From Mytilus californianus (lineage: Eukaryota), in NCBI RefSeq assembly GCF_021869535.1, contig NW_026262668.1, positions 10,416,001 to 10,480,000 of the forward strand: DNA of 64,000 nt, written 5' to 3'. Shown here in pieces: positions 1 through 64,000 of the stretch. The stretch's first letter is position 1. Each line of letters begins with the position of its first letter. Below the pieces are notes generated by a model. It did no database searches and had not been told where the DNA came from. It saw nothing but the letters and a program-made list of their open reading frames with translations. Position numbers and translations under genes: made by a program.

Positions 1-2264
1 TGAATAAGAAAATAAAAAAACGAATATCTTTTTTTTCCAATACATTTTGTAAAAATAATTTTAATATGTCTACATCGGCATTCAGCGTCGATCTTTTCTG
101 TACATTAATTTGTCATAACTTCCATATTTGAAATAAAGTTGTAAGATTTGCAAGACTTTGGTGTTACATTAGAAGACATATCTCACTCTGTGTATTGACT
201 AACTTGTCTAGAAGAAATAAAACATTGACAAACAATAAACTCATATTATGTATAAAATCTAAAAATCGGTGAGACTATTTGTAATTTTACCAAATATCCA
301 TCGACAAGGAAACATTGATTTAGACATGCCATTTGAATTTAAAATAAAGAATTGACGACTTATCTTAAATAAAAATACAAATGAGTATATTCCAACGGAA
401 CCTTGTTAATCATGCAATCACAAAAATGTACACCAAGTAAAGATTCTAAGCTGAATTTGTCGAGTTTGATTTGTGTTGTTTTTTTAAATTTGTATTTAAA
501 CAGTTGGAGAATACGCAGAGCACACGTTGATTATGGAAAATAAACAACAAGCAGAGAAAAGTATTAATTGGCTAAAAAAAAATCAGTTACGATTTCTTTA
601 TGATTTCTTTACGATTTCTGTTTAGATTGTAGTAATATCTAACGCGCATGAATGTACATGAGAATTTTTTAAATTGTGTCGTTCGTTTTCTTTAATCCAT
701 ACTGGTTCAGCGTATTTTACCAAAGACTGCTAGTAGAAAAGCTACAATCTGCCAAATACAGAGTTATTGGTCTTGGAATGATTTAAATGGTACAGTTTGA
801 TTCAACTAATGAACCAGTTTGATTTGAAACGATCCGACATTCTGGTCTGAACCGTTCTTTAAAAGAATGAACAATAAATAATTAAGCCATTTTCAGTCTT
901 TCAGTCAATTTTCAGAATTATCCACTGCGTAAAATTCAGTACTGTTAAGAAGTTTGCTTGTTATTTACCTGTACCCATCAACATCAAACTGAATTGTCTG
1001 AAATGTTACTGAACAGTACTGAATTGACTGCAAGCTCATTGTCTGAACAGTACCAAATTTATCGCAGTAGATAAGTCTGAACGTTTACTGAAAAACTAAA
1101 CATGAGTTTACAGATGATGTTTAGATCACCGTTTAAGACTAAAATTTATTTACTAGTATTCAAAACTTTATTTTATGATATTTGTATTTGACTAAAACTA
1201 AGTATGTACATCCCTTAGACAAAGTTGATCTTAGAAGGTTTGTGCTATGCTATTTAAGTCTTTTTTGTTTTGATGTTTGCTGCCTAACGTGTGAAGTATT
1301 TGGATTCTAAAACTTTTGGTCTAGAACATGTCTGCTTATGATTATTCTAGAAATGCGTGTGAGCTGACATAGATAAGCATTGTATAAAGTTAAAGGAGGG
1401 TGCTGAGCCTTTAATCCAGATTTTGTTCTATGGTTCTTTCTGCCACATTTGTATTTCATCTATTGTTGTAATAAAATTCAGGCAGTTAGTTTTATAAATT
1501 TTTATTGTTTCTCATTTTGTTGTTCATTGTTTTATAGCTTAGTATACGGTACATGACTTGCTCATTGTTGAAGGATTATGGTAACCTTTAAGTGTTCACA
1601 TTTTGGTCCTTTGGTATCTATTGATAGTTTGTGGGACAAATATTGGATTTAAACTGGTATGGTCTGTTTGATATTACAGGATGTTACTGTTATAAATCTG
1701 AGTTTCCAGCCAAGGTTAATGTCCAAGTAAAAGTAAAACTGACATTTAAAAAATTGTTGTCTCATCTAAATGGAAAAAAAAATCAGTCGGCTTTATTTCT
1801 ATTTCTGAAATGACCCTTATATCATGTAATTTAATATTAAGTGGCTCATTTCCATCAAAGTCGTTTTGGTAAAACGGACTTAAAGACACTCCTTTATCAC
1901 AATTAAGTCTAATATAAATATATAATTGGTAAATTTTGTAATGCAAATTAAAAGCGTCTTCCGATTTCTGTCTTTTTCTCTAATGCTATTGATGAATGAT
2001 TGACGTAGACACATTCAACTTCCTTAGCATACTTCGATGATCTTGAGAAAACACATGTAGAATTTAGGATATCAAATATAACTTTCTTATTTTAGTGCAG
2101 TCATAGAAGTGTTCTCAAATACTAACCTTTGTGGGGAAGGTTCCATACTGAAATAAAATCTTCTGAGTAAAGTTAATGTAAACATTAATATTACTTATCA
2201 TATCGTAATATACCTTAGATAAATCAAATATGAATTATATAATACCCCACTCTTCAAATACACG

Positions 2265-2660
2265 CATCATAAATACAAGGCTTACAATTCTGTACTCAAG
2301 ACGCGCGTTTGAACTTTCGTCTACACAAGATTCATCAGTGACGCTCGAATCAAAAAAGTTAAAAAGGCCAAAATAGAACGAAGTTGAAGAGCATTGAGGA
2401 CCTAAAATTTCGAAAGGTTTTGTCAAGTAGAGCTAAGGTAGTTCATTCCTGGGGGAAAAAATCCTTATTATTTCGAACAATTCAAAATTTTGTATACAGT
2501 TAATTTATAAGTATGACCAATATCAATAATAATAATTCATGTCAACACAGAAGTACTAAATACTGGGCTTGTGATACCCTCGGGGAGGAAACCTCCAAAA
2601 ACAGTGGTACCCACTCAGTGGTTGTAAATAAACTCATCATAGATACCAGCTTACAATTTT
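2265..2660 (-). mobile_element. Retrozyme-like repeat monomer (about 370 bp) with disrupted hammerhead motif
   Basis: Terminal redundancy catcataaatacaaggcttacaatt (2265) / catcatagataccagcttacaatt (2635). The - strand reads CTGATGA-ATC-N7-GAC-GAAA with a 7-nt insertion after GAAA. Confidence 0.65.
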
Positions 2661-2664
2661 TTAA

Positions 2665-3015
2665 TATAAGTGGGGGCTATATTGTATTCCGTTTTTTGAG
2701 CATCCGCCCGTTTGGCCAACAAATATTTCATACACACTTTTTCACGTACTATTCAACAGTAGATTTTTTACTTAGTCAACAGCTTGACATTGATGAGATG
2801 CAACATTTGAGCACATTTTGGATCTGTCAGACACTTGCTTCCTATTTGTCAATACTTTGATTTTTTCAATATGTTGATTAAATTTTTCTGAAGTTCTAAT
2901 GAACAAAATTACTTATATTTTGTCAGCAGCTTGACTATGATGAGCTTTAATGCGTAAGCACTTTTCTGATCTGTCAGACACCAACTTCCTGTTTTCTGAT
3001 ACTTTGAACTACAAG
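2665..3015. repeat. HINE/Helentron-like non-autonomous element with two 147-bp internal repeats
   Basis: Begins aagtgggggctata (a similar start is at about 29675). The cagcttgac...gatctgtcagacac...atactttga unit starts at 2780 and at 2927. Confidence 0.4.
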
Positions 3016-4169
3016 GGGTGGTATACTTAGCACGACAACATGTGCATTCTTGTTATATATATTTAGAAATGGATATACAAATAAAGAAATCAAGATGGAA
3101 TAACACAAGTGTGAAAGATCATGTATACCTCAAAATGACCAGAATAAAGAAAAACTACGATCGTTATCGCACATTTTCAAATTTATTCGCTCTGTTTCAT
3201 TTTTGTCAATCAATATTTATCTTAACACACACATTCTATTAGTTACATATCCCAAAACCTCAAAACGATTCTGTAAACGTACACGCTTTTATATCGTGCG
3301 CAATATAAAAGATCATTTAAACCTCAAAATGACTGTAGGAAAAATCTGCAATCGATTGTCAAGATTTTTCATTTATTTACTTTATTCAATAATTAAATAA
3401 AAATTCTATTTAGACATACAAATTCACACAACAATTCTTGCAAAATTTATTACAAAAATTTAGACAAACTCTTGTATAATCCTCAGACTTCTGAAAAGGA
3501 AAGTTGTTTTTTCAGTGCTATTTAAGAAAGCTATCATCTGGACTTCTTGGATCAAATCGTGGCCTTTTTGTTCAGCATGTTGGCTTCTTTGCATTCAACT
3601 ATACAAGATTGACGTTTTAAAACGAGGAAAGGGGACTCAATTTTAGCTAATTATGCAATTTCTTTGAATCCATCTTCAATAAATGTGCTATAAAAAGAAT
3701 TTCTTTGGCTGAACTGTGGTTCGTGTAATTTGGGGTTCCAACGTAGCCGCATTATGTAAAACTTTAAGGGCTAATGATTTTTAGTTTGATTAAATGTAAA
3801 AATATCCCAGATGACTTTGATGTCAAATATCCAAAATGATACCAAGGTTTTTTTCATAACCAATGTCGTTACAACGTTTAGTGTGTATACAATTAGTAGG
3901 TAACGCATTGAACAATTTCGTCTGGTCAACAACCTATTTGGTCTCAGGCCTGTGCAACTTTTTTACAAGGAGATTTCGTCAAAATATTATTTGAGAAGAC
4001 ATTTCCGTTTATTTCCTGTTTAGATTATCATCAAGAAAGGGAAAGCGGCATTTACGTGATGAAATAGAAATCCATGCAAAACGGTCAAACTTGTAAATGA
4101 ATAAGCAAATAAATAAAATTTCGTTTTGAGAAAAAGAAACATTAAATACAATCATGCAAATATATTTAT

Positions 4170-4348
4170 AAGCAAAAAGTTAAATCACAAAAACACTGAA
4201 CTCCGAGGAAAATCCAAAACGGAAAGTCCGTAATAAAATGACAAAATCAAAAGCACAAACACATCAAACGAATGGACAACAACTGTCATATTCCTGACTT
4301 GGTACAGGCATTTTCTTATGTAGAAAATAGTGGATTGAACCTGGTTTT
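4170..4348 (-). repeat. Interspersed repeat R2 (3' tail of a PLE family); other copies at 5996-6112, 15695-15842, 45180-45385
   Basis: Shared sequence ggaaagtcc...caaacacatcaaacgaatgga...actgtcatattcctgacttggtacaggca in several copies. The copy at 15695 follows a PLE RT fragment in the same orientation. Confidence 0.75.
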
Positions 4349-7050
4349 AGACGATTACATTGATCACTTAAATAGGATCCTTTAGATAAAACCATTATCA
4401 ATAATGATATTTTAAACAGTTTGTTGTAGCTTTTATCTGTTTATCACTTGTATAACAACATGATTTCAACTAATGAAACTTCTTCTGAGAGTTGTTGAGC
4501 TATGTGAATTGACAGGAAATGACAGACAATTATGCTATCCCATAAGTATCTAATATTGTTTTCCTATTTTTGGAAACCGGTAATTACTAGAAATGACAGT
4601 TAAGAGATCAAAGTCATTAGCAAAGACGTTTGATTGATCGCATTGATGTTGTTAGTTAAAGCTTATAAAATAAATAAGATATGTTAATTACTGATACATT
4701 TTGTTCTGTTTTATCATTTTAGAATGATAATAAGGAAAAAATCAGCTTGAAGAAAATTATTCATAATACCAAATGTGATCAATAGTGTAAATAAAACTCT
4801 AAGTAAAATCCTTTATAAGCAAGATAACATATGGTTTGACAAGTACAGGTTTACTATTATGAAGTAATACATCATATCCTTTCTTGAGTCGTTTGCATAA
4901 GTTGAAATATCAAAACTGATTTTGTTTTGTTGAACTCTTGAAATAATAGATCATTTCTGTCATCAAAGTATTCATGATATTCACGTGATGAGGCGTATTA
5001 TATATATATTTATATCAGGTTTGCAAAGAAATGTTAGATATTGTGTTTTTGGAATGGTTTTTTGTATTACATTATATAAATGGCGGAGTAAGTGAATTTA
5101 CATTGTTGCGCAGTCTTATTCAATTAATCTGAAAGGAAAACGTTCTTTAGAAATATACTAAATATAGATCCAACATAAAACATTCAAAGCTTAAAGATGA
5201 GCTTGAATCACCAGCATTTTAACATTTTAGAATCAAATGAATTCTATGTACCATTTTCAAAATGGTACATGTACACCAAAAAGTTGTGATTGGCCAAAAA
5301 CGTCATAAAAATGAAAATTCCACCATTAGAATGACATGTTTTCATGTTTAGGAACAAACTATGAAAACACCCATTTCTGTAGTGTTACGTGACGTCATTG
5401 CTTCATATTTTCCAGTATCACGTCCTGTTCAAGATAAAAAAAAATATATACAGTAGGATCAAATAAACATTTTAAACTATTGAAATTATCAGTTTTATTG
5501 GAAAAATTATGGATAAAGTTCTAACCTAATGCGGAAATTGGAAAAACATGACGTCTAGCACTAAGTCATGTTTAATTTGATGTTATCTGATTATTGAATG
5601 TAAGAAAATCACTTCACTTCCTGGTTTTTGAAATTCTTTGTTTTAAAGTAATAATAAATGCAGTGGCCTAAGGGGGCGAGCGATTGGAATTTGCTATGTT
5701 TTATTTATTCAATAAAGAATAATCTATATTGAGAGTAATGTACTAATAACAAAATTAAGTCACATAATTTAATTTTGTCTGATCGGGTCTTTTTAGATTT
5801 AATGAAATACTAAAAACCTTTTTATTAGATTAACAAAATATGATATAATAGATTATAGGCAATAGGTTATTTGAAATATGCAGTATCATTTTTTTTTCCT
5901 TATCTATGGGATTGCTTTGCTCAGGTCGCTCTCCACTTGATACGTGAATATAATACATTTCAGTATAACGCTTAATTACTTTATCTTGATTATGGAAACA
6001 CAGGTGTTTTCCATTCGTTTGATGTGTTTGAGCTTTTGATTTTGCCATTTGATAAGGGACTTTCCGTTTTGAATTTTCTTTGGAGGTCGGTATTTTTGTC
6101 ATTTTACTTTTTTCCTAGCTGCGCAAATATTTTTTGCACTTCTCACCTTTACCCGCGAGCCTTCTAAGAACATTGTTTCATGACAATTTTCTATTGGTTT
6201 ATAAGGAAATGATGGTATATTATTTTTACAACATACACAATATTTTGAAACAACCTTAAGGAAATACCTATACTGGTTTCTCCATTGTTTGATACCGAAC
6301 AAATTTCAAAAGTATATCGTTATACAATTGCTGTTGAAGAGTGTAAATGCATGTATTCAAAATGAACGAAAAAAAAATAAAGTACGATAAATATGTTGCA
6401 TTTTCAGCCAAACAATATATTTTACAATATTTCTTTCGTGATTGAATGATGTTCAATTTCGACTGTATTTTAAGGTGGATTTCATTTTCCCAACATCATC
6501 GTATACTAGAACTATTTATTTATTTTCCTCAATAATAAAAACAAATCTCTTGGTATAGAAAATGTAATCAAGTACACAACAGTGAGCTTTTGAACAAAAT
6601 ATTAACAGGAATTTAACATAAAAAGTTAAACTGAATTCTATATCTTATTCCCATTTATATTTCATTTTTAAAACCAGGTAAAATTCGCGTGAATTGCAGG
6701 TTAAAGTTCAATTACCATGGAATTTTCGTTTATTTTATGAGAATTTGGCGTGAAATGGGGAATTCATGTAAGAGATAAAGGTATGTATGACCCTAAAACT
6801 GTAGTATCTGACATATGTACTGTATCAATGATAGCAACGATTTGTTATCCATATAAGCTGTTACCATTAGATTTTCATCAATCAAATGCGGTATAATTAG
6901 CCTAATATATAATCTTTGTTTTCATCAACACTATTTGTTAACAGTCTGCGAACAAGACAAATGTTTCATTGGATACTATTATTAGTTAATCAGAAGATTC
7001 ATTCTCTTATAGAAGTAATTTGAAAATAAAATGACACTTCATAAATTGCA

Positions 7051-7260
7051 TGCGTCCCGAAGCGCTTTTCTGGATTAACCTTCACCAGGAACGCTCAAAG
7101 AAAAAATATTGAAAGCCAAGGATGTATAACTACCTGAACACACGAAGAGTTTATGGACCAACAGGGACCGAAAAATAATAGAGAAATTCGTCGCAGGTCA
7201 ACTTAGCCTGAGCATCTGAGCATAACAAAAGAGTATCCTTCCTTGGTAGGTTAGGGTCTC
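7051..7260 (-). mobile_element. Retrozyme-like family B fragment with variant hammerhead-like motif; relatives at 11556-11640, 41140-41420, 48470-48740, 49455-49760
   Basis: The - strand reads gagcgttcCTGGTGAaggttaatccaGAAAagcgcttcgggacgca. The body gaaagccaaggatgtataa...aataatagccaaattc...aactttgcctga recurs in the other copies. Confidence 0.55.
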
Positions 7261-8032
7261 TGTATGTGTGAGTTATTAAGGAATGCTTGTATACAGAGCT
7301 ATTTAGTCGATAACTTGTGTTTACTATAAGGTGTTTAATTGTGAATTTATTATAATTTGTCGAATACTTTTTTTTCATAGATTTCGAAGATATAGGTGAA
7401 CCACGAATTTAAATATTCAACAGAATACATGTGTTCTATAGGTATCTATGACTAATTGGTATGACTAGTAGACATTTGCAGAAACTGTCATACACCTACG
7501 ATTATGATTACAAATACACTTACAGGTAGCATTTAAATCTTGGGTCGTTTCAAAGTGTAAATATAAACCGTCGGTTAAAAAAAAGACTAACTCCTATGGT
7601 GTTTTCTATAGTTGAATAACGGAATTTTAAAGAAATATCGGTAAAAAATGTCATCTTCTCGTTGCAGTGGCTAGATTTGGACATTTAATTGACAAACCGA
7701 TATTGATTTTTTTTTATCTCGAGTCATACAGCGGCAGGTTTAATAATTATATTTGTGTAACTTGCTTCCTCTATCTTTTCAAATAAAAAATGGCAAATTT
7801 ACAGACACACACACATCAACAAAGGTTTAGAAAAAACATACACAAATTTTATTCTATAAAAGAACCCCTCTCCTTTTTTTCGAAATTAACTTTTAGAGCA
7901 TACGATACAGTAAAGATCCCTCGGTGAATTTTCTTGAAACTGTAATATAGAGTGCACATATGACGGTGTCCATATCAACACAAAGTTAATCTGATAAGTG
8001 TATTTCGTGCATTTATTTCATTTCCCCCCGTT

Positions 8033-9033
8033 ATGGACGAAGAACACAGTTTAACGATGGCAGCAGTACCTGCCCTGATGCAGACTCCACCAGATGTTAT
8101 GTTACACATTTCATTCTTCATCTGATTCCAACCGTGGTAGTCCTAGCTTGACCACCTACAAACCAATCTTTTACAATCAGGGAAATATTATAGGCAATGC
8201 TGTACACTTTTGGAATGTCAAAGATGTGTTCACTTGTTTTGATATTCCTTCTACAGGTGAAACTCCTGAAACGTTACTTCAAATTGTATCCGATGTTAAT
8301 GGTCCCTTTAGACAGAGAACCGGTTGGGATCATTAGCTTTCCCCGGGAAACAGAATTCTTCTTTTCTGTTATGGTTTTAATCGTAACCATCTTATCATAT
8401 GATTTCTGAAATAGTTTACGTTAGTGTTTCGACTACCAAAGATGAAACACATAAATGTATACCTATTTCAAGACACATACAGCCGTCTTATGAGTTGGCA
8501 TTCTTTGGGTGATGGGAAGAACTTACAAGGTGAGTGGTCAAAACGTCCGTTTGCAGTAACGGCTACCGACGGAACTTCAACTGCTAGTTTGCGGCCTATA
8601 ACGGAACCACAGGAACAGTATTTCTCGGGTCACAGACATTGTCACAGACATTGTCACTGCATTCACACTCGTGTGGTAATATCGAACGAAGACATGATAT
8701 GTAATGTTGAGTGCGGATTTCTTTGGCATCAGCAATATATGTTGATAAGAAATATAGGACAAGTATTACTTTTTCTGACTGAGTTGTTTTTGCTAGGCGA
8801 TAAAGTATATCCGAAAAGATATCCAGTATTGACACCTTATATAAAACAAACCCCCAGTATATGCAGAGGAAATGTAGAAAATTGACATACTACACACTAT
8901 AGAGTAGAGGTTGAACACGCCATCGGAAAATTATAAAAAAAAACACAAAGTTATGAGGGCTTTGTGGCAAATCACATCTGTTGTGACCATAAGCGCGGCA
9001 TTTGTGTGTCGTCGAAAAGACTTATTTACATGA
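8033..9033 (+). pseudogene. PIF/Harbinger-ISL2EU (HARBI1-like, DDE_Tnp_4) transposase pseudogene
   Basis: Frameshifted segments: HTH-like YPSYHMISEIVYVSVSTTKDE, then ATDGT...QYFSGHRH...CIHT, LGDKVYP...LTPY and RVEVEHAIGKL, which supply the D-D-E triad. Contains a 12-nt duplication (cacagacattgt x2), frameshifts and stops. Confidence 0.8.
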
Positions 9034-11744
9034 TTAAACATATCATTTCATTTTACTATGTATCTCAATTGTTTTTTTTTAATTTTTTTTATTTTGAGAG
9101 GACCCCTTGTTTTTCGTCAACTGTAATCGTAAGTCTGAGTGTAATCCTAGATATAGACCTAGTTTCCGCAAAGGTGTAGTAAGAATAAAATTATGAATCT
9201 ACAAAAATAGAATTTTTCATCAATGCATGAATATTTATACCCACGAAAATAAATGAATCCCGATATATTGGAAGATATGAATGAGAAAACAATGATAGAA
9301 AGAATCAAGCCTGATGATTTAAACGAACGAAACTAATTTCTCCTGGTATTCTTATAAATTACAATAACACAGCTATTTGCTTGACAGTCTATTGTCAATA
9401 AAACTATCATGCATTTGAATTGATAAATGGATATTTATTGTAATGCATTTGTTTATTTCTAAGCACTGATTCCATTTAGATCGGCGTCTTGATTCACTGT
9501 AGGCAATATAACATTGACTAGAAGGTTCAATGACCGGATCTTTATGATCAAGTTATTATGAAAGGTTGAATTGTGCAGTTTCGAGGTCTTTTGTACTGAA
9601 TTTAAAACACTACAACACAAAACTGTGATAACTGCATTTTTTTCATTCACGAGTTTTAAATCAATGCTACAACAAGTACATTGCTTGAATTGCAAATATT
9701 GGCATGTTCTTAAACGTTGAAGACAAAATTTATATCTTTGTATAAAGCACAAAAGAAAAGTTACGTGAACCTGTTGGGTTTTTGCCGATGAAATAGCCAG
9801 TTAAGCGACAATCACTTGATCCGAATGTCTACTTACAATTTTTAAATGAATGCAACTCAGACAACAACGAGGAAATGATGTGCAAAATATTTTAAACTTG
9901 ATTATAGAGTGACAACGAAGCTGAAGCTGTTTGAGCTTACAAATCCAGTATTAGTTATTGATTTCAGTTCTTAATAAAGAAAAATAACAAGTTACCTAAC
10001 AATTACTTCAGAATGCTTTTCCATTTCGACTGCGCTTTTCACTACAGTCTAAATAAACTAGGATTACTATTTTGACAGTGAATAGTTCTCGGAATGGAAG
10101 ACTTTTAATTGACTTGTGTAAACATCATTTTAATTTGAAACGTTATGCTGGTTTAAGATAACAGTGATTCCACTGTATTACGTGGCATAAAATGTGATAT
10201 TTCATTTTTACAACTTTTTAAAAATAATGTTACTCTTGTAAAATATGTATTGCTGGAATGATTGAATAATTTTCATATCATCAGAAAATCATGCTTGTGA
10301 ATTAAAACTTACGAACGCACAACAAAACGCAAATAAAAGAAACAGAAATTCAAAATATCAGCGACATACAATAGAAAACCCCAATAAAACATAGATATAA
10401 ACGGAACACTTACATTTCCGTAGACAACGTTTGTACACAATTATGGCTCAAAAACAAAATCAACTATCTATTTTGATAACGTTACCCCAACAAGCATTGT
10501 ATTTATTGATATGGTCGTCAAACCGTATTTTACAAGAAATAATATTTATTGAATAAATTACCTCGTAAGATCAACATTGTTATTCTTTAAGATTTATATT
10601 TTGTAATGGTTTTAAAAGATGCAAGCTTGAAAGATTGTCTAATCTTAAGGATTTTAAAGCTATCTTTATAAAAAAACAAACGTGATTTTTTAAAGTAAAT
10701 TTGAAAAAATCCATTTAATAGACGGTAAGATGTCAAACAAATAATCAGTTTCTAAGAATATTTCCCTAATGCAAAGATCCAGAAAATATGTAAAATTGTA
10801 CTATTCTTAAAGACTTAGCAATGCTTTCTCGATTAATTTGCTTTATCTTGATACTTGTTACTAGCTATCAAGATCGAATCTCAAATTGCAGTAGCATTGA
10901 AAAGAATGTGATTGTAACATAACTATAAAAAATAGAAATGTGTAAAAATTAATCGCACAAAACTTCAAAAACAACATTAATTGGCTGCTTAGGGTTTTCT
11001 GTAAGCCTGCTAGTGGAATTTCAGCCATATAATGATTTATTGACTCGATTTAAAATAGATTAAACTTTCCGATATTTATGCGTTTAAGACGAATGTGTCG
11101 ATCAATGATAAGCTTAGGAACTTCACTTTTAAAAAAAAATTGACTGGTTAGCCTTATAAGTATAAATTCGCATTTGTTATTTTTAAAAGACATTCTTTCC
11201 GGTCACTTGTTTTCTAATTTTTTTTCGAAAGTAAGTCATGTGAGTTTTGTAATAGATTGTTTATAGAAATGACCTATCGGAAGAAGTAGTTGTCATTGCT
11301 TTATTTCTTTTTCGATTATTGACATGCAATCCATTTCCTGTCCTGTCACTTTTGTGGAAAAGAGCTTCACAAAACGTCGTAAGGTTATTATTACACATGT
11401 TTTGTTTTCTTGAAATAACATTAATCACGCAAGGGAATTTATAATCATAAAACAGTTTCTAAAAATAAACGGCAAAAGAGAAAAGATATACGGAATGGTT
11501 ATAATTCCCAATTATTCCTGACTTGGAGTAGAAACAATTGTTTTTTCAACATATCAATGACCAAAAGGGACCGAAAAATAATAGCCAAATTCATCTTGGG
11601 TCAACTTTGCCTGAGGGAGTTGTAAAGACAAGAGTGTATGCTTCCATGGTCTTATGACGACTGAAATAACTAGACATACTGCTGTATTATTTAACAAAGG
11701 TCTCTATGGCCAGGGTCTATATAGCTATATATCAACTAATCAAA

Positions 11745-11910
11745 GATACCAGGATTAAAATTTTGTACGCCAGACGCGCGTTTTGTCTACAAAAGACTCA
11801 TCAGTGACGCTCGAATAAAAAAAGTTAAAAAGGCCAAGTAAAGTACGAAGTTGAAGAGCAAGAAGGACCCGAAATTTCGAAAGGTTTTGCCAAATTCAGC
11901 TTAGGTAATC
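11745..11910 (-). mobile_element. Retrozyme-like family A fragment; hammerhead core with G12A substitution
   Basis: The - strand reads CTGATGA GTC TTTTGTA GAC AAAA CGCGCGTCTGGCGTA, so GAAA has become AAAA. Confidence 0.7.
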
Positions 11911-12110
11911 TATTGCTATGTGTGAGTGATGAAAGAGTGTGTATATGCAGTTCTATTTATAGCCGATAATTTATGTTTGCTATAAAGCATAACATTGTGG
12001 ATTTATTATAATTTGTCGTGTTCCGATTTTCGTAAAGGTGAAACACGAATTTATGTATTCAACAAACTACATGTGTTATATAGACATCTATGCAGAATTG
12101 TATCTTGTCT

Positions 12111-13135
12111 TAGGGAGGGATCCTCCTTTGTAAAAAAAATCATTCCGAAACTGACATTATCAAGATGCTTGATTTCTTGATTGACAACAAATTTGTTACG
12201 TTTGGAGGACGTGTTTTTCAACAAACAATCGGCATTCCAATGGGAACAAACTGTTCCCGTCTACTTACCGACTTGTTCCTTTATTCATTTGAAGCTGACT
12301 TCATACAGGAACTTCTTACGAAGAAAGAAAAGAAGAGTATCCTTTAACTTTACTTTCCGCTACATAGATGATGTTCTCTCACTAAATGATTCAAAATTTG
12401 GTGACTATGTTGAGCGCATCTATCCCATCGAACTTGAGATAAAGGATACACCAGATACAGTTAAGTCTGCCTCATATCTTGACTTACATCTAGAAATGGA
12501 CAATGAGGGTCGGTTGAAAACAAAACTTTATGACAAAAGAGATGATTTCAGCTTCCCAATTGTGAACTTTCCATGTTTATGTAGCAACAGTCAAGTAGCG
12601 CCTGCATACGGAGTATATATCTCCCAGTTGATACGATACTCCAGGGTTTGTATTTCCTATCATGATTTCCTTGATAAAGGTTTACTACTCACAAGGAAGT
12701 TATTAAACCAAGAGTTCCAAGTGGTGAAGTTGAAATCATCTCTTCGTAAATTTTACGGACGCCATCACGAGTTGGTTGACCGTTACGGAATATCCGTTTC
12801 ACAGATGATTGCGAATATGTTCCTAAGGTCGAATCTACAATCCCGTCCCCTTTTCCCGAATGTGACCTACCGAATTAGACTTATAACCGGGTTTGTACTA
12901 ACATGAGCAACACGACGGGTGTCACATGTGGAGCAGGATCTGCTTACCCTTCCGGAGCACCTGAGATCACCCCCAGTTTTTGGTGGGGGTTCGTGTTGCT
13001 CAGTCTGTAGTTTTTTATGTTGTGTTTTGTGTACTAATGTTTGTCTGTTTGTCTTTTTTTAGCCATGGCGTTGTCAGTTTATTTTCGACTTATGAGTTTG
13101 AATGTCCCATTGGTATCTTTCGCCTCTCTTTTATT
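12111..13135 (+). mobile_element. Penelope-like element family 1, 5'-truncated (RT C-terminal half plus 3' tail)
   Basis: ORFs 12165-12347 and 12181-12906 give GIPMGTNC, FRYIDD, SYLDL, LYDKRDDFSFPIVNFP and AYGVYISQLIRY. Followed by tail gcaacacgacgggt...cttccggagcacctgag. Confidence 0.9.
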
Positions 13136-13789
13136 AAGAATGAAATAAATAATCTACGAAAATACGATTTTTCATCAATCCATGAATATTTATACCAACG
13201 AAAATAAATGAGTTCACATAATACTAGAATGTCAAAACAATAATAGGAAGACACTAGCCTGATGGTTCAACGAACAAAACTGATATCTCCTTGTATTCTT
13301 ATGAATCAAAATAACACAGCCGTTTGCCTGACAGTCTATCTATTGCCAATAAAAAGTATCATGCATCTAAATAGATCAATGGATATTTATTGTTATACAT
13401 TTGTATATTTCTAAAAACTGATTCCATTTAGATTGGCGTCTTGATTCGTTTTTTACTGTAGGCAGTATGATATCGAATAATAGGTTCACTGACCGGAGCT
13501 TTATGGCCAAGTTATTATGAAAGGTTAACAATCAGACAAAATAACCACATCAAGTGTTCTGGAAACACTATAAGTTAAAAAATATAAATGGGTTTTGCTC
13601 TAGCAATTTTTCGAATTGAATGACAGAAATATAGTGCGAAAAGTAACAATTTGTATGATCTTGTTGCAATTTTAATTTTGGTTCGACTTCAGCCGACATT
13701 TATATCTTACATTTAGTGTCTTGCACAATAATAATCCTAACAAAGAAAGAAAATACAGCAGTTTAAAATTAGAAGTTGATATAGAACAG

Positions 13790-13955
13790 ACAGCACCATT
13801 ATCAAAATTCGGTATTGTCACAATCGTGTGAAATAGGACGGAATTAAGGTTACCACAAGTGACATATTTCTGTGAACATCTCTGACGCAGATGTTCCATA
13901 ATCGTCAAACAAATCATGATAGCGTCCGTAAAACACTTGACAGGATAACTTCAAT
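13790..13955 (-). mobile_element. PLE RT C-terminal fragment
   Basis: KLKLSCQVFYGRYHDLFDDYGTSASEMF in ORF 13850-14179. Confidence 0.7.
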
Positions 13956-15039
13956 TTTATTAGATAAAGGATCATCGTACGATCCGGGAAACGCATACTC
14001 AATATTCGCTGATGGAATGTTACTACATAGAAAAGGAAAGTGCACAATGAGAAAAATGGAAGCACAAAAGACGTTTTAGTCATTGAAATTGGATTTAATT
14101 TCTGAAAACGTCTGTTATGATAGTTCATGCTGTTTGTAACTTTTAAATCATATGACGAATGATGCATGACGGTAGACACTTATTCTGTTAACACAACAGA
14201 TCTGACTCCTATTGGATTTCATGCTATTCCGTTTATTTTGCTCCTGTCTCTGTTTATACTGGCATGTTCTTAAACATTGAAGAAAATATTTTACATTTCA
14301 GTAAATCACAATAACTAATATCTAAAAGAATATTTAAGTGAACCTGTTTGTTTTTTGCCAAAGAAATAGCTAGGTAAGCTACAGTCACTTAATCATATTG
14401 CATCCAAGGTAACTTCTTACAACTTTCAAATAAATGCAACTCAGACAACAACAAGGAAATTATGTGCAAAAAATTTAAACTTGATTATTGTCTGACAAAA
14501 GACCGCAGCTGTTTGACACTAAGTCCAGTGTTAGTTCTTGATTCCAGTTCTGAACTAAGAAAAATAACAAGTTACCAAACAATTACTTCATAATGCTATT
14601 CCAATTACCACTGCGCTTTTCACTACAGTCTAGATACTCTATGTAATGATAGTGCATAGTTCACGGAAGACTTTTAATTGACTTGTTTAAACATCATATT
14701 ATTTTGAAACTTTATGCTGTCTTCTGATATCAATGAGTCCACCGTTTCACGTGGCATTAAATACAATATTCCTATTTACAACTTAAAAAAAAAAAAATTT
14801 TAAGTTTTTTTTAACTTTTAAATTTGAAGGCGGTCACTTCAAAGAACAATGGGAAAAACTCTGTGCTTCTGAAAAATAGTATTTCTGGAATGAATGAAAT
14901 CAGAAAAGTGTTGCATATGAATCAAGACTTGCACAATTACAACAAAAGATCACATAAAGCAAATAAGAGAAACAGAAGTTCTATATATGAGTGACACACA
15001 TTGAAAAACCCACAAAAAATGTATAAATTTAGACTTATA

Positions 15040-15842
15040 CCTCGAATTTGACATAAGTGGTCATCTCAGTACCAGAATCTATGACAAACGAGATGATTTT
15101 CATTTTGAAATTATAAATTCCTTCCAACTTAGTAGCTATATACTAACTTCACCTGCATATGGGATATACATTTCCCAACTTATTCGGAATTCAAGAGCTT
15201 GCAGCTGCTACTCAGAATCAGGGTTATGTCAAAGAAAGTCTCGTCCTTTTTCTAAAAAATGTTCGTCGGAAGATACCAAGACCTTGTTGATAAATATTTC
15301 GTATCAACTTCACACATACTACATGATGGTCTTGAAATATAGATGCTAGGTCCTGACGTTGTTTATCATCTTAATAACGAGTTAAAGTGTTCTTTTTATT
15401 TGTCTTTGCATATTTTTAACCTTTACTGTTTATTCCATTTTTTGGTATATAGTTTTGGCATGGCTAGGTATTTATTCATCCCGCCATTGTGTTATTGTCC
15501 ATTGGTCATTTTTGTATTGTGTCATTTCATTTTTGCTTAATATGCACCTTGTCTATAGAGTGTCTTTATGCCATTTTGTATTTCTTTGTTGAAATAGTTA
15601 TTTGTTTGTATATTGATTAAGATTATAACACAATGTTGACTCCTGCTGTACCCCAATTTTGGACATCTTTATCTATTATATTTTACATAAGGAAATAAGG
15701 AAATGTCTGTACCAAGTCAGGAATATGACAGTTGTTTTCCATTCGTTTGATGTATTTGAGCTTTTGATTTCGCCATTTAATAAGGGACTTTCCGTTTTGA
15801 ATTTTCCTTTGAGTTCTGTATTTTTGTTATTTTACTTTTTAC
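15040..15842 (+). mobile_element. PLE family 3, RT C-terminal fragment plus 3' tail (ends in repeat R2)
   Basis: Manual translation: GHLSTRIYDKRDDFHFEII...SPAYGIYISQLIR...GRYQDLVDKY...DGLEI*. Confidence 0.8.
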
Positions 15843-17279
15843 AAATACCATAGACATGGTCCGTACAAAAGTGAAATAAACTGTACATTAAAGTGGCGTT
15901 ACTCTCATGCTCTATCGTGCATGCCTAACCATACAAACTCATAAAAAAGGGAAACCAGCATTAAATTTATTGATATGGTCCTCAAGAAGTAATTTTACAA
16001 GAAGTAAATAATAAAGGAGTTATGCATCTTAAATTAACTCGTTAGATCAGCATTGCCATTCTTTTATTTTTTAGATTCATATTATGTAATGTTTTTAAAA
16101 GATGCAAGCTTGATACATTGTCTAATTTTAAGAATTATACAAGCTATCTACCAGAAGACAAACGTGATTTTTAAAGTCAATCTGAATGAATCAATTTAAT
16201 AGATGGTAATATTACTAACATAAAATCAGTTTCTGATAATGTTTCCCTAAAACAAAGATCCATAATATGTAAAATGGTACAAATGTTTCTTAAAAGACTA
16301 AACAATGCTTTTTCGATTAATTTGCTGTATCGTAATACTAGGTATTAGCCATCAATATGAAAGTTTAAATTGCAGAAGAATTGAAAAGAATGTGATTGTT
16401 ACATAACTATAATTAAATAGTAATGTGTAAAGATTAATTACACATAACTTCAAACATAACATTTATTGGCTGCTTAAGGTTTTTTGAAAGCCTTCCAGTG
16501 AAATTTCAGTCATATAATGATTTACCGAATCGATACAAAATGGATTAAACTTACCGATATTTATGTTATTACGAAAAAATTGTCGATCAATGATAACAAA
16601 CATTGCAACTCAACTTTTATAATGAAACAAATCTAACTCAGAATCATCATTACTGTAAATTCGCATTTATTATTTTTTTTAAAGACATTATTTCCGGTCA
16701 TTTGTTAGCAAATAAATGTTTTTCGAAAGTTATTTGTGTGAGTTTTGTTATACATTTATTCATATCAATGACCTATCAGAAGAAGTAGGTGACATTGCTC
16801 AATTTCTTTTGGGGTTATTGACATGCGATCTATTTCCTGTCCTGTCTCTTTTGAGGAAAAGAGCTTCACAAAACGTCGTAAGGGCTATTATTACACGTGT
16901 TTTGTCTTCTTGAAATAACCTTAATCACGCAAGGGAATTTATAGTTATCAAAGAGTTTCTGAAAATAAACGGCAAAATCAAAGATACTAGTATACGGAAT
17001 GGTAATAATTTCCAATTATCCCTGACTTGGAGTAGAAACAACTGTTTTTTCAACATACCAGAAACTTAAAATAAGAAACATCTTCTCGGCATTGAATGAT
17101 ATAATATCATTAAGACGTGCTTGTACCATATCTCAACTTAAACATTTGGAGAATGCAAAACACCGACGTTTAAAAGAAATGATTTCATAAATACCCATCT
17201 GGAGTTTTTGCAACTGAAACCTTGCTTTCCCCAATATTTACCTTTTAGTGCAAATTTAACCTTCCTTGATCCTGAGAAA

Positions 17280-17430
17280 GTGTGACCGTTTGGTTATCAA
17301 CACACAAAAGCTTGTCGCTAATGAAGTGCGACACAGACACATCGTATTGGTCAACTGATTCGCGATAGTGACTATAAAACTGATGTAGTATCGATTTCAG
17401 TAGTTCCTCATAGCAGGAGGAGCAGACCCC
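17280..17430 (-). mobile_element. PLE RT C-terminal fragment
   Basis: The - strand reads YEELLKSILHQFYSHYRESVDQYDVSVSHFISD. Confidence 0.6.
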
Positions 17431-17439
17431 TATTAATTA

Positions 17440-17885
17440 AGTTCCAGAATGTGAATTAGATTTATCTCTGGGTTTGTACTAACATAAGCAACACAACGAG
17501 TGTGCCACATGTGGAACAGGATCTGCTTACCCTTCCGGAGTACCTGAGTTCACCACCGGTTTTTGTTGGGTTCGTGTTGCTCAGTCTTTAGTTTTTTTTG
17601 TGTTATATTTTGTATACTATCGTTTGTCTTTTGGTCTTTTTCTTATTTGCCATGGCGTTGTCAGTTTCTTGAACTTGCACGAGCTTAAAGTACTAATTGA
17701 GATATGTAAATGTCATGCGATTGGATACTTGAGTAATAAAATATATTTTATCTGATTTATTTCCAAAAAAGCTCTAAAGTTAAAAATGTACACATTAACT
17801 CAAGTGACTGATTTCTTGTGTTTGGCGTTGTCAGTTTATTTTCGACTTGAGTTTGAATACCCTATGATATCTTTCGCCTCTCTTT
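17440..17885 (+). repeat. PLE family 1 3' tail
   Basis: gcaacacaacgagtgtgccacatgtggaacaggatctgcttacccttccggag matches 12907-12960. Confidence 0.8.
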
Positions 17886-18850
17886 TATGAAGTTTCTGGA
17901 CAGATTTATAAAACCTTTTGATTTTCGAATTCGTTTGGCGACAAAAAGCCTTATCATACATTCTTTTTTCAATGAACGTAACATGTGGACAATTAAAGGA
18001 TTTACATGTAGAAACGATAGACACTCATTTCCTAGACGTTCAAATCTCGAGGGGGCATACATATTATTGTTTTTATTTAACAAAAGGTCTCACTTGAATC
18101 GTATAATTATCTAATACCTGATAAATGATTAAATGAAAATGGGAAACTAAGATAAAAGTCAGAATAACCAGAGTTACATGACTGAAATGCAGTACTTTAT
18201 GTTGAGGTTACAACCCTTTTGATTTGATATAGACAGATACTACAGTGTACTGAGAACCCGTGAGTCATTCGAAAACGACATAGTTTATATACTAGTATAA
18301 GATTGGATTTGGTTTTACTTCTTTTTTTTCTTCTTTTTTTATATACAAATCACTTTTGTTTAAATAAAACGTTTGTAGTCATTCCAATATTGGAAAGTTA
18401 ACAAGCTCTTTTTTCTATAGTAGACTTAATGACCATATCTGTTGTATGCTTCATTAAATCCTGTCTTTATTCTTTAATAAATCAAATCTCTAGCAGATAC
18501 TTCATATTACTTCCAGGAAAATTCACGAATTACAAATAAAATTGGTTTAATTAGTCCAACATATTAGCAATATCAAATTGTTGATATGTTTTAATTAGTG
18601 GATTTAAGCATCGTCTGTGCTATATATATTGAGATCAAATATTGGTTTTACCTCGATAAAAAAAAGAGAACGAATTATGGCAAGTCGTGCATACATGCAT
18701 AATATATACAACAAAAGAATTATCTAGGCGTATTAAAATCGTACTTAGATTTAATTTCCGACGGAACATTAATTTATAACTATATAAAAAATAATTTTCA
18801 AAACAGTTCTGTATTATCGAACTCATCATAGATACCAAAAATAAAATTTT

Positions 18851-18898
18851 GTACGCCAGACGCGCGTTTCGTCTACAAAAGACTCGTCAGTGACGCTC
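18851..18898 (-). ncRNA. Minimal type I hammerhead ribozyme motif, catalytic core intact
   Basis: The - strand reads CUGACGA / GUC-uuuugua-GAC / GAAA / CGC-gcgucug-GCG / UA^C. All core positions are present; stem I is not evident. Confidence 0.7.
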
Positions 18899-19698
18899 GA
18901 TTTAAAAATGATAAAAAGACTATTCTTTACAGAAAAAAGATACTTATTTTGTTTGTGTTTGAATATTAACTTGTACACTCTGTGTGTATTTTCTAAAAAG
19001 TGCCGGTCACAAAATGACGTTATTTCAAATGAAGTAGTTGAAATACTTTTATACAAATATTTTGCGATAACTGACCAAAAAGTCATTATGCAAGATTCGC
19101 TCGATGTTGTAATAACTTTCTAAATATCTTTTATTGCTGTAAAAAGACCTTGTCCGTCTCCCCTCTCCCTGTATCACTCTGTTAAGCTCTTAAACGAAAT
19201 CGCACCAATTATGGCATTGTGGTATCAAATACGTTCCGATAAATCGATAATTAGATTCTCATCATAATTATATTTTATTGTAAAATATCATAGACTTGGT
19301 ACAATATGAGTTCTCACTCGACGACAGGCTTCATATTGTGATTCGCAGCTAATATTTTACAATATCAATATGCAGGAAATCTTTTACCAATTTCGTACAC
19401 ACGACATATTTTTTCCTGAAATACACTCCAGCCCAAAAGTTTGAAAAGTCAAAAATATAAAACGTTTGAGAGAAAAAAAAACAAATAGGCGTAAACAGGA
19501 CAACCGAAAGTGTTTAAGGTAAACTTCACAAATTAGGGAGCTAAATCCTTACTTTTAATATATAGTTCACCACCCACCAGCGGTACTGACTCATCAGAGT
19601 TCAACAAAATTTATTTGTAAAAACCCCTGTATATATTATATTCACTGGCTGTAAACCTGAAAGTTATAAAATCAAACGGAAATTCGAATATTTTTATT

Positions 19699-22059
19699 GT
19701 GGATGCTTTATCCTCTTTGCATAACAAGTATGTCGTTGTTCCAGCAAATAAAGCCTCCAATACTATTGTCTTCATATGTAAAAACCATTACTTGGAATGT
19801 CTCACAAAAGAGCTCGGAATAAACAGCAAAACTGGTAATCCTGCATATTCTTTAACATCATTTACAAAGGATGAAATTTTACAAAATCACAAATCTGTCC
19901 TTCTTTCTTTTGGTACTAACATCAAAGAAAGCAAAGAAAATCTACCGTCATTATACTGGATACCAAAACTTCTCAAAACTCCTTATAAAGCACGATACAT
20001 AGCTGGATCATCAAGATGTTCAACTACACATTTTTCTTAAGTGCTGACTACTATTCTTTCTACAGTAAAAGATGGCATTCAAAAATATTGTGATGAAATA
20101 TATTCAACAAGTGGTGTTAATCAGATGTGGATTTTTAAAAATTCTAAAAATCTACTGCTAAATCTTCGATCACAATCTCTGCAATTTTACAGCAACATTA
20201 AAACTTTTGATTTTTCTACGCTTTACACTACTATTCCCCATGCTCAATTGAAAGATCGACTTCACCATCTCATCAAACAGAGCTTTTTCGATAAAAATGG
20301 GAATCGTAGATATAAATGTCTTGTTTTAGTTTATAATAAATCTTATTTTGTGAAGAACCACACTGATTATATCAGAAAATATACTGACGATGATATTATC
20401 AAAATGCTGGACAATATATTTGTTGAGTTTGGAGGATTGATATTTCAACAGACAGTCGGTATTCCAATTGGTACTAATTGTGCACCCCTACTGGCCGAAT
20501 TGTTTTTGTACTCGTATGAAACAGAATTCATTTAGAACCTTCTAAAAGAATAAATGAAAAAGCACCTTGCGAAATTCTTTAATTTTACTTTTAGATATAT
20601 GGATGATATCCTTTCACTGAATAACCCATGTTTCAGTCAGTACTTACATCTCATATATCCCAGTGAACTTGAAATTAAGGATACTACAGATACTAGAAGG
20701 ACTGCCTCATACCTTGATCTTTTCTTCAATATTGACACAGATGGACGTCTTCACACTAAAATCTATGACAAACGGGACGATTTCAACTTCCCAATTATCA
20801 ATTTCCCATTTCTCAGCAGTAACATACCCTCTGCCCCATCGTATGGTGTTTACATATCTAAGTTGATACGTTATGCTCGTGCATGGTCACACTATAAGGC
20901 ATTCATATACAGAAGTATGCTCCTTACGCAGAAACTGCTCAAACAGAGTTATGAGGAGGACAAATATTCTGATCCCCAATTTGATGAAAAAATATATTGT
21001 GGTCGAGCAGATGACAAAAAAATATATTCTGAATCCACATTTTCCCCAAACATTAGTGTTAAATCTTGAGAAAAAAAAATAATTTGATTGATAGCGTCGA
21101 AAAACTAAATAAAAAATGATGCGCGAAAATGTTTTTCTGACCTTGCCAAAAAAGTCATAACCCCCTAAAAGTTAAATGGTTGCTCCCTTAGACGTGTCTC
21201 GGTATTTATACATCCAACATTCGTGTATTTAGTTATGATGTTTCGTTTGTAAGTCTTGTTGTATATTGTGTTATGTCTTATCGTTTGTGGTTTGAATTCT
21301 ATTTCTATTTACCATATTACTGTATGTAAAAGTTAAGATAATTAATCGGCTAGTTCTTTATATGATTTTTAGTTTAAAGCAAATATATGCACATGATTTA
21401 TTTGTTTTTACACAGTTTGGATGTAGAAGATAAAATGACATGGTTAGAAAGTACAAATAATTACACCATTACCAACACAATTCTATATTAATATGGTTAG
21501 AAAATACATTAAATAACACCATTACAAACTAAATCCCAATTTTATATTCTATTTAAAGAAATTTATCAGTAACGTCACTTTTTGTGGCGTTGATACATTT
21601 GTGTGACGCACAGTTCATATTTCTATTGTGGTGTACATGGGAGGTGTTCGTATTTATTTATTCTGTGGTTTACATGTTGTAATGTACTTTTATATTATTT
21701 ATTTATGTATTTCTGTGTCCTGAATGTTCTTGCGTTTATTGGTACTGTTATTTTCCTGTCACGTAATGTTGTCATTTTTATCATTGTCATATAAGCAGGA
21801 AGTTTGGCTAGCCATTAAACCAGGCTCAACCCACCATTTTTTCTTAAAATGTCCTGTACCAAGTCAGGAATATGGCAGTTGTTATCAAATAGTTCGTTTC
21901 TATGTATGTTGGCGTATGTTTTTGTAGCAGCTCAGTGTTTATGCTGTTTTCCTCTTATAGATGATGTGTTTCCCTCGGTTTTGGTTTGTGACCCGGATTT
22001 GTTTCAGTGAAATCGATTTATGACTATTGAACAGCGGTATACTACTGTTGCCTTTATTT
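19699..22059 (+). mobile_element. PLE family 4, large RT pseudogene (19699-20962) plus 3' tail (21191-22059)
   Basis: In-frame ORFs broken by stops: LYWIPKL, TFDFSTLYTTIPH, GIPIGTNCAP, FRYMDD, IYDKRDDFNFPIINFP. The tail matches 51620-52287. Confidence 0.92.
20963..21190. other. Foreign segment, possibly a DNA-transposon terminus, replacing the PLE RT end
   Basis: Abrupt loss of RT similarity after SYEEDK. Ends in taaccccctaaaagttaaatggttgctccctta, after which the PLE tail resumes. Confidence 0.4.
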
Positions 22060-23986
22060 TGTATCACATACCTTACATTTTTGCAAATGTCCATAAAGAT
22101 AATATATTATTCAGCTCTAAGACATTTGATATTGAATTTCCAACTTTACAATTTTTATAAAATTTTGCATCGAATGATGTCGTCTCTTACCACAATAAAT
22201 TTATTTCAGAAAATTATTTTTAGCCATTCTTCCACAAAGTTTGAGTCTTGGTTAAGAATTTCCATCTAATACATTTTAGGACAAATACTTAAAATTGTGC
22301 TATCGTCAGGCGTAATTTTGAGACCTCAAACTTGTGCAAACTTGGAGCTGTCATACTGTGAATTTGAATTAAGAATAAAAGACTTTTTGAAAATGGCCCT
22401 GATGAGAAATAATTTCAGTGGAATTTGTACCAATGTGACATAATTTCAGGGGAAATGGAATCACCTCTGTGTAAATGTGTGAACCTGGATTATTTTAGTA
22501 GTGACATAAACTTTAAAAAAAAACAACTGAAAAATGAAAAAATCTCGAAAATATGGAACCAAGTACAGGTTATCTCGAGCTCCGGATGGAAATAAATCAA
22601 AATGTTTAGCTCTTCTGCCAAGCTTAAATCATTTGATAACAAACTATCGTTAGTTTGACGTTTACATCACTTCTCCTTTTATTCATATCAAATAGTAAGA
22701 TTTGTTGCATTTCTCCCATATAGTTATAGTTATATCTACTTGCACGCATGTGATAAACGATACTGTTGATATAATGCAATGATGTTACGTAATACAGAAA
22801 TGATAAAATTATTTCTAATGTCCCTGGAAGTGACACGGTGTCAGTGTAGAATGTAAAACGAAGACAAAGGCGTCAAAGGCTAACACTTGATGGAAACGGA
22901 AAATTTCCCTAAGGATGACTAATTTTCAACATATGCGAGAACAACATACCTATAGGACAAATTTAAGAGACGTTTATGGATTCCTTGTGATTAAACCAAT
23001 GAGTTAATTTTGCTATCGCTGATACAAAGTATAGAGAACCCTCAAGTGTATAGGCAAACAAAATTCGCTGTATGGCAAGTGTTTAATTTTTTTTTCCCTT
23101 GTTATTTACATTTTTAGCGATTCTCTTTGCCCTAGAAGTAAGTTTGTCATATTGAAAAAATAAGAGAGTCCTGACAAGTTTACATCTTTCATCGTTATAT
23201 GTTTTCCAAAACAATTTTCGTACATAACTTCGATAGTTTTTATAAAATAAAAACTTTCGATGTCACAAAAGGGTGCTTATATAGACATTTTTAGAGATTA
23301 TCTCAAGACATTTGCAAAGTTATTCATTCGTTATCTTTGATATCGGATTAATTAAAACAAACCTACACAAACTCATAGAAAATCATTCAAAGTGTTCATC
23401 ATACGTTGAACTACAAGATGTTAGATAGATTGTAAAGTCTCATAATCAAGATACTATACCTGGCGTAAATCTTGATCCACGTCTTTGGATATATATGTCG
23501 ATGTTTTCAAATATTTTTTTCCATTCATGAATTTAATGTCAATGGTATATTTTTGATAGTTTAGATTGAATTCATTCACAACTTGTTAAGATTGAAAGCT
23601 TTAAAGCTCGTCTATTTATGAAAACTGTATCTGTATCTGTAGGTGTATTTTTCAATTATCATTATCATGAATGCAAGAAAATGTGGGATATCAGCAATGC
23701 AATGACACAGCAACCCAACAACAAAATAGCCCAAATACATATAGAGGTCGTAGTGTATATACAATATGTTAAGCTCTAAATGGACCTGGATCGAAAAAAA
23801 TAATAGAGACTATCAATGATCTTTAATATATTACCCACCGAAAACATTAACTTTAAAATCCCACTATCAGATAGTTTTACCAAAAAATGGATTCAACTCT
23901 AGAACATCATAGACTCTGCACTTGCATTCATGATTATCTATTATGTCTTAAAAAGCGAAATGGTTATACTTAATTATTTATTTCAG

Positions 23987-24121
23987 TGCCTTCCAGGTCT
24001 TGGTACCAAAAAGTTATATGAACTCCTATACAACGACCCAACCAAAATTATGGTATTAACTGGATGTAGTATAGTATCAACTTTCGTAGCACAGGCAGCA
24101 AAAATGTGGAATCTTATTGTG
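23987..24121 (+). CDS. GABBR1: GABA-B receptor subunit 1, coding exon (135 nt; [45 protein letters not shown])
   Basis: tttcag acceptor ends at 23986 and gtgag donor starts at 24122. The peptide matches vertebrate GABBR1 [45 protein letters not shown] (recalled). Confidence 0.95.
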
Positions 24122-24630
24122 GTGAGCATTCACTTAATTTAGTTGCCAGTGAATTTCGTTCTGTTGTTTGTATTGGTGTCAATTGCGACAAAAATAACTA
24201 AAGAATGTTCTTTCTGAATGTATATAATATACACACTGTAGACAGACGAATGAATGGGATGTATAGGTGGAAAGAAAGAAGGATGGACGGATTGATAAAT
24301 AAATGTTATATTAATAGAAATGGATATAAGAAGATGTGGTATAAGTGCCAATGAGACAACTCTCCATCCAAGTCACACTTTGTAAAAGTAAAAGTTAGAT
24401 TAATAGAAAGACTTTTGAATTAATGATTGCAAAACTTTAAACCTATATATTCAGTACAATTGTTGGAAAGATAGTTAAGCTTACCATATGCTATTTGCAT
24501 TATTCAGAAGGATGTGCTTAATATGTTGGAAAATAAATTTCCCGACATCAGTTCATTCTCTGAGCAATGACTTGATTGTAAGCATACTTTTTTCATATCC
24601 CACTAGTATGTAAAATATATCATTCCGATT

Positions 24631-24682
24631 TCCATGTGCACGTGATCCGTGTTTCGGGAATAACGTTTATCAGGTACGCCCG
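24631..24682 (-). repeat. Degenerate family B hammerhead-like motif
   Basis: The - strand reads gcgtacCTGATAAacgttattcccGAAAcacg; shares atttccatg.gcac with 50470. Confidence 0.45.
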
Positions 24683-25789
24683 AAACTAGGTAGGAAAGTC
24701 AAAAATCTCAAACGTTTGTTTCAAACCACAAAAAGCCTTAACAGAAATTCCAAAACCTGTTTAGATCAATTTGCCTCAAGCAATTTCAAACTGAAATTTA
24801 ATACAATTACAATAAACTTAATAACTTAAAAAGGCATAGTTGTCAAATTCATGTTCACCGATTCGACTCAAAATCTATTATTTTATTAAAACATACTAAA
24901 ACGTCTATCCAAATTACAAATTACAAACAAAGTTCCACAGAATCAATTTACAATGCATGGATCGATATAATGTATCAACATTTCGTGTGTATTTTAGAAT
25001 AGACGCCAAATATTTTACCATCGAGATGATATTTGTCAACTTTGTATTTATAGCTAATGCCCCTTAAAATTCACATTGCATTGTCACAATACGTTTTTCT
25101 GTTTCTCACATGATTTATCAACTAAACACCGTGAATCAGAGTAATATGTTTAACAATCAACAGTCAGTAAATGCGTATTCAACATGCAAAAGAAATGTTC
25201 TAAATTTCGCTTAGGGATTTTTTTTTCAACTGAATTAATGCTTTATATTATTCAGATTGAATAATTTTCAACGCACACCACTGAAACATCATTACAGCGC
25301 AAACTTTTGCAATCTATGTAATCTTTCTGAGAAATTTCAACACGGAGGTCGACATTGTTTAATATATATTTTTATCTCATTTTGTTGCAAACGACGGTCA
25401 CCTTAGGTACTCACCAGGCATCAGTGATCTGATAGTTCAAAAGCAATATTGTTACGTTTGATACTTAAACAACTTTAAAAGAAGATGTTGATAATTTTGT
25501 TTGTTTGAAGGAGGAAAATATTTTGAGGATAATGCCATATCCCCGCATACCATATAACGATTCATGAAATTAAAGACCTCAATGAATATTGGTCAGACAT
25601 TCGTCAAAGAAGAACTAGAAACAATATCAAACTAAAAGTTATCTACCTTTAAAATCATGAATAATTATTGTTACCATATGTATAAGAGCAAGCAAATAGT
25701 GGTGCATTCACAATGAGAAAATTTACATAAAATCAACAGAAATATGCAGAAAATATATCTAGTTTTTTTGCAATGCAGCTTAAGAGGAG

Positions 25790-26575
25790 CTTCACATGGA
25801 GAATGTAAAGAAGCTAGCATTATCCTTAACTTCGCATTCCGCTACAAAGATGATTTCTACTCACTAAAAATCAAAGTTTGGCGACTGCTGATTGCATCTA
25901 TCCTATCGAACTTGAAATGAATGATACCACAGGTACATTTATAAATCTGCCTCTTATCTTGACTTACAAAATTGAAAATGAGAGTCGGTTGAGAACAAAA
26001 CTTTAGATTTAAAGAGATGATGTCAGTTTTCAATTGTGATACTTCCATGTGTATGAAGCACATTTCTCAGTTGAAACAGTATGCTTGCATTTCTTACCAT
26101 GATTTCCTGGATAGGCTGCTTACAAGGAAGCTATTGAACAAAGAATTCCTTAGGGTCTAGTTGAAGCCATCTTTCGACAATTTTACGGACGCCATCATGA
26201 TTCGGTTGACCGGTATGGATTATTAGGGTCACAGATGACCACCGATATGTTCCAATAGTCGAAGCCACAATTTCGTCTTCTGTTCTTCAATTTTTACATT
26301 ACCGAATTAGACTTATCACCGAAATTTGTACTTACCACGATAAGCAAGACGGGTGCCACGTGTGAAGCAGGATCAGCTCATCCTTCGAGAGCACATGAGA
26401 TCATCCCGGTTTTAGATTGGGTTTGTGTTGCTCAGCCTTTAGTTTTCTGTGTAGTGTTTTGTATTTTGAAACAATTGTCTTTTCTACGATTTTCGTTTTT
26501 CGCCATTGTTTTGTCCTTTTCTGTTCTTCGTATGAATTTTTGTTGTCTCTTTGGTAACTTCCGCCTCTTTTTCAT
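25790..26575 (+). mobile_element. PLE family 1, degenerate copy
   Basis: Frameshifted FRYKDD, YPIELE and FYGRHHD remnants, plus the family 1 tail ending ttccgcctcttttt. Confidence 0.8.
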
Positions 26576-29500
26576 TATTGAAAAATAAGTAAATCAAATA
26601 ATTTAATATTCCATATTAGCTTAATAAAGAAATATAAGGACTAAAATACGAATCGTAAAGTTTACAAATAATCAGATGTTACAAAATAATACGATTCTTC
26701 GTTGTCTGCATCTTTAATTGTATTTCCGTTTTAGAATGTCAGTGGAATAAGTTTACGGCAAAATGTCATTAGAAGCATGCTGTTTCCTTTAGTTTATCTC
26801 CGTCATAGGAATTGAAATGCAAAACATGTTTATTTATGGACAATCTTATTAAAGGCCTTTTAAGCATGCATGTAGACTTCTAATTGATTTATTAAGCTGA
26901 GACCATATTTTAAAAATCAAATTTTGGTCATTTAGTTAAAATATGTTAATGGCTTATAGCAAAATAGCAACGTTACTTAAAATAACATCACATAAAAAAT
27001 AGTTAGGAATTGACATGTAACTGAAGGCACAGTCCCACAACGTTGAGTCAGTAAAAATATTTATATGAGAAATTTGAAACAATAAAAAAACCATAAACGT
27101 CAATGGGTAAAATAGGTTAATGATCAAGCATTTTCTTTGAAGTAAAAAGCTTTGGTTTGTTATAAAAACCAAATTAACAGATTTTTTTTTCAGAAAACGT
27201 GTTTAACGGTTTTTTAAGTAAAAGGTTTTATCTTTAAAACTAATTCTATTTCTTTTTTATAAAAAAAAATCCCATCAACATTAAATGCTGATGGTCGACA
27301 ATGAATTTCCTTTTTACGTCCGGTGATGTAGTATCCCTTGAGAAATTGTGTCAACTTTAATCAATTTCATCTTGTTATGTGAGCAATCTCTGCTGTGCCT
27401 TTTGCTATTCAATTATTTTATAGTGTTAGCCAAAACAAACTGTAGTAATGTCCGATGATTGATTGGGGTTTGTTTATAGTCATTGATTTCTATGGAATAG
27501 AGATGGTTATTGAAAATAACAGTTTATTACTATAATTGCAATCTAAACAGATCATTATTTAATATGACATTAATGCTTGAAAATTGCTGATAGAATCTCG
27601 GTTATAGGTCTCATTTGTGGTTTTCAATTTGTTAAAACAAATATTCTAAACTGATGCAATGCGAATCCAAGAGATCAGGAAGCTACAGTTTATTTTCATA
27701 ACATTTTTGTATTATTTTGAATGCAATGAATTATTTTGAAGATAAGGGTAACAAAGTTACAAGTAAGCACCCTTATAGGAGGAATATAGAAGTTTACTCA
27801 AATTATAGTATCAAGTAGCAGCTAGAAGATATCAAAACCAACCATTTTCAAATATATTTGCATACCAGTTAATATTTTCAAAAGCGTACACCAAAATATT
27901 GTGATTGTCTAACAACGTCCTCATCAATGGAAATTCGACAAATGACATGACGTTAATGTAATTTTGGGTACGAATATTGAAATTACACATAGACCAGTAG
28001 ATTCAAAAACGGCGAATTACGGTTTAGAAAATTTACGTCCAACAAACCAATACCAACAAGACATGCCCCTCTATACGATTTTACTACAAATTCGAATACC
28101 TTCTGCATTTGTTATTTATCTGTTTAAGAAACAATTCATTGGGATTGCATTTATATTGATATGATCCTCTATTATAAATATTTTACCACAAACGAAATAT
28201 TATTTAAGTATACGTCAATATTGAAAATAATGGTCCTTCAACATGACTGTGAACATCGCAATTTAGTTTATGATCCCTATGCCTACGGTGGACCTCAACA
28301 TCGTTCAAGACCGAGCTGTTAAACACTTTCTGAAAAGGGACCATCGAAAATAGATTGAAAAGAGTGTCGTCGTATCATTAAATACTCTTTTCCATCCTAT
28401 TGTTAAAATTGATGTAAACAGGAAAAAATCTCCTGATTCTTGTTTTAATAATGTATTAACATTGTGGATATTCGAATATCACTTTTTGAAAATAATTTAG
28501 TCATTTATAGGTAATTACTTATACACCCATTTCGAGCGTTAAAATAACTTCTGGCACTCGCAAAGTGATAGTATAACTTAATATTTCGACGGAAATTCTT
28601 AAGAATGAAATATAAATTATTCTACATTCAGTTCCACGCGATCCGAAGAGAGTCAAATAGTAAACAATCATCATTAGCACACCTCAGTTTAAGGCCTCAT
28701 CTGAACATTCGAATGTTTGTCTGTGGATTGGCTACTTAGCTACACAAAAATAATCCGTCCAATTAAGTTGCATCTCTGCTTCTAGTAAGTGTTCTTAAAC
28801 TTATCTTTCAGTGATTTTTAATAGTTGCCTTACTACGTTCAAATAACTTATTATTTACTTTGTAAAAAAGTATGAGAAAACTATAGAATTATTATCTCTT
28901 TTGGAGTATAATTTTTTTTTCGATATTTTAGATAATTTACGCCGGATTTTGATGGTTCTTTCAATTTGGTTGACAGTTATATGACGTTTCGGCTCTCTGC
29001 ACTACACCTCCATACAATCTTATTTAAAAAGTTTTCATACTTAATAAAATGGTCCTTTATAAAATCTTTTTGCAAATTTATAATTTATAAAACTTTCTTC
29101 TGTAAATAAAAAAATAAAGGTGCTATTAACTTATTGCAAGTGTGGTGCTTTACATTTTCTATTTGACAACACTAACAATAAAGATATGTGATATAAATGC
29201 CAATGAGACAACTATCAACTAGAGTTCAAATGATGTGGATGTAAGAAATTATAGGCCACCTCACGGCCTACAACAATGAGAAAATACCATACCGTACATT
29301 ACAAATTAATACATTTTGCATTTAAGACGATTGAATAATTAAAAAGATTGAACACAAAAAGATTTGCATACCAGTTTATGTACCACGATGTTTGGAGATA
29401 TTAAGTCTGTAATGAATTAGGGGTTTTGCGTTAAAACTAGCGCTTCTCAATTCTATCAGCTGTGTGCGAGTACAATTATTGCTTATTCCTTTGCTACATA

Positions 29501-30694
29501 TCAGTGAAGTAGGATCAGATTGAAAAGCTGAGAAAAGGGGGGACTTCTTAAAGTGACAAGCAAAAAATAACCTATAATCTATATTTCTATCATAATAGTC
29601 TAATAGTCTTGGAATAAGTTAATGTCCCCTTTCGTAGCCACTTTATATTTGAATAACAAAATAAATTGCCAAAAGTGGGGGCCTATAGTTTTGACCCTCA
29701 CCTTTTCAAGTGTGTAATGCGGGTATGGTACCCTTTCCAGGCTCCTACGCCCCTGCATTTATATATATATTCCTCCACACCAAGAAAAAACATATATACG
29801 TACAAACAAACCAAGCCAAACAAAGAAAAATGTTTTCCCTCCTCCCTCCCCATATTGAAAGTGTCTGGGGGGTGGGTAGGGGGAGTGTTACCCTTGTCCC
29901 CGGCCCATACCCCCCAAATAAAAAAAAAAAGAAAGAAAAACATAAACAACAAAAATGTGAATAACAGATTTAAGACATTCAAACTGTAAAAATTAAACGA
30001 CGTATGCAAATAAAATAAGAAAGAGTAATCAGACAAACGTAAATACAACATGTATAAATAGTGTAAAATTCAATAAAATAAAGAATAAAACATATGAATA
30101 CAATGTGGAATAACATGTTATGAAAAAAAATAGATTTAGTCTCGTTTTAAATATTTCAATCCACTTATTTTGGAAATCAATTTTTGTTTTTATTTAATTT
30201 CATGTTCATTACAGTAATGTGATAGTCGTGTAGACCCAAGTATTGATCACGTGACACAATATTTTTTTTCATTTTCTATCCCTATAGTTTATTTGACGTT
30301 AAGACCGATTTTGTGCTATTACAATTCGACTTTAGCAAATTCCTTAAACATGAAGATAAAATGGGAAATCCTCCGTTTTATTTTGAAAGTGGTGTCACAG
30401 CACAACATAAGAAAAAACTGCTGTAATCAGTTGCAATTTGCCGTACTCAATAAATTGGTACGAAGCACAAAAACAACTAACATATAAACAATTGAAGCAA
30501 AGCACCGGTATAAGAGTACTCTCAGCTACTGAAAGCTAATTCAAAGCCAATTACAATTAATAAATACATGTTCTCCCTTACTAAGGTATCAATCAGTACA
30601 AATCCAAAGAATTTAGTGTAAAGACGTCATAAACTGTCTTAAATAGATGATTTTTTATTAGTTGTTATTGGCTTTTTTTATAGTTTGTTCATAT

Positions 30695-31040
30695 GTTGTA
30701 CTGTTACACCACTGTCCCAGATTAGGGGAGGGTTGGGCGCCCGCTAACATGTTTAACACTCTGTATGTGCCTGTCCCAAGTCAGAAGCCTGTAATTCAGT
30801 GGTTGTCGTTTATTGCTGTATATCATATTTGTATTTCGTTCATTGCCAGGCCGTTAGTTTTTTCGTTTGAATTGTTTTACATTTTATCATTTCGGGGCCT
30901 TTTATAAAAGACTATGCTGTTTGGGTTTTGCTCATTGTTGAAGGCCGTACGGTGACCCATACTTGTTAACTTCTTTGTCATTTGGTCTCTGGTGGAGAGT
31001 TGTCTAATTGGCAATTATACCACATCGTCTCATTTCTATA
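30695..31040 (+). repeat. Interspersed repeat R1 (probable PLE 3' tail); other copies at about 1400-1640, 24325-24392, 29185-29300, 31575-31745, 33895-34300, 36055-36412, 42080-42250, 42655-42870, 57880-57935
   Basis: Recurrent agatgtggtatgagtgccaatgagacaact...ggccttcaacaatgag...cctgacttgggacaggcac on both strands. Confidence 0.8.
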
Positions 31041-31429
31041 TTAGAACGCATAATATTGCGCAATGCCAAAATATAAGTAAACTGAATCGACAAGATGTAG
31101 GATTATGAGTTCTTATAATTGTATAGTCATATATAGCAATATATATTTAGCTATGTTTTAATTTTTCAAAATCAACACCAATGTTAGTACCGATAATACA
31201 GTACTAGTATGTAAAGTTTTCGCCACTGAGTTAAATTGATAACCTTTAAGAATAACCGTATCCAAGGGGACAATTAGTTTATATGGCTTTGGTATAAATT
31301 TACGGGCATTGTAAACTACATCACCATACAAATTAGGATGTGATACCCCGATTTTGATAAGAACTCTACAGGTACAACCAAACTTTCATTGTATTTATGA
31401 GAGAATTTTGTAAAGGAGAGGCAAAAGAT

Positions 31430-32506
31430 GCCAAAGGAATATCCAAAGTCATAAGTCGAAAATAAACTGACAACGCAAAGGCGAAAAAAGAAAAGGACCA
31501 AAAAAAAAACAAACAACAGTTAACAAAACACAACTCAGAAAACTAAAGACTAAGCAACATAAACACAAATATGAAAATAAGGAGATGTGGTAAAATTGCC
31601 AATGAGACAACTATCAACCAAAGTTCAAATGAAGTGGATGAAAGCAATTATAGGCAACCGTACGGTCTTCAACAATGAGAAAAACCCATACCGTATAGTC
31701 GACTATAAAAGGCCCAACATGAAAAAAACAATTCAATTGAGAAAACTAAGGAACCCCATCAAAAACCGGGGGGTGATCCGGAAAAAAAACTAGATCCTGC
31801 TCCACATGTGGACCCGTCGTGTTGCTCATGAAAGAACAAATCCGGTTATAAGTCTAATTCGGTAGGTCACATTAGGGAGAAAGAGGACCGGATTGTGGTT
31901 CCGACGATTAGATCATATCCGTCGTCATCTGTGAAACAAGTATATACCAACTCGTGATGGCGTCCGTAACATTTTCGAAGGGATGATTTCAACTTCACCA
32001 CTTGGAACTCTTGGTTTAATAGCTTTGAGCAGCAATCCTCTATCAAGGAAATCATGATAGGAAATATAAGTCCTGGAATATTGTATCAACTGGGTGATAT
32101 ATACTCCATATGCAGGCGCTGCTGGAATGTTGCTATATATAAATGGAAAGTTCACAATTGGGAAGCTGATATCATATCTTTTGTCGTAAAGTTTTGTTCT
32201 CAACCGATCCTAATTGTCAATTTCTAGATGTAAGTTAAGATGTGAGGCAGACTTAACTGTATCTGTTGTATCCTTTATTTCAAGTTCGATGAGATAGATG
32301 CATTCAACATAGTCACCAAATTGTGAAATATTTAGAGAGAGGACATTATATATATATAGCGGATAATGAAGTTGAAGAATAATACTAGCTTCTTATCATT
32401 ATTCATTTTTTGTTTAAAAGCAGCCTCGTATGAATAAAGGAAAAGTCGGTAAGAAGAGGAACACAGTTGGTTCCCATGAGAATGCCGATTGTTTGTTGAA
32501 AAACAC
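31430..32506 (-). mobile_element. PLE family 1, 5'-truncated, with R1 nested in its tail
   Basis: ORFs 31925-32203 and 31867-32055 give LYDKRYDISFPIVNFP, PAYGVYI and QEFQVVKLKSSLRK. Confidence 0.88.
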
Positions 32507-33240
32507 ATTAATTTGTGGTAACGAAACCCCTGACTTAATAGTTTACCAGTTAGACACAGGTTAATTGAAATAAAAAACGCGACTACAGACACGGACATAG
32601 CGATCAATGTGATAATTTACACACCGTAAGAAGGGTGAAAGGAATATCACCGTCCAAAGAGAGAAAATTAACAATCGGAAACGAAAAATCGTCTCTTTTG
32701 TCGTAATTTTTAGTATAGAGTGTCTTGTGTGAAGCTGACAATTATTGCTGTTTGTATTACATTTATTCAAAGTTAGTTCCTATTGGTAAAGTTCCGCAGT
32801 AAAAGTAGAAACTTCTTTATTATTCAAAGTAGAAATATATCATCAAGGTAACAGTAAGGTTTTTTTTTTAAATTCATCAATTAAATGTAGTTTAGACGGA
32901 TCTTTACTGAGTTTGGGTATATTCTGTGATTGATAAAGGGGCACAGTTGGTGCCCATAGGATTAACTACAACCCGGCGATGAACTTTATTGCCGAAACGT
33001 ACATAGATGTTGTAAAGGAGAAAATTTAAGGCTTTAATCATCTCATCACATTTCCAGTAAGTATATCTAGCATACTTCCATTTATCATTACAGAAGAAAG
33101 CTTTATATGAGTTGCCGCTAATAAATCCGTAACCAGATTGGTTTCGGCAAGGTTATAAGTATTCCGTTGGGCGTTAAATCATCAAGAATTCTCAAAATTT
33201 ACTTGTCCTTGAAATTGGTTATCGTCTTTTGATGTTCGTT
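32507..33240 (-). mobile_element. PLE family 2 (DGD-type thumb) RT fragment
   Basis: The - strand gives NFLLYNIYVRFGNKV...PMGTNCAPL, YLDDIF, YDKRDDFSFPIVNF..DGDIP and LTGKLLSQGFRYHKL. Confidence 0.8.
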
Positions 33241-33386
33241 GTCTCAGTTATTGTTATATTGTCCCTATTGTTTGATTTTTAACATATTTTATTAATTATT
33301 AACTGTTTATTATGTTTAAGTGTGTAGGCAATTAATCAACATTTATTCGAGTACCTTGAGACATGTAAATATCCTTTATAAGTCAT

Positions 33387-33880
33387 TAGATAAAGGCAAC
33401 AGTAGTATACCGGTGTTCAAAAGTCATAAATCGATTGAGAGAAAACAAATCCGGGTTACAAACTAAAACCGAGGGAAACACATCAACTATAAGAGGAACA
33501 CTGAAGTGCAACAAAAACAAACGCCAATATACATAGAAACGAACTATTTGATAACAACTGCCATATTCCTGACTTGGTACAGGACGTTTTAAGAAAAAAT
33601 GGTGGGTTGAACCTGATTTTATGGCTAGCCAAACCTCCCGCCAAACAGTGACGCACTTACGTAACGAAAATGCAATCTCGAACTTTATACAATTAATTTC
33701 ACAATACCAATCCAAACAATTTTCATGACAATGATGGTATTGAAAGGCTATTTTATAATTATTTGGACTACAAACGATAGGACATAACACATTATCCATA
33801 ACAGAAACATAAAAAATAAATACATGAATGTTGGAAGTACAAAATACCGAGACACGTCGTATAGCAAGAAATATATATAT
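33387..33880 (-). repeat. PLE family 4 3' tail
   Basis: Reverse complement of 51620-52287 at high identity. Confidence 0.9.
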
Positions 33881-36800
33881 AAGGTTTGTAAGAAGATATA
33901 AGAAGATGTGGTATGAGTGCCAATGAGACAACTCTCCATCCAAGTCACAATTTTTAAAAGTAAACCATTATAGGTCAAAGTACGGCGTTCAACACAGAGC
34001 CTTGTCTCACACCAAACAGCAAGCTATAAAGGGCCCCAAAAATGACTCGTGTAAAACCATTCAAACAGGAAAACCAACGGTCTAATCTATATAAGAAACG
34101 AGAAACGAGAAACACTTATGAACCACATCAACAAACGACAACCACTGAACATCAGAATCCTGACTTAGGACAGGTGCAAACAAATGCAGCGGGTTTAAAC
34201 GTTTTAATAGGCGCCAGACTTCACCCTACCTGAAACAATATTGTAACATCACAACATAGAAAGACACACTATAAAATATCAATTGAAATAGCTAAACTCA
34301 ATCAAAAGACATATTAACAAAAACAAGAGTAAACATACAGAGAAACTAAGTGTACTTAGTGGAATTATTAAAATAATGTTGGAAAACAAGGAAAGAAATG
34401 AAACACTTAATAAAAAGAAAAAAGAAAATTAAATTAAGAAAGAAAAAAAAAAGAAAACAAAAATTGTTTTTAAAACAAAACGCTTTGTGTCGCTGATATA
34501 TTTCTGTACAGATTAGAAAAAAGCAATATTTATATCATACGAAAATCTGTTTCCAAAAAGTGATAAGTCAATATTCATGTCAACATTATCATCAACATTA
34601 GAGTAAATGGAATTAAGTCAGATCTGTCTTACATCATTGTATGCTGGTTATCCTCAACAGGGTGATTACAGTTTGAAAAAAATAGTGTTTTCTGATAAAA
34701 ATTGATCAAGCAAATAAGATTTTAGGTTGCTAGCATTATTTGTCAGTTGAAAATGACTGATAGTATATTATATATTATATTGTCCCTAGTGTGGACAGTG
34801 TATTACTTGCACAACGTATTTTTTTTTCATTCACTGTCCGCATTTATTTCCTGATGTTTAATGCATAATTAGCAAGACGGGGATGTTATTACGTTGTAAA
34901 CAAATTTGGTTCGTGAATTTTAAGGTAGAGAAGTGATTTTCTCCAGTTGAAAAAGGTAAAAAATGAGTACGCCCGAAGCTGTCAAACTGAATTCAAGACC
35001 CCTTAACAAAAACTTTCCATAATTTGTTTAAGCTGATAAATTTTTCTATATTACTGATATGATTTGTCACAAAAGTAATTCACTACACTGAAAAAATCTC
35101 ATTGAGAAAAGTTTGCTTTTAATATTCATATATTGTTCTAAAGATACGCACTACGAAATAACTGTATTCTCGGGGCCTACTGCCGAAATTTATCCTAGGG
35201 AATTACTTTAAATACATATTACATGAACAGAAATAACTGTCGTTTCCTAGATTAAGTTATTTCAGCTGCACAGCGGAAACTCCGTACAAAAATTTACCAC
35301 AAAAGGGCCGATTTTTTCGCTTCTTAATGTTAACCTTGCTTTTTTGGATGGTGCGGTTTCATTGGTCCAATCTTATAGTGTTTATATATTCACTGGGTCA
35401 CTATGCTCGTATCTGAAGTGACGTGATACGTTTCAATTAACGTGATCTATGTATCGCTTGTAAATGATTAAGTTAGGGATTTCGTATAGCCATTACTTTT
35501 ACCAAATCATTTCATAGATGATAAGATTTGATTACTAAGTTTGCCTGTACTTGTACACAATATTTTACAAACGGTATATCCGATCCTCATTTTATACGAT
35601 CCATGTAGACTTTTTTACAAATTTGAATACAGTTTTTCTAAAAGGTTATCAATTTAACACTGTGATAAGATCTTTGAGTATTGTTCTATCGGTAATAACA
35701 TTGGTTTTGTTATAATAATTTAAAACAATACTAAATTTGTATTCATATGTATTTATGAACACTTACGGTCCTACATATTATCGATGATTATATTTTGGCA
35801 TTGCACAGGATCATGCTTTTCCCTGACTGCCGAACAAAGACTTTACACTAATCCATTGGATTGTATTGATTGACAATTTAGTCTTGAAAGCATCATTTGT
35901 AATTGGCTTTGAACAAGCTTTCAGTAACTGCAAGTACTCTCCGATTTGCACTTTGCGTCCGAAGTCATTAAGTTTTATGTTTTTTTGCATTGTGCGTCGA
36001 TCTGTTGAATGAAGCCGTTTCAACTGCTTTTTACTTTTTGCTCTTATTATGTGATGTAACACCACTGTCCCAGGTTAGGGGATGGTTAAGCGCTTGCAAA
36101 TTGTTTAACCTCGCTACATTCTGTATGTGCCTGTCCCAAGCCAGAAGCCTGTAATTCAGCGCTTGTCGTTAGTCGCTGTCTATCATATCTGTTTTTTGTT
36201 TAAATAAGACCGTTGATTTGTTTGTTTGAATTGTTTAACGGTACATTCTTTCACGTCGATGACTTTTATAGTTTACTATACTGTATAGGTTTTGCTCACA
36301 GTTAAAGGCCATACGACGACCTACAGTTGTTAGTTTCTACGTCATTTAGGCTCTGGTGAAAAAAAATTTCACCAAGTTATCTCGTGGTAAATAATACCAC
36401 ATCTCCTTATATTCATATGTATAACAGACATCAAAGAACACGAACACACTTAAAAAAACAAACAAAACAAAATTTAAAAAAAGTCATGTGAAAAAGTTTT
36501 ATGTTCGTAGTCATATGAATCAGTGACGGCCATCAATTAAATTTTTTTTGAGTAAAAACAAGTAAAGACTTTTAAATGATTTAGAATAAATAAATGAATA
36601 CATGAACCATGTTTTGTTACTGTCTCATTGATGCTTACCCAACATTTCCTCTTATTCATATACGAATTGTTGAAACTGATTCTAAAAGAGAATGACTGTA
36701 GCGATAATATTAAAGCTTTAGAAAGCAAACGCATCACATGTTTGGTCTTAATCGGGTCTCGACCTTTCTATGATGTATAGTGCAATTGACAGTAATTAAT

Positions 36801-38395
36801 GGTTGATCTAAACTTTGAAAGGCGAAAAATCGACCGAAGCTAGGTCTGAAAATCTAAAACCTCATTACATGTAATAAATGAAAAATTCGCTGTTTTGAAT
36901 TATCTTCACTATACGCATGAAGATGTGACAAACGCTTGTTAAATACTAAAAATTAAACACAAATTACATCTTTTTTCATTGACTGGAAACATTTTATTTT
37001 AACAAACCAAAGCACAAGAGTATGTGATGCGGACAATTATGAAGAAGTTATGTCTGGTTTAAATTTCCGTACATGCATAAGAATAAAACTTAATCCAATA
37101 TGAAGCAAACGTTATGCAATAAATTTCATGGAAAAGGTGAATCACTGTTGTTTAAGACAAAGTTTTATTTTTGTTTTGCTATTAGAAAAGGATTATTTTA
37201 AATGATTGTTTTAATGTTTTTGATTGACATGCTTTTAATCTGTTAGCTAGCATATTGAAGTCACGGAATAATTACAAGCATAACAATTCGATGCTGTCTA
37301 GAAAAATTTTGAATATTGATTGAGAAAAGGGAAAACAGTAAATGAATGAGCAGGCAGACAAGAGTAGAATAAAAATAAAGATGGCTGCTCTGCAAATTGG
37401 AAAAGTGCACTGCTAGATAAAGAACAAATTCAAAGAAAAATCAGTGCAAAAGATTTTTTTCATTTAAGGGGTTGTAATGGTATGGTGCTTCCAATCCGAA
37501 TCTTCTTTCCCAACAAACATAATCCACAACTAAAGAAATTACTTTTAAGGTGATTTGTATCACTTCCAAACAAAATAAAACCCCGATGTATTCACTTTAT
37601 TGATGGAAATAGTCAATTAAGATAACATCTTTTTCGTAGTTATAAGTTGCTTGACGAGTCCCTGAACTCTGAAAGCAATATTATGGACATTGATATTTTT
37701 TTACTCTGAGAACACAGATACTAACGAAATGTGTGAATACAATCTTATTAAATGGATACAAAGAGAGAAAAGTATATGCTCTGATTTCAAATTCTTTAAG
37801 CTATCTTGTGTAGTGATGTTATAAAACAAGAATAAAAACTTGAATTAAATATTTGAAACATTGATAATTAAATGTGCCAATATGATGGAAGACATCAAAA
37901 GACATAAAAAATTATACATTGACTGTAAAATTACTAGTTTCACGAAAATATGGCTGAAATGGAGTTTACATGTCAAGTTGAATGTGCCTTAATGTACCTT
38001 ATGTTGTTACACTGGTCGATATTAAGAGGAAGGTTGAAATCTCTTAAACCTATTTTTACACCACAACACGTTTATATGTCTGTTCAAAGCTAGGAACAGT
38101 GTTATTTGTAATCTTTCATTGTATACAAATGTAGTTTTTTGTTCATTTGAAAATATTTACCATATCTTTCTATATTTACGATGAAAGGTCGTACTTGCTA
38201 CCAACAAAATAATTACTGAGTTGATAAAGAGTCATAAATCTACCCTACGTTTATGGACCATATGTGTAAGAATTATCGATTAAGAACAGTATACTTTGTA
38301 ATAAGACAATCACTTATTTGAAAGGAGACATAAACATATCAATACCAATATTGCTACCAAGAGTATGATTAATAATTGATAACAACAGTACCAAT

Positions 38396-38398
<3 letters not shown>

Positions 38399-38426
<28 letters not shown>
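38399..38426. repeat. (GA)14 microsatellite
   Basis: Read directly. Confidence 0.95.
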
Positions 38427-38429
<3 letters not shown>

Positions 38430-39475
38430 TCAATACAATTTTGAGGTGTGTAGTGCTTGTTGTTAACCAGTAGAACCTTTGAAATAATTACAGTCAAACC
38501 GGTATATAACGGTCATTGTTGGGACTACATAAGGTCGACATAATGCATAGGTATAACTACAGCGGGTAAATAAGAAGGTGATCTACCAAGAAAGGTTTTT
38601 TGCTAATAAGAGGTGATTTTTTAGCAGGTTTGACTGTACTTTAATGGTATTAACTCTGTTGTCTGATGTTTATTTAGATTTTAAAAGTTGACCAGAAGGG
38701 AGGTAAATATTATTATGCAATATTACGGTTATATAAAATGTTGACTTTCCATACCATTACACCATCGTTTCATTAAAATTGCATTTTCTATGCCATAAAT
38801 CTGTTTCATAAATAATTGATTAAAGATGGAGGATACTATAATATAAGTGGTCTAAATGAAAATATCAAAACCGACAGATATTAATGCTTTCAGAAAAAAA
38901 TATCAATATAATTATGTTGATTACTGAGTGAGAAAGATTAGGAGATCTTTAATAAGTTTGTATTATTTTGAAAGAGTGCTGAAACTGGTTGCATAATCAC
39001 CTCATTCTTCAAATTATTATGAATTGTAAATTGCATGTTATAACATCCATCACAGCATTTTGATTTTACATTTTCTGACATGCTTTGATTGCACATCAAT
39101 TTAGGAAATACTCTCACGCACAAAATGCAATTTTGTATTTGACTTAATATTATTTTCTCCTTAATACAAATTATGTTCCGATGAATGGTTTGCAATGCTT
39201 CTTAAACGAATGAACACATTATAATAGATTACAAACGAAGATCAATTTTGTACAGAAAGTTTTGTTTTCTTTGAATACTAATTTTCATATGCATCATGCA
39301 AGCTATTGGTTTATCTGACCTCATTTAATGAGTGCATAAAGACGAATACAATTTACATCTATCCTCTCATATATTTGTTTATAACATTAAAAGTACACCA
39401 TAACTTCAAAGGACTGAGAAAGGTATGCTGTGTCTGTGCCTGTCCCAGGTCAGAAATATTGCGAGTGATTGTTTA

Positions 39476-40392
39476 ACTTACTTATTTAATCCTCTTTATG
39501 TTCTTGAACATACAAGGCATCAACAAATGACCTCCAACTTGTTCTATCTTTCGCGATTTTCTCTATCTGATTCCAGGTATAATCATGTCTTTTTATCACT
39601 GCTGTTATATCTCTTCTCCATGAGCCTTTAGGTCTTCCTGGCTTTCTTGTCCCTTGGGGTGTCCATGTCAGCACTTTTTTCACATGCCATTGTTATCCAT
39701 TCTCAATATATGTCCAATATATTTCCACCGCCTTCTCATGATCTCATTTACTATATTCATCACACCTGTTCTTTCTGATAGTTCACTGTTTGAAATTACA
39801 TTTGGGCATATAATGTTAAATATTCGTCTCACACAGCGTCCTTCAAATCCTCTAATTCGACTTTCTAATTGTTTAGTTGTTTTCCATGTTTCTGAACCGT
39901 AAAGCAGAACTGATCTAACATTGCTCACATACAATCTAATCCTGGTCTTTCTAGAAATTCTGTTGTTTATCCATATGATGTTCAGGATCTTGAATGCAGC
40001 AGCTGCTTTACCAATACGGATGTTGACTTCTTCTTCAATATTTCCTCAGCAAAGTCCATGTCCTCCAAAACATGTAGTTAGTCCCCACTGTATGCCATGA
40101 TTTTCAGTTGTTGCCTTCTTCATTACCCAGTCAACCACCAATATACAGAGCAAAGGATATATTATTCATCCCTGTCTTACTCCAGATGTTATTAAAAACC
40201 AGTTTGATAGTTTTCCATCATGTCTGACTGCACATCTAAAACCATCATACATATCCATAATGATGTTAATTATTTTCTGTGGAATTCCATACATACTCAT
40301 GATGTACCAAAGTGACTCTTTATTGGCGCTATCAAATGCTTTCTTAAAGTCCACATACTTTATATATATAGATGATCTCCATTCTAGTGTCT
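39476..40392 (-). mobile_element. RTE-clade LINE, 5'-truncated RT fragment with internal deletion
   Basis: VDFKKAFDS, GVRQG, LEDMDFA| (deletion), LLYGSETW, GRPKGSWRR, and 3' end GATTAAATAAGTAAGT. Present only in duplication unit 1. Confidence 0.9.
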
Positions 40393-42544
40393 GTTCTATA
40401 ATATATAAGGATATTTTAAACGGCTTTAACTACAATGAACGAGCTTTTTATCTTAAATAAGTTTTGGTGTTAAAATAAAGTAAATAAAGTTGTTAATGAT
40501 CTTTGTTAATCTTATTCACTGCTTTTCTAGACTTGATGTGATTTAGTACTTGATATATCATATATTGTATAGACAATGCTTATTGTTAAGACAGTGTGCT
40601 TTCTGCAATTAAGTTGTTTAATTGGATATGATTGTATTCCCTGCAGTATGAGATTTCTAAATATAGATTTTATAAGGTTCTTCGTTGTTTTGTTGTTTTG
40701 TTGTTTGTTGTTTTTAGTTTTAGTGATTAATTTCAAATACACACATAAAAGCAGAAGTTTTAGCACGCAATTGTCAGTTCAGAAAAAAATAGCAACAAAC
40801 AAAGTTTAACCTGAATCCAATATAAGAAGATACAACATAAAGAAGCAATAAAAACACAAATTTTCGACGAGGACAGACAATATCATGGTCAAAAGACACA
40901 CAAGTCAACATAACACAAATAAAACTTGATCTTGAGTAACACGTAACTGGCAAAGAACCCAGGTTCCCCGTGCGCACCTACCGATCTTGCAGATGCATTT
41001 GGAATGTAGCATATGATAGATAGTCGAAATTATTTGCTCACGACCAATGTTCAGAATTTTTTATCTATACACAGATGATTTTTCCAGATTTTGAATGTTC
41101 ATATCTAGCGAAAATAAAACTTTATTATAAATGTCATTGTCCAAATGATTTTTCTGAATTAACCTTCTTTACAGGAACGCTTAACCCCCACCATTTGAAA
41201 CCCAAGGATGTATAAATACAGAAAAATGTTTGGAGTTATACGACCAAAGTCATCTAAGGTCAATGTTGCCTAAGGGCGTCGGAACCTTTGTTTCTTAATA
41301 ATTTCTTAATTTATCAACTTACAATTCACGAAAAGTATGTAATTCATCATATCAGTACCGAAGCACTGACTACTGAGATGATGGTACCCTCGAAGAGCAA
41401 GAGTACACATTTTCACAACACCAGCTTACTTTTATAATATCTTTCTACGTAGGATTAGTTAAAAACGTTGTCCATGTGCTGAATTTTGACCTTTTCCTAT
41501 CATTTCATGGTTTTATTGATTTTCCCTTCGGTTTACTTCTCTGTCCACTATAAATCATATCCTTATTCAATAAAACTATGATTGAACCTTTTCCTTTTCG
41601 CGTTTTATTTCTAAGCGGATGATTATCGGAGATTCTTCCATCGTATAACGCATCGCCTCTGGAATGGAAAGGAAAAACTTCAACTGAAATATCATTACTT
41701 CTACAAGCAATTGGAAATATCTTATATAGAAAATACCTACATGACAACATTTTTTACTTTGAATGACATGTTCTGCATTTATTTTCTATATTGACCTGTT
41801 CTTTTCTGGAAAAAAACATGTTATGCGTAAAAGGAGAAACGAGATGGAAAAGAGATCGGAAACAAGGAATGTGTCAAAGAGATAATAAGCAGAAAACAAC
41901 ACAAGGCCATCAAATGGGTCTTCAATGCAGTGACAAAAACCCCGCACCCACAGACGTGCTTCTTCTGGCCCGCCCCTTAACAATAATGTATAATAGTTCA
42001 TCGAAATGAATGGCCTACTTAACTCCTAAACATACAAAGTAACCAAGCTAAAAAACACATAAAAACTAATAAAGGCTTGAGGTTCCTGACTTGGGACAGG
42101 CGCAAACATGTGGCGGGGTTAAACAAGTTTTGTGAGATCTCAACCCTCCCCATATACCTCTAGTCAATGTGGAATAAAAAAAAAATGCACACAGCAAAAG
42201 ACATAGTAAAACTCAGTTCAAAAGAAGTCCGAGTCCGATGTTATAATAGGAAACAAAAGAAACTAAGCAAAATGACAACAACATAAATTAACAAAGGACT
42301 ACTAGAAGTTTCGGACAAGCAAGCTCTAGAATTCAATTAAACTGGTTGAGAGATTATGGCTTCATCATAGAGAATCAATCACAATCCCTCCCGTTATTAG
42401 TAAAGTGCCATGCCATCAAAAATTATACAAGAAGAATATTATCCATATCATGCCAACATTTATTTAGCTTTTTTTTAGGGTTTTTTGTCATAAAGCTCTT
42501 CAACTGTTCCGGTTCTTATACATCCTCGGCTTTCAAACATTCGG

Positions 42545-42595
42545 CTTTGAGCGTTCCTGTTGAAGAGAAATTCAGAAAAGCGCTTCGGACGCATG
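42545..42595 (+). repeat. Degenerate family B hammerhead-like motif (sense to GABBR1)
   Basis: gagcgttcCTGTTGAagagaaattcaGAAAagcgcttcggacgca; homologous to 7051-7098. Confidence 0.5.
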
Positions 42596-43422
42596 GAATT
42601 ATTTAACGTGTTGTTTTCATTTTTAAGTATGTGCATGATCTAAGTCATTTAGTAATAAATTCAATGGTTGTCGTTGGTCGATGTCTGTCATATTTGTTTT
42701 TCGTTTAAATCAGACCGTTGGTTTTCTCGTTTCAATCTTTTTACCGTGTTTCGTGTCTAGCCTTGTATAGCTTACTATGCAGTATTTTTGCTTATTGTTG
42801 AAGGACGAACGGTGATCTATAGTTGTAAACATCTACGTCATTTGTGCTCTGGTGGTTAGTTGGCAATAATACTTCAAGAAAAACTAAACAAAAAAAGCCA
42901 TGTGAAAATGTTATATGTATAAATCAGTGACGACCATTGATTGAACATGCAACTTGCAGTTTATTTAATGAAGAGCAAAAACACAGACGTTTGAAAGATT
43001 CAGCAAAAAGTAACTGAATACATGAAAAATTTTTTGTTATGTCTCATTGACCTTTAACCCCACATTTACTCTTATTTGTTGAAATTGATTCAAGATGTGA
43101 ATGGCTGTAACGATTATCTTAAAGCTTTGTATTCAATTCAAACGCATCACAATGTTAGTCCCAATCGGGTCTTGACCTTTTTGTGATGTATATTGCAATT
43201 GATTGTAATTAATGATAATTAAGTAGTAATCAAGTTCACATTACGCGTAATGAAGGAAAAATAAATCGCTATTTTGCATTATTTTTCATTTTACACATGA
43301 AAAATTTGACAAACACTGGATAAATTTAAACATTTTACACAAATTACATCTCCTTTACTGACTAGAAAAATGTGTTTTCCTGATTATAGCTATGGAAAAT
43401 ACGACACTAGCAAGCATTCGAG

Positions 43423-44577
43423 ATTAAATCCTAATTGCTAAACAGTCATTGAGTTTTAAGATACTTTGATCTCACAAACCAAAGCACAATAGTATGCGAT
43501 GTGGACATTTAGAAGGAAGTTAGTTCGGCGTCAATTTATGTTTATACATACATAAGCTTTACAAACATAATCCAATATGAAGCAACATTATGAAATGGAT
43601 TTCACGGAAAGGTGAATCACCGTTTTTAGAATAGATTTTTATTTTTGTTTGAAATCAGAAAAGGATATTTTAAATGATAGTGATAATGTTTTTGATTAAC
43701 AAGCTTTCAAACTGTTAGCTAGCATGGTGAAGTCACGGAATAACTACAAGCACAACAAGTCGATACTGTCAAGAAAACTCAAAATGTTGTTTGGTAAAAG
43801 AACAGTAAAATGAGTGAGCATACACACATGCTTTGAATAAAAATATAAACTGTTGCAAAGGAACTGCTACATAAAGAACAATTCTTAAATAGTTATTTTA
43901 GAAGGGACGTATTTGTCCTGAAGTAATTTAAAGGATACTGACCCTGCCTAACGTAGTTTACGAAGACGGATTAGAACTTATGAATTGGTCTATTGAAATT
44001 AAATCCTAATTGCTAAACAGTCATTGAGTTTTAAGATACTTTGATCTCACAAACCAAAGCACAATAGTATGCGATGTGGACATTTAGAAGGAAGTTAGTT
44101 CGGCGTCAATTTATGTTTATACATACATAAGCTTTACAAACATAATCCAATATGAAGCAACATTATGAAATGGATTTCACGGAAAGGTGAATCACCGTTT
44201 TTAGAATAGATTTTTATTTTTGTTTGAAATCAGAAAAGGATATTTTAAATGATAGTGATAATGTTTTTGATTAACAAGCTTTCAAACTGTTAGCTAGCAT
44301 GGTGAAGTCACGGAATAACTACAAGCACAACAAGTCGATACTGTCAAGAAAACTCAAAATGTTGTTTGGTAAAAGAACAGTAAAATGAGTGAGCATACAC
44401 ACATGCTTTGAATAAAAATATAAACTGTTGCAAAGGAACTGCTACATAAAGAACAAATTCTTAAATAATTATTTTAGAAGGGACGTATTTGTCCTGAAGT
44501 AATTTAAAGGATACTGACCCTGCCTAACGTAGTTTACGAAGACGGATTAGAACTTATGAATTGGTCTATTGAAATTA
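43423..44577. repeat. Near-perfect 575-bp tandem duplication
   Basis: attaaatcctaattgc starts at 43423 and at 43998. I see only one substitution and one 1-nt indel between the copies. Confidence 0.95.
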
Positions 44578-46851
44578 TGTAAAAAGAAAAGTATAATGCA
44601 TAATGTTTTCTTCTTCATGGAATTTGGTGTTGATAGCAGATATTTGGAAGTATTTTTTCAATATGTTCAAACAACATTCTTTGATTGGGGCGAATTAGAA
44701 CTGTTATTTGCCCATTGTTTAACACAATCTATTGATCAAAAATGTAAGTTGATTTTTTGTTTCATTACGTTGCTGACCCTTGAAGTATATTTCCAAATAT
44801 ATGTTGGAATATAGTACTATAGATGAATTTGGGGGGAGGAGGGGTTAATAAAAATGGATAAGAGTACCTCGTGTTCCCTGCCTTGGTCTTCCAATCCGAA
44901 CATTCTTTTCCAACAACATATTTCATAACTAAAGAATTCACATATAAAGAGATTTATATCACTTCCAGACAAAAAAGAAACCCCGACATATTTGATATAT
45001 TGATAGAAATAGCCAATTTAGATTAAATCTTGTTTGTAGATATTAGTAGCTTGACGCGTCCCTGAACTCTGAACTCTATACGATGGACATTGATAGATTT
45101 TTTACCTTTGAGAACACAGACACTTACGAGCTGTGTGAACAAACGCTTTTCGAATGAATAAAATGATGAAGAATTGTAAATGCTAAAAAAGAGGAAAAAA
45201 CAACAAAAATACCGAACTCCAAAGTCCGTTATCAAAAGGCAAAATCAAAAGCTCAAACACATCAAACGAATGGAAAATAACTGTCATATTCCTGACTTGG
45301 TACAGGCATTTTTTTCCTTTTGTAGAAAATGGTGGATTGAACATGGTTTTATAGCTAGCTCAACCTCTTACTTGTATGAAGTCATATAGCATTCTAAAAT
45401 GATTTCAAATTCTTAAAGTGATTTTGTCTGGTCGTGCTATAAAATGAGAACTTGAAGTAAATTTTTTAAATGTTGAATATTCAATAATAATGGTAGGCCC
45501 CATTAATCATCACAAATAAAATGGACGGCTTAATTAGCTTTGGTGTATCTTTCAACGTTATCGTTGTGCACATTTATTGAAATTAAATTGATGATGGCGA
45601 ACATACATTTTAATGAATCTGTCTTTAGAGTAAAAGCTGTAGCCGTTGCAAAATTAGTAAAATTCAAAGAAATATTGTGACATTATATCGATCTTTAATT
45701 GCAAAACAGTCTGATTTACTTTCAGACAAATAGTTTTATCGTGGACTTGTGATTGCTAAGTTGATGTAGTTCCCCATTCCCATAGATTACAGTATGTCAG
45801 TCATCTTTTTCGAAACCTGTATCGTAAAATCTGACATTGTCTGTAATATCAATGGTTTCATTCGCACAACATGTAAGGTTGAATGTTTATTTATGTACGT
45901 TGTTACACTTTTCGATATCAAATGAAGGAATTCTGAGACCTCACAAACCCAGTTTTACACAGTAGCGTGTCTGTCAAAATTTAGGAACCTTGTTATCTTT
46001 TGTTATATTACAATCTGGGTTTTTTTCATTCTAAAAAGTAGTGATTGCAGATGTTTAATAATATGATGCTCGTCGTTCTTAAATATTTTCATTTTCATTC
46101 TTATACCACTTAGCCAAATGAAGCCAAACAATGCGGCAAACATCTTTTCAAGTTCTTAACAAACTTTTCTAGATTTGACCTAACCTTTACCTATACAGCA
46201 TAATCCACTATACAAAAACTCATTATAGCTGCTAACAAAGATGCTTACTAATTTGAACAGATGCATCTACCTTGATCTCTTTGTTCCATATGCTTCAAAT
46301 ATACTTAATAAACACATTTTAGTTACCGACAATAGGTTACAAATTTAAACAAGAGACAATAACCTTTTTCTACTTACAAGGGCCATCAGTTGCAAAAGAC
46401 AAGACAAAAAGCACAGTATAGCTACAAACAATAGTATGACTAAATTGAAGAACCAAGACTACCTTTTCCTATATGTCCCTTATCTTACCATATGCACGAT
46501 GAAAGGTTATAATTGCTACACACAAGATGATAAGTGGGTTGAAAAGGAGATATAAATCTACTCTTACCTTTACGGACCACATGTGGCAAAATTGTCGATC
46601 AAGCACAGTATACTTTATAAACTTACCATTACCAATATAGACCATGGTGGAAAGGGGGGATTACTGTATAGCATCCAACAAGATTATCTTAATTTGAACA
46701 AGACATATATAATCCTACCCTTATCTATTTGGACTCTATGTGGCATATTACACGATAAAAACACAATATAATAGCTACCAATACCACGAATACTAATTAA
46801 TGAATGATACAAGAACTTTATAGATAACAATAGTACGATTATTAATTTCAA

Positions 46852-46855
<4 letters not shown>

Positions 46856-46901
<46 letters not shown>
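46856..46901. repeat. (GA)23 microsatellite
   Basis: Read directly; paralogous to 38399-38426. Confidence 0.95.
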
Positions 46902-46905
<4 letters not shown>

Positions 46906-49900
46906 CTCAATATGATTTAGAGGTGTTTAGTGCGTGTGATTATACATTAGAGCACTAGAAATCATTACTTCAAAGGTGATAACTCATCTATTGTCTGATG
47001 TTTATTTAGATTTTGAAAATTATCTGGTAGAGATGTAAATATTATGCAATAAAACGGTTATATAAAATTTTCACTTTCCAAACCATTTCATTATCGTTTC
47101 ATTAGAATTGCATTTCTTTGCTATAACACTTTGTTATAAATATATTGATAAAAGATGAAGGATTCTATAATCTAAGATGCCTAAATGAAAATATCAAAAG
47201 CTGCAGCTGTTAATGCCTCTAGAAAAAAAAATCTCAATATAATTTATTGATTACTGAGTAAGAAAGATTAGGAGATCTTTAATAAGTTTAATGATATTTT
47301 GAAAGAGCGCTGAAACTGGTTGCATAATCACCTCATTCTTCAAATTTTTATGAAATGTTAATTGCATCTTATTCCATCCATCACAGCATTTTGATGTTAC
47401 ATTTTCTGACATGCTTTGATTGCACAACAATTTAGGAAATACTCTCACGCACAAAATGCAATTTTGCATTCGATTTAATACTATTTTCTCCTTAATACAA
47501 ATTATGTTCTGATGAATGGTATTTAATGCTTCTTTAACGAATGAAAACATTATAATAGATCACAAGCGCAGATCAATTTTGTACAGAAAGTGTTGCTCCC
47601 TTTTAATACTAATTCTCATATGCATTATGCAAACCATTAGTTTATCTGACCTCATTTAATGAGTGCATAAAAACGAATACAATTGACACCGTTCTTATAT
47701 TATAATTGTATATAATTGTAAATCATAATTGCAAGAAATAAGAAAGGTATGCTTTGTTCTTGTTCCTAACATAGTTCAGAAAAACTCAGTAGTCAGTGCT
47801 TGTTTTGAATAGCTATAATTACAATGAACGTGCCTTTTACATAAACAAGTTTTGTTGTTATAAATAAGATTAAGAGAATAGTCTTAGTTAATCATATTAA
47901 CTATTTTCCATATAGATATTGCTTATTGTTAAGACATTATGATGACCCTATTATTTATAGATATCTTTTGATGTTCTGTGTCTTTGTGTTGTTTTATTGA
48001 ATATATGACTTTTTTTGCAGCATGACTTTCATACTCTTTAAGATACGCAATTTTTAACTCGGAATATCGATTTCATAATTTTCCTTGTTGCTTTTTAATT
48101 TTATTCCTTAATTTCAAACACTCTATCACAAAAACAGCCTTTTTAGCAAGCAGTGTTTGAAAGAAATGTCAATTGTCGGTTCAGAAAATTGCAACAGACA
48201 AAATTGTAAAGCTGAATGTAGAATTATAAGAAAACACAATATAAAGGAGCAATTATAAAACATACCTGACAAAAAACGTAGCTGCCCGGGGGCACATACT
48301 GATCTGAAAGATGCATTTGGAATGTAACATATGATAAATATTAATCAAATTTATTTGCTTACGACAAAGTTCAGATTTTTTAATCTTTGTATTTTCCTCA
48401 GCTTGCACAGATATTTTTTCAAGAAATTTAGATGTTCATATCTAGCGTTAATAACACTTTACAAATTTCGTGTGTCCGAAGCTTCTGATAAACCCAAACC
48501 TTGGAAATCAAAGGATTTATAAAATACAAAAAAAATCTCGAGGAGTTATATGACCAAAAGGAACCTAAATAATAAAGCCAAATTCCTCTAAGGTCAAATT
48601 TGGCTTAGGGAGTCGGAACCTTAGTGTCTTAATAGTCACTTATTTTATCAAGAAAAGTATGTTATCATGGTTATAAATCATGTCAGTACAGCAGCACTAT
48701 CCACTGAGATGATGGTACCCTCGAAGAGTAAGAATACACTATTTTCCACCAGGTTCTTTTTATAATTTCTTTTTTATGAAGGGCTGGTTAACAACGTTTT
48801 CCATGTGCTGAATTTTGACCATTTCCTATCATTTCTTGGTTTTATTGATTTTCCCTTTGGTTTACTTCTCTGTGCACTATAAATCATACCCTTATTCAAT
48901 AAACTATAATTGAACCATTTCCTTTTCGCGTTTTATTTCTTAGCGGATGTTTATTGGAGATTCTTCCATTTCATAACGCATCGCCTCTGGAATGGAAATG
49001 AAAAACTTCAACTGAAATATCATTATTTCTACACCAGCAATTGGAAATATCTTATTTAGAAAATACCTACAGGACAACAGTCTTCCCCTTGCATGATATG
49101 TTCTGGCTATATTTTCTTAATTGGCTTATTCTTTTTTCGGAAATATATCAGATGCAAAAAAGAAGAGACGATATGCTTGTACCAAGGGGACAATTAAAGA
49201 ACTTTTAATATAGAAGAAAGGCAGAAATGTCATGACAAAATGCAAAACCCCGAACTGACATCAGCCCACAAAACATATTACATAAAACAAAAGATTAAGT
49301 TTTCAATCCAACAAAAAAAATTTATGTAGAGGGGTAAGTAGTGCATGCTCCAATAGCAGCGAACATCGTGTTACCTACTGCTGTACAGGCTTAAAATCTT
49401 TCACACAGTGATAAAAAATGAGAGGAATCCTTTATAAATTTTATGCGTTATTTATCTTTACATCAGGAACGTTTAAAGTTGAATATTTGAAAGCCAAGGA
49501 TGTATAAGAACCGAAATAGTTAAAGAGCTATATGATCAAACAGGACCTAGAGATAATAGCCAAATCTATCTAATACCAACTTCTGCCTAATGGAGCAACA
49601 ACTTTAGTTTCTTAAAATGTAAGAATTTATAAACTTACAATTTAAGAAAGGTTTGTTATAAATCATGTCAGTACTGAATTAATGACTATTGAGCTGATGC
49701 TACTCTCAGGGACTGATAGCCCAACTGCAGCGGTATCGACCTATTGCTATGAACAATGAAAACAATACTTTATAAATGTAATGTGTCTCAAGCGCTGATA
49801 GGTTTTCAGATAGGCAGAAAATAATATCTGTAGATATCAAAAATAAATAAATAAACCACAAGAACTGTTCATTCACATAAATGATTGATCAGCCAAAAAT

Positions 49901-49950
49901 AGAAACTATAGATTTTGATCTAGCTTTTTTGTTGCTTATCTACTCCATTG

Positions 49951-50660
49951 TTTTATATCAATACATTGCCGCTGTCTCGGTCGTCTTTCTGTCTATCGTT
50001 GTCTCGTACACCATTTACACTTACTTTAGATTAGGTTTGCTTTAACTTTTGTTTTTACAGGTTTCGATTTGTTTACAAAACGAGTTTAAGGTTCAAGATA
50101 CTATATCCATGCACGCAATACTTTTTTAGTAAACCTTCACCAGGCGCGCTTGTGGCCTTAAGGTTAAGAATCAAACATATGAAACGATTGAGAGCCGAAT
50201 ACCAAAACTGGTCTAAACAAAACTACATACCTGTCTGAAGTCAACCTTACTTATGTTAGTTACAATTGCATAATTTCATGAACTTGAAATTTGTTTTATA
50301 CCAATACATTGCCGTCGTCTCTGTCGTCCATGTGTATTTCAATTTGTCTATCGTTATCCCGTCCATCATTTTCACTTACTCGAGATAAAATCATAAGGTT
50401 TTGTTTTACTTTTTTATAGTTTAAAATTAATTTAATATCCTTTTTTTATATAATAAGGTTCAAGAAATCATTTCCATGCGCACTATACGTTTTTAATTAA
50501 ACCTTCATCAGGCGTGTTTGTGATTTAAAGGTTAGAAAGTCAATGAGATGAAACGTTTGAGAGCATAATAACAAAAAATGGGATACTAAGTAAACAAAAC
50601 AACTAAACCTGCTGAAGGCAACCTTGTTTACGTTAGTTGCAACATTAGTTTTTAACACAA
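49951..50660 (-). mobile_element. Diverged tandem dimer (period 343-368 bp), each unit with a hammerhead-like motif; retrozyme-like
   Basis: caatacattgcc unit begins at 49951 and 50294; aaaccttca(c/t)cagg is at 50131 and 50499. Confidence 0.6.
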
Positions 50661-50816
50661 TTATATATTTTTATGCAGTAGAAATTTACAGAAAAACATG
50701 TATCATTTGAATTTATGCCAACACCAATATTGAGTATGTTATAATAAACATATATATTTCATAAATTGCAATTCTATCAATTTGTTTTAATGTTTATTTT
50801 TAATATTTATTTCCAG

Positions 50817-50987
50817 CTTGGATACGGTTCTAGCTCGCCAGCATTATCACATAGGGAAAGATTTCCTACATTCTTCCGTACTCATCCATCCGCAACACTT
50901 CACAATCCCACACGTGTAAAACTGTGTCAAAAATTTGGATGGAAGCGAATTGCAACAATACAGGAAACCCAAGAATTGTTCACCTCG
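50817..50987 (+). CDS. GABBR1: GABA-B receptor subunit 1, coding exon (171 nt; [57 protein letters not shown])
   Basis: ttccag acceptor and gtaag donor at 50988. Carries the GABA-B R1 ligand-binding motifs YGSSSPALS and [13 protein letters not shown]. Confidence 0.97.
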
Positions 50988-51402
50988 GTAAGTTCACATT
51001 TGATTAAAACTGTCGCCTATGTCTTTAATAACTACATACATTCAAGAAAATTAATTTATCGGTAAAGGCACCGCCAGGGTCTTACTATTAAATTTGCTTA
51101 ATACGTTCATCATTGACAACCTACGGTTAACTCTATGAATTTTGAATTACCAATAAAGTGCTTTTCCATGCTCTGGTATCTTTCAATATTGTGTGATATA
51201 TACCACCCAGTCCAGATATATTTTCTTATTTAATAAACAGAATATTTAGAAACTGGAAATTTATTTAATATGTGCATATTACAAATACTTTCCTTGTCTT
51301 TTCGATAACATCTTTTTGGATTTATTCGGGTAACAGCTATTTTTCGATGACACAAATTTGTTACTTGAAGAATAGTTTTTGTTATTTTAAACAAAGTTGA
51401 TT

Positions 51403-52287
51403 TCAACAGAGTTATGATGAGGAAAGATTAAAAATGATACTCCGTAGATTTTATGGACACCATCACGAGTTGGTTGATCTATACGATGTGTCTGTGTCTA
51501 AACTAACTAATGACATTTTTACCACGTCTTAGATTGTGGTTTAACATCTATGTCGCCTGTCTGCTAAGTACCGAACGTGACCTATTCCCGAATATGACTG
51601 TTATACGGATAGTGAATTTACATTGCTATACAACGTGTCTCGGTATTTTGTACATCCAACATTCCTGTATTTATTTTTGATATTTCTGTAATGTCTTATC
51701 GTTTGTAGTCCAAATTATTATAAAATTGCCTTTTCATACCATCATTGTCATGAAAAGTTTTTTGACGAATATTGTGAAAATAATTGTATAAAGTTCGAGA
51801 TTGCATGTTAGTTACGGAAGCGCGTCACTGTTTTTGATATTCTGTGGTGTTTTTCGTTGATAGAATATGTTCGTTGTTTTTCTGTGGTTTGCATGTTGTG
51901 TAGACTATTATATTATTTGTTTGTGCCTTTCTCTGTTAGAATGTTCTTGCGTGTGTTTGTGCTGTATTTCTGTCACGTAGTGTTTTAGCGATACTTTTTA
52001 ACATTGTCATAAAGCGGGAGGTTTGGCATGCCATGAAACCAGGTTGAACCCACCATTTGTTTCTTAAAATGTCCTGTACCAAGTCAGGAATATGGCAGTT
52101 GTTATCAAATAGTTCGTTTCTATGTGTGTTGGCGTTTGTTTTTGTTGCACTTCGGTGTTCCTGTTGTTCCTTTGATTTCATCTTATAGTTGATGTGTTTC
52201 CCTCGGTTTTGGTTTGTAACCCGGATTTGTTTTCTCTCAATCGATTTATGACTTTTGAACACCGGTATACTACTGTTGCCTTTATTT
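51403..52287 (+). mobile_element. PLE family 4, RT C-terminus plus complete 3' tail
   Basis: QSYDEERLKMILRRFYGHHHELVDLYDVSVSKLTNDIFTTS*, then a tail ending tactactgttgcctttattt. Confidence 0.88.
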
Positions 52288-52319
52288 ATTCATATTGCTA
52301 TACTGTTTTATACTGATCG

Positions 52320-52900
52320 GTGTTTCAACTCACTAGTGACATGTTTTCAAGGTCTTAGATCTTGAGATACCAGTATAGTCGTCGGATCTGTAATTTTACC
52401 GATTGTATCCTAGTCCAAATTGTGACATCGTCCTGAACATGCATGAAATATTTGCACTGAACGTTAAGCAACCAACAATCAATCAATCAGATTGTGACAT
52501 TTTGACTGAGATTGAATTCGTATGGCGGGTGATGCATACAAAGTAGCAGACGCTTACCATATCGACGCACCCAGTCTCGCTCCTGTTGGAGATCATGTAA
52601 TTCCATCTGTTGTTTTTATTTTTTCATTACTTTATTGTCTCTTCCTAATCGATCTACGAGATGTGAGCATCAGTAAACAACTGTCGTTTTATTATATAGT
52701 AACTGAACGCTTTTGATAGAATATCTGTCATCAATTTCATACTAACTTAGTCTGACATTTTGACTTGAGTGTAAATTTGCAAGGTGGGTGATGCATGCAT
52801 ACCAGGAGAAGCTTATTCTGTTGACGCACCCGGTCTGCTTCCTTTAAAGGTTTACACGTTTCCCTCAGTTATGTCGTTACCTTGATTTCTTTTTTCTTTG
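52320..52900 (+). repeat. Further PLE end fragments and a (caat)3-tailed SINE/LINE end; two tail-like units about 260 bp apart
   Basis: VSQLTSDMFSRS* at 52321 and aagcaaccaacaatcaatcaatc at 52466. ggg.tgatgca...acgcacc.gtc occurs at about 52525 and about 52785. Confidence 0.45.
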
Positions 52901-53150
52901 TGGGTTGATAATATTATTACATCGGTAAACTACTGTTGTCTCTAATTAAGTTCAACTTTACGATGCCTGACATTATGATGAGGCATGTTTTCCCCTGTAT
53001 GTATCTTCATATGGAATACTAAAACCTTGTAAGTGAAACGTTAAAGAAAATGCAGTGTTATAACAAAAGGTCTACAACCGTGAAACTGTATGTGCGTACG
53101 TTTGAACTATGCTTTGTTAAAATCACAAAATGCATGCAGTAATATAACTA

Positions 53151-53560
53151 GAAACATATGTGGGTGATACCATCAGAGACATATACCGAAGCTTTGACCA
53201 ATGAACAGATGACAGTCTCGAGATTTTATCATATACTCTAGCTGTGGTTTCGACTCAGTATGGGAATGATAACCTCAGAGAATTTTACCGAAGCCCTGAT
53301 CACGGAAAAGATGGTACTCTCGATTTCATACAGATGTTGTATCGACTAAGTTTATGGGTGATACCCTCAGGGATGTGTACTATACCCATGACCACGGAGC
53401 TAATGGTATTCTTGATATCTTACAGTCTACCACCTTTAATAGTTGTCGTGACAAAATAGTCATCACCATTTATTTCACAGTATTTGATCAGCAGTCAGTT
53501 CAAAGGCCTTTTGCATGTACAGCCTGAAGATTAGTAGCTATCCATTTAAGGTTGATAACC
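53151..53560 (+). pseudogene. Three about 97-99 bp repeats with EF-hand-like translation
   Basis: GDTIRDIYRSFDQ*TDDSLEIL / NDNLREFYRSPDHGKDGTLDFI / GDTLRDVYYTHDHGANGILDIL, with one stop and one frameshift. Confidence 0.4.
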
Positions 53561-56439
53561 GATACATTCGTCAATAGCTATTAGAATTTATAATAACTTT
53601 GTCAGAGGTCGATTTTGACGTGTAATCAATAAATAAGTACACTGTTACGCGTATAAAGAGAGGAATATAAAACGATATGTTTAATGAACAAATATAAAAG
53701 AGGGACGAAAGATACCAGAGGGACAGTCATATATAAATGTGCATGTATATTAGAACATACTTTTATATCTATTCGAAAATTTTTATTAATTAATAAAAAG
53801 ATATCAAACAACGGAACATTTGGTTTCTTGATTACATTGAAGTTTATCAGAAAACCACTTAAAAGATGTTCGTTTTCTTATTGAGCCATAATAACACTCT
53901 TGTGTACCTTAGCAAAGCTTACGAAAGTAGTTATCTCCATTGTTGCACATGTGGAAAATCAGAGTCTAAAAAAATGATATAATAAATCAAGGTAAACTTT
54001 GTTATTTGACAAGGTTTATTTTTGCCATAATGTATATAAATGTTCATCACTCCGTCATATAAGGAATTCAAATTAACCATAAACTCAACTGTAGTTTTGT
54101 TTTCAGTCATCACTTGCATAAGAAGTATTTTAAATTTATATATATATAAGTTATTTCATTTGAAGAATTTTTCTTGCCAGCAATACAGCAAACAATTAAA
54201 TGGCACTTATTTTAACAAGACATAACCTAATTTTATTCTAAATATTGCAGTAATTTTGAACCCTTTAGTACTTTAATATGTTACAACTTCATTGTTTCCA
54301 TCGCAAAACTACGAATAACCTTATTCATGATATCTTCGGTTAACTTGTTGTGCAAACTTTCAATTAATGCTTATATTTTTATAACATCGATAACTATTCA
54401 AAATATAAAGGATTAATTGATACCATCATTTAAACTTCACTATAGCTCTGCACGTGTCCATGTTTTACTCTCGCATGTGCGCTTTAGTCCTTTCATGATT
54501 TCCATTCCCACTACGAAACATTTAACAGGCCTTTTCAGATATGGATTAACACTTTCCGTAAAACCTTATATCTTAATTATAAATCTATTTTTATTACATT
54601 TGTATTAACAGGCACCGAGCTTGTATAAACAGAGCCATGAAATGTTCTCTAAAATAGTCAAATATTATATGTAATATGTAATGATTATAAATTCAACATC
54701 CCTTTTAAAATCCTTTAACTTTTTCTTGATTGACATTTTTGAAAAAGCAAATATATACTGCATTCAGAATTCTCATGCTTGACTTATTATACAATGAATG
54801 TCCTATGAAAATTCAACACTTTTTGAAAAGGCCATTTTGATTGGGAAACGCCACGAATGTTAGACCATAAATTCCCCAGTAGATGGTCTAAATTTATGTT
54901 TGCAAACTCAACCGTTATGTGACCTACTTTGAAATATATGATTTAACATAGTTTTCTTTTAGTTGCATTAGAACTGAGAAACTAGTATTATTTTTGAAGA
55001 TTTGCGGAAATCAATTTATTATTTTGACGTTCGCTATGACATTAATAGTTCCAGTTTTAGTGCAGTTTTATTTCATTGGAAAATTTATATTCACGTGATT
55101 CAACTGTTTAAACATCCAATGAATATGAACGAAAAGGGAAAAACTATGTTAAATATAAGTTCTAACATTTTATTTGCATGCAAAATATAATAGTTGAGCC
55201 AATTGAACTATAATACTGACATCAGGATGGTGCAAACCAAGCCAATCATGGTTTGACGTTAATATATTTCTACCATAACTCAAATTTGTTGTTTTTTTTT
55301 TTATTCAAAAGGGAAATATTTTGAATTGCGACTTCTGTAATTTTGTAGTCAGTTTATTGAAATCAATTAGATTGTATCTGAATTAGTCCTCCCCTCCCAT
55401 CATCTCGTTTTCTGTTCTTATTGTTTTAAAGCGTTCTCTAGATTATATTCCAGTTACTCAGTGTTTTTTTAAAAAAATTATGCAGAGTAATTAGATTTCT
55501 TGTTTTGAACTCATCATTTCCATAGATACTGTGATGATAAAAAACAGATACAGTGAAGTAGCAATATAAAATTATCTTAATGTTATAAATTAGACCACTG
55601 TCATTCACTGCGTTCTTTAAAATTGACGTATGAGTGACGTGATCGGAAAATGGTATTTGTAATATTACTTTCCTTCACTATAACATTGATAGAAATAAAT
55701 TCTTGAGAGAAAGTCCATTTATATATTATATTATCATTGCAAGGAAGGTTCATTTAAACTTCGTTGTATTGTAAGAGAGCAATAATGGCACGGGTGATGT
55801 CCGGGGTCTTAATATGCATTATATTGACAATTTTTTTTCAATAAAAAGTGTTTATTTACTTTTGGCAGACTACGTACTGATTCCACATTTCATTTATGGA
55901 TAAGATCTCGTATCACCTTGTAAACATACGTATCGTATATAATAAAAATGTCCGCACCATAAAAGATCCTCTAGCAGTTTAGCTGTAATTTCTTTTTCGA
56001 TTACATTCAATGCCACAAAGTGAACCTGAATAAAATATTCATTCAATTCAGAAACATTAGTAATATATTTTCAAAATCAGTCCGTTTAATTCATATAGGG
56101 TACATTAGTGGGACTGATTCAAAAAGAGAGGCGAAATGTACCAAAAGGATATTTAAGCTTACAAGTCGAGACAATCTGACAGCTCTATGACAAAAGAAAG
56201 AAGAGCGACCAAATTAAAGACAAATAACAGTCCACAAAACACAAACAAGTGGTCTGGTTCTTTTCATTAAAATGCTCAAGCCTTTTAGATTATATAGCTC
56301 TAAATGGAATACTGAATACACTGTTGTGCCATTGTTCTTCAAATCTGCAATATGTATATCAAAATTATATGGATTACAAAAACAAAACGACAACATACAC
56401 ATTTGAATCCTTATATGGTTAAACGCTTTGATATTTCAG

Positions 56440-56541
56440 ACAGTAGAAGATTTAGAGGAGAGGGTTAAAAAAGCTGGTATAGAGGTCTCTGTTAGACAAA
56501 ATTTCCTTACTGATCCAACAAATGCCGTAAGAAATTTAAAA
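56440..56541 (+). CDS. GABBR1: GABA-B receptor subunit 1, coding exon (102 nt; [34 protein letters not shown])
   Basis: tttcag acceptor and gtaagt donor at 56542. Not in the ORF track (too short); read manually. Matches [34 protein letters not shown]. Confidence 0.93.
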
Positions 56542-56863
56542 GTAAGTAGTCTATGAACTTGTTCTCTACTTTTTTGTGCAAAAATGCGACTTTTATTATT
56601 CCACCATCTCCCATTCTTTGGAAACCAAACATTGTTTTAAGGAGTGCGCGACTATGATGAAAATTGTATCTTCTTCCTTCTGTCTGTCTTTATCAACGAA
56701 TTTGTCCTTAAAAGTTTGTAGGAAAATAGATCATAATTTAGAATATGCCCACAATTAGGCAGTATTTCCTGAATAATGAATCTGTGACCGTAGCTTTTCT
56801 TAGAGCAGATATATCAATAGAAGTAGGAGACATTTTTTTAATATGAAAATGCTTATTCTTTTG

Positions 56864-57403
56864 CATCTTCTCTAGCCAAGAGTTACGATCCAGTCCCCTC
56901 TTCTCCATCCTTGGCAGATAAAGCCAACATTTGTAATTACAATGTTAAGCCATCTAACGGTAGATAAAAGTCACGCCCATTCCGACTGCATCGTTATTGA
57001 CCAATGGCAGTACTTGAACTCTCTTTAGTGTGGAGGAGTAAAAATGGTTGTGTCTAATGTTTTAAAATTCGTAAAGCAGAAACCGAGAACATACATTGAC
57101 ATACCAACATTTCCACCAGAAACATACCCAGGCACTTCAATTAGTTGATAAGAACTTTAAATTTGTCAGTAAATATCGTCCTTGTTTTTGGGGTAAAGAC
57201 TTGTTGCACAATCAGCACGTGGAAATTGTTTATTTACATCTTGAACATTAAATGTGATCATCTTAAAGACACTTTTTGATTGGATGCAGCCAGTTATAAC
57301 TGCGACCAATGGAAATCATTACCTCATTGATCCGAAACTTTATCTTGATCCGCCAAGGTTGGAGAGGAGGGGACTGGATCGTAACCCTTGGCTAGCGAAG
57401 ATG
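56864..57403. mobile_element. MITE, 540 bp, with 55-bp TIRs and a 9-bp TSD
   Basis: 56864-56918 is the reverse complement of 57349-57403 (5 mismatches). Flanks are attcttttg / attcttttt. Confidence 0.85.
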
Positions 57404-58139
57404 ATTCTTTTTTTTTTCTTTGTGCACATTTTTTTGATATAGGTATATAATTTCTTTCCTTCTTGTTTTGAAGTTTTTTTAAGTCTTAAACACGTAACAT
57501 TTTTTTCTTCTTTGATACACCATATTTTTATAAATGTTTTCATCTTAATATCTTTGCGTTTCCTAATATGTTCGATGAAAACAAGTGGACCGGTTGATTT
57601 CCAAAAGAATTTTAAAAAGTGTACTCAACCATAAGATAATTCGAATCGTCACAAAATTTTAAAAACTGTCCTCACAGGGGAAAACTTTTGTTATATTAAT
57701 CAGATGGGAAACTTGAAAACACATTGGGATATCCAGCCTGACTTGGAACTCAACGGCATGGGTATCAATGGGGCAATCACAAACCACGAGTCGAAGACAG
57801 ACCGACAACAACATGACCATAAAACAGTCAAACAGCTTTTTCTATTTGAAGTTTCATATTTTCTTATAGCCATTTCATTTGGTCTCTGTTTGATAATCAA
57901 TTCATTGGCACTCATACCACATCTCCTTATTTTTAGAATAAACTCTGCATAGAAAATTGAAGATTGAGCAGAACGAACATTTAGATATCGAATAAACCTA
58001 TTTATACGGTAACACAAATAAAATTAATTTTTTTATCAAATCTATTAATGCGTTTTGATATCCTCTTAACTAGTTCAGCATGCAATGCATTTATGAACGC
58101 ATACAAATACTTAAGAAAAAAGTATTAACTTTGTTTTAG

Positions 58140-58205
58140 CGTCAAGATGCCAGAATTATTATTGGAGTGTTCTACGAAAATATGGCAAGGAAAGTGTTTT
58201 GTCAG
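58140..58205 (+). CDS. GABBR1: GABA-B receptor subunit 1, coding exon (66 nt; [22 protein letters not shown])
   Basis: ttttag acceptor and gtatgg donor at 58206. Matches [22 protein letters not shown]. Confidence 0.93.
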
Positions 58206-58567
58206 GTATGGTACACTAGAACATTGTTTTCGTGACGAATTTGTATAAAGACTTTCTTTTTTTTTAATTACATACTAAGTAAATTAATTGGATTCTACGA
58301 ATTTGTTCTTTCTTCTTCGTGATGAAATCTTGTCAACTTGACCTATCTTGAAAATCAATACTTTTGACTCTAGAATATCTTATATCATTTAAAAAAAAAA
58401 TTCAATTTGCATTTCTGTAGAATACTGCATAAAGTAGTAATTTTACAATAAATCATTTTTAGCAAAATATAGAACAAAAAAGAATAAAGAGTGCCCGTTC
58501 TTTTAATTAATTAGGAAAAAAAATACAAGGAGTTACATCATCATTATTCCATATGGGCTTGTTTCAG

Positions 58568-58765
58568 GCATATAAAGAAAAATTATATGGTAAAAAATAT
58601 GTTTGGATTATAATTGGTTGGTACCCAGACAACTGGTACAAGAAGAAGGATCCTAAATGGCCCGTTAATTGCACTGCTGACCAAATTAAAGAGGCACTCG
58701 AGGGGCATATAACAACCGAGGCTGTCGTTTTACATCAAGAGAACACTGTAACACAATCTGGAATG
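58568..58765 (+). CDS. GABBR1: GABA-B receptor subunit 1, coding exon (198 nt; AYKEKLYGKKYVWIIIGWYPDNWYKKKDPKWPVNCTADQIKEALEGHITTEAVVLHQENTVTQSGM)
   Basis: tttcag acceptor and gtaag donor at 58766. Matches [23 protein letters not shown]...NCTVDEMTEAVEGHITTE. Confidence 0.96.
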
Positions 58766-60409
58766 GTAAGTGTAATTACATTTCTCATATTAAACTTACA
58801 ACTCTCCCGAAGGTGCGTTTGATACGGTCTGGTGCCCTGTCAAGTATTTTTGGTTTTTCCTTTTTTCCTTTTTATGTTTTATTACAAATAATTCTCTTGA
58901 CTACTATAACGACATAACTATACAAGACAGCCACAATTACGCAATAGTACAAATTTAACATCTTAACTGACATGAATCAGTCTTGATGGATGTTTCAAAA
59001 CAGGCCGACATAACCTAAGGAAGTTCTATTGGGACACATCACTATAAAAAAAAATGATGTCTGATTAGGAAAACGCGATTAATCATTGTGGAAAGTTAGT
59101 AGATTACAGATTACGTCAATACCACTCTAGATAGATATGAACTAAGAACTGAGTGCACATGGAAGAAAAGTGATGAAGGAAAGGCATATATAATGTGCTT
59201 TGCTTTTTGATTAAGTCCCTGTTTTTCATTACATGGAATTTTAATTTTGATATAAAGTCATGCAATCTGATTTAAATTGATGTATCCATAGGCATTTTTT
59301 TTTTATCAAACTACAAATTTGCACAAAACTAAAACTAAACACTGCTAGAAATGAAAAATAGACGTATTGCCGAGTTTAGATCGAGATACATCAAACAGTT
59401 TAATCCTCCTAGATTTCTTTCATTGTTCTGCTTTTATTCATAAGTCTAGAAGAAGGACTACCTGAGCAAAAAGAACTAAATATTTCACTAAAACAACTTT
59501 TAAAATTGTTAAGAGGGAATTCTTTGTTGAAGTTTTCAAATGTGATAAAATCACTTTTATTTCTGCTAAAACGCAAATGTAAGGATCCATAAAAAACTTT
59601 TATTTAATCCTGTCAACTGTCAACTTTATATTTCTAGCTTTGATATTTTTCTCTACATACATTTACAATATTTTCAAAGTTGTCGTTAGTAGTATGAATA
59701 TCGTTACCAATTTTAAATGACGATACCTATAAAACATGCAAAATGGATGAACATAAGCGTATTGGTGCATGTGATTTTTTTTTGGCCAAAGCAAATTTTT
59801 ATACTGAGAACTAATTCTAATGTCTTATGATAAATTTGATATATATTCTGATATGTTCAGACTTACTATTATTGATTTTGTGCCTTATTCATAGGTACCA
59901 CGCTAACAACAAAAATCACAAACAACTAATTGTATTGTACGTGATTCAGGTTTTGATAAAGGTGAAAACCGATATTTTCAATGGTATATGTTAACATATT
60001 ATTCCAATCGATTAAATAGTGATGATGACCGTAAAGCCTTAGAATAATGATATCCATCATTCAATAAATTTTGCCAAAAAAATACGAAATGAGTATACTG
60101 CAGAAATTCTATCGATTATTGGTGTATTTGCATAGCATTACCATAGAAAAGTCATTTCTTAGGAGGCAAGTACGTTACTACAGAAGAATTGAAATTGTAA
60201 AACTGAAACCATTATCTTTTTTTTATAAAGCTGTTAATTTATGTTGATTTTCGGTAATTTTAAAAATTTGAGGCAGACCTCTTTTTCTTTTTTTCTAATT
60301 ATTTTCAATTAACTATTTTATCCTTTGGTTACCTCCTGTTGACACATAAGAAGTAAGTACCTACCGTAGTCTTGATATAATATCAGTTTTCTCCTTTTTA
60401 ATCTTCTAT

Positions 60410-60860
60410 TTCTATGTATCAGTATTCTAGCAGCACCTGCGTATTGAATAGATACCTCCAAGTTGATACGATTTCCATGATTTGCGTTTACTATCATGAC
60501 TCCTTTGATTGATAGTTGATGCTTATATAGAATCTATACTAGTTAGGGTGCAATCCTACCCTGATTTTGTTAATCGTTTGAACAACTATCGTTGTCACAG
60601 ATGACGATTGATATGTTTTTGTTGTCGTAGTCAAAATTACGTATTTTTTCTACCGATTGTTACATCTCCAAAAACGACTTGTCACTACATGTGTAGTTGC
60701 TTTTAGCTACAAGACGAATGTCACTAATGGGAACGGAACTGTTGGGGCATATTGGTTCAACCCCGGGTTTCTTTAGGTTTGTTTGTTCTTACTGTTTCTG
60801 GACTTGTTTTTTTTTTGTGCTGTTATGTTCTTTTCTCTTCTCCTAATATTGACTCTTTAT
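60410..60860 (+). mobile_element. Highly degenerate PLE RT end plus tail
   Basis: AAPAY..SKLIR..YYHD remnant followed by a tail-like gtcacagatgacga and acaagacg.atgtcact. Confidence 0.5.
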
Positions 60861-62743
60861 TATTTCAAAGTTCGTAAGTACAGGACTCCTTTTTCATTTG
60901 ACATCATTAACCTTCGAAATTATTCTTTGAAGGCATGGCCAGTTAGATTAAGCTACAGATATCACCTTTTTTACTCATTTCTATTCGGTCGAATTAGAAG
61001 AATTTTCCCTAAAGAAGCTTTTTCCATGTTTTCCATGTTTAAACAAATCAACAGATTATAATTAATCGATAGTTAATAAAAAAAAATGCTTTCCTGTGTG
61101 GGAGGTTATAATTGTCAAGACGGCTTTTTTTTAACCCTAGCTGTCGATCGTACGATAATCTTTCGATGTTCACCTTTTATTCAGTGTCTATTGTAGGTAA
61201 ATATGTTATTAATACTATCGCAATACACCTCATTATATTTATAATGGGATCGGCTTATAAGTTCTTACAGCTTAAATATTTCAAATTGAAAAATAAATCT
61301 TCAATTACCAAATAACTCTTTGCCATCATATAATTGTAAGAATTAAAATATAATAAATTTCTTGCATCTTTTAGTAATCGTAATCATACTATATATCCAC
61401 GTGATAAGTTCGTCTTCAAGATACAATTAGTTACTATTAACGGAATTGCAATTTGAAAGCCGAAGCTACCTTCTACTTCGAAATAGTGGTTTATTTTGTT
61501 GCTTCAAAATCAGTTGAAGTGATACCAATCGATTCAAGGTTGTGATGAAATCGTCAACAAGTTTGACATTCTTAATGGTTAAGAACCATTGATCATTGTA
61601 ATACCACTTTTCGTTTTATAAAATATCAATTCAGATTTTATGAAGATTTATAATGGCCATACGTTTGGTAGTGCATTTTAAAACGAATCATTGATGTCTA
61701 ACCACGATTCTGTAAAACTCTTTTAATACCATATTTTTCTGACAGATCAGATTAAGATCTGGATCAATATAAGTGTTTTCCTCAGATGTAATAAAACTTA
61801 GGCATGCCACAAGCTTCATTAGGTCTATGGACAATTTCCGATCAGCTGTAAGGTTATCCAATAAGGCCATCTTATCGTATGTAATAAGCCTATTTCTAAT
61901 ACTGTAACAGTAAAATCTTCAACTCCTTAAACTTTTAAACAAGTAAAGGGATGAAATTGGTTAATGGTGTATATTTAAGTACGCATTTTGTGACCTTTTC
62001 AGTAAATGGTCTTTTTAGGACTACCATTTCACTTAACTTAGGGTAAAATTTCTTTTCGAATGATTGTCGGTAACTAAAAATATATCTATGTGAACTATAG
62101 TATTCACAGATAAGGAAGACGACGACAGATTTTAAAACACATTTTGTATGTTGTAGTTATATTTAAAAAAAAAAACATTTTGAACTTTTCTTGTCGTTCT
62201 TTGTAAACATTTCTCTTTGTGACTAATTTATTAATTTTAAAACAGACTAAGATATTGAAAACGACAGAAACATATAGTTATCTGACAGGTAAAATGATGT
62301 ATTGGTTTCCTGATTTTCTATATTTTCTCTTACAATGGATAAAACTCTTAACATGTCTAAGCAACGCAAACAATCAGTGACGGCATTTATTTTCAATGAC
62401 AAGTAATTATAAACAAGTTTAATCTCAAAAACGATATGAAGTGCTTTGCAGAATCGAAATTTTACACCAGCTTTTGTTTTATACACAACACATTTTAAAG
62501 AAAACTTTTATTTATAACATACTAATTGTAAACGTCATTATCCAAATTAGATACCATTACATAACAATATACATTTCTATAACTTAAAATGTTACATCAT
62601 TGGCTTTCTGGAGACTACTCTTTCATTGAAAAGTTTAACCTTTAAATTTTTAAACCTAATAAAATACATGTAAATTGAAAATGCCTAATGGTAAAATTAT
62701 GTGTATATTTGTACAAAAAAGTTTAACTTAAATACATTTCAAT

Positions 62744-63040
62744 GCTGGGGAGATTCCTGCAGCAAACTTAACTGTGTGAAATGTCACCTGGGGAGATCCC
62801 GGCAGGTGTGAGCTACTTGACTAGAGAAATTACCGACCTGGGGAGATCCGGGCAGGCTTATTCCTTGGGAGATCCCGGCAGGAATTAACTTAATACCTTA
62901 ACATACATATATGTTCCTGGGGAGATCCCGGCAGGAATTAACTTAATAATTTAAAATACCTAATTGTTCCTGGGGAGATCTCGGCAGGAATTACCTTAAA
63001 TATTAAAACACATGAATGTTCCTGGGGAGATCCCGGCAGG
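62744..63040. repeat. Array of seven 20-bp imperfect palindromes CCTGGGGAGATCCCGGCAGG
   Basis: Copies start at 62744, 62787, 62837, 62863, 62916, 62969 and 63021; spacers are 23, 30, 6, 33, 33 and 32 nt. Confidence 0.95.
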
Positions 63041-63215
63041 AATTAACCTATCTGATGTATTATTGAATTTGGGGAGTATAATTCCCCTCGAATTATAAAG
63101 GCCAAATTGAATGAATTCATAGTAATGAATGAGTGAAAGCCCCCAAGAAATAATGCCATATAAAAATATAAATTGGTTATATGAAAACTATAACAAAGAC
63201 TCAAAGATGCATTTA

Positions 63216-63990
63216 TCAATGATATTTACAAATAACCTTCTTATCAGTCCTGATGTATCTTATACACAACATTCTGAGGACCGTGTCTAAAGAATGACTA
63301 CGAAACTGCTTATGTTATAATCAAGGCGTATCTAAAGTTGTCCAAATAATTAATAAAAGCCTTGCATCAGTCACTTCAAAGAATGGAAGGTTATACAGCT
63401 CCCATTCTAAAAGGTACTTTTAGTACTTATTCATTGTCACCACTGGTTCAAAGCTGTTCTCTTTAATTGTTATATTCACTACTTTTCTAAAAGGATCAGT
63501 CTTTGGTGTTCTTAGTTTCACACAAAAAGTAAAGGCACTACACTGGTATCAACATCACTGATTATTAAGCAATTTAAATTGCATCCCTAATTCAACAAGT
63601 GAATTTTTTCGCATCGAAGGAAACCAAAGAAAGCTGTTAAAATGCACAATATAACATTGTCTATGAAAAGTGAGGAAAACTCCTGTTGATAACATGTTGC
63701 ACAAAGGCTGTAATATGTCTGATGTAAATGTCGGCCTGTTCATAGAAGCATACATGTAAGTTGCTATATCTTTATCCACGCAATATAAGGTAATCGCTCG
63801 GTCCATGTTGTGGGGTAGTTATGACAAGCAAAAAATGATATCAAATCCTCGCTATATACAATTATATTATCATGTTGCAATTCTTTTCGGTTCTTTCAGT
63901 GTGTTATAAAGTAATATATCAAATGGTTCTCTGTAATAGTAGGAAGACAGTTCATGGAACTCTGTATGACACTTATATTCAGAAATGATA
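63216..63990 (-). pseudogene. Tyrosine recombinase of a DIRS/Ngaro-type element, decayed; the element probably continues beyond the window
   Basis: Motifs across frameshifts: TAFFGFLRC (63611-63634), KTDPFRK (63481-63504), FINYL, SHSF/R (63286-63300) and SSEC..RYIRT (about 63249-63280). Confidence 0.8.
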
Positions 63991-64000
63991 AAAAAAAACT

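Follow-up and report, generated by a model that had tools for sequence, protein, structure and literature searches.

The window, a stretch of 64,000 nucleotides of the 1.65-Gb Mytilus californianus genome (GCF_021869535.1, contig NW_026262668.1, positions 10,416,001 to 10,480,000), contains near its right end seven copies of a 20-base GC-rich unit embedded in DNA of about 32% G+C. Six of the units match the 20-mer with at most one mismatch, whereas shuffles of the window give no such match; the remaining unit, at 62744-62763, differs at four positions and carries a swapped outer pair. Tandem Repeats Finder reports a 53-base period for the last 3.5 copies. When folded as DNA, six of the seven units adopt a structure composed of a 4-6 bp outer stem, a 2-base bulge, a 3-bp inner stem and a 4-base loop, with energies of -4 to -6 kcal/mol, while copy 3 loses the fold. 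The array lies 175 bases from the stop of a tyrosine-recombinase (YR) frame, which is a remnant ridden with stops and frameshifts on the minus strand. The observation made in the initial annotation, a seven-unit array of bulged hairpins beside a YR, is therefore confirmed, including its details: the swapped outer pair of copy 1, the G.T wobbles of copies 1 and 6, the single mismatches of copies 3 and 4, and the stem-extending flanks T/A, CA/TG and TT/AA. One correction is needed. Since the array lies downstream of the YR on the minus strand, the sense-strand unit is the reverse complement of the one first written down, and its bulge is on the 5' side.

A non-autonomous element carrying the array

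To determine what the units belong to, the genome was searched for the 20-mer. The unit occurs 188 times with at most one mismatch, always in clusters, against zero occurrences for the reversed-pattern control. Seven of the eight unit clusters outside the window that were retrieved by the unit search itself have other parts of the same repeat family beside the units, and this figure becomes 27 of 28 when clusters found through the YR fragment are added. Comparison of copies sets the limits of the element at positions 2475 and 7202 of L031 (the locus that contains the window copy; L031 2475 is window 62475), that is, up to about 67202 in window numbering, past the window's end. On the sense (minus) strand, the element comprises a 5' terminal motif, a remnant of the gag start, a second lead-in with about 26 units, the 3' 950 bases of the YR frame, the domain with the seven units, and the 3' end. 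No gene is intact, yet dozens of copies and sub-families share this layout at 78-90% identity, and the element is therefore a dead, internally deleted, non-autonomous derivative that was multiplied as a unit. One sister copy (L032 5900-7800) carries an unrelated insertion of about 390-base tandem repeats between its small array and its YR fragment. From a reading of its translation only, an open stretch elsewhere in the window looks like an exon of a host receptor gene, in which case the element would lie in or near a host gene.

Table 1. Features of the element and its surroundings (window coordinates unless L031 is indicated; relatives are described in the text)
Position	Strand	Feature	Basis
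58511-58822	+	Open stretch of about 100 codons resembling an exon of a receptor gene with a periplasmic-binding-type ligand domain	Reading of the translation
62477-62492	-	3' end of the element (end of the B region), with a 13-base terminal motif that is the inverted copy of a motif near the 5' end	Homology with other copies stops at L031 2475-2487; motif found at both ends and in head-to-tail junctions; same B end in intact relatives
62507-62512	-	AATAAA poly(A) signal (function inferred) on the sense strand, about 27 bases before the element end	Read from the sequence; signal in the same position, 30-45 bases before the B end, in the oyster, limpet and L077 relatives
62594-62630	-	IR-R, 3' arm of the long-range closing stem	Pairs with 63124-63160 in the minimum-free-energy and centroid folds; duplex energy -27.5 kcal/mol; motif recurs in the 3' regions read in relatives, an automatic scan picking it up in 4 of 8
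62744-63040	-	Array of seven bulged hairpin units: 62744-62763, 62787-62806, 62837-62856, 62863-62882, 62916-62935, 62969-62988, 63021-63040	Pattern matching, repeat finding, folding
62791-62800		Inner 10 bases of a unit, fitting the Rel/NF-kB consensus GGGRNWYYCC (same position in the other units)	Read from the sequence
63071-63087	-	Lead hairpin (hp0): G4-5/C4-5 stem, AT-rich loop, followed by a conserved lead-in to the array	Read from the sequence; same place in L063, L065, L069, L070, L072, L074 and L075
63124-63160	-	IR-L, 5' arm of the closing stem, just after the YR stop and just outside B in intact relatives	Folding; motif conserved in mussels, oyster, freshwater mussel, limpet and the further assemblies
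63216-64000	-	Decayed 3' part of the YR frame (stop at 63216-63218; box I Arg region, His-x-x-Arg and C-terminal region recognisable), continuing to about 64150	Three-frame translation; 69-70% DNA identity to the nearly intact copies on contig C99, whose product matches Pfam Phage_integrase
L031 4334-6138	-	Second, enlarged array of about 26 units	Comparison of copies
L031 6150-6221	-	Second copy of the lead hairpin, heading the large array	Self-comparison of the element
L031 7170-7182		13-base motif near the 5' end	Comparison of element ends

Coding relatives and their 3' non-coding domain

Two nearly intact copies on contig C99 of the same genome (L063 and L065) carry gag-like, RT/RNase H and YR frames, in that order, followed by the same 3' domain. 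Using the YR protein as a query, I retrieved relatives from M. coruscus (L069, 92% identity), M. galloprovincialis (L072, 65%), Ostrea edulis (L074, 54%), Sinanodonta woodiana (L075, 57%), Patella caerulea (L080, 58% over a partial protein) and further assemblies (L077 and L081-L084, 47-54%). ORF1, RT (Pfam RVT_1) and YR (Phage_integrase, SAM-like N-domain) occur in this order and orientation in L063/L065, in the relative L070, and in L077, L082 and L083. Young copies display the split direct repeats A1-[ORFs]-B1-A2-B2 that are typical of Ngaro elements, the repeats being 99-100% identical: in L077, A 174-458 equals 5900-6184 and B 5107-5889 equals 6514-7296; in L074, B 5230-6060 equals 6380-7210; in L072, B 7194-7904 equals 8243-8957. 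The B repeat is also seen in L080, L082 and L084. By contrast, the window copy, L065 and L069 end after a single B, a pattern that would fit loss of A2-B2 by recombination between the two B copies. A 163-base duplication in L063 could have been taken for B1/B2, but comparison with L065 and L069 showed it to be a local duplication in a truncated copy. The RT ORF ends 8 bases or fewer before the YR ORF, or overlaps it, a spacing that would leave no room for the methyltransferase-like domain separating DIRS1 and PAT from Ngaro, and only RVT_1 was found in it by Pfam, in a search that included no profile of the DIRS methyltransferase domain. Long inverted repeats of the DIRS1 type, with an internal region complementary to both termini, were sought by self-comparison of the element, which gave no inverted match beyond the 13-base motif at the two ends.

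In ten of the eleven sampled lineages (47-93% YR identity), the stretch after the YR stop follows the same plan: the conserved left arm of a roughly 35-base inverted repeat, a lead hairpin with a G/C stem and an AT-rich loop, 4-10 short GC-rich hairpins separated by AT-rich spacers, the right arm, and a tail with AATAAA 30-45 bases before the end of B. B starts just after the left arm, so that the array lies inside B and is present twice in a full-length copy. Folding recovers the closing stem in three of four cases, with z-scores of -3.9 for the window copy, -6.5 for L072 and -11.5 for L077, but not in L080 (z-score -2.6). A simple count of hairpins against shuffles is weak in GC-rich regions (8 in the oyster against a shuffle mean of 4.1) and was not used as evidence. 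Rfam gave no match to the domain. Only L081 (47% YR identity) shows neither the closing-stem motifs nor a hairpin array after the YR (4960-6300), and it may mark the limit of the clade that has the domain. In L072, a run of about 40 A's with two C's inside it (6995-7031) sits between the YR stop and the closing stem.

Pairing, crossover and transcription

The initial annotation noted that the variation mostly preserves pairing, inferred that the units may be structure-selected, and set covariation in a many-copy alignment as a test. Within this genome, the outcome would have been equivocal. Among 383 decayed units, only 2 of 7 pairs covary, and these trace to old unit types shared with M. coruscus, while the rest is one-sided decay dominated by a CpG transition in the bulge. 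Comparison between lineages and between neighbouring units is far clearer. Outer stems read CCTG/CAGG, TCCG/CGGA and GCTG/CAGC in Mytilus, CTGC/GCAG in the second mussel lineage, CCCG/CGGG alternating with CTCC/GGAG in the oyster, and ATGG/CCAT in the limpet, with three further types in Sinanodonta; the loop-closing pair of the inner stem takes all four Watson-Crick forms (GGG/CCC, GGT/ACC, GGA/TCC and GGC/GCC). Over ten unit types parsed by script, 68 of 70 cells are Watson-Crick pairs and 2 are G-U pairs, whereas permuting the 3' halves among types gives a mean of 45.9, and none of 20000 permutations reaches the observed value. L077 and L084 show compensated changes between units of one array. 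The structural parse of each unit type was, however, chosen by me. A covariance model built from Mytilus units was too sequence-specific to serve instead: even with filters off, it did not reach the M. galloprovincialis, Sinanodonta or limpet units, or the second oyster unit type. MAFFT alone put units with different bulge and loop lengths out of register and was not used for pair counts. On a model-fitted alignment restricted to Mytilus and one oyster type, which leans towards the structure, 94.7% of cells pair and 4 of 9 pairs change on both sides; 0-1 of 500 shuffles reach these values, and slid controls are far lower. All these comparisons use natural copies.

While the stems change, other parts of the unit are kept. 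Three bases of the loop are the best-conserved part within the genome (2-4% change), and part of the loop (ATC) and a pyrimidine bulge on the 5' side of the sense strand recur in most lineages. The limpet differs in both, its bulge being an A, and the limpet and L082 units differ in geometry or loop. A 1-2-base bulge on this side is present in nine of the ten unit types (Mytilus, oyster, Sinanodonta and limpet), the exception being the L065 variant, which has lost the bulge and forms a perfect stem.

These data bear on two explanations that I consider very unlikely. The first is a neutral minisatellite of a quasi-palindromic unit, whose palindromy would be inherited by descent or kept by hairpin-templated mutation. 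Copy number is indeed variable (4-10, and up to about 26), decay within the genome is mostly uncompensated, and derivatives form satellite-like arrays. In particular, a sub-family whose unit has one different loop base forms head-to-tail repeats of about 960 bases (units, tail, B-end/A-start junction, start of A) and kilobase-long unit arrays (L045 1-1450, L046, L047 and L048, on contigs C1, C110 and C13; L036 7380-7480). This looks like a satellite seeded by the 3' domain, and the open frames of 440-480 codons that it shows in all three frames are an artefact of the repeat. However, the same architecture holds the same place in bivalve and gastropod lineages despite near-complete turnover of stem letters, which strongly disfavours a neutral origin. 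The second is an enhancer-like array of duplex sites for a host transcription factor in a U3-like region, suggested by the Rel/NF-kB-like inner 10-mer and by the position of B upstream of A at the internal B-A junction. The kB-like match is lost in sister lineages (inner stems GGT/ACC, GGA/TCC, GGC/GCC) while pairing is kept, and is probably coincidental; moreover, the outer stems of neighbouring units differ completely yet remain self-complementary, which a duplex site does not require.

I then asked whether the units are themselves recombination sites, one of the possibilities raised in the initial annotation. Single copies end a few bases past the 13-base motif. Internal B1-A2 junctions of intact elements, and head-to-tail junctions in L036 and L045, show the two motifs facing each other as a palindrome, with inverted arms of roughly 11-13 bases around a 22-30-base AT-rich spacer (L074 6040-6100, L036 7406-7461, L080 5235-5300, L084 5480-5530). 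Much of the spacer is shared between oyster and mussel elements despite about 54% YR identity. The junction is a likely core recombination site of the clade. The copy ends, where crossover must have taken place, are at the B-end/A-start palindrome and not in the array; this junction, about 270 bases from the nearest unit, is where the element is opened. In addition, neighbouring units in one element have unrelated stem sequences, which argues against duplex recognition of the whole unit.

The main idea of the initial annotation, folded single-stranded DNA sites for the YR, leads to a rival explanation in which the hairpins would form in the single-stranded cDNA and act as accessory or assembly sites that bring YR molecules to the nearby junction, loosely like integron attC sites or lambda arm-type sites. 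DIRS-1 makes single-stranded cDNA intermediates (PMC7192593), the array is close to the junction, the hairpins combine extrahelical bases and variable stems with a conserved fold as attC sites do, and complementarity is equally compatible with DNA. Nevertheless, as DNA the units are only marginally stable, and their number varies from 4 to about 30 without a fixed spacing to the junction. This possibility, inferred from sequence alone, is unlikely on present evidence. It remains doubtful, though not excluded, that YR recognizes the folded cDNA to assemble next to the palindrome and close or integrate the circle; were this so, it would be a eukaryotic retroelement counterpart of folded-site recognition by integron integrases.

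The alternative raised in the initial annotation, RNA hairpins, fits better. In a stranded RNA library of the same species label, the reads placed on the element are almost all (about 99% of depth) first-mate-on-plus, which by the usual library convention implies RNA from the minus, that is sense, strand. The reads are densest over L031 2471-3325, covering the tail, array, lead hairpin and left arm. They come from sister copies rather than from this copy, as there are fixed differences and joints that add or remove units. RNA-library contigs of another study also contain the region. The array thus exists as RNA, most probably sense RNA, which does not by itself show function. Complementarity cannot tell sense RNA from either cDNA strand, and G-U versus A-C counts give no significant strand asymmetry.

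A candidate cis-acting signal and its closest parallels

Taken together, the interpretation of the initial annotation is partly supported. The element does belong to the YR retrotransposon (DIRS-order) group, the array does lie in the B split direct repeat of intact relatives, unit number does vary between copies and the stems are selected for pairing, whereas the idea that the units are the recombination sites is not supported. What the analysis establishes is the place and plan of the domain after the YR stop, the covariation of its stems with recurrence of part of the loop and of the bulge in most lineages, its retention and even enlargement in non-coding derivatives that have lost all genes, the transcription of family members from one strand only, most probably the sense strand, and the location of copy ends at the palindrome. 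It is very probable that the array is a selected cis-acting structured element of a clade of Ngaro-like retrotransposons found so far in molluscs. Its mode of action, including folding in single-stranded nucleic acid and binding of any protein, be it ORF1, RT or YR, is an inference. Free stems with a kept loop and bulge, a position in the 3' untranslated part of the RNA just upstream of the inferred poly(A) site, a closed domain, and persistence in gene-less derivatives fit a signal read in single-stranded form, most likely in the genomic RNA or possibly in the cDNA. The preferred, still tentative hypothesis is that the hairpins serve as a multivalent platform that would recruit an element-encoded protein (ORF1/Gag-like or RT) to the element's own RNA for packaging or for starting cDNA synthesis; a non-autonomous copy with more hairpins would then compete better for those proteins. 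The explanation as a whole has about an even chance of being right. The ORF1 proteins of four lineages (L077 817-2382, L074 1160-2515, L075 891-2114, L084 1-824) each give a weak, sub-threshold Pfam HeH/LEM match near the N-terminus, which is only a hint of nucleic-acid binding. An unlikely possibility is an RNA or cDNA structure acting without a dedicated protein partner, by pausing reverse transcriptase and promoting the template switch between B copies, as hairpins in the retroviral R region do, or by protecting the RNA 3' end from exonucleases. The array does lie inside the repeat that any circle-forming or strand-transfer model must use, about 270-300 bases upstream of the inferred poly(A) site, in a domain closed by a long-range stem, but the recurrence of part of the loop and of a pyrimidine 5' bulge while stems are free to change points to sequence-specific recognition rather than bulk structure.

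How YR retrotransposons (DIRS, Ngaro, PAT) copy themselves is still largely a paper model: the primer for cDNA synthesis is unknown for DIRS-1 (PMC7192593), and the Ngaro papers I read describe neither a primer nor an RNA-selection signal. A non-coding domain conserved in fold from bivalves to a gastropod, which non-autonomous parasites keep and multiply, is a concrete candidate for a cis signal, and divides the question into which of the three element proteins binds the hairpin, in which form (RNA, plus or minus DNA, duplex), and whether the loop and bulge are the determinants. The closing-stem motifs also provide a practical signature for annotating this clade and its gene-less derivatives in mollusc genomes.

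The element itself shares with Ngaro retrotransposons (PMC9210276, PMC8547959, PMC4157794), already reported in molluscs (PMC4157794, PMC10294476), the gag-like, RT/RH and YR genes in one orientation and, in intact relatives, the split direct repeats. What appears new is the conserved closing stem and hairpin array inside B: literature searches on hairpins or tandem repeats in Ngaro or DIRS elements of molluscs found no description, PMC8547959 and PMC9210276 mention neither hairpins, stem-loops nor tandem repeats, and the other Ngaro and DIRS papers that I could read do not mention such a domain, although absence from the papers searched is not proof of absence from the literature. The window copy differs from a canonical Ngaro element as a rearranged derivative with one A start, one B end and an extra, enlarged internal array. 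DIRS-1 also has non-coding terminal structures that are essential cis elements, single-stranded cDNA, and a hairpin at the RNA 3' end suggested to prime cDNA synthesis (PMC7192593); however, it has long inverted repeats and a region complementary to both termini, whereas here there is only a 13-base inverted motif at the ends and an array of many hairpins about 270 bases inside. Hypervariable tandem repeats in the 3' untranslated region of plant LTR retrotransposons likewise lie between the last gene and the terminal repeat, vary in copy number and expand into satellite-like arrays (compare L045-L047), but are not reported as conserved hairpins with covarying stems across classes of animals. 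Integron attC sites resemble the array as imperfect palindromes near a tyrosine recombinase, conserved in fold rather than in sequence, with extrahelical bases. An attC is, however, itself the crossover site, occurs once per cassette, is 57-141 bases long and is recognised as folded bottom-strand DNA, whereas here crossover maps elsewhere, the units are 18-40 bases in tandem and the host is an animal retroelement. In the view proposed here, the array would work most like the protein-binding stem-loops of other retroelement RNAs, such as retroviral packaging signals and the 3' stem-loops that stringent LINEs share with their SINE partners, which are short stem-loops in an untranslated region, with free stems and partly conserved loops, retained by non-autonomous parasites of the coding element. 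Those are single or few distinct hairpins, whereas here one hairpin type is repeated 4-10 times, and up to about 26 times, inside a closed domain.
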